Positions 1-64,000 of a DNA stretch of 64,000 nt are shown here, piece by piece. The notes under the pieces are model-generated. The model was not told the DNA's origin and made no database searches. It worked only from the letters and a program-made list of their open reading frames with translations. The position numbers and the translations under genes were made by a program. Positions within the stretch are counted from its first letter, which is position 1. Each line of letters starts with the position of its first letter. Source of the DNA: Mobula hypostoma (Eukaryota); NCBI RefSeq assembly GCF_963921235.1, contig NC_086097.1, forward strand, positions 114,764,001-114,828,000, written 5' to 3'.

Positions 1-68
1 CTTCCAGTCATCCACCACAACTTTTGCTGAAACTAAGGCAAATTGACATTAATCAGGTTCAGTTTAGT

Positions 69-275
69 TAGACCTTTTAGCTATCCTCCTTCCACTCCAC
101 CCTATCTTTTAACTCTGGTATCTTCCCCCTTCCTTCTCAGCTCTGAAGACAGGGATTGGGCCAAGATGTCAACTGCTTACTCCTTTCCATAGATGCTACC
201 TGACCTGCGATTTGGTCCAGCATTTTATGTGTCTTGCTCTGGATTTCCAGCATCAGTAGAATCTCTTGTGTTTAG
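69..275 (+). mobile_element. Penelope-derived pLTR remnant with decayed hammerhead motif
   Basis: Pyrimidine tract, CTGAAGA..GATGTCAACTG and GATGCTACCTGACCTG..CCAGCAT match the intact pLTR at 4600-4874. Confidence 0.7.
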
Positions 276-364
276 GATTCAGACTCAGATTTATTTATCA
301 CACATACATTGAAACATACAGTGAAATTCATCATTTGTATTAACAAACGGCACACCCAAGGATT

Positions 365-806
365 AAGACCGCATAAGTTAATTGATTTGGGTTATACAGG
401 ATAGGGGGTTTTGGATTGGGATTTAGAATTGTCATTTTCATTATATTTTCTTGTAGTTTAACTTTCTTATGCTTCCTGGTATTTTTATATAATCACCCAT
501 AAACATACAATTGTTCAGTGAATTTTCTGGCTGCTTCTGTATTTTTCTAGAAGCTTCTTAGTTTTCTGTAGAAGGTGGCTTGCCAGATATATCTGGCTAT
601 TTCATAGGTCAATTGGAATCACTGGAATTTTGTTATCTCTGGTCTGAGCATGAGATGACAACAACTGCTTTTTCCTCTGTCTTTTCTTTCTTCTCTCTCT
701 CCTCTTTCTTGTACATTTCCCACTCCTGTAACACTTTATCCTGTAAATGATCTAAAACAGTAAGTTTATGGCTCATTCTTGACTTCCGAAGAACCTTTGG
801 ATCACA
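365..806. mobile_element. Possible solo-LTR-like repeat
   Basis: Ends ..TTTGGATCACA and interrupts a SINE-like tail at ~275-362; 5' TG end not resolved. Confidence 0.25.
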
Positions 807-1075
807 AAAGTATTAGGATTCAGCAGAGATCAGGGAAAGATGAATAGAAGGGAGGAAGTCATGGAGGAGTTGTCCACGAGTCTCTGTGGGTGGAAGTTAG
901 AAATAGGAAGGGGTCAATAACTCTAATGGGTGTTTTTTATAGACCACCCAATAGTAACAGGGACATCGAGGAGCAGATAGGGAGACAGATTCTGCAAAGG
1001 AGTAATAATAACAGGGTTGTTGTGGTGGGAGATTTTAATTTCCCAAATGTTGATTGGCATCTCCCTAGGGTTTAG

Positions 1076-1683
1076 ACCATAAGACCATAAGACAAAGGAG
1101 CAGAAGTAGGCCATTCGGCCCATTGAGTCTGCTCCGCCATTTTATCATGAGCTGATCCATTTTATCCTATTTAGTCCCACTGCCCCACCTTCTCACCATA
1201 ACCTTTGATGCCCTGGCTACTCAGATACCTATCAATCTCTGCCTTAAAGACACCCAATGACTTGGCCTCCACTGCTGCCCGTGGCAACAAATTCCATAGA
1301 TTCACTACCCTCTGACTAAAAAAATTTTTTCGCATTTCTGTTCTGAAAGGGCACCCTTCAATCCTGAAGTCATGCCCTCTCGTACTAGACTCCCCCATCA
1401 TGGGAAACAACTTTGCCACATCCACTCTGTCTATGCCTTTTAACATTCGAAATGTTTCTATGAGGTCTCCCCTCATTCTTCTAAACTCCAAGGAATACAG
1501 TCCAAGAGCGGACAAACGTTCCTCATATGTTAACCCTCTCATTCCCGGAATCATTCTAGTGAATCTTCTCTGTACCCTCTCCAACGTCAGCACATCCCTT
1601 CTTAAATATGGAGACCAAAAATGCCCACAGTACTCCAAGTGAGGTCTCACCAGCGCCTTATAGAGCCTCAACATCACATCCTG
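1076..1683 (-). mobile_element. Young CR1 LINE 3' fragment inserted antisense into the host CR1
   Basis: ORF 1171-1677 LYKALVRPHLEYC..RRMRGDLIE..FFSQRVVNLWN; tail ACCATAAGACCATAAGAC is the reverse complement of (TCTTATGG)n. Confidence 0.95.
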
Positions 1684-1765
1684 TCTTCAGAGCTGAGAAG
1701 GAAGGGGGAAGATACCAGAGTTAAAAAGTAGGGTGGAATAGAAGGAGGATAGCTAAAAGTTCTAG
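1680..1765 (-). other. Inverted copy of 69-153 at the CR1 5' junction
   Basis: Reverse complement matches 69-153 with about 5 mismatches (counted by eye). Confidence 0.85.
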
Positions 1766-3745
1766 ATGGAGTGGAGTTTGTTAGATGCATTCAGAAAGGT
1801 TTCTTGACACAATGCAAGAGGACGGGCTGTACTTTATCTGGTATTGGGAAATGAACCTGGTCAGGTGTCAGGTCTCTCAGTAGGAGAGCATTTTGGAGAT
1901 AGTGATCACAATTCTATCTCCTTTACCATAACATTGGAGAGGGATAGGAAAGAACAAGTTAGGGAAACGTTTAATTGGAGTAAGGGGAAATATGAGGCTA
2001 TCAGGCAGGAACTTGGAAGCATAAATTGGAAACAGATGTTGACAGGGAAACGTGCAGAAGAAATGTGGCAAATTTTCAGGGGATGTTTGCATTGGGTTCT
2101 GCGTAGGTACATTCCGATGAATCAGGGAAAAGATGATAGGGTACAGGAACCATGGTGTACAAAAGCTGTTGTAAATCTAATCAAGAAGAAAAGAAGAGCT
2201 TATGAAAGGTTCAAAAAACTAGGTAATGATTGAGTTTTAGAAGATTATAAGGCTAGCAGGAAAAAGCTTAAGAATGAAATTAAGAGAGACAGAAGGGGCC
2301 ATGAGATGGCCTTGGTGGACAGGAGGAAAACCCCAAGGCATTCTACAACTATGTGAAGAGCAAAAGGATAAGACATGACAGAATAGAACTAATCAAGTGT
2401 GACAGTGGAAAAGTGTATATGGAACCGGAGGAGAGAGCAGAGGTACTTAATGAACTTTGCTTCGGTATTCACTACGGAAAAGGATCTTGGCGAATGTAGG
2501 GAAGACTTGCAGCAGACTGAAAAGCTTGAGCATGTAGATATTAATGAAGAGGATGTGCTGGAGGTTTTGGAAAGCATCAAGTTGGATAAGTCACCGGGAC
2601 CAAATGGGATGTACCCTAGGCTACTGTGGGAAGCGAGGGAGGCGATTGCTAAGCCTCTGGCAATGACCTTTGCATCATCAATGAGGACAGGGGAGGTTTC
2701 GGAGGATTGGAGGGTTGTGGATGTTGTTCCCTTGTTCCAGAAAGGGAGTAGAGATAGCCCAGGAAATTATAGACCAGTGAGTCTTACTTCAGTGAATGGT
2801 AATTTGATGGAGAAGATCCTGAGAGGCAGGATTTATGAACATTTGGAGAGGCATAATATGATTAGGAATAGTCAGCATGGCTTTGTCAAAGGCAGGTCGT
2901 GCCTTATGAGCCTGACTGAATTTTTTGAGGATGTGACTAAACACATTGATGAAGGTAGAGTCATAGATGTAGTGTATATGGATTTCAGCAAGGCATTTGA
3001 CCCCATGCAAGGCTTATTGAGAAAGCAGGCATAGGATCCAAGGGGACATTGCTTTATGGATCCAGATTTGGCTTGCCCACAGAAGGCAAAGAGTGGTTGG
3101 AGATGGGTCATATTCTGCATGGAGGTTGGTGATCAGTGGTGTGCCTCAGGGATCTGATCTGGGACCCCTGCTCTTTGTGATTTTTATAAATGACTTGGAT
3201 GAGGAAGTGCAGGGATGGGTTAGTAAATCTGCTGATAACACAAAGGTTGGAGGTGTTGTGGATAGTGTGAAGGGCTCTCAGAGGTTACAGCGGGACATTA
3301 ATAGGATGCAAGACTGGGCTGACAAGTGGCAGATGGATTTCAACCCAGATAAGTGTGATGTGGTTCATTTTGGTAGGTCAAATATGATGGCAGAATATAG
3401 TATTAATGGTAAGACTCTTGGCAGTGTGGAAGATCAGAGGAATCTTGGGGTCTGAGTCCATAGGACACTCAAAGCTGCTGCACAGGTTGACTCTGTGGTT
3501 AAGAAGGTATACGGTGCATTGGCCTTCATCAATCATGGGATCGAGTTTAAGAGCCGAGAGGTAACATTGCAGGTATATAAGACCCTGGTCAGACCCCACC
3601 TGGAGTACTGTGCTCAGTTCTGGTCACCTCACTAGAGGAAGGACATGGAAACCATAGAAAGGGTGCAGAGGAGATTTACAAGGATGTTCACATAAGAGTT
3701 GCTGGTGAACGCAGCAGGCCAGGCAACATCTCTAGGAAGAGGGGC

Positions 3746-3781
3746 AGTCGACGTTTCAGGCCGAGACCCTTCGTCAGGACT
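3746..3781 (-). ncRNA. Minimal hammerhead ribozyme in inverted Penelope arm
   Basis: Reverse complement AGTC-CTGACGA-AGG gtctcgg CCT-GAAA-CG-TC-GACT. Confidence 0.8.
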
Positions 3782-3931
3782 AACTGAAGGAAGAGTGAGT
3801 AAGGAATTGAAAGTTGGAGGGGGAGGGGGAGATCCAAAATGATAGGAGACGACAGGAGGGGGAGGGATGGAGCCAAGAGCTGGACAGGTGATAGGCAAAA
3901 GGGATACGAGAGGATCATGGAACAGGAGGTC

Positions 3932-4447
3932 TTTCCCTCCCCCCCTCTCTCTGCATTCCGCAGGGATCGCTCCCTACGCAACTCCCTTGTCCATTCGTCC
4001 CCCCCATCCCTCCCCACTGATCTCCCTCCTGGCACTTATCCGTGTAAGCGGAACAAGTGCTACACATGCCCTTACACTTCCTCCCTTACCACCATTCAGG
4101 GCCCCAAACAGTCCTTCCAGGTGAGGCAACACTTCACCTGTGAGTCGGCTGGGGTGATATACTGCGTCCGGTGCTCCCGATGTGGCCTTTTATATATTGG
4201 CGAGACCCGACGCAGACTGGGAGACCGCTTTGCTGAACATCTACGCTCTGTCCACCAGAGAAAGCAGGATCTCCCAGTGGCCACACATTTTAATTCCACA
4301 TCCCATTCCCATTCTGACATGTCTATCCACGGCCTCCTCTACTGTAAAGATGAAGCCACACTCAGGTTGGAGGAACAACACCTTATATTCCGTCTGGGTA
4401 GCCTCCAACCTGATGGCATGAACATCGACTTCTCTAACTTCCGTTAA
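3932..4447 (+). pseudogene. C-terminal Cys-rich linker + GIY-YIG endonuclease of Penelope ORF (partial, frame open)
   Basis: CKRNKCYTC..GVIYCVRCSRCGLLYIGETRRRLGDRFAEH..VATHFN..LEEQHLIFRLGSLQPDGMN. Confidence 0.9.
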
Positions 4448-4743
4448 TGTCCCACCTCCCCCTCGTACCCCATCTGTTACTTATTTTTATACACACATTC
4501 TTTCTCTCACTCTCCTTTTTCTCCCTCTGTCCCTCTGAATATGCCCCTTGCCCATCCTCTGGGTCCCCCCCCCACCCTGGTCTTTCTTCCCGGACCTCCT
4601 GTCGCATGATCCTCTCGTATCCCTTTTGCCTATCACCTGTCCAGCTCTCGGCTCTATCCCTCCCCCTCCTGTCTTCTCCTATCATTTTGGATCTCCCCCT
4701 CCCCCTCCAACTTTCAAATCCCTTACTCATTCTTCCTTTAGTT

Positions 4744-4779
4744 AGTCCTGATGAAGGGTCTCGGCCTGAAACGTCGACT
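4744..4779 (+). ncRNA. Minimal type I hammerhead ribozyme in Penelope pLTR
   Basis: AGTC-CTGATGA-AGG gtctcgg CCT-GAAA-CG-TC-GACT: core boxes intact, helix I AGTC/GACT, helix II AGG/CCT, palindromic ACGT helix III, GUC cleavage triplet. Confidence 0.82.
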
Positions 4780-5779
4780 GTACCTCTTCCTAGAGATGCT
4801 GCCTGGCCTGCTGCGTTCACCAGCAACTTTTATGTGTGTTGCTTGAATTTCCAGCATCTGCAGAATTCCTGTTGTTTACAAGGATGTTGCCTGGATTGGG
4901 TAGCATGCCTTATGAGCATAGGTTGAGTGAACTCGACCTTTTCTCCTTGGAGTGACGGAGGATGAGAGATGACCTCATAGAGGTGTGCATGATGATGAGA
5001 GGCACCGATCATGTGGATAGTCAGAGGCTTTTACCCCAGGACTGAAATGGGCATTACGAGAGGGCACAGTTTTAAGGTGGTTGGAAGTAGGTACAGAGGA
5101 GATGTCAGGGGTTAGGTTTTTACGTAGAGAGTGGTGATTGCGTGGAATGGGCTGCCGGCGGCAGTGGTGGAGGCAGAAACGATCGGGATTTTTAAGGGAC
5201 TGCTGGAGAGGTACATGGAGCTTAGAAAAATAGAGGGCTATGGGTAACCCTGGGTAATTTCTAAGGTAAGAACATGTTTGGCACAGCTTTGTGGGTGGAA
5301 GGGCCTGTATTGTGCTGTAGGTTTTTGATGTTTCTATGTTTCTATGTTAGAAAATCTGAGATAAATAAATTTTGCAGTGGTCAGATAGGGACGGATGATT
5401 TGGAATTGTGAAAATAAAGGCAAAAGTGGACTTGCATTTTGAGATCATTGTTGACCTAGACTGAAGGTTCTTATGTCAACTCTTATAAAACATTTTCTTA
5501 GATATTTATCTAACACTTTCAAGTGATTTCAGCTCCAAACTAATACGACTTGTGTTTGATGAGGAAAGGACTGGTACTTTCGAGAGGTCAATTGTTTCTA
5601 AAAATACATTTATCATTCCTTCCTCCTGCAGCAAACAGCTTAGATATTAACATTAATCATTCAAAATTTAAAAACAAAGTAATCACATAATGATCTATTG
5701 AATTTGCATGAATTCAACTCTGCATTTGTGATTAGATGTAAATAAAAAGGGAAAATGCCTGTTTAAGGCAACCCACTTA

Positions 5780-6843
5780 TAATGCTGGAGAAACTCAGCA
5801 GGTCAGGCAGCTTCTATGGAAATGAATAAACAGTAGATGTTTCAGGCTGAGATCCTTCTTCAAGAATGAAAAGAAAGGGGGAAGTCACCAGAATAAAAAA
5901 GGTAAGGGAAAGGGAAGGAGGACAACTGGAAGGTGATAGGTGAAGCCAAGTGTGTGGGAAAGATAAAGGGCTGGAGATGAGGGTACCAGATAGGAGAGGG
6001 AAGTGGACCATTGGAGAAAGGGAGGGAGAAGGGAACCCATGGGGAGGTGATAAGCAGGTGAGAACAGGTACAGTACTGTGCAAACATCGTAGGTACATAA
6101 TATATATATAGCTAAGACTTTTGCACTGTACTGTATTTGTCAATGTGGAGTGGAGAGCGAGTTTGTAGATTTGGTGGGACAAAGGAATGGTGAGAGTGGA
6201 GTGCTGCATGAGAGTTGTGGCACAGGTGGCAGAGAAGGACTGCCAGGGTGGGGGCTGGGGGGGAGGGGGAGTGTGTTGGTGTATGTGCAGACACAACCAG
6301 CCCAGAGACAAGCAAGGTCATTTGATTCCAAACAATTGGTTTGTTGATCATTCCAGAATATCTCTCTGGAGCTTTCTTCTCTCCCCTTTTCCCAACCATG
6401 ATTCTCTTCTCCCTGCCCCCTTCCCACTCTCAGTCCACACCAGAGATCCATATCAAAATCAGGTTTATCATCACTCACAGATGTTATGAATTTTGTTTTT
6501 TTGTGGCAGCAGTACAGTGCAATAGATAAAATTACTACAGCACCGTGCAGAAGTCTTAGGCACTCTAGCTATACATGTGTGCCTAAGACTTTTGCACGTT
6601 ACTGCAAGAGGCCAGAGTGGAGAATAGCAGAAGAGGGGAGGGAAGGGAATTTTTTATTACCAGAAGGAGAAATTGATTCTCAGGTTGGAGGTGACCCAAA
6701 GTGTTGTTCCTCCACCCTGAGAGTGCTCTCATCATGGCACAAGAGGAGAGCATGGGCTAACATGTCAGAATGGGAATGGGAATCGGAATTAAAATGTTTG
6801 TCCACCAAGAAGTTCTGCTTTGGTGGATGGAGTGGAGGTGCGT
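5780..6843 (-). mobile_element. Old Penelope 3' remnant split by a MITE
   Basis: Antisense pLTR 5780-6068 and decayed GIY-YIG end 6607-6843 (GGGAATGGGAATCGGAATTAAAATGT matches reverse of 4283-4320). Confidence 0.75.
6069..6606. mobile_element. Composite Tc1/mariner-type MITE: two mini-MITE hairpins flanking ~400 bp cargo
   Basis: TACAGTACTGTGCAAA..TTTGCACTGTACTGTA at 6069-6135 and TACAGCACCGTGCAGAAGTCTTAGGCAC..GTGCCTAAGACTTTTGCAC at 6536-6606. Confidence 0.75.
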
Positions 6844-7509
6844 GACTGCCTGTATAAGCCTTGTAGTCATTGGAAAGACTTTCACTGTTGATCTACTTAA
6901 TAATGCACACATCAAGAATACCATTGTGTCAGATGACCTTGACTGGAACTCATCTGAGAATGATAAAGATTACTTCCCCCCCATTTCACCTTCATTCTTG
7001 TATCCCAGAGATGAGAGATCGTGGCTTTAAAATAGCACTGCAACATGATTTGCCATCTGTTGCCATTATCTGATCCCTTGGTGTGCATCATTGTCATTCT
7101 TGTAATTTTTCCCCTTTATCGAGGACTCATATAGAATAAAAGGCATAAGTGGATATTTTCCATTAACTGTGGTACAATTTTTACCAGCATATACATTTAC
7201 CAATAGCTATTAATTTGCTCGCTGAAGTATGACTGATGTGGAAATCAAAATCAAATCTATGCAATAGCTTTCATGAAAATAACACAAGGCAAAATGAATA
7301 TGGTGCTACATAATAAACCCCTTTCATTAAAATTTCTTCCCATGCTTTCTGGTATCATAGCAGCAGACTTCAAAGATGGGAGTTACCTAACAATAACTTC
7401 TGTTTCTTTAGCATTTATTAAACCATGCGACTTCTCAGATAGGGCGTTACTACCAATAAGAGAGAGGGAGGGTCAAGAAAGAAAAATTCTCCATTGAAAC
7501 AAAAAGTTA

Positions 7510-7662
7510 GCCTCCTTCCCCTCCCACCACCTTTTTAATCTATGTCTTCACCCTTCCTTCTCAGTCCTGAAGAAGGGTCTCAGCCCGAGATGTTGACAGT
7601 TTATTCATTTCAATAGATGCTGACCGACCTGCTGAGTTCCCCCAGCACTTTGTGTGTGTTGA
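7510..7662 (+). mobile_element. Penelope pLTR remnant
   Basis: AGTCCTGAAGAAGGGTCTCAGCCCGAGATGTTGACAG..GATGCTGACCGACCTGCTGAGTTCC. Confidence 0.75.
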
Positions 7663-7855
7663 TGGCAGAGTGTTGGTGAATGGATACTGACTGTCAAGGA
7701 CTATACAACTCATGTTCTCAGTATTATTTATTTATTTATATATATATTTATTGTTATTATTATCCTTTTTGTACCTGCACAGTTTATCTTCTGCACATTG
7801 GTTGTTTGTCAGTCTTTGAGTGTAGTTCTTCATTGATTTTGTTGTACTTCTTTGT

Positions 7856-9470
7856 AGAAAAGCCAGTCAAGAGCTTAGGCAAGGTTTTTGACAGCTCTTT
7901 AAGGGACACAACATCCACTCAGGCGACCTGCATCGAGTTGGATGGCTGGCTGAAATCTGTGGACAAGTCTGGCCTACCTGGGAAGTTTAAAGCCTGGGTG
8001 TATCAGCATGGCATTCTTCCCAGAATCCTATGGCCCCTCCTCGTCTATGCAGTTCCGATCTCAACAGTCGAAACCTTAGAGAGGAGGGTTAGCAACCACC
8101 TCAGGAGATGGCTGGGACTGGCAAAGAGCCTGAGCAGCATCACACTCTATGGACACCACAACAAACTGCAACTGCCCTTCAAATCCTTGGAGGAGGAACT
8201 CAAGGTAACAAGAGCCAGAGAAGTGCTACAGTACAGGGACTTAAGGGATCCGAAGGTGGCTAGAGCAGGGATCCAAGTGAGGACTGGCAGGAAGTGGAGG
8301 GCAGAGGAAGCTGTTCAGGAAGTGGAGGCGAGGCTGCATCACAGGAGGCTGGTGGGAGTGGTCACACAAGGCCGAGCTGGGCTAGGATCCTTTCCAACTC
8401 CTCAAATGGACACCAGAGGGAAGGAAAGGCGTCGTCTAGTTCAGGAGGAGGTGAGGGCAGTAGTGGAGGAGATGAGAGCCTACAAGGCAGTGGGAATGAA
8501 GCAACAGGGAGCTTGGACAAGATGGGAGAAGGCGGTTGAGAGGAAAGTGATCTGGACTGATACTTGGAAAGCCGAACCACACCACATCTAATTTCTCATC
8601 CAGGCAGTGTATGATGTGCTTCCAAGCCCATCAAACCTGCACACATGGGGCAAGGCAGAGTCATCTGCGTACCCACTGTGCTCCAAGTGAGGAACCCTGG
8701 AGCACATCCTCAGCGGTTGTACAAGGGCACTTGGTGAGGGACGGTACAGGTGGAGGCATGATCAGGTCCTGAAGACCATCGCTGAAGCCGTCAGTGCAGG
8801 AGTTGAGTGGGCGAAGCGGTCCCGACCCTCCAAGCAGACCATTGCCTTTGTCAGAGCTGGGGAGCAGCCAATACCTGCCAAAAGAACATCTGCAGGCATT
8901 CTGACCTCTGCAAGGGACTGGCAGCTGTTGGTGGACCTCAAAGGGCAGCTGAAGTTCCCCAATCATATTGCAGCTACCACCCTGCAACCAGACATTTGTC
9001 CTAGTGTCTGAGTCGACTAAGCAAGAGGTGCTGCTGGAGCTGACAGCCCCATGGGAAGATAGCTTGGAAGAGGCCTTTGAAAGGAAGCTCTCCAAGTACG
9101 CAGGACTGATCAGCAACTGTCAGCAGGCTGGATGGAGAGTGAGGTGTCTCCCAGTGGAGGTTGGTTGTAGGGGATTCATAGCCCGTCCTTTAGTTAGAGC
9201 CTTCAGCATTTTGGGCATCGAGGGAGAGAGGAAGAGGAGAGCCATCCGCAGTACCACCGATGCAGCAGAGAGGGCCTCAGGATGGCTGTGGCTCAAAAGA
9301 GGGGAGCCATGGAGTCATAAGTAGCTAGCCATCTGGACACAAGCTGGGGTCTGATCAGCCCCGGCTGGGTCACCTAGAGGAGGCTGTATGATGTTGAAAG
9401 ACCCGAAACACCCGATGATTCCAGGAACATCACTGAAGATGTGTCCAGAAGCATCAGTAGATGTATGTAC
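7856..9470 (+). mobile_element. Hero-type (R2 group) non-LTR retrotransposon, 5'-truncated, with RT thumb, Zn knuckle and restriction-like endonuclease
   Basis: EKPVKSLGK..DKSGLPGKFKAWVYQHGILPRILWPL..RTGRKW; decayed CCHC knuckle (PLCSK.GTLEHILSGC), YRWRHDQVL, PD..LLELTAPWE..ERKLSKY..PVEVGCRGF; sits inside a LINE 3' UTR (7695-7855 and 9475-9570). Confidence 0.88.
9332..9464 (+). ncRNA. Structured 3' UTR RNA element of Hero retrotransposon (copy 1)
   Basis: Seven candidate helices, five with compensatory changes relative to 60215-60349. Confidence 0.7.
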
Positions 9471-9749
9471 TCAGCTGTTCTAGTCTGAATGCCCACAAGA
9501 AAGTGAATAATCTCAGGGTAGTACATGCTGGCACATTGATAATAAAACTACCTTCAACTTCGAAGTTTTAAATTTCAGAAGGTGCAGAGGTGCATTAAGA
9601 GTGGCTTTGCACTCTACCTGGATCGAAAAAAAATCTGTTTTAAATTAAGTTTTAAATATAAATGAATGTTAGAAATACTCAATATATCACTTAGTATCTG
9701 TGGAAAGAGAAATAGTCAATGTTTCAAGTCACCAATACAGTATATCTTT

Positions 9750-10315
9750 GTCAAAGTCAAAGTCAGAGTGAAGTTATTATTCAAGTATGTATATGTGAAT
9801 ATATATTACCTCAAGATTCACTTTCTTGCTGGAATTTACAGGTAATAAATAAATACAATAAAATTTTTGAAAACTACATAGAAACAAAGACTGAAAAACA
9901 ACCAATGTGCAAAAGGATACAAATAGTGCAAACAAAAACAAATAAATATAACAATACAGAGCACATGAGTTGGCGAGACCATGAAATTAAGTCTGTAGTT
10001 TGTGGGATCTGTTCAGAGTTGAGGTGAGTGAAGTTATCTACACTGGTTCAGGAGCCTATGGTTGAAGGGTAATGACTGTTCCTGAGTCTGCTGGTGTGGG
10101 ACCTAAGGATCCTGTATGTCCTGCCCAGTCATAGTAGTGAGAAGAGAGCGTGGCCTGGATGGAGGGGGTCCTTGATGAAGGATGCTGCTTTCTTGTGGCG
10201 GAGCCCCATGTAAAATGTGTTCATTTGTGGAGAGGGCTTTGCCTGTGATGGCCTGGGTTGTATCCACCATCTTCCATAGACGTTTCCATTCCTGAGCACT
10301 GGTGTTTTCGTACCA
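9750..10315 (-). mobile_element. Rex1/Babar-like LINE 3' fragment
   Basis: KKAASFIKDPLHPGHALFSLL in ORF 10129-10434; (CAAAGT)n tail near 9750. Confidence 0.7.
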
Positions 10316-10999
10316 GACTCTTTAAGAATTTGTAGCATTGATTCTGCTTCTCTCTCCTGACATGTTGTGTATTTCCAATATTTTCTGAATTTTAGACGGA
10401 TATTACTTTTATCCAGTGCTATCCTGTGTAACACCTTTATTTCTGTTTTATCTTACTGAATGTGTGCAGGAACAGCAGTTTTCAGCCCTTTGACATCCTC
10501 CCAGTTCCTGTAATCTCCAGTTCAGTCTTTAGCGAATTTTCATGTTCTCTCTGTGACTCTGTGAGTTTCTCCTAAGTGCTCCAGTTTCCTCCCACTTTGC
10601 CAAAGACATTTTGGTTGTAATCTGACTTGACACTCTAAATCCTCCCTTGCTTACTGATAGGTGGATGGCTGGGGAAATGGTTTGATTGCTCAAGATTCCT
10701 ATCCCTGTATTTTAGCTTACACTGGGGAGACATCGGAAGTCCACTTGCTTTCAGCACTAGGGAATGTGGTGAGAAGCCTTTAGCAAGAAGACTGGGTCGC
10801 GATGAGCCAAAAATTGATCAAAATTGACTGCAATTCCTGTCTAATGTGTTGTGGGAAGTTCAGTGTCGAAGATGAACTTTTCAAATTGGCTGTAGGCTGA
10901 AAGGGAAACCCTGCAGTACTTGTTGATATAGAGGCAATCTTTCCTTCTGGGCCAATGCCAAGTAATATTGTCACCAGAGTAGAGACCAAAGGGGATGCT

Positions 11000-11312
11000 T
11001 CCATTCAACTTCACTCGCCCCATCATTGAAATGTTCCCACGACCTATAGTCTCACCTTCAAGGACTCTTCATCTTATGTTTTCGATATTTATTGCTTATT
11101 TATTTATAATAACTTCTTTCTTTTGTACGTGCACAGTTCATTGTTCTTTGCACACTGGTTGAATGCCCAGGATTCTGCGGTCTTTCACTGATTCTATTAT
11201 GGTCATTATTATATTATGGATTTCTTAGTATGCCTGCAAGAAAATAAATCTCAAGGTTGTATATGGTGACATATATGTACTTTGATGATAAATTTACTTT
11301 GAACTTTGAACT
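11000..11312 (+). mobile_element. Rex1/L2-type LINE 3' UTR
   Basis: AATCTCAAGGTTGTATATGGTGACATATATGTACTTTGATGATAAATTTAC followed by (TTTGAAC)n tail. Confidence 0.65.
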
Positions 11313-11599
11313 TAATAAAGTGACTCTGGGTGTCTGGTTTCCATCCTGAACAAGCATGAACACCTGTGAATTGTTAAGTTTTAGATTTTGAGAGTAAATT
11401 TTTCTCCCTCAAAGCATTTTTGTTCTACTAATGGTTGGACATCAAACATTCCTACATTGGATAAACAGTACAGTGGAAAGGTTGTATCAATCAAGCTGTT
11501 ACTGACAGAATATTTGTATTACAAGAATGACAGAGAAGAGGTTGAAGGCAGAACATGCTGAGTGATCACTGTGGTAATGTCGAACTAAAATCATCAAGA

Positions 11600-12072
11600 G
11601 TTACCGCTTGTACTTAATAAAATGGCCACTGAGGGTATGTTCATGATCTTCAGCTGCTGTAGCTGATCCACTTCAAGGTTGGACGTGTTGTGCATTCAGC
11701 AATCCTTTTCTGCACACCACTGTTGTAATGCATTGTTATTTGAGTTACTGTTTCCGTCATGTCAGCTTACCCAGTCTGGCCATTCTCCTCTGACCTCGCT
11801 CATTAACAAGGTGTTTTTTTTTCCCCCTCAGGACTGCTGCTCGCTGGATTTATTTTTCTCTCTCTGCAACCTCTAGAACTGTTGTGCATGAAAGTCCCAG
11901 GAGATCAGCAGTTTCTGAGAAACTCAAACCACCCTGTCTGGCACCAACAATTACTCCATGGTCAAAGTCACTTAGATTACATTTCTTCCTCATTCTAGTG
12001 TTTGATCTGAATAACAACTGAACCTCTTGACTATGTCTGCATGCTTTTGTACAATAAAACGTTGCCACATGA
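11600..12072 (-). mobile_element. Non-autonomous Tc1 element (N-terminal transposase remnant)
   Basis: MRKKCNLSDFDHGVIVGARQGGLSFSETADLLG in ORF 11850-12068; TIR-like AATAAAATGGCCACTGAG. Confidence 0.85.
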
Positions 12073-12084
12073 TTTGCAACAGGA

Positions 12085-12640
12085 TTGATTCTCTGAGACC
12101 TCTGTTAGTCAGGGTCGATGAAGGATGTTACACCCTGGCTATCTAGATATGCAAAGCTGTGACAGTACGATATGGAGAGCAACCTGTTTCCCATGTAGCA
12201 AACTCCCCCACTCCATGCACCTGATGAACTCAAAGGAACGGCGGAGACCGATACAGCTTGGCACCAACAACGTTGCAGGAGTTGCCAGTCAGCATTGAAT
12301 TCAACATAGGACTGCCTTGGGGACTTCAGTTCCAAATTTTTCCTTGGGGTTTACTCCTGAAGCCTATGATTTGAGTGTGTGTAGCCACAAGGCAGTGGAG
12401 GTTTGAGATTAGAGTTTTCCTTCTCCTAGATGAGTTGCTAACTACGGCTGATGAACCCCAACTGCCCAAAGTGAATGGTTTTAAGGTGCCAGTAACCCAC
12501 CTTTGCCTCTTCTCCTTTCAGTAGAAGTGATTCCACTGGGCTTAGTGGTTAAACCACATATGAAGGCCAGGAGCTGCACTTGGTTGTCAGAGACTATTTG
12601 AAGTGCATGCCATTGAGAGCTTATTCCCATTACCACTCGT
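12085..12640 (-). mobile_element. Non-autonomous retroelement sharing its 3' tail with the SINE at 49450
   Basis: ATACAGCTTGGCACCA and CCCATG..GCAA..CTCCCC..CTCCA blocks shared with 49450-49645; interrupts the Tc1 remnant. Confidence 0.6.
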
Positions 12641-13099
12641 AGTCACTGAACACCTGTATATATACAGTATATCGAGAGAGAGATATCAGAAGTTAAGATT
12701 AAAGCAATATAAGGCACAGATTATAGAAATTATATCAGAATAAAATAATGCCTTATATCATACTGGTTATATGGCAATTTATGATCTACTTCTGTACATG
12801 TAACATTATATGTCATACGATTTCTAGCATTTACAGTCTGCTTTACTTTGGGAAACCCCACAGAAAATTGTGCTCTTTCTCATCAGTATTTATCTTTTGG
12901 ATATTGTAGAGCAAGTGAAGCCTGTCTCACATTTTCTAAGATGGTGCTGAGCTATGATCTCTGTTGAGATTGAGGCTCAGACATAATTGTTCTTTAAGCT
13001 TGTAAGGATAGTTTTGGGGACAAAGAGGTGAGTTAGAAGTCAGGTTACAGTTAGGGACAGTGATGCATGGAAGTTAGAGGTCATACCAAAGGTTCAGAG

Positions 13100-13378
13100 G
13101 TTCAAAGGTCGAATTTAATGCCAGAGAAATGTATACAATATACATCCTGAAATACTTTTTCTTCGCAAACATCCACAAAAACAGAGGAGTGACCCCAAGA
13201 ATGAGAGACAGTTAAACGTGAGAACCCCAAAGTCCCCCCCAGCTCCCCCCCCATGCATAAACAGCAGCATGCAATGATCCCCCCTCCCCCCACCAGCAAA
13301 AAAAACCGCATCGGTACCATCACCAAGCCCAAGTGTGTGCTAAGCAATAGCAAAGACACAGACCAAAGTTACCCCAGG
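13100..13378 (-). mobile_element. LINE/SINE 3' tail (L2/Rex1 type)
   Basis: GGTTCAAAGGTCGAATTTAATG..GAAATGTATACAATATACATCCTG antisense tail pattern. Confidence 0.5.
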
Positions 13379-13856
13379 GTTAAGTGTCAGGGATTTGGAG
13401 CAGTTAGAGGTCAGGCATCAGCTCCAGTTCCTTCATTCAAAGTCCAGCCATGTGGGTGGGTGATCCCATCCCATCCTGGATATCGGGCTGTGTTCCAGGA
13501 TCAGATGTCTGTGCAAGCAGGAAGCTCAAGGGGTCACGAGGGCCGGTCAGTTGCCGCACCTGGAGTTCAAACCTGAAGTTCAGGGTCCAGTCTCCAGCTT
13601 GTCTGGGGGTCAGTAACGAAGATTGGACCCCAAATGTCAATCGGAAGTCAGGAAGTCGAAGCCCGATGGCTGAAGTCTGGAGACTGATGGAGTTTTTGGG
13701 AGGAAAGGAAGCCAGGGCTTGTTTTGCTGTTGTTGCTTTTGTTGCTTGTTGTGTCCGGCTCTGCTGAGCATTGTGGCTTGCTCTGCTGGAGCTAGGCTGC
13801 GTGGCAGAACTTGTGGGCTGCCCCCAGCACATCTCTAGGTTATGTTGGTTTTTCAA

Positions 13857-14266
13857 CATCATCATCATTACGTGCTGTGCCATGTGACGTGGGTGACCAT
13901 TGCCTATGATCGTGATTGTTCTTGTCAAGTTCTTCTACAGAAGTAGTTTGCCGTTGCCTTCTTCTGGGCAGTGTCTTTACAAGACGGGTGACCCCCCAGC
14001 CATTATCAATACTCTCCAGAGACTGTCTGCCTGGCATCAGCGGTTGCATAACCTGGACTTCTGATGTGCACCAGCTGCTCATATGACCATCCACCACTGC
14101 TCCCTTGGCTTCATGTGACCTTGATCCGGGGGTGTGAGTGTGTGTGGGCGGGGGGGAGTGGGTACTAAACAGCTGCTACCCCTTGTGCAAAGGAGATCTA
14201 CAGGCTAGCGGAGGGATGGAATGCTCTACCTCTCCTTTGGTAGAGATGTATCTCCACCCTGCCAAC
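13857..14266 (-). mobile_element. Short non-autonomous retroelement, probably RTE-related
   Basis: (CAT)n tail at 13857-13869; GC-rich body unlike flanks. Confidence 0.5.
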
Positions 14267-14670
14267 AATGTTTCAATATACAGGTGATAAATAAATGTAA
14301 ATCTGAATCTGAATGGTGTCACCGACGCTGTGACAGTATTTTAGCTTGGATCATGTTGATTCTTACACCATAGTACCGATTGTAAGTAGATAGAAGAGAA
14401 CACAGTTTAAAACCCACCATGGATGTTACAGTTACTGGAAGTCTGAAATAAGAAAAGAAAATACTTAACAGGTCAGTAGCATCAGTCGAGGAAAAAACAG
14501 AATTTAATGTTATGGGTGCAGGCTGCTAAAAGTGTAAGAAAGGGGCAAGTGATGGAGAGAATAAAGGGGGAGTTTGTCATGGGGTGATGTGCAGAAGATA
14601 TTAATTGATGTATGTCAATACAGCTTGGATTGCTCACTCTGTGTTTTCCTCAACTCACGGACATCAGCCA

Positions 14671-15247
14671 TACGCTCAGAGGCTACGTTATTAGGTACCT
14701 CCTGTAGCAAATAAAGTGGCCACTGAGGGTTTGTTCGTGGTCTTCTGCTCCTGTAGCCAGTCCACCTCAAGGATCACTGTGTTGTGCATTCAGAGATGTT
14801 GTTCTGCACACTGCTGTTGTAATGTGTGGTTATTTGAGTTACTGCCGCCTTCCTGCTAGCTTGAACCAATCTGGCTATTCTCCTCTGATCGTTCTCATTA
14901 GAAAGGCATTTTTGTTTTTGATGCAGAACTGCTGCTCACTGGATACATTTTTGTTTGTTTCACCTCTTTCTGTAAACTCTTGAGACTGCCGTGTGTGAAA
15001 ATCCCAGGGTGTCAGCAGTTTCTGTCAGACTCAAATCACCCTGTCTAGCACCAACAATCATTCCACGGTCAAAGTCACCTAGATCACATTTTTTCATCAT
15101 TCTGATATTTGGTCTGGATGACCGCTGAACCTCTTGACCATGTGTGCAAGTTTTTCTGTGTTGTTGTTGCTACATGACTGGTTGATTTGACGCGTGCGTT
15201 AATGAGCAGGTGCTGAGGAGTACCTGTTGCAGTGGCCACTGAGTATA
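14671..15247 (-). mobile_element. Tc1-derived MITE, TA-flanked, one end formed by a mini-MITE hairpin
   Basis: TA-CGCTCAGAGGCTACGTTATTAGGTAC..ATAAAGTGGCCACTGAG at 14671-14731; other end AGTGGCCACTGAGTATA; internal transposase N-terminus remnant. Confidence 0.85.
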
Positions 15248-15399
15248 TTTCAGCATCTGATTGGTCTCAACACAACTGAGAACAGTTTAGTTCCCAAGGG
15301 AGGAATTCAGCTCCTTCTACCGAAACAAGTGAGCCCAGATATATGAAGCTGCTGAGATTTTGGGTTTTGCCATTATTTACGAAAGCCAGTACTGTGTAT

Positions 15400-15790
15400 C
15401 ATTCCTCAGGTAAGGAGTAAAATTGCACACAGTGCTCCTGGTGCAGCATCGTTAGTACCCCGTACAGTTACTCATCACCTCCCTGTCTTAAATTCAACCC
15501 CTCTCACCATGAGGAGTTACATTCCATTGCCATATTGCACGTGTTGCATCTACAAACCAGCTTTCTGTGATCCATGCACAAGTACTCCCAAGACCTTCTG
15601 CACACAACAATCTTTCGCCATTTAAATAGTAATCTGATCTTCTATTTTTTCATTCCACAGTGGATGACCTCACATTTTCCAAAATCGTTCTCCATCTGTG
15701 AGACCCTTGCCCACTCACTTAATCTATCTATATCTCTCTGCAGACTCTCCGCATCCTCTATACAATTTGATTTTCCACTCAATTTAGTAT
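15400..15790 (-). mobile_element. Decayed CR1 RT fragment
   Basis: TKLSGKSNCIEDAESLQRDIDRLSEWARVSQM in ORF 15642-15929. Confidence 0.8.
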
Positions 15791-15964
15791 TGAGTACAAA
15801 ACTTTCAGGATTTGCAAAGTTCAAGGTATTTGCATGCTTAATCAAAAGCAAGAAATCACCAGAACTCTGTCCAATTGGACATACTACAGTTATGGAAAAG
15901 CAGGATGATTTCAGGTACAATTTGTACACTCAGCAATTATCTTTAACAAGCCACCTTTTACAAT

Positions 15965-16690
15965 AGACACAAACAGCTGGAGGAACTCAGCAGGTCAGGA
16001 AGCATCTATGGAGGGGAATAAACAGTCAACATTTTGGCCGAAAATTTTTCATCAGGTCTGGAAAGGAAGGGGGAGAAACCAAATAAAAAGGTGGGGAGAG
16101 GAGAAGGAATACAAGCTGGCAGTGATAGTTGAAACCAAGGGAGGAAAAAGGTGGCTGAGTGGAGGTGGGGGCAGGGTGCAGTGAGAAGCTGGAAAGTAAT
16201 AGGTAGAAAAGGTAAAGGGCTGAAGAAGAAAGAATCTGATAGGAGAGAAGAGTGGACCATGGGAGAAAAAGAAGGGGGGGGGCACCAAAAGAAAGTGATA
16301 GGCAGAAAAGGAGAAGAAAAGAGGTGAGAGGGTAGCTAGATTAAGGAATGGAAATGAAAAGAAGAGGAAGGGGAGGGTTGTAAAATTACTGGAAGTTAGA
16401 GAAATCAATGTTCATGCCACAAGATTAGACACTACCCAGATAGATAACGAGGTTTTGCTCCTTCAACCTGACAGCAGGCTCATCATTACCATAGATGAGG
16501 CCATGGAAAGACATGATGGAATGGGAATGGGAAGTGAAATTAAACTGTCTGGCCACCGGGGAATCCCGTTTTCTTGTGGCGGATGGAGTGAAGATGCTTG
16601 TCGAAGCAGTCCTCCAATCCACGCTGGGTCTCACCGATGTAGAGGAAGCTACATCAGGAGCACCTGATACAATAGATATCCCCAACAGGC
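15965..16690 (-). mobile_element. Decayed Penelope 3' end (GIY-YIG remnant + pLTR)
   Basis: PVARQFNFTSHSHS..RLKEQNLVIYLGS in ORF 16425-16697; pLTR with decayed hammerhead at ~16024-16058. Confidence 0.8.
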
Positions 16691-16829
16691 TCGACATGAC
16701 ATGCTCCTTTTTGTCAGCTTCTTAGCGGAAATCAATCTTTTCTAGCTAATCAATAGTTGACTTGCAAAGGACACAAAATGAGATGTGAAAGCTGAAGAAA
16801 TTTTGAAAGCAGGTTCAATTTTACTTATT

Positions 16830-17110
16830 TATTTTTTATTTAGAGATATGGCATGGAATAGCATCTTCCACCTCAAGAGGTGCATCCCCCAGCATGCACC
16901 TATTTAACCCTAGTCTAATCACAGGACAATATACAATGACCAATTAACCTAGGAACCAGTTCATCTTTGGACTGTGGTAGGAAACTGGAGCACCCCAGAT
17001 GAAACCCACGTGATTATGGGGAGGATGTATAAACTGCCTACGGTGGACACTGTAATTGAATACTAACACTCAAGCTATAACAGTGTTGTGCTATCTGTGA
17101 TGCTATCATG
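16830..17110 (-). mobile_element. tRNA-derived SINE (V-SINE/HE1-like)
   Basis: TCTTTGGACTGTGG..GGAAACTGGAGCACCC..GAAACCCACG core; related copies near 10550, 18550, 30565, 35080, 36560, 38260, 42290, 52444, 61060. Confidence 0.7.
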
Positions 17111-17149
17111 GTGCCTTTGTCTAGAGCTCTGTGATGTATGGGAAACTAC

Positions 17150-17690
17150 TCCCACTTTATTAAGTACAGGAGTGGAACCTGCTGTGGTCTTCTGCTCCTG
17201 TAGCCCATCCACTTCATGGTTTGACGTGTTGTGCATTCAGAGATGCTTTTCTGCACACCACTGTTGTAACGCGTGGTCATTTGATTTACTGTTGCCTTCC
17301 TGCCAGTATGAACAAATCTGCCCACTCTCCTCTGACCTCTCTCGTGAGCCGAGCATTTTCACCTTCAGAACTGTCGCTCACTAGATGTTTATTGCTTTTT
17401 GCACCATTCTCTGTTGGACCTTCGAGACTGCTGTGTGTGAAAATTCCAGGAGATCAGCAGTTTCCAATATACCCAAACCACCCTGTCTGGCACCGACAAT
17501 CATTCCATTGTCAAAGTTATTTAGATCACATTTCTTCCCCGTTTTGCTGTTTGGTCTGAACAACAACTGAACTTTTGACCATGTCTGCATGTTTTTATGC
17601 ATTGAGTTGTGCCACACAATTGGCTGATTAGGTAACAGCATTAACGAGTAGGTGTGCAGGTGTACCTAATAAAGTGGCTACTGAGCGTGT
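17150..17690 (-). mobile_element. Tc1-derived MITE
   Basis: CACTTTATTAAGTACA .. TGTACCTAATAAAGTGGCTACTGAG ends; GKKCDLNNFDNGMIVGARQGGLG. Confidence 0.85.
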
Positions 17691-20301
17691 GTGCTGATGA
17701 AGTGCAGTGCAGTCTTTTCCTTAATAGATGGTATGGATATTGAACTGTTTCTTGGAAAAGCACAATGAAGTACTTGCTGAAACCTTACATATTTCAGCAA
17801 GAGCTATGTGTTTTCTTCCTATTTAACACTGCAATCTGCAATCACACAGGAGAATATAATGTTAAGTTTGATTGTGAACACAATCCTACGCAGTTTGAAG
17901 GAATGCCACCAGTACTATTTAAAGGTGTCAGCTGCTACTGGATTAGTAATATCACCTGATGATGCAGTCAAGCACATTTTTAGATGTCTATTACACTTGC
18001 CCTGGGATTTTAATGTTCTCCAGTGTAATCTGCATGATGCTGAACCACTTCTCTTTCATTTACGAACCTCTGCTAAGGCAAATTGCATTCAGTCATGGAT
18101 GATATGGTAAGCCTTCCTCTGGGAGTTAACAAAACCTGGGAAAATGAAGATGGCACACAAAGCAGAACAAGCTATTGGAAGGGAAAGGATAAGGTGAGCA
18201 GACATTTTTTCCCCCAAGCAATAGCTTATAGATTATTTTCACCAACAAACTTTATGGACCTATTTTTTTAAAGTTTCAGATTCAGTGGGAACTAACACTT
18301 ATGATCTATTTTACTTCATTAAGGAGGATGTGACTAGAAACCTGTAATTCCTGAAGCCACTACTGCAATCTGAAAGCACCTGTTCTTGTCACAGAGTCAT
18401 ACACCATGGAAGTGCAGTGCTTTGAACTACTAGGTTTATGCTGAGCATCATACTTCTACCAATCACATACTACTCCCCCCCCCTAATCAATTGCCTCCAA
18501 ATTTCACCATTCATCTGTACAACAAAGGCAACTTGTAGTAGCCTATTAACCTATCAAACTGCAGCTCTTTCAGATGAGGGAGGAAACCAGACCATCTAGA
18601 GAAAACCCACACGGGGAGAACATGTAAACAGCATCAGATTCAAATTCAGATTCAGATTTATTTATCTCAGGTACATCGAAACGTACAGTGAAATACGACA
18701 TTTGTGTTAATTGAAGTCAGGGTTGAACCTTGGTTCTTACATAATCATGGATGTGATGTAAAGAAGGATGATTGTGATATTCCCCAGTTTTAAGAAAGTC
18801 CTAAACCATAGTCTGCAATGTAGGATCATTCTTAGCCCAGTAGTGTGTTGCTTGTGGCAGGTCGTTAACTTCTTCTCGCACACAGTACTCTGCATTGGGT
18901 TGAGCTGAAGGACATAGCTTTAGTTTTCTTAATCACAAGCAGTACAAGTGCATTAGACACAATGCATTAGGTAAGATTCTTCTGGTAAAAACGATAATGG
19001 TTTTTTTGAATTTTTCGAAATTATATTGTACTTTTGCATTTTATCTTTCCTATCAGTGCAGGATTGTTAACATATCTTTTATTTGGATGAAATTAAAGTC
19101 CATCTTCTAAATCACATGGATCTTTTAAATGTAATTAAAGAAATGCATTTCTCTGCGTAGGGTGGTGTTCAGGTTGTGAATGATTGGGGTATGAATGATT
19201 GTAGGAACTGATCCACTATCAGTAACAGTGTCTTGCAATCTACATTTGTAACAGCTACTACAATGAAACTAGAGCCTCACAGACTCTACAGAGACGCCAA
19301 TTGGGATCACATGGAGGAACACTTCGGAAGGGCAGATGATTGTACACTTACTGATTCACAACTTGGTGTTATTAGTCAATTGCTAAGCTGTTTCAAAGCA
19401 ATTACCTCTTGCGATTGTTGCACTGATGTACTAACTCGGGCTGATTCCTTCAAGGCATGTCTATTTTTATACCACTGGTCATTGTCGTTGAGGCTGTTAG
19501 GGAGCAGCGATCAGTAGTCAAAGGGTACTTAGCTAATAGTGGCACCATTAATAGAAGCAAAGACCAGCCTCCAAACGCTTCCATTGAATGTATTGATGCT
19601 TTTAAAGTCTGACCAGCAGATCTCCAGCCACAACCAAAGGTTGACTACTCCCAGACAATGCATACAAAATGCTGGAGGAACTCAGCAGGTTAGGAGATGA
19701 ATAAACAGCTGACGTTTCAGGCCAAGACCCTTCATACCCTTCATCAAGGCTGACTAAACCATCCCATGTCATATAGATACACAAATTTTTGCCAGGTGAA
19801 ACATCTTTTCCTATGAAAGTTGCTAAATATTTATTTGATTTTCATGACATGACCTGACATGGGAAAGGAATAGTCACAGCTTTGTTATGGTTTGAGAGTC
19901 ACTTGGAGTCTGGAGCTAGAGGGGAAACATATCTATACTCAGTATAAACACAAACACAGGAAGGTTCAGGTGGAAGAATCTTCTTGAAGATTTACTTCCC
20001 AGACAAAATATGACAGGCAGCCTAACAAATGATTTCCCTGATGCAACTAAGGAGATCATCAAAGAGTTGTTTATTCTCGAAGGTGTTCAGAAAGCAAGGG
20101 AGAGTCAAACGGAACTGTGTTAGCTCACAATAAACTTGCAGAATCCTTCTGCATTTTGGGGGGGGGGGTGGGTGTTGGATCTGTGGTAGGTCCTCTGAAA
20201 GATGAAGAGCCAGCAAGCCTCACTCTTTGCATTCGTATGCTCACACTTCATTGTCCAAAGGTTCACGGAGAGAGAGCTCTGTGAAGCAAGGTGAATATTG
20301 T

Positions 20302-20506
20302 TGTAGGTTTTCACAAATAGAAAGGTGGAGGTGTTTTATATTTAAGAAAAGCTGTAGCAACTCATTTACTGAACAACAAAAACTGTACACAAAGTGTGCT
20401 AAAAACCCTTAACGTAATTATGTCATCACGCCTGGACAGCTCCTTAAGATGAACCGCATTTGTGGTTGTGAATTATGTACATTTCCATCAATTGCGTTAC
20501 CCTACA
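20302..20506 (-). repeat. 3' LTR of Gypsy element
   Basis: Termini TGTAGG..CCTACA (6-bp inverted repeat); polypurine tract GGGGGG on minus strand at 20513-20518. Confidence 0.7.
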
Positions 20507-23500
20507 AAAGCACCCCCCAGAATTCACTAAAACCGGCATTGTGAGCCTGGTCAGAGCTCAGACAAGCCGGCTGGCTCGGGTCCTGTGTTCATTGGCTGGA
20601 GGAACAGCAGGTACCTCTGGCTCGTCCAGAGCTGTGTTGATATGCTGGTGGTCATGTTGTGACGGCAGGGACATGGCAACGGAATCCTCCAAATCTGGTT
20701 TAAAATGATCTACCGGAACACATTAGGGTATACCCCTCTTATCTATGATAAAAGTCTTTTCTCTCTGTTCCAAAATGCAGAATGGGCCATCGTAAGGGAG
20801 CCTAAGGGGATGTTGGAGTGCATTATGACAGACAAAAACAAACAAGGTGGAATGCAAGTCAATAGGAACCCAAGAGTACTGTACACCATGATGGGAGGTT
20901 GGAATAGGTGCAAAGGAATTGAATTTACTGAGGAGGGTGGAATGTTGTTGAGCGGTTAACCACGCAATCGTGGCATCAGAAATAAAATCAACTGCCCCTA
21001 TACCAATTCAGCTCTTTGGAGCTGTTCTGAGCCCCAGCAGGACCCACAGGAGATGATCATGCCAACACTCATCTGTCAGGGAAGCCCTCAGAGCAGCCTT
21101 TTACGGGTGGCGAAACTGCTTGCATAGGCCATTGGACTGCAGGTGATACGCCATGGTGTGATGTAGCCTAATGCTGAGGTTACCATCGCAGCCCAGAGGT
21201 CTGATTTGAATCGGGGACCACTGTCAGAGGAAACATCAGATGGGGCACCAAACTGGTGCTGGTGAAAGCCTAAAGCCACGTCCGCAGCTGCCGTCGATGC
21301 TAGAGGTACGACTTCTGGCCACAATGTCCACCATGGTATGAAGGTGTGTGAAATCGCTGGGGTGGGGGGCAGGGAGAGGACCAACAAGGTCCACATCGAC
21401 TTGGTCAAACCTTCACTCAGGGACCTCAATAGGTGCCAATGGCATCCTGAATATCATGGTTAATTTTTGGCAGCTGGCACTCTACACAGGCACAGTCCAA
21501 TCACACACATCCTTTCTAAGGACCTGCCACACAAACTTTAGTGCAACCAGTTTCTATGAGACCTTCTGTCCTGGACGCAAGATGCCATATATGGAGTCGT
21601 AAGCAGTCTGCCTCCAGTTTGCAGGCACGATGAGGTGAGGGTGACCAGTTGAGACATCACACAGGAGAAAAATCCCAGCTTCCCTGAACTTAATGTCAGC
21701 CAATCACAGGCTGTTGGTTTAGCATGGACCTTTGGGTCCGTAACTTGGTTGGCTGCCTTGCCGGCACAGACAATCCCTATGTGTACGGCCTCAGTGACTG
21801 GCCATGACAGGCAATCAGCCACAGCTGCATTTTTCCCCTTCCTATGTTGTATATCAGTTGTGAACGCCAATATGTAGGCCAGTTGGCGTTGCTGCCAAGC
21901 AGACCAAGGGTCTGATAATTTGGCCACCACATGGATGTAGTCAACAAACACTATGAAATGGCAGCCCCCTAGAAGAAAATGAAAATGTTGGACAGCCAGA
22001 TAGAGACCGTATCACAGTCAAACATGTTCACAGTCAAACGTGCTATGCTATGCTTCCTTTTGAGGGGCATGGAGTTGCTAGGCGACGAAGGCGAATGGCT
22101 GCCACACACTTCCGATCAACTCAGCATAGTCCGATGCTTCAGTGATAATGGTTAGAGGCGTGTTGGGCAGTGGGTGCGCCAGGAGGGTGGCTTTGGAAGG
22201 AACTTGTTTAGTATCATCAGAGGCTCTGGTCATGTCTGCTGGCGAGTCAAGCATGTGATTAGGGGCATTGCCTTTAAGCACACAATACAGAGGAAGCATA
22301 AGTTCAGCAGCTCGTGGAATGAAGTGTTTATAGAAATTCACTATGCCTAAAAACTCCTGTAGTTTATTAGTAAGGCAGGGCAGGGGAAATCCATAATAAC
22401 AGCTACTTTTGATGGGAGGGGTTGCACACCTTCTGTGGAAATGCTTTGGCCAAGAAAGTCAATGGTTAACATCCCAAACTGGCATTTAACAGAGTTGATA
22501 ATCAACCTGTGTTGGCTTAAACACTCAAAAAGCGTGCAGAGATGAGATACATGTTTGGATTTGGATGCACTGGCGACAAGTATGTCATCCAGGTGAACAA
22601 AAGTAAATTAATACAGAGTCCATCAGCCATTGGAAAGTCTGTGCTGCATTCTTTCTACGGCATGCATGGAAATTCAAAGAGGACAAACGGGGTTATCACA
22701 GCCATTTTGGGAGTGCCCTCCGAGCACACAGGTGCCTGTTGGTAGCCCCTAACTAGACTGACTTTGGAAAAAATTGAATTTCCAGATGAACATGCCAAGA
22801 AGTCTTGGATGTGTGAGACCGGGTAACAATCGGGGGTGGGGGCCTTGTTAAGGCGTTGGTAACCGCCACAGGGGCAGCAACCACCAATGGACTTAGGGAC
22901 CATATGGAGGGGTGAAGCCCAGGGGATATTCCACTGGTGTACAATGCCAAGTCTTTCCATATTGGCAAACAACCTTTGTGGTTGCCAGCTTTTCTGGGAC
23001 CCAATCTATGTGCTCGGGCATGGACTGGGAGTGCAGTTGTGGAAATGTGGTGCTTGACCCCTTGTTTTTTAACTGTAGTGGAGAATGTGGGCTTGGTGAG
23101 GTTTGGGAATTTGCCCAGCAGTCGAGTAAACTCACATGTGGTGGTGCCTGCACCTGACAGAGTTGTTGTGAGGAACTTACTGGAGCAGGGTTACAACCTA
23201 AAGTCCTTGACATCTATAAGCTGGCAGTTCTTAAGATCAACTAATAGTCCTTGGGCACACAAGAAATCTACACCAAGCAGAAGTTTAGCTACTTCAGCCA
23301 GGATGAATGCCCATGTGTAATGTCACTCACTGAAGTAGAATTTCACCCCTCGTGTCCCATTGCTCTGGATCTTGCTGCCATTGGCGGCCTCCAGTGAGGT
23401 TTTGTCACTCTTTGCCTTCTCATCAATAGGAGATGCTGGTGGCACACTCACTTGAGCGCCTGTGGCACACAGGAAGCATTGCCTTGAAAGGGTGTCCGTA

Positions 23501-24215
23501 ATGAACAGTTGATGACCCTGGTAGCTGGAACCATGGGGTTCCCAGACCTCTGATGTCCCAAAGCACTGGCTCTGTCAAAGCTACCAGGTTGTCAGCACTT
23601 CCTAGATTTCATACCAAAGCAAGCGTGGTAAAAACACAGTCCCAGTGTCTTCTGTTTCATAGCTTCAAGTATCCTTACGTTGGAGTTCTTGCTAACTACA
23701 CTTATCAAGGAAGATAATGCACCGCTGCCTAGTTGACTGTAGACCATCAGCCATTTTAGCAAGCTCCCTATAGTTTGTTGTGGGTTCATTAGTGAGGACT
23801 ATGTGAACTTGATCAGGCATTTGTTGCTTGAGGAGTTCTTTAAAAATAAAACAAGGATGGTGATTTCCCAGGAGAGACAGCATGTGGTCCATTAACTCTG
23901 ACTGATTAGCATCGCTGAGGACGGGCAAGGAGAACAACTGTTTGATGCACTCAGATTCCGGTAGTCCAAAAGTCTGTAAAAGGTGAGTTTTCAGCAATCA
24001 GTATTTGTAGTCTTCAGGCAGATGTTCTAGATGCACCAGTCTTGCAGCTCTGGAGTTATTGAGTGACGCTGCAACATAGAAAGATTCGGTGTTGTTGGTA
24101 GAGATTTCTCACTGTATGTACTGGGCCTTGGCTTGTACAAACCAAGCAATGGCATTTGCTCCCAAAACTCCAGCAGTTTCAAAGTGGCCGTGTTGGCTGA
24201 TATGCTCCATAACTC
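20302..24215 (-). mobile_element. Decayed Gypsy/Ty3 LTR retrotransposon (gag-PR-RT-RH-IN); 5' LTR not found
   Basis: gag AIAWFVQAKAQ and SELMDHMLSLL; RT PWASPLHMVPK, AVITPFVLFEF, LDD near 22590; RNase H IITEASDYA, QQRQLAYI; integrase SDSGPRFKSDLW. Confidence 0.92.
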
Positions 24216-24499
24216 TGGAATCAGTTTTCTTTTTACAGCAGGGAATGGGATACGTTAGGATGTTACCGAAGGTTGCAAGGGACACATGCACACCAACTTA
24301 GGGGCAATTCCTTTATTAACTTCAACGTATCATTGGTTGTTAGCGTGCAGTTTCTATTAACTTTTAACACTTGTATTGTGAGTGGTGAGTGAACTTGCAA
24401 ATAGGGAATTTGAACGCACATTATCAATATCTGTAACTGTTAGTCAATTCTGTATAATTTCTCTGTTCAAGCTGCAGTAAAGTGTGGTGACAGGTGCCA

Positions 24500-25830
24500 T
24501 GCTGTTCTCCTCGTGCGCAAGTAGATAAAGTGTGATTGAGGAACAAGTGTGAATTTTCAGAGTCCAGTTCATCGGCAACGACAGAGGATATGCAAATCCT
24601 TCTAAATGGCCCATACATCAATAAGGCCGCAGATGGTACAGCCTCCTGGATCTTCCTGTCCTCCAACATGGAGGACATAGAGCACAAGAAGTATAAGATC
24701 CCGGAGAAAACACTGACTCTAGAAAATAAGACAAGTGCCATTTGGTTTGTAGAATATAGCACACTAGAGCAAAATGCAAACCCTTCTGCCCACAATGCTG
24801 GGCCTTCTCCACAATCAGTAAAACCCATTCCTCCTACACAGCCAATGACCCATGTTCTTCTTACACCCATGTGCTTTCTAATAATCTCTTAAATGCCCCT
24901 TTTTCATCAGCCTCTACCACTACTTCCACTAGTTTCCTCAAGATGTATAAATCTCCCAGAAGCCAGACGTCAGCTCCGTGGGGCTGGATGGGTCCTGAAC
25001 TGCAGGAAGTGTGAAAAGCTCTGCTTCTGGCAACATGTCAGAATCCATGAGGAAATGCATCATCACCCTCATCCTTAAGCAGAAGGGAAAGAAGATGGGC
25101 TTCAGGAATTAACAACTCATCTACTATTGAATATGGATTTCAAAATCCCATTTAAAATCATTGCCAATCTGATCAAGTCTGTTCCAGGACAGATGATCGA
25201 ACCAGAGCAAATCCACTCCCTACCTGGGAAGAAAAACTCTGACAGTCTTGCATTGTTCAAAAGATACTGTCACCTATGTGAGGGACTGGGGAGTGGACTA
25301 TTGTACCCAGACATGATGGATGTAACCACCAAAGTGAGCTTTGGGGAGGGATTCAGGAATTGAATCCACAGCCATCTGTGGTGCAGTCCAAAGTAATGGC
25401 TGGGAAGCAGGAATCTACTCCATTAAGTCTGGTGTCAGGCAGTTGTTCATCAGAAAGACTGCAGACAGAAGAGTGGTGATGATGCCAGGCTGTAGGAGCT
25501 TAAGTACATGGATAACATAACCATCTTCTGCCTGGACACATGGTGTGTCCTCTGAGTGGTTAGCATCGGTAACCAGTCTGAGCTGGCCTTGGGGACCAAC
25601 CACCCACAGGAAGAGCAATAACGTGTTCTTTGCCAACTGGTTTGAGCAGTTCTCTGTCCTCTTCACCACCTAGTCTGTTTACCCGAAGGGGCTGTGATCT
25701 TGCTCAGTGTAGCAAGAACTGGCTGGAATTACGGGAGAGGCACACCCCCTTGATGATAGGCAAGAACCTAGTTATCAAGCATGATGTACTTGGATATATA
25801 CTTTTCCTCTGCCATGACAAACAGTAGAGT
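24500..25830 (+). mobile_element. Very old Tx1-like (L1 group) ORF2 remnant
   Basis: LLNMDFKIPFKIIANLIKSVPGQMIEPEQIHSLPGKKNSDSLALF resembles the L1/Tx1 LLNxDYKILxK..IHPDQ..PGR block. Confidence 0.7.
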
Positions 25831-26212
25831 CTTCTTCTGTTTCACAGAACATAGAACAGCACAGTACAGGCCCTTTGGCCCACAATGTCGTGCTGACCTT
25901 CTAACCTACTCCAATATTAATCTAATCATTTTCTCCCATGTAGCCCTTCATTTTTCTTTTATCCATGTGCCTATCTAAGAGTGAGCCTCTTAAATAAACC
26001 CAATATACCTGCTTCAACCTTCTTCTACCACCATGCAAATATCACTGTGTGTATGTAAAAAAAACAAACAAACCACCTCTGGCAACCCCTCTACACTATC
26101 CTCTAACAACCTTAGAATTATACCACCTTGAGAAAACGGCACTGGCTGTTCTCTTTATCGGTGGCTCTTATCACCTCTTATACAGAAATCAATTCTCTTC
26201 CAATCCTCCTTC

Positions 26213-27440
26213 TGTCATGGTCCAGATCGGGGTTTCTTTAAATTTACTTTGTTTATGTTATGATCTGGACCGTTGACTCCCTGTTTCCCTTTAGTTCCCT
26301 GTTTTCCTGTGTCCCTTGGCCTTGGGGATTAGAGACAATTTACTCTCGGCTGAACTGGTAGTTTATAATCTCCTGCTTTCAGCTGTTCGGCGCGAGAGTG
26401 TCTGCAAAGTCACCAATGGTACGGTGTGCCAATGTCATCTGGCCGGAGCAAGCCTAGTCTCTGCCCGAAGTGAGTGCCGGTAATTCGACTTTCCTCACCG
26501 GAGCAACCCCGTCAAGTTACCTCACCAAAGCGAGCCTGCAAATTTTCCTCACCGAGGTGGGTCCGTCAGTTAACCCGTCGGAGGGAATCAAGAACCTCTG
26601 TCTACTGTTCCCGGGCTGAGTCGAGAGCGCGCCACTACCCGGAGGCTCCAAGTCAAGTCCTGTCCCTGGCGGCATCCAAATTCCAAGTCAAGACCCGGTC
26701 CTGGCGGCTTCCAAGTTCCAAGTCAAGTCCTGGCCCTGGCGGTCTGTGATTCCTGTCCTACCCCCCTGTCTGAATCCCTTCTCTGCCCCTCTCACCTCTA
26801 GCCCTCGTCTGCAACCCCCGCCTGCACTTCCTTCCAGTTCCATCGCCGGAGCTAGATAGGTACTGTCTGGTGTTCTTTTGTGTTGGTCTTGTCTTGTCCT
26901 CGCCTCCATGGGGTAAGTCAAGCCATCTTGCCATTGCCCCGAGGGGGGTCATGAGTCCCGGCCCTATGTCCTGTACCCAAGGAGGGGTCCCGGCTCTCTG
27001 TTCTGTGTGTGAGTCCCGGCCCTATGTCCTGTACCCAAAGAGGGGTCCCGACTCTGTGTTCTGTGTATGTGTCCATGGTTCCATGTACCTGCTCTCCCGA
27101 GACCGAGGCTCTGTTTTCAATGTTCCTCCTCTCCCTAGCCCATGTCATGTCCATGCCTGGTTCTGGGGTCCGAGCCCGGGGCACGACCCAGGTACTGGGT
27201 CCTTGCCCAGTCTCTGGCTTGGAGTCCATACCGTGTCCTCTTCATGTTGCCGCTAGTTCTGGGATCCAATTCCAAGTCCTAGCCCAGACCCCTAGACCCA
27301 GCCTAGTCGTAGTCCTGATTCCTTGTCCAGTTCACTATTCCTGCTTCTGCTTTGTTCTCCTGGTATCAAACAATAAACTCAATTTACTTAACCTCACAAG
27401 ATGTGTCTTGCATTTTGGTCCACCCTTGCAGCAATACCAA
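26213..27440 (+). mobile_element. Probable solo LTR with internal tandem repeats
   Basis: Starts TGTCATGG; AATAAA at ~27372 followed by GTGTCTTGCATTTTGGTCC; GC-rich; repeated CAAGTCAAG; ~58-bp duplication at 26952-27065. Confidence 0.6.
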
Positions 27441-27461
27441 CTAGAGAAGAGGCAGTGTTGA

Positions 27462-27717
27462 ATTAGGGGTAACATGAGGGGGAACTTCTTTACTCAGAGA
27501 GTGGTAGCTGTGTGGAACGAGCTTCCAGCAGAAGTGGTTGAGGCAGGTTCAATGTTGTCATTTAAAGCTAAATTGGACAGCTATATGGACAGGAAAGGAA
27601 TGGAGGGTTATGGGCTGAATGCAGGTCAGTGGGACTAGGTGAGAGTAAGATCTCGGCACGGACTAGAAGGGCTGAGGTGGCCTGTTTCCATGCTGTAATT
27701 GTTATATGGTTATATAT
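27462..27717 (+). mobile_element. CR1 3' end
   Basis: AACTTCTTTACTCAGAGAGTGGTAGCTGTGTGGAACGAGC; tail GTTATATGGTTATAT. Confidence 0.85.
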
Positions 27718-28954
27718 CTACTGCTCTACCTTCATCAATTTGGTTTGCCATTTCCTTGTAGAATTCATGACCTGCCCTTCACAAAGTCATGCTGAATATA
27801 CCTAATTAGACTATGCTCTTCCAAATTCTCGTAAATACTGTCTCTATTAATCCCCTCCAATAGCTTGCCCAACAATTTACTGGTCTCTAGCTCCCAGGAT
27901 TATCCCTCTTATCTTTCTTGAACAATGCGATAACATTTGCCACCCTCCAGTCTCTGGTACTATTCCTATGACCATTGAGAATGAACGATCATCACAGCCA
28001 CTCTTCCCTTGCTTCCTATAGTAACCTGAGATATATCCCATATGGTCCAGAGGATTTACATGCATCTATCCTAATACTTTTCAAAAGTTCCAGCACTTCC
28101 TCTTTCTTAATGTCAACATGTTTTAGCATTTTAGCCTGTTCTAGGCTGACCTCACACTTGTCAACATTCATCCCATTATTGTCACTGGTGAATACTGAAG
28201 GAAAGTAACTCAATAGGAACCTTCCCTACCTTTTCTGACTCCAAGCACATATTTTCTCTTCTATCCCTGATTGGTCCTACACTCATACTAGTCATCCTTC
28301 TGTACTTCCTGTATGTGTAGAAAGACTTGGGTTTTCCTTAATCCTATTCCCCAAGGCCTTTTCATGTCCTCTTCTCGCTCTCCTAATTCCCTTCTTAACC
28401 TTCTTCCTGGATATTTTATATCTCTCAAGAGCCTTGCTTCCTAAACCTCAAGTGTGCTTCCTTCTTCCTGTGGACTAGTCGTTCCATATTTCTTGTCAAC
28501 CATGGTTCCTTCACTCTACTGTATTTTCCCTGCCTCAACTGACATACTTATGCAGAACCCAATACAAGTATTCCTTAAGTAACCTCATCATTTCTGTTGT
28601 ACATTTCCTCAAATGCATCTGTTCCCAATTTATGCTCACAAGGAATGGCATCATAGAGCATTGTACTTTGTCCTCCCCTCATTAAGTACTTCCCAATACC
28701 ATCTGATCTTATCCCTGTGGTCAACATCAGGGAGTTGTGGTCACTGTCTCCAAAATGCTCACCCACCAAGGGATTTATCACCTGGCCAGATTCATTAACT
28801 AGTAGGAGATCCAATATGGTCCCTCCTCTAGTTGGTCTGTCCACAATTGTGTCAGGAATCCTTCCTGGACACACTTAACAAATTTTGCCTCATCTAAATC
28901 TTCTGCACTAAGGAGGCTCTGATCAATATTAGGAAAGTTGAAGTCATGACAACG

Positions 28955-29690
28955 ATATTTCATCTGGAGATCTGAGGTAGTGTGTGTCCAATGATTGGTA
29001 ATGCCCAAGTCTCCCAAGAATGACGAAAAATTACAGCCAACATTGTCCTTTTCCAAATGGCCACCTTTGGGTCTGGCTGTATCAAGCTGTGTGTAGAAGT
29101 GAAGCGTGCAAACAGTAAATTTCCCTGCATGCTGACTTACACTTGTTCCTGGTGTTGAAGTTATGGGCCTGATCTCATTGTCCAGTGATGTTCCGTTGAG
29201 TTGAACTTGCCTTTGTACAAAAGTGTTTTGATTAAAAACATCCTTGACCATAAACTCACCAGGCAGCAATCAAAATGGTGGATCCTGAGTGAGGAGGACG
29301 TGTTGCATCCTGTGAGATGGCATCCTAAGCAGACTGTCAGCTGTTTGGCAGAATGCCTCTTCACCAAAACTCAACAAAACACAGCAGGACTTCACTCGGC
29401 CAGTAATGAGAGGGACCTTCTCAATCAGATTCCTCCTGACTGGTCAGTCTCACTCACGATGCTCGCTGCTCCTCAGGAAGCCGCAGTGTGACTGTGACAA
29501 TTGGCTGCCTCTTTGCAGACTGTGCATTTGCCAAGAAGATCTGGAAAAGAATGACAAGGTCCTTGTCAATGTTTGTCCCAAGCAGCTGTGTAACAAAGGT
29601 CTCGTTGAATTATGGCGTGTTCCCGGGGATAAATACTGAGACAAACATTGTGTGCTGCTGAAAGACCTTTAACTCAGTGAAAGAGTATGT
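28955..29690 (+). mobile_element. Tx1-like ORF2 C-terminal remnant
   Basis: HKLTRQQSKWWIL..PVRWHPKQTV and a decayed zinc-knuckle region; plausible continuation of 24500-25830. Confidence 0.6.
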
Positions 29691-30250
29691 GTCCTCAGGC
29701 TCCTGTATCTCCTTCCTCATGCTAGTAAAGAGAAGAGGGCATGTCATGACTGGTGAGAGAACTTCAATAAGAATACCACCTCTTTTGAGCACCATCTCTT
29801 GATGATGTCCTAGTGGGAAGGCTTGCGCCTGTGATGGAGCTGATGAGTCCACAATCCTCTGAAACCTCTTTTGATCCTGTGTATTGCAGTGTCCATACCA
29901 GGTAGTAGTGAGGTAAACAGTTAGAATGTTCTCCATGATATATATGCAGAAATTTGCAAGGTTCTTTGGTGACACATCAAATCTCCTCAAACTCTGAATA
30001 AAGTAGAGCTGTTGGTGTGCATCCTCATGGTTGCATCAATATGTTGGGCCCAAAATAGATCTTCTGAGACGTTGATGCTCAGGACCTTGAAGCTGCTCAT
30101 CCTTCCCATTGCTGACCCCTCGACGTGCATTGACACGTAGTCTCTCGACTTCCCCCTTCCAGAGGTCTGCACTGAACTCCTTGGTTCTCCTGACATTGAG
30201 TGAAAAGTTGTTGTTGCACTCCTATCTGACTCCTTTAGGCCTCCACGTTG
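29690..30250 (-). mobile_element. Rex1/Babar-like LINE fragment
   Basis: SSFKVLSINVSEDLFWAQHID; ENILT..WYGHCNTQDQKRFQRIV. Confidence 0.75.
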
Positions 30251-30293
30251 CTAAGTGATACATTGAAACTCCGTGCAGCTTTGTGAAGAAAGA

Positions 30294-30326
30294 TGCAATT
30301 CTAGGTCCTGCCACTAGTGGGCACTG
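30294..30326 (+). promoter_or_regulatory. Candidate CTCF site with upstream module
   Basis: TGCAATTCT-5 nt-CTGCCACTAGTGGGCACTG versus core CCACYAGRKGGCRS (one mismatch). Confidence 0.4.
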
Positions 30327-30564
30327 TGGAACTGTTTTGTGTAACAGCCTCTCAAACACTTGATGGGTGCATTGAGTGGCATTGGTACGCTCAATTAAAT
30401 TATATAATATAATAAATATTATTATATTATAGATCACTGTAAACAAATTATTATTGGTTTGGTGACACAACTAAAGCAGTGATTTGATTACACCATGAAT
30501 GCAAAGGCCCGTACTGATTTCATTCTATTTCCTGAATACATTTTAATTAATGAAGCTTTTTTTT

Positions 30565-30893
30565 AAAAGATTGGCTTTATTCATCACACATATATCGAAC
30601 GATACCGTGAAATGTGTCAGTTGCGTCAAATCACTTCAGCGAGGATTGTGCTGGGAGTGGCTCACAAATATCATCACACTTCTGAGACCAATATAGCATG
30701 CCTACAACTCACTAACCCTAACCATATATCTTTTTTTAGAATGTGGGAGGAAACCAGAGCACCCGGAGGAAACCCACATGGTCACGAGGACAACGCAAAA
30801 ACTCCTCACAGGCAGAGGCAGGAATTGAAACCCTCTCGGTGATTGCTGGTTCTATAAAGCAATGTGCTAGCCACAAGGCTACTGTGCTGCCCA
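30565..30893 (-). mobile_element. tRNA-derived SINE
   Basis: GAATGTGGGAGGAAACCAGAGCACCCGGAGGAAACCCAC; head GGGCAGCACAGTAGCCTTGTGGCTAGCAC on minus strand. Confidence 0.75.
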
Positions 30894-31644
30894 AAGTATT
30901 AAAATATCCTGAATATTTAAAGCACAAGAAAAATGAGTCTGTGGAGTATAGTGGAGAGGCCCCTCAATGGCTAGTATGAACTATTCTTTATGGTTTTGAC
31001 TATGTAAGGAAGGAAAGTCTAATATTTATCAGATTTACCTCTATGAGTTCAGCTAAAAGCGTCTTTTTAATCAAGGTGCCTCCCATCTATTTGAGACTGG
31101 AGTCCAAACCTGTCCAGATCCCTCTGCTGTCTGCTTCAATCCATTCATTTGGAACATCTGGTGGGATTCACTATTGGACTTTAAGTAGTCTGCCAACATT
31201 AATTTATTATGTTTGGCTGATTGACACCCAGTTACTGTATATTTTCTGGTGTACTAACAAGATGGAGGATAATAGGTTTAAGAGAGAATATACTTCAGGC
31301 TGACTAATGACCATTTCCTTCTATGCCTCATCACTTAATTCTTTGCGTCTGCCAAATTTCCACAGAGCGTCACAAGACACTACCTACCACCTTGGAGTCC
31401 CATGCATAACAGCTCCTCGGTATTTTGTTCCAATAAGGACTTTTTTTGTGAAAGTGACTTTATTGTCATATTGTAATGGGCTCGGTTGATCAGACCCAAA
31501 AGACCTAAACAATTTGTGTGTCCAGGAGATGTGGTAATAAATGTACAAACACAACAAAGTAACTTAAGCCTCATTTATTATCACCCAATTTATTGTTCTC
31601 ATGCCACTAATTCAGCCTAGTTTCTTTCATTCAAACAACTAATA

Positions 31645-32690
31645 GCTTGGCCTTTTCTGGTTGGCTGCCAGTGACTAGTGGTGTTCTTCAGAGGTCAGTA
31701 TTGGGACCGCTACTTTTCACATTGTTTGTCAATAATTTAGATAATGGAATCGATGGCTTTGTGGCAAAGTTTGCGGATGGTTTGAAGATAGGTGGAGGGG
31801 TAGGTAGTGCTGAGGAAGCAATGCGATTGCAGCAGGACTTAGACAAATTGGAAGAATAGCCAAAAACATGGCAGATGGAATACAGTGTTGGTAATGTACG
31901 ATAATGCATTTTGGTAAAAGGAACAATAGTGCGGACTATTCCCTAAATGGAGAGAAGGTTCAAACATCAGAGGTGCAGAGGGACTTGGGAATCCTCATGC
32001 AAGTCTCCTAGAAAGTTAAGTTACAGGTTGAGTTTGTGGTAAAGAAGGCAAATGCAATATTGGCATTTATTTCAAGTGGAGTAGAATATAAAAACAAGGA
32101 GAAAATGCTGAGTCTTTATAAGACACTAGTCAGGCTGCACTTGGTGTATTGTTAATGGTTTTGGGCCCCATATGTCAGAAAGGATATGTTGTCATTGGAG
32201 AAAGTCCAGAGGAGATTTACGAGGATGATTTCAGGAATGAAAGGGTTAACATATGAGGAGTGTTTGGCAGCTTGGGTCTGTATTCACTAGAATTTAAAAG
32301 AATGAGGGGGATCTCACTGAAACCTACTGAAAATTGAAAGAACTAGATGTGGAGAGGATGGTTCCATTGGTGGGGGTATCTAGAACTAGAGGGCACAGCC
32401 TCAAAATCGAGGGGTGACTCTTTAGAACAGAGGTAAGGACGATTTTTTTTTAGCCAGAGGATAGTAAAACTGTGGAATGCTCTGCAGCAAACTGCGGGGG
32501 AAGCCAGGTCTGTGGGTATATTTAAGGCGGAAGCTGATCATTTTCTGATCCATCAGGGCATCAAATAATATGTCAAGAAGGCGGGTGTAGGGGGTCGAGT
32601 GGGATCCAGGATCAGCCATGATGGAATGGCGGAGCAGAGGCGATGGGCTGATTGGACTAATTCTGTTCCGAAGTCTTATGGTCTTATGTG
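31645..32690 (+). mobile_element. CR1 LINE 3' part, decayed
   Basis: VTSGVLQRSVLGPLLF..KFADGLKIGG; tail GTCTTATGGTCTTATG. Confidence 0.9.
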
Positions 32691-33536
32691 TTCATCGACA
32701 GACATTCTCATGCCACTGGTGCCTAAGGCTGGGCAAGACCATGAATCGAACGACTATCAACAAACGTCAGACATTAATTATCAAACTTACGGTGTTTAAC
32801 TTGTATAGATACCTTACAAGTCCACAAAGAGTGAAAATGTCATTTGGAACTGTTCGGACTTCCATCTTGCAAATAATTTACAAATTTAATACACCACAAT
32901 GCACATATGCACAAGTACATGTACGTACGGGTGCAGTGAGAAACACACTTGCCACAGCATCACAGATAAATAGCATTAGAGAGACGGCATTTACAAGTGA
33001 CTCATAAATAAAACATAACTGATACACAATTATGCAAGAAAGAACACAAGCAGAACAAAATAAAGTCCATCGTAGAGCAAAGTGCTCAAAAGGGTCAGAT
33101 TAGGGCTGTAGAATGTGGTTAAGAAATAACTGGTGGCGTGTCACTTCAGGCCCCTGTACCTACTGCCCAACCATAGCTGCAAGATAATGACATGGCCCAG
33201 ATGGTGGGGACCTATGATGAAAGAAATTACCACCTTTATTTAAGTAAATAACAAAAATTAGCCAATGTGCATAATGTTGAAGACTCATAACAAAATGGAT
33301 GCAGATAGTCCTTCCACCAAAACATATGTCATCACACTTGATAGCCTGTCAGTTCAGTGTACTTCATTTTATTGCCGAGAGATTATAGGGACCTGAGATC
33401 CTGGGTCTATTTAACTCTGTCTGTAATTCATAGATTTTTAATTATCGATGTGCATAATCTGTGGACTTACTATCTTTATAATAAAGGACCCAAAACTAAA
33501 CCTACAGATTCTAGCGAATGCTCATTGACTGAATCA

Positions 33537-33930
33537 GTCTCCCTCTCTTGCTCTCCCCCCTCTTCCTCTTTCTCTCTTCCCCCTCTCTCCCCTCCCCTCC
33601 CTCTCCCCACCTCTCTCTCCCCTCTCTCTCTCCCCCTCTCTCTTCCCCCTCTTTTTCCCCCCTCTCCCCATCTCTCTTCCTCCCATCTCTTCCCCCTCCC
33701 TCTCTCTTTTCCCCTTTCTCTTCCCCCTCTCCCCCCCCTCCCCTCTCTCACTCCCACCCTCTCTCTCCCCCCTCTCTCTCTCTCCCCTCTCTTCCCCTCT
33801 TTCTCTTCCCCCTCTCCTCCGCTCTCTCTCTTTCCCCCTTCTGTCTTCCCTTTCTCTCTCCCGTTCCCTCTCTCTCCCTCTCTCCCCATCTCCCCTCTCT
33901 CCCTCTTCCCCTCCTCTCCCCCTCCCTCCA
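33537..33930. repeat. ~390-bp polypyrimidine/polypurine low-complexity tract
   Basis: Almost only C/T on the plus strand. Confidence 0.95.
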
Positions 33931-34014
33931 TGGACTTTGTCCTTTGGAGTATTCTCCACAATTTCTGATTTTCAGCATCTTGCTTTTATGAAGGTGTCTT
34001 TCAGGTTGTTAAGT

Positions 34015-34320
34015 AAACATGAGATTTTGCAGATGCTGGAAAACCAGAGAGACACATACAAAATGCTGGAGGAACTCTGCAGATTAGGCGGCATATATGG
34101 AGAGGAATAAGTGGTCTATATTTTGGGCAGAGATCCTTCATCAGGACTGGAAAGGAAGGGAGAAGAAACCAGAATAAGAAGGTGGGGGAGGGGAAGGAGG
34201 ACAAGCTGCAAAGTGATAGGTGAAACCTAGGTGGGGGGGGAAGGGTAGGTGGGTGGGGGATGGGCGAAGAAGTGAGGAGCTGGGAGGAGGTAAGTGGAAA
34301 AGGTAAAAAGTTGAAGATGA
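34015..34320 (-). mobile_element. Penelope pLTR remnant
   Basis: TGCAGATGCTGGAAA..AATGCTGGAGGAACTC..CCTTCATCAGGACT. Confidence 0.75.
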
Positions 34321-35779
34321 AGCATGTTACATGTACAAACGTTTGTATTTTTGCATACAATATCTGAGGAACAATAGCTCTCTTAAAATCAATTCTCATG
34401 GACCAGAAAAGGAAGTTTGATGTCAGTCTATCAAAAGAATAGGAGGCGGATGCCATGGATAAAAGGGGATTATATAGTGTATGAAATTGGAAGCTAATAC
34501 CTGATCTGGTATAGGGAGTCACTACTGAATTCTTGGTTTTACACGCATTATTACTATCATGTTAGCTGGAAGGTAATTCAGAACATTTGAACATTCACTG
34601 TGCATTCTTGCATAATCACAGCTGTTGCTCTGGAAAGAAGAATTTTGTGGTAATTTATCAGTCACTGGCCTTAATTTTTCCACAGACTTTTAATCATGAA
34701 GCAATTTCACTCTTTAAGACCAATAATAAAATTGGAATCAACAAATATTTGAATGATGTTAGCAATACGATTACACTGCAGATTATTGCACAAAACTTAA
34801 TATTGGGCGGATATCGCTGTAGGCGGATTGAAAGTATGTGTATTATAGCTCCATCCTCAGATTTCACTGAAGTCAGACTCAGGCCAATCAGTAAATATTA
34901 CAAAACCCCGGGGTACTCTCCCTGAGGGCTCAGTGCAGGGACAATTAATAGAAATTTAGTCTGATTTTTGTGACAGATGCCAGAACCTGCCCACTCAAGT
35001 TTCCAGCATGCAAGAGCATGGGTGAATTTAGGTCCTTTGTGAAAGGAGCTTATTTCTTTATAATTAACTCTATGTCGCACTGTGGTTGGTATTATGCTTT
35101 ACAGTGCTAGCAGTCAGGGTTCAGTTGCTGCTGCAGTCTCTAAGGAGTTTGTACACTTTCCCCATGACTTTAGCTGCTCTGGTTTCCTCCCACATTCCAA
35201 TAAGACATACAAATTAGAGTTAGCAAGCTGCGTGCATGTTACATTGGTGACATTTGTGGGCTGCGCCCAGCCCATCCTCAGGCCGTGTTGTCTTTGACGT
35301 TAATGACACTGTTCATTGTATGCTTCAATGTCTGTGTGACAAATAAAATTTACCTTGAAAATAATTTAATTTCGAAGTTTATTTCTTTATTGCTAACTCC
35401 TTTGTTTAAGATTTGTTGTACGCCTGGAATTTGTTCTTAAATTTTCTATGCATAATATCTTATCATGCAATAGAACTGATGGGTTTTAGCAGTGTGAATT
35501 GTACACACCAGATGTTATGGTAAGTCTGTTCGAGTGGTGACACATCTCTGCTTTGTTCTCAGAGGACTTGAAGTAAATTTGCATTTGTGACTTTCGTGAA
35601 TTAAAATTAAATCAGTGTTTTGAAGTTGTGAAATACAAGCCAACTTTTTCATGAATGTATTTATGAAAGTAGGACCCAATGGACCTGCAGAATAAAAGGG
35701 GACAGGAAGTGACAGATTATTTCAGGATGTTTCGACACTTACTTTTGTAGGAATAAAACAAAACAGAAAATGATGGAAA

Positions 35780-35925
35780 ACAAACAAGAGAAAATCTGCA
35801 GATGCTGGAAATCTAAGCACAGATGCAATATGCTGGAGGAAATCTGCAGGCCAGGCAACCTCTGTGGAAAAGAGTACAGTTGATGCTTCAGGCCAAGACC
35901 CTTCATCAGGACTGGAAAAAAGAGA
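35780..35925 (-). mobile_element. Penelope pLTR remnant with near-intact hammerhead
   Basis: Reverse complement AGTCCTGATGAAGGGTCTTGGCCTGAAGCATCAACTG (GAAA changed to GAAG). Confidence 0.7.
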
Positions 35926-37099
35926 TGAAAAAATAAGACTGGAAAATAACAGAAATGCTCAGCAGGTCAGTCAGCATCCGTGGTAAGAGAAATAGTTAAC
36001 GTTTCAGGTCTGAGACCTTTGCCAGAATTTGGAAGAAAGACTAACAAGTTAGTTTTCAGTAGCATAGAACATACAGAATGTGGAGAGGTGGAAGATAAGT
36101 AGACAAGGGAATATTTTTGACGAGTTGAGTTGATATAGGTTAATGGAGTTATAAACTCAATGCAGTGTGTTTCTTTGTTGTCTAATCTGTTCTTTGTTTC
36201 CAGTATATTATTTTTTTTAGATTTCCAGCATCTGTACTTTTCTTTTATTATTTTGGTTTACATTTGTTGGATTTTGATGTGTATATTGTGACCCTTTGCA
36301 TGAAAAGTTCATGAGATAGAGGTGCATTAGGGAAAGATTTTAATAACAGAAACATGGATTTCCAGGCCAAGTCAACAATCCTTTCTTCGTTTACACACAG
36401 CAAATCGATTTATCTGTTTAGATATCTTCCTGTCCTGAAGAAGTGCCTCAGCCCGACACGCTGACTGTTTATTCAATTCCACAGCTGCTGCCTGACCTGC
36501 CGAGTCTCTCCAGCGTTCTGTGTGTGTTGCGGTCTATAGATGTTGCTCCCTTCTCTCTATTGTGAGTGCTCTGATTTCCTCCCACAGTCCGCGGATGTAC
36601 TGGTTAGTAGGTTAATTAGTCATTGCAAATTGTCCTGTGATTAGGCTAGGGTTAAATCGGAGGTTACTGGGCAGCGAGGCTCAAAGGGCTGGAAGGGCTG
36701 ACTCCATGCTGTATCTCTAAATGAATCAATAAATAAAGTAGCTTGGTTTGTGTTTGACTTTGTATTCTGAGCTGAGCTGATAAAGGATCACAGATCTGAA
36801 ATGTAAACTCTGTTTCTTTTCCATAGGGGCTGTACGATCCAATGAGTCTGTCCAGCAATCTGTTTTTACCTGTGAGCGGTTCTAGTGGAATTGATCGGCT
36901 CTCCGTGCTTAATATTAACTAACATGACCTCAGCTGGGAACTCTCTGAACCTGATTCCAATCCACTTCATGATAATTCAGGCTGAAGGGCTTGTTTCAAT
37001 GCTGCAATACTCACAGGCTCTGTTGATTTGCTGCTGTAAAAAACACACCAGCCATTGTCTTTCTTCTTTTTGATGTTAAGAGAAGTCTCTGTATGATTT

Positions 37100-37445
37100 A
37101 AAAGTTCAAAGTAAAATTTATTATCAGAGTACATACATGTCACCACACACATACTGAGCAAATCCATAGAACAGTAGCTGTAAGCAGGATCAATGAACAA
37201 CAAACTGTGCAAATGGAAATATAAATAAATGGAAATAAATAACGAGAGCATGAAATAACAAGATAAAGAGTCCTTAAAGTGAGACCACCGTTTGTAGTAA
37301 CACCAGAAATAGAATGAGAGTAGTTCTCCCCTGTTGTTCAAGAGCCTGATGTTAACTGTTCTTGAGGCTGGTGATGTGGGTCCTGAGGCACTCGTACCCT
37401 CTACCTGATGGCAGCAGTGAGAAAAGAGCAATGCCTGGACTGGTT
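37100..37445 (-). mobile_element. Rex1-like LINE 3' end
   Basis: ALFSLLPSGRGYECLRTHITSLKNS; AAAGTTCAAAGTAAAATTTATTATC tail. Confidence 0.7.
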
Positions 37446-38469
37446 ATATGTTGTATGGTTTGTTCCTTTTTTTGTCTTCGAACAATATTTAATTTCAATT
37501 GCTCTGTTTGTCTTAAGAATCTGTTTGCATAACTATACATGACAAAACACAGCATTAATGTCAGAAACACTAGCAAACTCAAGTGCAGGAGTCCTAGAGA
37601 CTTCGGCAATTCAAACGAAACAAAAGACTTGTTACAGAAATTAACCAGCAAAACTAACAAGAGCTCAAGCAAAATATACAAAACCTTGAAGAACAGAAAT
37701 CACAAAGGATTCACAGAAGAACTTGGTCAGAGTTTCACCAGACAAAGATCCACAATGATCAAGGAAGGAGGGGTTTGGTTGCCCTCCTGAAATACACCCT
37801 GGAGCAAGTAGGAATTCAGGATCAATCAGACAACCCTGGTGTCCAGACCAAGCAATATCTCCCAAAAGCAGCAACTGCAATGCAAGTCATTGAAAATCCC
37901 GTGCTAATTTAATTGCCCCAAATTGAATAAAAGTGATAAATAGAAAGAGAGCTTAACAGTCTCCATGATCCCAAATGATACACCTGCAACACCAGGTAAA
38001 AACCCAGAGCTGGTCCAACCAAACAATTAGACGTAAAAGGTAAGCAATCAAATAAACAACGCATACCTGAGAAAATACAATCCACATATTAACGGAAAAA
38101 GAAATCTTTTCTCTTAAAAAAAACTGATCCCTGGTTGCAACAAATGGTTTGTTTAATGCCAGATGAACTCAATGGGCCAAGCAACACTTATGAAGGAAAA
38201 TGGACAGTTGACATTTCGGGCTGAGACTGGAAGAAGGAGAGAGCTATCCAATAAGGAGTTTGTGCTGCCTGTAAGGAGCTTATATGTTCTCCCCGTGAAT
38301 TTATGTGTTTCCTCCGGGTGCTCTGGTTTCCTTCCACAGTCCAAAGATGAACTGGCTGGTAGTTTAATTGGTTATTGTAAATTGCCCCGTGATTAGGCTG
38401 GATTAAATCGGGGCATTGCTGGGTGCAATGGACTGTTCCACATTATATCTCAATATACAAATAAAAAAT

Positions 38470-39120
38470 GTGGATGCAATGTTAGCATTCATGTTGAGAG
38501 GGCTAGAATAGAAAACCAGGAATGTGACACTGAGGCCTTATAAGGCATTGGTCAGACCTCACTTGGAGTTTGTGAGCAGTTTTGGGCCCCTTATCTAAGA
38601 AAGGATGTGCAGGCATTGGAGAGGGTCCAGAGGAGGTTCACGAGAATGAGACAGAGAATGAAATGTTTCGTGCATGAGGAACATTCAATGGCTCTGGGCC
38701 TGTGCCTGCTGGATCTTAGAAGAATGAAGGAGGAGGAGGGAATCTCATTGAAGCCTAATGAATATTGAAAGGCCAAGATAGAAGTGGATGTGGAGAGGAT
38801 ATTTTTTATATTGGGGGAGTTTAGGACCAGAGAGCACAGCCTCAGAATAGAAAGATGTCCTTTTAGAATAGGGGTGAAGAAGAATTTCTTTACTGAATCC
38901 ATGGAATTTATTGTCACAGACAGCTGTGGAGGCTAAGTCATTAGGTATATTTAAAGTGGAGGTAGATAGGTTCTTGATAAGTCAGGGTGTCAAAGGTGAT
39001 GGGGAGAAGGCTGGAGAAAGAGTTGAGAGTGACAATAAATCAGCCATGATGGAATGGTGGAGCAGGCTCAATGGGCCAAATGGCCTAATTCTGTTCCCTT
39101 GCCTTATGGTCTTCTGGTTA
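38470..39120 (+). mobile_element. CR1 3' fragment
   Basis: TATAAGGCATTGGTCAGACCTCACTTGGAG through CTTATGGTCTT tail. Confidence 0.85.
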
Positions 39121-40019
39121 AAGGATGGCTGAGCTGCAGGTACATTGAAAACTTGACTGCTTACTTACCAGTTACTCTGAATTTTGTCTTTTAGCCCTTT
39201 GATATTAATCATACATACAATTTATTTGGGTGACAGATAACCCTGGTAGTTCTATAGCTTCTGAAAATGATGGATATGACCTTTCTTTGCTATTGATGTT
39301 TTAAGTGGATATATTCAGTTATTTGGTCAAATCATAGCTGTCCATATTTTCTGGGGAATGGTTTTCAAAACTGTGATTATCGTCTCTTTTTCCCTCCATT
39401 CTTTGTCACTTTTGCAGGTATTTGAACATAAAGCCATTGATGCTTGGAACAAGCATTCAACATTCAGCTTGTCAAGCCTGCCCTTATATTTAATAAGTTC
39501 AAGGCAGATTTGAATGTAAGCTCAACTCCGCAGTTCTGTCTTCCTGCAGTAATCTTTCAGTTTCCTGGTTTATCAGTCATCCACCTACCTCTATATTAAA
39601 ATGGGAAATTCGAAGCTTCCACTGCCCTTTGAGAAAACACCCATGTCTAAATCATCTAACTTTTTCTCATATAATATTTTGCCAATTCAAAGGAAACCTC
39701 TGAATGCCTTCCAATAAACTTCTTCCTGAGATAAGGAGACCAGGGCTATACACAATGTTCCACATAAGGAAACCACCAACTCCCTACTGTTATCTTCAAC
39801 ACTTCTAGCAATAAGCACAAGCATCTGTTAGATTTCCCAATTACTTACAGTGCCTAAGAACCTGCAGGTGCCTTCATTTAAATGATTTATATAAACTGGA
39901 AAATTTTGAAGTACGAGCAGCTATCCCTGTTGCAAATGACTTGTCGCATCTTACCAACAAAGACAAATTCTTGCCTACTATCAGTTTCCCTGTAGGCAAG
40001 ATAATATTCTATTCTCAAA

Positions 40020-40520
40020 TTGTTGAAGTTGTATAAGATGTTTAAGATTCAAAATTTACAAGGATGGTACAGGGATTTGAGGAGCTCAGTTATAGGAAAA
40101 GGTTGAGTAAGTTTGGACTTTATTCCCTGAAACATAGGAGAATGAGGGGGACTTGATAGAGGTATACAAAATTCTGAGGGGTATAAATAGGGTAACTTCA
40201 AGCAGGCTTTTTCCACTGAGATTGGGTGAGACTAGAACTAATGGTCATGGATTAAGGGTGAAAGGTGAAATGTTTAAAGGGAACATGAGGGGTAACCTCT
40301 TTACTCAGAGGATGGTGAGACTGTGGAACGAGTTGCCAGTGGAAATGGTGGATGTGGGATCGATTTCAATTTGTAAGAGAAATTTCAATAGATACATGGA
40401 TGGATGGGGTATGGAGGACTCTGGTCTGGGTGCAGATCGATGGCACTAGGCAGTACAATAATTCAGCATGGACTAGATGGGCTGAAGGGCCTGTTTCTAT
40501 GTAGTGTTCTATGACTCTAT
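40020..40520 (+). mobile_element. CR1 3' fragment
   Basis: IEVYKILRGINRV..LFTQRMVRLWNELP; tail TTCTATGACTCTAT. Confidence 0.85.
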
Positions 40521-41469
40521 CATATATTATTTCTTACTCTATGAACTTTCATTTTGCTCAAAAACCCTTGATGCAGTACCTTATCAAGTGCCGTTTAGAA
40601 GTCCTCTGGTTTCATGTTCCTCCTTAACAAGCTTAGAGGATGTGTGGAGATTTTCCTTCTTCAAGCTTTAACTTATGTTAGAGCACTGGTGCATCTTTGT
40701 TGTCTTCTGTTCAATTTCTTCCTTCCTTCAAGACACTGGTGTTTGAATTGTTTCCATAAGTGCCTCTGTCCCTGCTTTCTATTGTTCATGCTGTTACGTT
40801 TTTATTACAATTTTTACTGTTGCTAAGGTCAATTTATTATCTACTGTTCTCTGTTCCAACCTCAAACATTTTCACACCACTTTTCATTGCTCTACTTAGA
40901 TCACAATACTCCTCGATAGGTTGAGGATTCCGAAATGTTTTCTTCCTTAATTTACTTCTTTCATCATTAAAGAGGTACCTTGTTTGAATTCATCATCTCA
41001 CTTACACATTGATCTATTTGTCTGTGGCCTCCTGTGCTAATCTAAAGAGGCCCGACATAAAACTGAGAGACAGCACTTCATCATGAATTTGGGCATTTTA
41101 CAGCCTTTGGCATTCAATGTCGTCTGCAACAATTTCAGATAATTTGATTTTTTCTATTTATATCAGAAGTGCTCATTTTTTGCTGTAGGTAATCCATTTA
41201 TAATATGATTCAACCTTTCACTGACACAGACCCATCTGCTGGGCACAACCCACACTCTGGTATGCATATCAGTTTGCCATGTGTGGATGTTTCCCTCCTT
41301 ACAGTCCTTGTCAGCCAGGAGATTTCAGAAGCTGCTTATTACCTTGATAACTCTGCCCTCACCCCATCAGAGATAATTATTTTTTCCCTTATTTCCTTAT
41401 CCATTCCTTCCCCATTTGCTCTGTAAATTAACTTGTTTTCTCAGTTCTCTGAGTTCTTTCAAAGTGTCT

Positions 41470-41930
41470 TTATGTCATGAAATTTGTTACTTTCTGGCAG
41501 TAGTACTGTATTACAAGAACTATGAATTACATTAAGAAATATACAGGTATATTTTGTATATAAAAGAATTAATTATTTAGTGCAAAAAGTGAGCAAAAAG
41601 TAGTGTTGGTTCAGAAATCTGATGGGGGTAGGGAAGAAGTTGTTCCTAAAATGTTGAGTGTGTGTCTTCAGGCTTCTATGCCTCATCCCTGCTGGTAGCA
41701 ATGAGGAGATGGATGTCCTGGGTGATGGGGGTCCTTAATGACAGATGCTACCTTTATGAGGCATTGCCTTTTGAAGATGTCCTCATTGCTGGGGATGCTA
41801 GTGCCCATGATGGAGCTGGCTGAGTTCATAACCTTCTGTAGCTTTTCTCGATCCTGTGCAGAATCAGTTAAGATGCTTTCCATGGTGCATCTGTGGAAAT
41901 TTGCTGAGGCTCTGGTGATTCCCTTCCAAT
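41470..41930 (-). mobile_element. Rex1-like LINE fragment
   Basis: ESILT..AQDREKLQKVM..VIKDPHHPGH. Confidence 0.75.
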
Positions 41931-42599
41931 ATCAGCATGTTTGTGTTTGAGTCTTGTCATTGCTTGTTGCAAAGCACTGAAAAGTAAGTGTAGCCAATCT
42001 GGTGGTGAACACCTCTATTGGGATACTAACATGCACTCTGGCTCAAGTCCTTATGAAAACATTGTCCTGGAATGTATTCATGCCCATCTTGTAGCATTAG
42101 GATTGGATTACCAATTTCCCTAAAGCTATTTTAAAAAGAACTAAAAAGACATTTGGATCTTGTTACCTCCAGTTCCAAAAGTCCACGAACAGTCTCTCAT
42201 GTTTCAGGAACAGTGGGCTTTAGGGATTTGATTTCTACCATCAATGAGACCTGTCTTCATAGTTCTAGCTGCAGGAGTTACCCCCTAAAGATTTAAAGAT
42301 TAAAGTATAGCTTTATTCGTCACACGTACATCGAAACAGTGAAATATGTCATTTGCGTTAACAGCCAACAACAATCCAGAGATGTGCTTGTGGCAGCATG
42401 CATCTGGCGCCAACATAGCGTGCCCACAACTTGCCAACACTAACCATAACCCATTGGAATGTAGGAGGCAATTGAGCACACAGGGAAATCCCATGTGCTC
42501 ATGGAGAAAATGTCCTTACAGTGGCAGGACTTGAACCTCGATCACTGGATCTGTAACTGCTGTGCTAGCATCTGCCTCTTAAAGGGTCATAACACAATG

Positions 42600-43253
42600 T
42601 ACGAGGGGTGATTGATAAGTTCATGGCCTAAGGTAGAAGGCGTCAATTTTAGAAAACCTAGCGCATTTACTTTCCCTACATTTACACACTTAGTCCAGCA
42701 GTCGTGGAGCATATGCATCCCTTCTTTGTAGAGGTTGATGTCTTGGACCTCCAGAAAGCGGTTCACAGCAGGGGTTTGATTGATAAGTTTGTGGCCTAAG
42801 GTAGAAGGAGATGAGTTATTAACTTCAAACTTTCTACATTTTCACTCAAAGAGTTGAACTGTACATGCATGTACTAAGAGCTGTATAACTCATCTCCTTC
42901 TACCTAAGGCCACAATCTTATCAATCACCCCTGCTGTGGACCACCTGGAGGTCCAAGATGCTCTCGTTACATGCACGTGCAGTTCAACTCTTTGGGTGAT
43001 AATGCAGAAAGTTTGAAGTTAATAACTCATCACCTTCTACCTTAGGCCATGAACTTATAAATCACCGCTGCTGTGGACCACTTTCTGGAGGTCCAAGACT
43101 CCGACTTCGACAAAGAAGGGATCCGTATGCTCCACAACTGCTGGACTAAGTGTGTAAATGTAGGAGGAGACTATGTTGAAAAATAAATGTGCTAGGTTTT
43201 CTAAAATCGACTCCTTCTACCTTAGGCCACAAACTTATCAATCACCCCTTGTA
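42600..43253. mobile_element. Palindromic mariner-derived MITE with five TIR copies
   Basis: TA-CGAGGGGTGATTGATAAGTT .. AACTTATCAATCACCCCTTG-TA; right arm encodes mariner C-terminus KEGIRMLHNCWTKCVNVGGDYVEK* (~43110-43186) with an inverted copy in the left arm. Confidence 0.9.
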
Positions 43254-44770
43254 GACAACATCCTTATGGATACTGGTGTTTGTTGAAAACGAATGTGTGT
43301 ATCTAATGCTGATACTGGTGGGATAGACGGGTATGTGTGGTAGAGTCGTCATTGGTGGTCACGTGGCAACTTTGCTGTCAGGAACTTGCCAGGGAGGAGT
43401 CCAAAAGGATACGAAGTGCACCCAAATATCCTCTCTAGTTGTGTATGCAAAAATCACATTGTCCAAAACTGGATGGCTCACCACTTTACTAGTAAAGCTT
43501 ACCTTTGAGTTTTGTATAGTGGTAGAGAGCAGCAAAGCACACATGGTATAAATCAGCAGGGAGGGAGGGTGGCTCTGACTTCCACTTTGAAAACAAATCA
43601 GGTATCTGTATGTGCCTGTACTTGAGGTTTTCTGACTATACACATGTGGAAGGGTATCCTGCACAGGCATTAGGAGGGTCTCCCAGTGAGGTCTACACTC
43701 AGGGGCCACTTTATTAGGCATCTCCTCTACCTTCTGAGTTGCTCTTCTGCTCACCTCTATTGTAACATGTGATCATAATGCCATTAGTTTCAAGGTAATT
43801 ATGGAAACCAATAGGTCTAGTCCCTGGATAGAGATTCTAAATTGAAAACAGGCCTATTTTGATGGTATCAGAAAGGATCTGGTAAGTGTGGATTGGGACA
43901 CGTTTTATTCTGGTAAAAGTGTACTCAATAAGTGGGAGGATTTCAAAAACGAAATTTTGAGAGTACAGAGATTGCATGTTCCTGTCAGAATAAAAGGCAA
44001 GGTTTAGGCAGCCTTGGCTTTCAAGAGATATTGAAGCCTGGTTATGAAAAAGAAGGAGATGCATAGCAGGTGTGAGAAGGCAGGACAAATGAGGTACTTG
44101 ATGAGTATGAGCAACTGTGGAGGCCAGGTCGTTGGCTGTAATAGAGCCACAGCTTGATAGATTCTTGATTGGACACGGCATCAAAGGTTACAGGGAGAAG
44201 GCTGGGGAGTGGTGTTGAGGAGGAGAGAAAAGGATCAGCTGTGATCGATTGGTGGAGCAGACTCGATAGACCAACTGGCCTAATTCTGCTCCTATGTCTT
44301 ATGGTCTTATAAGAAAAAAGAAAATCAGGAGGGTTAAAAGAAGACATGAGATTCCTCTAGAAGATGAGATGAAGGAGAATCCTATAGACTTGTACAGGTA
44401 TTTTAGGAGCAAAAGGATAGCAGGGATCAAAATTTGTCCTCTGGAGGTCAGAGTGTTAATCTATGCATGAAGCCAAAAGAGAAGGGAAGATCTGAAATAG
44501 ATTTTTTTGCATCAGTATTTACTCTGAAGAAGGACACAGTGTCTATAGAAGTGCAGCAAAGCAGCAACAAGGACATACAATGACGGAGGAGTTTACTGTC
44601 TTGACACAAATTAGAGTGGATGACCCACCAAGGCCTGACAACGTATTCCTTCTGATCCTGTGGGAGGTTAGTGCAGTAATTTGCGGGGCCTAGCTGAGAT
44701 ATTTAAAACATCCGTAGCCATGGATGATGTGCCGGATGTTTGTAGGATAGCTAACGTTGTTCTGTTATTT

Positions 44771-46415
44771 AGAAACATAGAAACATAGAAAATAGGTGCA
44801 GGAGTAGGCCATTCAGCCCTTCGAGCCTGCACCGCCATTTATTATGATCATGGCTGATCATCCAACTCAGAACCCCACCCCGGCCTTCCCTCCATACCCC
44901 CTGATCCCCATAGCCACAAGGGCCATATCTAACTCCCTCTTAAATATAGCCAATGAACTGGCCTCAACTGTTTCCTGTGGCAGAGAATTCCACAGATTCA
45001 CCACTCTCTGTGTGAAGAAGTTTTTCCTAATCTCGGTCCCAAAAGGCTTCCCCTTTATCCTCAAACTGTGACCCCTTGTTCTGGACTTCCCCAACATCGG
45101 GAACAATCTTCCTGCATCTAGCCTGTCCAATCCCTTTAGGATTTTATACGTTTCGATCAGATCGCCCCTCAATCTTCTAAATTCCAACGAGTACAAGCCC
45201 AGTTCATCCAGTCTTTCTTCATATGAAAATCCTGCCATCCCAGGTATCAATCTGGTGAACCTTCTTTGTACTCCCTCTATGGCAAGGATGTCTTTCCTCA
45301 GATTAGGGGACCAAGACTGCACACAATACTCCAGGTGTGGTCTCACCAAGGCCTTGTACAACTGCAGTAGTACCTCCCTGCTCCTGTACTCGAATCCTCT
45401 CGCTATAAATGCCAGCATACCATTCGTCTTTTTCACTGCCTGCTGTACCTGCATGCCCACTTTCAATGACTGGTGTATAATGACACCCAGGTCTCATTGC
45501 ACCTCCCCTTATCCTAATCGGCCACCATTCAGATAATAATCTGTTTTCCTATTTTTGCCACCAAAGTGGATAACTTCACATTAATCCACATTAAATTGCA
45601 TCTGCCATGAATTTGCCCACTCACCCAACCTATCCAAGTCACCCTGCATCCTCTTAGCATCCTCCTCACAGCTAACACTGCCACCCAGCTTCGTGTCATC
45701 CGCAAACTTGGAGATGCTGCATTTAATTCCCTCATCCAAGTCATTAATATATATTGTAAACAACTGGGGTCCCAGCACTGAGCCTTGCGGTACCCCACGA
45801 GTCACCGCCTGCCATTCTGAAAAGGTCCCGTTTATTCCCTCTCCTTGCTTCCTGTCTGCTAACCAATTCTCTATCCACATCAATACCTTACCCCCAATAC
45901 TGTGTGCTTTAAGTTTGCACACTAATCTCCTGTGTGGGACCTTGTCAAAAGCCTTTTGAAAATTCAAATATACCACATCCACTGGTTCTCCCCTATCCAC
46001 TCTACTAGTTACATCCTCAAAAAATTCAATGAGATTCGTCAGACATGATTTTCCTTTCACAAATCCATGCTGACTTTGTCCGATGATTTCACCGCTTTCC
46101 AAATGTGCTGTTATCACATCTTTGATAACTGACTCCAGCAGTTTCCCCACCACCGACGTTAGGCTAACCGGTCTATAATTCCCCGGTTTCTCTCTCCCTC
46201 CTTTTTTAAAAAGTGGGGTTACATTAGCCACCCTCCAATCCTCAGGAACTAGTCCAGAATCTAACGAGTTTTGAAAAATCATCACTAATGCATCCACTAT
46301 TTCTTGGGCTACTTCCTTAAGCACTCTAGGATGCAGACCATCTGGCCCTGGGGATCTATCTGCCTTCAATCCCTTCAATTTACCTAACACCACTTCCCTT
46401 ACTTAACATGTATTT
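44771..46415 (-). mobile_element. Young CR1 LINE, 5'-truncated, RT nearly intact
   Basis: ORFs 45581-46393 (PGPDGLHP, GNYRPVSLTS, GVPQGSVLGP, FADDTK) and 44867-45466; tail AGAAACATAGAAACATAGAA. Confidence 0.96.
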
Positions 46416-46416
46416 G

Positions 46417-47232
46417 AATGTGAAGTTATCCACTTTGGTGGCAAAAATAGGAAAACAGATTATTATCTGAATGGTGGCCGATTAGGAAAAGGGGAGGTGC
46501 AACGAGACCTGGGTGTCATTTTACACCAGTCATTGAAAGTGGGCATGCAGGTACAGCAGGCGGTGAAAAAGGCGAATGGTATGCTGGCATTTATAGCGAG
46601 AGGATTCGAGTACAGGAGCAGGGAGGTACTACTGCAGTTGTACAAGGCCTTGGTGAGACCACATCTGGAGTATTGTGTGCAGTTTTGGTCCCCTAATCTG
46701 AGGAAAGACATCCTTGCCATAGAGGGAGTACAAAGAAGATTCACCAGATTGATTCCTGGGATGGCAGGACTTTCATATGAAGAAAGACTGGATGAACTGG
46801 GCTTGTACTCGTTGGAATTTAGAAGATTGAGGGGCGATCTGATTGAAACGTATAAGATCCTAAAGGGATTGGACAGGCTAGATGCAGGAAGATTGTTCCC
46901 GATGTTGGGGAAGTCCAGAACGAGGGGTCACAGTTTGAGGATAAAGGGGAAGCCTTTTAGGACTGAGATTAGGAAAAACTTCTTCACACAGAGAGTGGTG
47001 AATCTGTGGAATTCTCTGCCACAGGAAACAGTTGAGGCCGGTTCATTGGCTATATTTAAGAGGGAGTTAGATATAGCCCTTGTGGCTATGGGGATCAGGG
47101 GGTATGGAGGGAAGGCTGGTGCAGGGTTCTGAGTTGGATGATCAGCCATGATCATACTGAATGGCGGTGCAGGCTCGAAGGGCCGAATGGCCTACTCCTG
47201 CACCTATATTCTATGTTTCTATGTTTCTATGT
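46417..47232 (+). mobile_element. Young CR1 3' fragment, same subfamily, joined head-to-head with the previous copy
   Basis: ORF 46497-47132 nearly identical to 44867-45466; tail TTCTATGTTTCTATGTTTCTATGT. Confidence 0.96.
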
Positions 47233-47594
47233 ATAGATCGGGTAAATGAAAGCAGGCTCCTCCCACTGAGGTTGGGTGGGACTACTACTAGAGGTCATGG
47301 GTTAAGGGTGAAATATGAGATGTTTATGGGAAAATTAAGGGGGGGGGTCATCTTCACAGAGGGTGGTGAGGGAGTGGACAAAGCTGCCAGCACAAGTGGT
47401 GAATCCAGGTTCAATTTCAACATTTAAGAGAAATTTGGATAGGTACAGGGATGGGAGGGGTTTGAAGGGCTATGGTACGGGTGCAGGTCAATGGGATTAG
47501 GAAGATTAATAGCTTGGCAGAGACTAGGTGGGTGCAAGTGCCTGTTTTTGTGCTGTAGTGTTCTAATAATATATTTGAGTTCCTGACAGATTAA

Positions 47595-48710
47595 CCCTGT
47601 CTGGCCATTCTCCTCTGACCTCCCTCATTAACAAAACATTTCCCCCCACAGTGCAGCCACTCAATGGAAGTGTTTCTGTTTCTCACATCACTCTGTAAAC
47701 TCTAGAGACTATAGCGCATGGAAATGCCAGGAAATCAGCAATTTCTCAGATACACCTTCAATTTCTGAGATACACCTTCAGGCATGCTAGGAGCCACACT
47801 CATGTCCCCATCTACATCAACAGAGCTGCAATGAAGCATGTATCAAGCTTCAAATTCCCTGATGTCCACATTTCCGAAGATCTCACCTGGTCCCTGAACT
47901 CCTCCATCCTGATCAAAAAGGTGCAACAGTGCCTTTATTTCCTGTGGAGCATCAAGAAAGCTCACCCCGTCCCAGGATACTGACGGACTTTTATCGCTGT
48001 ACCATTGAGAGCATACTCACCAACTGCATCTCAGTGTGGTATGGCAATTGTCCTGTATCGGACAGCAAAGCACTCCAGCATGTGGTGAAAGCTGCCCAGC
48101 GGATTATTGGCACCCAACTGCGCACCATTGAGAACATCTACCAGAAACACTGCCTGGGCAGGGTGAAAAGCATTATCAAAGATGCACCTCACCCTAACCA
48201 TGGACTTTTTACTCTCCTCCGCTCCCGCACCAGCAGACACAGGAACAGCTTCTTCTCTGAGGCTGTGACTCTGCTGGACCTCACATCACAGTGCTAAGCA
48301 GTATTGCAACCATATTGTACTGTCTCAGTACTTTTATATTTGTGTGCTGTAGCACTTACTTTTTATTCGTAGTTATTTTGTAAATAACACTATTCTTTGC
48401 ATTTCTGGTTAGATGCTAACTGCATTTCATTGGCTTTGTATCTGTACTCGGCATAATGACAATAAAATTGAATTTAATCTAATCTAATCTAATACTCAAA
48501 CTACCCCGTCTGGCACCAGCAATCTTTTAGTGGTCAAAGTCACTTGGATCACATTTCTTCCTCGTTCTTCTGCTTGGTCTGAACAACAGCTGAACCTTCT
48601 GACCATGTCTGCATGCTTTTATGTATTGAGTTGCTGCCACATGATTGGCTGATGAGGTACTTGCATTAATGAGCAGGTGTTCAGGTGTACCTAATAAAGC
48701 AGCCACTTAG
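47595..48710 (-). mobile_element. Tc1-derived MITE split by a Rex1 insertion
   Basis: TCTGGCCATTCTCCTCTGACCTC..TTTCTCAGATAC then ATACTCAAAC..GTACCTAATAAAGCAGCCACT. Confidence 0.8.
47775..48492 (+). mobile_element. Rex1/Babar-like LINE 3' fragment
   Basis: FYRCTIESILTNCISVWYGNC..KSIIKDAPHPNHGLFTLL; (AATCT)n tail. Confidence 0.88.
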
Positions 48711-49064
48711 TTCAGGTGGAAAAATCCTTTGTATTTTTCCAGATGCTTTGCTCCTGCTTTTTACCCATTTCTTATCGAAGGAACACAGAACTACTCTAAT
48801 TGCAAGGATTTCTGGTACTTAATTTCAAGGGGGATATCTGGCCATGTTGCCACCTTCTGGGTTTGATACTGAATTATACAACTTCAGGTAGTTTGATTTC
48901 ACTGTCTTCATCAGTCAGGCATCAGTGATATTGTCTCAGCGGCTTTTTCCCTACCTCATCCTTTTTTTCTCCCGTTTTCCCTCTGGAAACAGGGGAGACG
49001 CTGAGCCTGCCTTGCTGGGTACGTTCTTCTGTCCTGACTTCTTCCTCCTACATTCTTTTGTCCA

Positions 49065-49915
49065 CAGTCAGTGGTCAGTTTATTAGGTACACCAGTAAAC
49101 CTGCTCATGAAAGCAAGTACTTAATCAGCCAATCATGTGGCAGCAACTCAATGAATAAAAGCATGCAGACATGGTCAAGATGTTCAGTTGTTGTTCAAAC
49201 CAAATGTCAGAACGGGGAAGAAATGTGATCTAAATGACTTTGACCATGGAATGATTGTGGTGCCAGAGTACCTCAGAAATTGCTGATCACCTGGGATTTT
49301 CATGCACAACAATCTCCAGTACTTACAGAGAATGGTACGAGAAACAAAAATAAAAATCCAGTCAGCAGCAGTTCTGTGGGTGAAAATGCCTTGCTAATGA
49401 GAGAGACCAGAGGAGAATGGCCAGACTGGTTCAAGCTGACATAAAGGCAGAAAGGCATCCGTTAGTCTTGCGAGACCATGGATCTGTGCCTGGAAAGTCT
49501 TCACTCTCCAGGGCGCAGGCCTGGGCAAGGTTGTGTGGAAGACCAGCAGTTGCCCATGCTGCAAGTCTCCCCTCTCCACGACACCAATGTTGTCCAAGGG
49601 AAGGGCATTAGACCCATACAGCTTGGCACCAGTGTCGTCGCAGAACAATGTGTGATTAAGTGCCTTGCTCAAGGATACAACACGTTCCCTCAGCTGGGGC
49701 TCGAACTCTTGACCTTCAGGTCGCGAATCCAATGCCTTAACCAGTTGGCCATGTGCTCACACCAAGTGACATAAAGGCAACAGTAACTCAAATAACCAGG
49801 CATTACAACAGAAGAATACCTCTGAATGCACAACACATTGAAATGGATGGACTACAGCAGCAGAAGACCACAAACATACACTTGTACACTCAGTAGCCAC
49901 TTTGTTAGGTATAAT
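49065..49915 (+). mobile_element. Tc1-derived MITE (opposite orientation) split by a SINE
   Basis: CAGTGGTCAGTTTATTAGGTACACC; MARLVQAD; TLKWMDYSSRRP. Confidence 0.85.
49450..49766 (-). mobile_element. tRNA-headed SINE with 13-bp TSD
   Basis: TSD TGACATAAAGGCA at 49437-49449 and 49767-49779; minus-strand A box TGGCCAACTGG and B box GTTCGAGCC. Confidence 0.88.
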
Positions 49916-51289
49916 GTACATTCTCACTCTCAAGCTGCTCCTATTTTCTCATTGACCAGAGATCCTTGGTCTCCAGGTTTTACCCTATCACCAACTTCAA
50001 CCTCCCACCCCAAATCCTCCTTATTTTGTTCCACCCGACCTGTTTCCCATCAAGGTGCCAAGGTAAGCTGGCAAGTTGGATCCAAAACTGCCTTGGGAGG
50101 AGGAAGCAGAGGGAGGTGGAGGATAGCTTTTCTGATTAAAAGTTTGTGACAGATGGTATGCCACTACGATAAGTGTTGGGATCCTTCATGTTGGTAATTT
50201 GCATTCATGACTTGGATGTGGATGAACTCCATTTTCCTGATTTCTCCCCATAACTTTTGATGCCCTTACTAATCAAGAACCTTACTGATCAAATAATGAT
50301 TCAATGCATACAAAGTCATTGATTGAGCCCCAAGGAGTGTTGAACAGCAGGACCTTGGTATAAAAGTTTATCAATCTCTGAATGTGGCAGCACAGGTAAT
50401 AGAGTAGTGAAGAGATCTTCTTCAGTCGTGACATAGAATATAAAAATAGGGATGCTGTGTTACAATGTCCAACCTTTCGTTACAGCACATGCCCTCTAAT
50501 CCAGGCAGCATCCTGGTAAATCTCCTCAAAGCCTTGACATTCTTCCTCTATAATGGGGCAATCAAAACTGTATGCAATACTCTAGAAACATCCAAACTAG
50601 ATTTTTATAAAGCTGCAACATAGCTTCCTAAATCCAATGCCTCGACTAATAAAGACAAGCATGGCATATCCTTTCTTACCACCCAATCAACCTGTGTAGC
50701 CACTATGAACTTGGGCCCCCAAGATCCGTCTGATCATCAACACAGTTAAGGGTCTTTCCCTTAACGGTGTAGTGTGTCTTACAGCTGACCTACAAGGTGC
50801 AACTCTTCATATCTGGTTAGATCAGTGTTAGAGTATCTGTGCAGTACTGGTCACCACATTATATGGTGGATGTGATTGTGCAGAAGAGGATGAAGTGAAG
50901 ATTCATTTGGATTTTTCCTGGGTTGGAGTACTTCAGTTATAAAGAGAGATTAGATAGGTTGCGATTGCTTTCCTTGGAGCAGGGGATTCCAAGTGGTGGT
51001 GGAGCATGGGAAACCTGGTGAAGGTATACAAAATAATGAGGAGGATCGATAGGGAGAGTTAGCTTAGAACAAAAAGTAGGAGGTAATAGTTTGATGTTTT
51101 ACAGGGAATCTTTTTCAAACAGAAAGGGGTTAGAGTCTGACCTACACTTCCTGAGCTGGTGATGAGTGCAGATAATCTCAGACAGGCATTAGCATCGCCA
51201 GTGTAGAAAAGACTACAGATAAAATATGGGCAAATGAGGCTGGTACAGAGTACAGTGGTTAGCATAGACAAGATGGGCTGGAGACATGC

Positions 51290-51672
51290 CCGTCACCTCC
51301 CTTTGGTGTTCTTCCTCCTTCCCTTTTTCCCATGGTCCACTCTCCTCTCCTGTCAGATTCCTTCTCCTTCAGTCCTTTACCTCTTCCACCCATCACCTCC
51401 CAGCTTCCCACTTCATTCCACCTTCCCCACCCACACCCCTCCATCTCCCTCACCTGGTTTCACTTATACCAGCCAGCTTGCACTTCTTCCTACAGCCCCC
51501 CCCCCCCACCTTCTTATTCTAGCTTCTTCCTCCTCCCTTTCCGGTACAGTCCTGATGAAGGGTCTCGTCCCAAAACATCAACTGTTTATTCCCCTCCATG
51601 TACCTGGTGTGTCCCTCCAGCATTTTGTGTGTGTTGCTCTTGATTTCCAGCATCTACAGAATCTCTTGTGTT
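51290..51672 (+). mobile_element. Penelope pLTR remnant
   Basis: CAGTCCTGATGAAGGGTCTCGTCCCAAAACATCAACTG. Confidence 0.75.
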
Positions 51673-52443
51673 TATGATGGACTGAAGCACACTTATGTTC
51701 TGTGCGATTGTATGTCTGTAACTCGAAGGACAAATGCACTGGATTATCAAAGTTAATGCAGTGAGGGCTGGCTCTCGAGGTATACAAGCATCACAAATAT
51801 TGATGGACAGAAGAAATAAATCTAGAACCACATTAGCTGGCCAAATTGCCAGTCAGGAAACTTCCTGGATCTCTGTCCCAAAGGTACAAGGTGCTTTAGC
51901 TAAAGATGTCCGATGCCTGGTTTGATGCAAGCCAATCAACATGTCCCTATTGTCTGTCCATTTTGCCCATGTGTGCAAATGTCACACGGTCATATCAATT
52001 TCCAAACTATATCTCTTAAGTGGCCTCCCACTGTGAGCCAGATCTCTTTGCAGACAGCAGTGTTTGTTACACAGCTGTTTGTGTGTAATTTCAAAACCAA
52101 TTACTGCTTGTAATTTACATTTGAAGACTGTTTGGAAGCTAGTCCTTGTTTATATTAATGGCTACTACAGCAGACATATTTTCTGACCATGGCTGTTTTT
52201 CAGTAACAAAAAGAATAGCTTTGGGGTACTGCAAGTAATTAGGAAAGCTAACAGCAAATTAATGTTTGTTGCTAAAGAAATCACATATCAAAATAGGGAG
52301 TGTATGCACCAGTTATATAGGCATATGGTGAGATCACACCTGGTGTACTCTGCACAGTATTAGTATCCTTATTTAAGGAAGACTAAGAGTGCATAGGAAG
52401 CAGTTTAGACAGGGTTTATATGACAAATACCTGTAACAGGTAT

Positions 52444-52685
52444 CACGGTGGCATAGCAGTTAGCATTACGCTATGGCAACACCAGTGACTTGGGTTCGAT
52501 TCCCGCCACTGTCTCTAAATCCCAGGTACATTCTCCATGGGACTGCATGGGCTTTCCTCTGGGCACTGCAGCTTCCTCACACATTCCAGAGGTGTACCGG
52601 ATAGTAGGTTAATCGGATACATAAATGTAATTGGCTGGCGCAGACTCAATGGGCTCGAAGGTCCTTTAACCTGTATCTAAATAAA
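52444..52685 (+). mobile_element. tRNA-derived SINE inside an old CR1
   Basis: CACGGTGGCATAGCAGTTAGC (A box) .. GGGTTCGATTCCC (B box); tail TGTATCTAAATAAA. Confidence 0.75.
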
Positions 52686-53693
52686 CAGGCATGTCGTCAT
52701 ATAGGGAAAGGATTGACAGGTTGGGATTATGTCTGCTAAAGTCTCAAAAAGTGAGAGACAATGACTGAAAATTCACTTCACTCTGAGGGGTCTTGAACCA
52801 GGCACTCCAGTTCTAGAACAAGGCAGAAATAGACACACGTTTGTAAAGCAGCAGGGTTCAAGGCTAGTGGGGCAGGTAGGGGAGATTGTTTATACATCCA
52901 CTCAGTGTCATATGCATTTTGATCAAGTCACCTCTCAATCTTTAAAAATGTCTATTGGATATCAGTTGAGCTTGTCTAACCATTATCGACTTGCCCATTT
53001 TGGTAGTATTTGATGAGATCTTAGAACTTCTTTTGGTACAGTAACATCTTGCTTTAAATAAAGAGACTTAAACTGTGTATAATACTCCTGATGTGCTTAC
53101 ATAAATGCTCTTTATAACTAAAGCATAACCACCCTGCTTTAGGAATTGAGATTACATTCAGATCAGCATGATCTTATTCAATTACAGAGCACGGTTGCTG
53201 GGCTAAGTAGCTCATGCCTGCTTTTTAAGACTGTGGAGACCAAGTCATTCGGTAAACTTAAAGCAGAGGTTGATAGGTTCTTCATTAGTCAGGAAGTCAA
53301 ATGTTGCGGGGAGAAGGTAGGGGAAAGGGGTTGAGAGGGATAATAAGTCAGCCATGATGGAATGATTGAGCAGACTCATCGAGCCAAATGGTCTAATTCT
53401 GCTCCTATGATTTATGGTTTTATGGTCTTATTTGTACTTTTATATGTTTAGTATTCTAGCTGCTTATGATGTTTAAATATACAACATTGCAATAATGGTT
53501 TCATTTGATGGTTCTTTAAGGGTTTTTGATTCCCCATTAGCACAAAGGCAAGTGTTATTACATTAAACCTTGACCAACCAAGCATGCTTCTACTTTGTTG
53601 GTCATCCTTCATGGCAATGTATTGGACGATTAAACGCGGAGGTGGTTTCTCACCCAGTCAGATGATGTAGATCAGGCCTTTTGACAACACTTT

Positions 53694-53945
53694 TGTTGTG
53701 TATTTGATACTTCAGTAATATTTGAGTAATCTTGCAAATTTGTTGTTGATTAAGCCTTCTTGTTTGTTTAAAATAACTAATTCTGGGTTATAGCTATAAA
53801 TATATGAAATGCATGCATCATCACTCTACCATCACTCATATGTGTGAGCCTTGCTAAAGAGTAAACTCGCAGTTAGACTAACATTTCAGACTCCCGAGTC
53901 CTCCTTTTGAAGTAGCTTAATGTTTTGAAGTTACAAAATATAACA
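53694..53945. mobile_element. Solo LTR
   Basis: TGTT..AACA termini; flanks ACTTT / ACTTC form a near-perfect 5-bp TSD. Confidence 0.65.
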
Positions 53946-54049
53946 ACTTCCACTTCCTTGGGTTGTTGACCATCCTTATCGTGCTTATGCGACTGCGATT
54001 GTTGTTAACCATAGTATATCTTATTTTTAAGAGGTGCTGGCTGCCCTTC

Positions 54050-54600
54050 TAGAACATAAAATGCTACGGCATAATACAGGCCCTTCGGCCCATGATGCTG
54101 TGTTGACCTTTTACTGTACTCCAAGATAAATCTGACTCTTCCTTCCTACATAGCTCTCCATTTTTCTATCGTACATGTGCCAGGAGCATTCTAATGTCAT
54201 GAATGTATCAATCTCAACTACCACTCCTGCCAGTGTGTTCCATGCACCTACTACCTAAAAATATTTTTAAAAACCTCTTACATTCCCTGTAAACTTTCTT
54301 CCAATCACCCTTATGCTCTATTGTATTAGCCATGTCCAGCCAAGGAAAAAGTTCCTGGCTGACCACTCGATCTTTGCTCTAATCATCTTGTACACCTCTA
54401 TCAAGTCACCTCCCATATTCCTTCACTCCAAAGAGAAAATCCTTAGCTCATTCAGCTTACACTCATAATTTATGCTCTTGAATCCAAGCAACATTGTGGT
54501 AAAGCTCCTCTGCACCCTCTCTAAAACTTCCTGAACTAAACACGGTAGTCCAATTGTGGTTTAACCAGGGTTTTTATAGAACTGAAATATACTGTAGAAC
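54050..54600 (-). mobile_element. Old CR1 3' fragment
   Basis: ACAGGCCCTTCGGCCCA..TCTTGTACACCTCTATCAAGTCACC..CTCTGCACCCTCTC. Confidence 0.8.
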
Positions 54601-54714
54601 TTTTGAGTTGTCCAAGGTACCTATTTCCCTTCATCTTTACCTCTTACCCTGTCTCCACAATCAGCAGAGCGCCACTGACTGTGAACTTAGTAAGTCCAGC
54701 ATGAACTGATCAGA

Positions 54715-55802
54715 TATAAGGTACCCCTGCAAGGCTTGTTGAGAAAATAAGGAGGCATGGGATCCGAGGGGACCTTGCTTTGTGGTTCCAGAACTGGCTT
54801 GACCTCAGAAGGTAAAGAGTGGTTGTAGATGGGTCATATTCTGCATGGAGGTTTGTGACCAGTGGTGTGCCACAGGGATCTGCTCTGGGACCCCTACTCT
54901 TCGTGATTTTTATAAATGACCTGGATGAGGAAGTGGAAGGATGGGTTAGTAAATTTGCTGATGACACAAAAGTTGGGGGTGTTGTGGATGGTGTGGTGGG
55001 CTGTCAGAGGTTACAGTGGGACATTGATAGGATGCAAAACTGGGCTGAGAAGTGGCAGATGGAATTTAACCCAGCTAAGTGTGAGGTGGTTCATTTTGGT
55101 AGGTCAAATACGATGGCAGAATATAGTACTAATGGTAAGACTCTTTGCAGTGTGGAGGATCAGGATGACTGTGTGGTTAAGAAGGCACGCGGTGTATTGG
55201 CCTTCATCAACCGTGGGATTGAGTTCGAGAGCTGAGAGGTAATGTTACAGCTATATAGGACCCTGGTCAGACCCCTTTTGGAGTACTGTGCTCAGTTCTG
55301 GTCACCTCACTACAGGAAGGATGTGGAAGCCATAGAAAGGGTGCAGAGGTGATTTACAAGGATGTTGCATGTCTTATGAGAATAGGTTGAGTGAACTTGG
55401 CCTTTTCTCCTTGGAGCGATGGAGAATGAGAGGTGACCTGATAGAGGTGTATAAGATGATGAGAGGCATTGATCATGTGGATAACCAGAGGCTTTTTCCC
55501 AGGGCTGAAATGGCTAACATGAGAGGGCACTGTTTTAAGGTACTTGGAAGTAGGTACAAAAGAGATATTGGGGGTAAGTTTTTTTACTCAGAGAGTGGTG
55601 AGTGTGTGGAATGGGCTGCCGGTGATGATGGTGGAGGCAGATACAATAGGGTCTTTTAAGAGACTCTTGGATAAGTACATGAAGCTTAGAAAAATAGACG
55701 GCTATGGGTAACCATAGGTAATTTCTAAAGCAAGTACATGTTCGGCACAGCATTGTGGGCCGAAGGGCCTGTATTGTCCTGTAGGTTTTCTATGTTTCTA
55801 TA
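54715..55802 (+). mobile_element. CR1 LINE 3' part, same family as 840-5348
   Basis: VTSGVPQGSALGPLLF..KFADDTKVGG; tail TTTCTATGTTTCTAT. Confidence 0.92.
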
Positions 55803-56184
55803 TGTGGGACAAATGTTCTCTTCACTTTTGGGAAACAATAAAATTGTGTAACTTTTCAGATCAAGGAATACACAGGATAACGGTGTCAAATTTAGGTATT
55901 CTATTTTAAGGTCAATAAAAAATCTTTAATTTGAACTCTAGATCAGAAGGATATCATTTACAGAGCTGAACTAAAGGTTAGCTGTGTGTTCAGCAAAGCT
56001 GCCTTACCCTCAATAATCCTTAGCAGAATTCAGGCCCTGCTGCATCCACACAAATCTCAGCAGTTTAAAGATTCTTGTCTTGTGCTCATCAAAACACTTA
56101 ATGTCTTACAAAATGAGGAGGAATTTATTTAGCTAATCTGAACCTGTGGAATTCATTACCACAAACGGCTGTGGAGGTCAAGTC

Positions 56185-56955
56185 ATTTGGACTTCCTCAA
56201 TGTCAACAAGACAAAGGAGGTGGTTATTGACTTCAGTAGAATTCACACCACTCACACCTCTCTTTACTTCGGTGACACAGCAGTTTCAAACTCCTGGGAG
56301 TGCACATCCCACACAACCTCTCCTTGTCCCAGAACACATCCTACACCATCAGGAAAGCTCACCAACGCCTCAACTTTCTGAGGAGGTTGAATAGAGCTAC
56401 ACTATGCAGATCTCTTTTCACATCATTCGACAGATGCACAGTAGAGAGCATCCTAACAAGCTACATCACCGCATGGTACAGAAACTGCACTGCGGCGTAC
56501 AGGATTGCTCTACAGGACAGAGCCAGGAAAGTGCCAGAAACCTCATGAAGGATCCCACCCACCCTGCTCATGGACCGTATGTTCCTCTTCCACCAGGGAA
56601 GAGGCTGTGTAACGTCCACACCAGGACCACCAGACTCAAAAACAGTTACTTGCCTTAAGTAGTAAGGCTGATCAACACCCCCGCCCACTAAACTATCCCT
56701 CCACACCCCCAACCACCACTACTTTATCATTTCCTGTCAGAGTCACTTTATGTACAGACACTCCTGTGGCTAGCATCACTTTGTGGACACAGAATCAGTC
56801 TATGCATATAAGCTATTTTATGTATTTATATTTAATGTATTTTTTTAAATTATCATGTTCTTTTTCTTATTTTATGTGCTGCATCAGATCCAGAGTAACA
56901 ATTATTTAATTTTCCTTTACGCTTGTGTATTGGAAATGGCATTAACCAATCTTAA
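56185..56955 (+). mobile_element. Rex1/Babar-like LINE fragment
   Basis: LNVNKTKEVVIDF; RKAHQRLNFLRRL..CTVESILTSYITAWYRNC; an antisense relative lies at ~57565-58005. Confidence 0.85.
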
Positions 56956-57460
56956 GTATTTAAGCAAAGGTTGATAACATCTTGACTAGTAAGGGCATCA
57001 AAGGTTAAGGGATGAAGGTAGGAGAATGGGGCCAAGATAGATAACATATCAGTCACAATGGGCTGCTCCGATGTCTTATGGAAATCTCAAATTAGCAAGA
57101 TGTCAACTTGTCATAGTAAACTGCTGCAAGGTCATCCATCTGACAGTGAACGTATAAGAAATGGAGTGTTGTCATCTGTTCAGATAAATGCAGCTCTTCA
57201 CATTCAGTAGGCAGACAGAAATGTCAGGTAATCAGAACAATCAAGTGGAAGTTACATTATTCCCACAGGCAAACTTCCCTTGAACCATCAATCAAGTTCT
57301 GCTTATAATGTGGAATCCAAGAATTCTATCTGGAGTTGCAGATTAGGATTACCTCCTCATTATATACTCCAATGTGCAATGAAATTCCTTGTTTGCATGA
57401 AGCTCACAGAATATGCCATATGTATGGTATTTATGTTGTTCACGTGCGCACGCACATGTA

Positions 57461-57478
57461 TACACACACACAGACACA

Positions 57479-57510
<32 letters not shown>
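57461..57510. repeat. (CA)n microsatellite
   Basis: Read directly; a second (CA)n at ~58175-58204. Confidence 0.95.
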
Positions 57511-57512
<2 letters not shown>

Positions 57513-58941
57513 ATGTACATGGCAATAATAATTACAAATAAAAGAATAAACAGGCCCAGATATATATTCAAGATTCAAGACTGTTTATTGTCATTCTTTC
57601 GTGTAAAATTAACGGAGAGCAAAAATGATTGTTTCTCTGGATCTGATGTGGCTAAAAAAAATCACAATAGACATAATAAGCATGAAGACCACAATTGAAA
57701 AAATCAAAAATAAGCACATAAATATACATATGTGAAAACAAAATGTACAAGTAATTGTTATACACATAGACTGATTGTATGTACATAAAGTGAGGCTAGG
57801 TTTTTTGTATGTAGTGGTGGTGGGATGGGTTAATGGGTGGAGGTGTTGATCAGCCTGTCGGCTTGTGGGAATTAACTGTTTTTGAGCCTGGTGGTCCTGG
57901 CGTGGATACTGTATAGCCTCTTCCATGATGGGAGTAAGACAAACAGACCAAATAACAAGGTGGGAGGGATCCTTCATGATACGATATTGCTGGCCTTTTT
58001 CCAGCACTTTATATGTATACTTATAGTCCTGAAGAAGGGTCTTGGCCCGAGACATCGACAGTTTATTCATTTCCATAAATATTACCTGATCTGCTGAGTC
58101 CCTCCAGCATTTTGTGTGTATTGCTTTGGCTTTCCAGAATCTGCAGATTTTCTTGTTTATATACTGTATATATGCACACACACACACACACACACTCTCA
58201 CACTCTAACAATAATGGTTGGAACCAAATTAAACCTTACTCATTGTGTTGATGCTTACTGTAGCTGCTTCTGACATACAGTATTTAACCCATATCAATAC
58301 AGGAGGTAATTGATGTATTGCTTGTGGCAAGATGGACAAGAAAATGGTATGATCTGTATGATCAGGCCAGCTGACAGAATATATTGCCTGTCTGTGTAGC
58401 TGCCAAGTATCAGTATGACGCACTGTAATTTGAATTATTCAATGCAAGATTGACAGAGGCATATTGTTTCTGGGTTAAGATAAGTATCTCCTGGTCTGAT
58501 ATGAAATGAAGGTGTATTAAATTGTAAACTCAACATAGCATCAACTTAAATGTTGCCTTCTTTATAACAACTTAATCCATGGATGTTGTGTAAACAGGAA
58601 AAAAGTTTATAGAAATAAACCAGAAAATGCAGTAAACACTCAACAGTTCAGTCTGTGGAGGGAAACATGGAGCTAATGTTTCTGATTGAGGACCCTTCAT
58701 GAAAACTGAGAAGGAGATAAAACACAGTCAAGAGAGAACACGGGGGAAGAAATGGACAGGACAAGGTAATTAGAGTTAGGCCAGAGGTGGCCATGACAAT
58801 CGGTTTGAGAGTGCAAATACAATGACGTTAGTATGAAAAGTTACAAACTATGGGCAGTAGAACAGGGCCAGCAGGTCAGGCTGCATAAATGCTAGGTCAA
58901 TATAACTGATGGATGACTTCTAATAAAAATAGACATAGTAC

Positions 58942-59518
58942 ATACAGAGGTCACTTTATTAGGACCCTCCTGTACTAAGTAATTTGGCCACAAGAGTGGA
59001 ACCTGGTATGATCTTCTGCTGCTGTAGCCCATCCTCTTTAAGGTTTGATGTGTTGTGCATTCAGAGATGCTCTTCTGCACACCACTGTTGTAACCTGTGG
59101 TAATTTGAGTTACTGTCACCTTCCTGTCAGCTTGAACCAGTCTGGCCATTCTCCTCTGATTTCCCTCATTAACAAGGCAATTTTGCCCACTGAACTACTG
59201 TTCACTGGATGTTGTCTTTGTTTTTTTGCACCACTCTCCATAAACTCTTGAGACTATTGTGCTTGAAATTGCCAGGAGATCACCAGTTTCTGAGATACTC
59301 AAGCTACCTTACCTGGAATCAACAATCATTCCACAGTCAAAGCCACTTAGATCACATTTTTTCCCGATTCTGATGTTTCGTCTGAACAACAACTGAACCT
59401 TGTGATCATGTCTGCATGCTTTGTTGCATTGACTTGCTGCCACATGATTGGCTGATTGGATATTTGCATTAATGAGCAGCTGTACAGGTGTAGCTAATGA
59501 AGTGGACACCGAGAGTAT
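58942..59518 (-). mobile_element. Tc1-derived MITE
   Basis: MARLVQADRKVTVTQITTGYNSGVQKSISECTTHQTLKRMGYSSRR; GKKCDLSGFDCGMIV; CACTTTATTAGG end. Confidence 0.88.
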
Positions 59519-59924
59519 GTACTGTATATATACCTGTGATTAAATTGGAGGATTGCTGGGCAGCATGGCTTGAAGGGCTGGAATGGCCTATTCTGTGCTA
59601 TAGTTTAATAAATAAATAAATAAAATTAAAAAGTATCAAACTAAGGAACAGTAACCTACTTAATGCCTAATACAATAGTCTAGTTTTCAGTCTCATTTGA
59701 GTGTATTTCTCAATCTGGTTGATCTAGCAGCTTGGTGTTCACACAAGAGTGGAGGATGTTGGGATTGAAGGAGGGATGTAAACATTAAAATTTTATGTTT
59801 AAAACTTGAAAAACTTTAACTAAATTTGGTCTGAGGTGAATCTTTGTTACAACATATATCTTTGTCCATGGACATGTTAATTTTTAATATGAATATAGCA
59901 CAGCGATTCAAGACAACAAAAATC

Positions 59925-60355
59925 AGCACGTTCCCAAGCCGTCCATCACCTTTATAAGAGCAGGAGAGAAGACTCAACATCGGCCTAGCTCCTCGGTAGG
60001 GCTTCTTGCCACTGCATGAGACTGGCAGCTCCAAGTCAACCTAGGGAGGCAGCTCAAGTTCCCAGAGAACGTCGCAGCCACTCCGCTCCACCCGGACGTG
60101 GTGTTAATACCGGAGTCTACAAAGCAAGTGGTCCTCCTGGAACTTACTGTCTCCTGGGAAGACCGGATTGAAGAGACTGTAGATCCGGAGGGGGGATCCG
60201 TGGATTAGTGTGTCACTTGGATACAAGTCGGGGGCTGATCACCCCCGACTGGGTCGACCGGGCGAGAGTGTCTGATGATTAAAAACCCAAAACACCCTAT
60301 AACCCCGGGCTCATCACTGAAGATGTGTCCAAGTAGCACCAGAAGGTGTATTCTA
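59925..60355 (+). mobile_element. Second, diverged Hero-type fragment (RLE domain, internal deletion, 3' UTR)
   Basis: Translates PKPSITFIRAGEK..DWQLQVNLGRQLKFPENVAATPLHPDVVLIPESTKQVVLLELTVSWEDRIEE, homologous to ~8830-9075. Confidence 0.85.
60215..60349 (+). ncRNA. Structured 3' UTR RNA element of Hero retrotransposon (copy 2)
   Basis: Same helix set as 9332-9464 with compensatory substitutions. Confidence 0.7.
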
Positions 60356-62066
60356 CAACTAGTACAATTTCATGTTTAGAAAATATTTGAATTTTTATTA
60401 GAATATGCATTAATTGCATTGTGTCACTTGGTACTGAAAGTTTACCATAAAATAATTCATTGTAAATATACAGGCAAGCAGTTTTCTCCAGGGATGGAAA
60501 GTCTCTGGAATATCCTGTCTTAGATGTTGTAGCAACATATAAACAGGGTGCATTTACTTACATCCTTAAATTCCTGAAGTGACGTTAGCAAATATTATAC
60601 TTAGCATTTACAGCAAGTTACAGAATCAGCAATGTTGGTTCTGCTTGAGAAATGCTTGTATATCTGCTTTTGAAATAGCTGTTATGTTAGAAGCATCTGC
60701 TAAGAGATGCCAAGAATATGCCAGACATTGAAGGTGGGAGATGTCGAGCCTCTTTCTTGGCAGCTGTGTATAGTCCATGTTTCACAGTAATGCATCAGTA
60801 TGCCAAGAGTGCAAATGCTATTGATCAGCATCTTAGACCTAGATGTCATTTTGTTATTCTTCTCTGCTGTTCTGTTAATCAGCCAAATTGAGTGACTGTG
60901 TTTTCAAAGTACCTATGGAGCTTGTGGCACAGTGGAGTGTTGTATGTCAAAATGAAAAGGTATCAAGATTTGTTGCCTGTTTCCAGTCCAGGTCTATTGA
61001 GTCTGATCTGTGGTGAAGACATAATGTTTTGTCTCTTTCTGACATTTTTCTTTGCACAGTGACACATTCAGTAGGACTCCTGCCTCATGATGTCAGAGAC
61101 CCAGGATTCAATCAAGTGCTGCTTACGTGGAGCTTGAATATGCTTCCGGGGAACAACTGGGTTTTCTCAGGGTGCCTCTGTTTCTTCTCACATCCCAAGG
61201 ATATGTGATTTAGTGGATTAAATCACCCCTGTCAATTGCCTCTAAAGTGTAGGTATGTAGTGGAATCTGGGTGAAGATGATAAAAATGTTGGGAAAATTA
61301 AAAATATATGATTCTCTGGGATTCGTGTGAATGTGTGGTTGGCATGGAGTTGATGGGCTGAAGGGCCTGTATCATTCTATGACTCCATTATTTGTACAGA
61401 TAACACTAAATTTGGTGGTCTAGTGGACAGTGAAGACAATGGTCTAATGTTACACCAACTGGGAAAGTGGGCAAAGGAATGGCAGATGGAATTTAACTCA
61501 GACAACTGCAAAGTAGGCCAAATAGCAGCAAATGGCATTAGCTCAGGTAGAAACAGGACAGACTGCATTACACACACAGAATGCTGGAGGAACTCAGCAG
61601 GTCAGGCAGCATCAATGGAAATGAATAAACAGTTGACATTCTGGGCCACGATACCTCATCAAGATCCGGTCACCGTCAGAATCTGGTACCCAGGGTCCCG
61701 ATAAAAGTTCTTAGCCTAAAACATCAACTGTTCAATTCCCTCCAGAGAAACCGTCTGATCTGCAGAATTCCTCCTGCATATAGCGTGTGTTGCTCCGGGT
61801 AGGTACTTTGGTTATGATGAATTTTGGGGGAGATTGTTGTTTTCATTGTGTTTTTCCCTTGTAGCTGTAATACTTTATGCTTGTTAATATGTTTCTTTCC
61901 TGTAAAATTTTAATAAGTTGTAGTATATTTGGTTCTGTACTTCTTTAGTTCTTATTTTGTTTGCAAAGATGAAGCTCAACTCAGTACCTGTCAACAGGTT
62001 TCCTATCAGACTGGTTTGCGGTATACTGTATATAAAAAAGCCTGTGCTCAATTCCCTTTGTTACTT

Positions 62067-62769
62067 TGTCACGTACCCCATGACCAGTTAAAGAACCAGC
62101 AGAAATGCAAAACACTTTGGACTCCAGTATTGCTATTAACTAATGGTATTTATTAATAACTATGCAATACAGTAATATAAAATCAGAATTATAAAACAGG
62201 TTAGCAATGATTATATACAAGTAAGTGTGGAAATATATATGAAAACCAAGCCTCTTCGAGTCTAGGGGTAAATAGATAGTCTTACGATGATGAGTAAAGT
62301 TCAGTTCAGTTCGTGGTATTGAGTTGAGTAGTGATGGAGAGAGAGAGAGAGAGAGGAAGAGATCTGAGTCTTCAGTTGAGCTGATGCTGTCAATCTTCCT
62401 GTAGTCCTCCGAAATCTTTTAGAAGTCACCAACTGTGACCACAACAAAGGAGATCGTTCTTCTGTGGTGGAAGTATCAACCCAGGCGAGGGTTGGGAGCT
62501 GACCTTCTATTTATCTCACCGTGCTGAATACCAACTGTCCATCAAGCAGCTCTATCCTTCTCTCTCTGTAAGAACCTGAAAGCTGCTAGTGTCCTTGCAA
62601 AAGTGTAAACATGCTGTCGAAAAACTATAACACCATCTCAGAGCAGTCTTCGCCTCTCTCTCTCTCTTTCTTTTTCTCTCTTTTAACAAGGTTTCTGTTT
62701 TCCACAACTCTCTCTCTCTCTCTCTTTCAAAAGCACAGTTCATAGGGGTAATTCAAGGACCCCACCACA
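62067..62769 (-). mobile_element. Probable solo LTR
   Basis: TGTCACG..CCACA termini; flanks ACTT / ATTT; TTTATT (AATAAA on minus strand) near 62148; internal (GA)n and (TC)n. Confidence 0.55.
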
Positions 62770-63119
62770 ATTTCTTCACTTGGTCTACTTGCTGGTACAG
62801 ACAGACCTTGGTTGACCTGTGGCAGGATGAGTGTCTGATAAAATAGCTGGAAACTCATTCTTGAATTCTGAAGAGACTTCTGGACAATCGGCATGGACAG
62901 GTTATGCCAAACAGCTAATTTTAGTACTCGTTAACACAAGAAATTATGCAGATGCTGTGAATCTAGAGCAACTGGATTTCTAACATCTGCAGAAACTCTT
63001 GTATTCATGATTTGCTGCTTTACTGCAAAGCCCCTGCGAGGTAGGCCAATCGTGAAGTTTAAATCTTCTTTTCCTCTTTCATGGCTCCCCTTCTGTGTTC
63101 TCTGCTGCTCTCTGACTCT

Positions 63120-63265
63120 TCAACTCCTTCCCCTCCCACAACCTTCATATTCTGGCTTCTTCCTCCTTCCTTTCCAGTCCTGATGAATCGTCTCAGCCCA
63201 AAATGTTGACTGTTTATTTCTCCCTATAGGTGCTGCCTGACCTGCTGGGTTCCTCCAGCATTTTT
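63120..63265 (+). mobile_element. Penelope pLTR remnant
   Basis: CAGTCCTGATGAATCGTCTCAGCCCAAAATGTTGACTG. Confidence 0.7.
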
Positions 63266-63719
63266 CATTTGCTATTTCAGTGCTGTGTGACTCTGTGATT
63301 TTATGACTTCTAATGAGGAAGAAGACTGTGCAAGGACAGGAAGCACCTTCTACAAACTGCTGAAGTCAAAAATCTATCTATTCAGCATCATCAGCACATG
63401 GGAATTCTCAGGCCAGAACTTGTAGCACCTATTTTTCATCCTGAACTGATGCAGAACTTACCTTCTGGTCATGAATGAAACTACATTCTGTTGATGTCCA
63501 GAGAGAGAATATGTGTCTGTCCCGTATGTTTGTATAACATGATGATGTTTTCATCACTTAGGCACTGAGCCATCACAGTAACAGAGGAGGTTTTCCGTAT
63601 TTCCCTATGAGAAGGTCAGTAGGGATACCCACCTCATTAGATGTTTTCTTATCCACACTGAATCAATAATCTTTTTGAGTTTAAGTACTAGAAACTTAAT
63701 ATTGCGAGTCATAATTTAA

Positions 63720-64000
63720 GGTTGTTGGAGGAAAGTATCTTCCAAGAAGACCAAACCTTCGTGCAGGGTTTGGAAGCTTATGTGCCTCAATGACCCAGAG
63801 AGCTACGTTGGCTGGAGTCAGGGCCTTGTGCTATGCATCTGGATAGGATCATCCATGTCGAACAGGTCAAAGGTTAGAGGCCAGACTAAGAGTGATCCAC
63901 TGGTCCTCCAGGTTTGGAGGTTCAGTCAGAGCTAACGACCATGACTGATCAAAAAAACGTTGTTACGGAAAGAGCAATGAAGAATCCGAGATCTGTATGT
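63720..64000 (+). mobile_element. RTE-clade (Expander/Rex3-like) 5' UTR-derived element
   Basis: GTGCCTCAATGACCCAGAGAGCTACGTTG..AACAGGTC..GGCCAGACTAAGAG blocks. Confidence 0.5.

Follow-up and report, generated by a model that had tools for sequence, protein, structure and literature searches.

What does the folded RNA at the 3' end of Hero retrotransposons do? The question is raised by two diverged Hero copies that lie in one window, the 64,000-nt stretch of the Mobula hypostoma genome analyzed here (NC_086097.1, positions 114,764,001 to 114,828,000), and that keep the same pairings near their 3' ends. A first-pass annotation had described these pairings as a fold with two candidate pseudoknots and offered two readings of it, a template-recognition element or a ribozyme-like structure. 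The second reading can now be made specific: the fold is very probably a hammerhead with a complete core in a split, non-circular S-G-C order, in which the block carrying CUGANGA is the one that is split.

The elements that carry the fold

Copy 1 (7856-9475, plus strand) is a 5'-truncated Hero-like RLE non-LTR retrotransposon of subfamily A, with 95.3% identity by blastn to the unit of locus L061. It corresponds to unit positions 2022-3639 of the 3639-nt element, i.e., to its 3' 1.6 kb, and its translated frame, broken by stops and a frameshift, ends at a stop codon at 9318-9320. Copy 2 (59897-60359, plus strand) is a short, internally deleted 3' fragment of subfamily B; the two subfamilies share ~65% DNA identity in the ORF. 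One 25-nt piece of the subfamily-A fold, the 25 nt following the predicted cut site, has 1642 exact copies in the genome.

Translations of sister copies and Pfam searches revealed a single ORF with an N-terminal zinc finger, RVT_1, and zf-RVT. The protein alignment adds a CCHC knuckle and invariant C, C, H, C, P-D, and E columns, and we take the motif of the C-terminal region to be a nuclease of the PD-(D/E)xK (restriction-like) type. A search of solved structures gave no PDB match for the C-terminal profile, and Pfam found no GIY-YIG domain in this region; hence, this is not a Penelope-like element, despite its tandems resembling those of such elements. The best solved relatives of the reverse transcriptase (RT) are R2 (7.7e-16), ahead of L1 (2.4e-09). 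Together with zf-RVT, this bears out the R2-group setting proposed earlier, and the protein sequence supports placing the element among the R2-superfamily (RLE) non-LTR retrotransposons. Homologs were found in fishes, a skate, a lancelet, and a scallop, in agreement with the host range given for HERO in PMC9004415. The name Hero, taken over from the first-pass annotation, fits the anatomy of the element, whose placement in the Hero clade proper is provisional. No target-site duplication of at least 8 bp was found in 26 of the 29 subfamily-A copies with a located 3' end, two of these ends being probably misplaced.

The window holds other retroelement sequences. A Penelope-like element occupies 2393-4800, with RVT_1 at 2393-3031 and GIY-YIG at 3803-4444, and contains minimal hammerhead-like motifs at ~4748 (plus strand) and ~3777 (minus strand), a known arrangement that Rfam misses at its gathering score. 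An RVT_1 fragment on the minus strand (45584-46402, E 1.8e-30) likely belongs to an unrelated LINE.

A hammerhead core in a split wiring

The fold spans ~120 nt. In copy 1 (all parts on the plus strand) it opens with the 5' strand of P1 (9332-9341), which pairs with 9440-9449, and continues, with no unpaired base at either join, through hairpin P2 (9342-9366; helix strands 9342-9349/9359-9366) into the 5' strand of stem II (9367-9371, G10.1 at 9367), which pairs with 9400-9404. The segment 9373-9381 then carries the 5' strand of P3 (9373-9377, paired with 9421-9425) and a GA of a k-turn. It is followed by block S (9382-9395), composed of the 3' strand of stem III (9382-9387), N17 (9388), and the 5' strand of stem I (9389-9395). 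A 4-nt linker leads from stem I to stem II and, with block G, fills 9396-9413; here the 3' strand of stem II (9400-9404) precedes the core and stem III part (9405-9413), i.e., GAAA at 9405-9408 and the 5' strand of stem III at 9408-9413. The 3-nt bulge and second GA of the k-turn (9414-9418) and the 3' strand of P3 (9421-9425) come next. Block C (9426-9449) contains the 3' strand of stem I (9426-9432) and CUGANGA (9433-9439), after which stands the 3' strand of P1 instead of stem II. The last segment (9451-9475) comprises a terminal hairpin (9451-9464), which may be a candidate part for recognition by the protein, and the 3' end of the element. N17 is an A in copy 1 (triplet GUA), so the inferred cut falls between 9388 and 9389, 87 nt upstream of the 3' end.

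The same fold occupies 60215-60349 (plus strand) in copy 2, where it scores 83.9 bits with covariance model R1, whose training set does not include this copy. There, N17 is a C at 60272 (triplet GUC), G12 has decayed to A at 60289, and stem II has a mismatch at 60284. Copy 2 is likely inactive because of the decayed core G12, a base kept in 22 of 30 subfamily-B copies. The helices listed in the first-pass annotation are all present in both copies, which fold better than their shuffles (z = -2.6 and -3.9). When pseudoknots are disallowed, structure prediction for these copies fails to recover the hammerhead fold, in which the former P4 is stem III, the downstream pseudoknot is stem I, and the upstream pseudoknot is stem II. 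Two other details of that annotation are modified by wider comparison. The 16-nt stretch called invariant is so between the two window copies, but CUGANGA is the one part of it conserved across families, and the base right after this motif is variable in subfamily B. The G proposed as ancestral in P4 sits at a polymorphic position, with T in 19, C in 8, and G in 3 of 30 subfamily-A copies and T in 14 and G in 11 copies of subfamily B.

Several features identify the fold as a hammerhead: the core elements CUGANGA, GAAA, and UH are present, N7 is free, N17 is not G, and stems I, II, and III abut the core and covary. Self-cleavage after N17 is the likely activity predicted from this arrangement. 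The S-G-C block order and the short linker between stems I and II, of 0-7 nt, are those of type-SGC hammerheads. Other expected traits are absent. A9 and G10.1 are neither adjacent nor separated by just 1-2 inserted bases, since the 3' strand of P1 comes at once after A9; block C is interrupted; and there is no helix tying stems I and II together. The CUGANGA strand is thus separated from stem II by P1 and hairpin P2, the 5' strand of stem II lies upstream of block S, directly after P2, and an additional helix, P3, prolongs stem III through the k-turn. This placement of stem II was checked by pairing strands with their own or with swapped partners: the upstream strand forms 4.58 bp with its own stem II partner and 2.21 bp with swapped ones. 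A contiguous stem II, using the strand after CUGANGA with or without one extra base, was rejected (1.12 bp versus 1.06 swapped). Readings as an HDV-like ribozyme, a twister, or a C/D snoRNA were dropped by eye and for want of an Rfam match, the C/D-like letters being accounted for by the k-turn and the core. Rfam release 15 gave 0 matches at gathering score in the window and, among 16 diverged loci, one chance match (E 4.2).

How far is such a wiring known? Type-SGC (and CSG) non-circularly permuted hammerheads, with the S-G-C order and demonstrated cleavage, were described by Eckert et al. 2023 (PMC10085705), and the fold resembles them in its S-G-C blocks, its two core pseudoknots, the short linker from the 5' strand of stem I to the 3' strand of stem II, and the same core nucleotides. 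It differs from them in what follows A9, since type-SGC block C is contiguous, and was assumed by these authors to be impossible to interrupt, whereas in Hero A9 is followed by P1 and the 5' strand of stem II stands upstream after P2. It also has, instead of a helix between stems I and II, a P3 that extends stem III with a k-turn. Furthermore, the ribozymes of Eckert et al. came from metatranscriptomes and, in the available text of PMC10085705, none is placed in the genome of a known organism except one GCS candidate; the Hero fold, unlike these environmental RNAs, occurs in thousands of retrotransposon copies of animals. In the openly accessible papers that our search covered, neither a hammerhead in Hero nor a block C split in this way is described. 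The earlier statement that this is not a described motif hence holds for the exact wiring, given the literature and the lack of Rfam matches, and fails for the hammerhead core and the S-G-C order, which were known (PMC10085705). We regard the fold as a new variant, in which the split wiring and the retrotransposon setting are new.

Constraints on the fold in diverged relatives

A scan with a 51-protein alignment provided 80 Hero-like loci from metagenomes, at 39-87% identity. A strict descriptor finds the fold in 45 of the 80, and in 37 of the 58 with at least 260 nt after the protein match; many of the 21 loci that fail it despite having enough sequence are decayed copies that the covariance model recovers. 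Controls gave no match on the reverse strand, none in the ORF region of the 80 loci, and 1 in 3650 shuffles. The counts for the core and its modules given below refer to the 40 non-redundant descriptor matches. The invariance of the core among these 40 loci is not in itself evidence, because the descriptor demanded the core letters; the evidence lies in how often the descriptor matches and in the positions that it left free.

The covariance model R1, built from 29 rows, finds only copies 1 and 2 in the window and recovers 59 of the 80 loci at E <= 2e-4, 27 of them being training rows. Across diverged relatives, both partners have changed in 36 of the 39 pairs that make up the fold, and all helices covary, those of the two pseudoknots included. 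Alignment A3 takes 27 metagenome rows from the 40 loci, a selection guided mostly by how canonical their P1-P2 layout is, which favors the counts for P1 and P2; row L046 of this alignment is mis-bounded at its 5' end, with gaps in P1. The covariation score is 0.69, against 0.21 in shuffled and 0.08-0.13 in slid alignments. Stems I and III have 95% of their cells paired in a plain MAFFT alignment, with 10 of 11 pairs double-changed, and stem II has 97% paired, with 4 of 5 pairs double-changed. Protein-coding constraint cannot account for the conservation of blocks G and C: 39 of the 40 diverged loci have their stop codon upstream of the cut site. Scans of viral contigs with the protein gave no relative outside Hero. 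From 106 viral loci chosen because they contain blocks G and C, 80 were scored with model R1; the highest score was 21.2 bits, at a locus lacking the helices. In loci L115 and L133, a U replaces C3 of the core.

Could the hammerhead letters be kept for shape only? The fold may be a catalytically silent scaffold that the Hero protein, perhaps with a host protein binding the k-turn, recognizes for priming. Its location at the 3' end fits this idea, since R2-type proteins bind there. The free positions, however, follow the rules of a ribozyme. N17, on which the descriptor placed no demand, is U in 17, C in 12, A in 11, and G in none of the 40 loci; at least 18 changes among A, C, and U are needed on the protein tree, and the avoidance of G is the rule for a hammerhead cleavage site. 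This is also what a template-recognition element alone, the other option of the first-pass annotation, leaves unexplained. N7 is free while its neighbors are fixed, and the pair 15.2-16.2 is C-G in 37 loci and U-A in 3, a swap that stays paired. A silent scaffold is less likely because of the N17 rule, and we regard it as improbable.

The fold carries two further modules. A k-turn pattern between stem III and P3 occurs in 29 of the 40 loci (null mean 1.0, maximum 5 in 1000). The consensus of k-turns is a 3-nt bulge followed by tandem G-A/A-G pairs between two helices, and such a pattern in the sequence suggests that a protein may bind there. The other module is the apex of P2, where 28 of the 40 loci have a six-base palindrome, in 7 different hexamers (one row, L149, being mis-bounded), a statistic that is somewhat generous because the outer palindrome pair can belong to the stem in some rows. 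Shuffled apexes gave a mean of 5.0 and a maximum of 12, and a control 11-mer stretch gave 2 of 40. At least 7 changes of hexamer are needed on the tree, and the palindromic character persists through them. Such a self-complementary loop, kept across sequence change, is what distinguishes a kissing-loop hairpin, and in copy 1 the palindrome at 9351-9358 is the corresponding candidate. Many P2 loops have two bases before the palindrome and one after it. This is the 2+6+1 layout of the HIV-1 dimer loop. Kissing loops act in retroviral dimerization, where the six-base palindrome of the initiation loop likewise changes in sequence and stays self-complementary (PMC3362945). The Hero hairpin differs from it in being built into the ribozyme junction of a non-LTR element, and its dimerization is only predicted. 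Whether the P2 loop does act in kissing is, in our assessment, evenly balanced.

Head-to-tail copies and the nature of the template

If the fold is a ribozyme, what does it do for the element? Genomic copies provide indications. Among 29 subfamily-A copies chosen by their ORF start, 18 are seamlessly preceded by a piece of their own tail, and in 9 of these the head piece extends back through the whole fold. In such tandem copies the 3' end of the element passes straight into its own 5' UTR, and the 18 junctions differ by point changes alone, without any change in length. The genome contains 82 exact tail-to-5' UTR junctions, and subfamily B has such junctions too (3 exact ones). Among diverged loci, 9 of 32 run from the tail into the conserved 5' UTR motif, a count from short-read assemblies that may collapse repeats. 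The 5' UTR (L061, oriented positions 3633-3750, and diverged loci) opens with a repeated motif conserved across families, a candidate promoter or protein-binding site.

The copies also show what happens at the cut site. A pool of 44 head pieces, the longest extending 995 nt from the junction, includes 27 that continue beyond the cut site and a single one that stops no more than 5 nt from it. Among the 1642 copies of the 25 nt after the cut, a single one differs at all three upstream bases, owing to a single-base deletion; the same test at a control offset gave 9 matches, 7 of which are one recurrent internal deletion. Since copies are continuous across the site, the templates were not nicked there when copied. 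The absence of a pile-up of copies at the cut led us to reject a role of the ribozyme in making the 5' end of linear templates. Indel scars were not found at the cut site in subfamily A, with 4 deletions and no insertions, against none and 3 at the control site. The lack of a pile-up or scar, like the k-turn, would also suit a silent scaffold.

Continuity across the site would equally be expected of a brake or quality switch, in which the ribozyme nicks Hero RNA without bound protein, limiting expression, whereas bound RNA stays uncut and is copied. Subfamily B offers a variation on this theme: its frame continues through the 5' half of the fold (P1, P2, and stem II; window 60200-60278, copies L031-L060), and its stop codon begins right after the predicted cut site, the frame being open up to there in 25 of 29 copies, so that a cut would also remove the stop codon. 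However, this arrangement occurs in 0 of the 40 diverged loci, and a brake leaves the head-to-tail pieces, the shared alleles described below, and the palindrome without explanation. We consider it the least probable of the readings discussed here.

We instead favor, on balance, a reading in which the ribozyme cleaves after N17 and religates, giving a circular Hero RNA that is copied for more than one turn; the narrower proposition that Hero RNA has a circular template we hold to be rather probable. Cutting and rejoining is the simplest account because a conserved cutting motif lies in a region that copies cross unbroken and because the heads overlap with the element itself; circularized RNA would explain why many genomic copies run past their own start. 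A genomic copy whose head piece holds the whole fold would give a transcript with two ribozymes. Should both cut, a unit-length RNA would be released, and the half-folds at its ends could re-pair (~27 bp over P1, II, P3, and III) and then join. The protein would start reverse transcription at an internal point of the circle, ~87 nt beyond the cut, and presumably run round, leaving a 5'-truncated copy or a full unit with a new head. The P2 palindromes could kiss between the head and tail folds of one transcript, aiding the swap of halves, or between two RNAs, with template switches producing head/tail mosaics.

Comparison of heads and tails bears on these possibilities. Locus L204 is a ~985-nt deleted unit copied 1.4 times, with the same private breakpoint in head and body. 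In 33 head/tail pairs (4 of 20 fetched tails without a locatable 3' end were dropped), head and tail of one insertion have in common 37 of 62 minor alleles, against 23.9 when permuted, and 15 rare alleles, against 2.1. Yet discordance between head and tail in full-length copies amounts to 17 of 158 polymorphic non-CpG sites (10.8%), a value to be set against a background of 3.2% and 23.9% for unrelated tails, and short derivatives are discordant at 8 of 16 sites, no better than unrelated tails. Roughly a third of the heads behave as if derived from another RNA, or else these sites mutate fast. A monomeric circle predicts only the background difference; hence, a single-molecule circle is not the whole story. 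The site 19 nt before the junction (terminal hairpin loop, window position 9457) is A in 27 of 33 heads and in most full-length tails and mostly G in 30 copies (L001-L030), a pattern for which subfamily history or A-to-I editing may be responsible. Twelve derivatives of ~1 kb are internally deleted (L068, L069, L073, L080, L082, L083, L084, L090, L093, L204, L212, and L214). All retain ~590-650 nt from the 5' end and 290-360 nt from the 3' end, with a breakpoint that differs in each, pointing to a recurrent jump or a deletion hot spot.

The main rival to the circle is an active ribozyme with linear templates and jumps within dimers. Cleavage would trim transcripts or join RNAs end to end, and heads would arise from RT jumping to a P2-kissed partner RNA, or be inherited from tandem source loci. 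R2 enzymes do jump between templates, and the head/tail discordance above background is what jumping would produce, as is the discordance at site -19 between head and tail in 6 of 8 short derivatives. Loci L121 and L118, 70% alike and joined head to tail on one metagenome contig with a spacing of 3730 nt, could also be counted here if they represent the joining of different families; they may instead be an assembly chimera. Against linear templates stand the single length of the junction in 18 copies, with point changes only, the repeated breakpoint of L204, and the rare alleles common within insertions. Moreover, a ribozyme in the head that set the 5' end would make heads start at the cut, and they do not. 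We regard linear templates as unlikely.

Other mobile elements offer parallels for a circular template. A model of replication through circles, with head-to-tail copies, has been put forward for Penelope elements, and Penelope-like elements and retrozymes resemble Hero in having a hammerhead in a terminal repeat, head-to-tail partial tandems, and a proposed circular template (PMC4209133). Palindrome-aided dimers may be another common trait (bioRxiv 10.64898/2026.07.22.740005). In these elements the hammerheads belong to type I or type III, loop 3 holds the palindrome, and the endonuclease is of the GIY-YIG kind or there is no protein at all. Hero combines an R2-like RT and a restriction-like endonuclease, and its palindrome sits in a hairpin of its own. 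With R2 and its relatives, Hero shares an R2-superfamily protein and, if our prediction is correct, the processing of the template by a self-cleaving RNA; the R2 ribozyme, however, is HDV-like and, from its place at the 5' end, determines where a linear RNA begins (PMC13580325 and PMC7650587). The Hero hammerhead is found 87 nt in from the 3' end, and its cut is not where copies begin.

Taken together, Hero elements could be LINEs whose replication proceeds through RNA circles made by a ribozyme. This ribozyme, a hammerhead of a seventh wiring in which A9 and G10.1 are disconnected, would carry a kissing loop and a k-turn and would pair two copies, cut, swap halves, and ligate, and the R2-type protein would prime inside the circle and recombine between kissed RNAs as retroviruses do. 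We put forward this complete scheme only tentatively. If true, hammerheads would gain a wiring that an assumption behind the six-permutation scheme had excluded, and a non-circularly permuted ribozyme would be found in animal genomes in thousands of copies and not only in environmental RNA. By the textbook view, LINEs of the R2 superfamily use linear templates, with priming at the 3' end. A circular, dimer-capable template would, if confirmed, be available to such a LINE, and internal priming on circular RNA would be relevant to gene-insertion tools of the R2 type.
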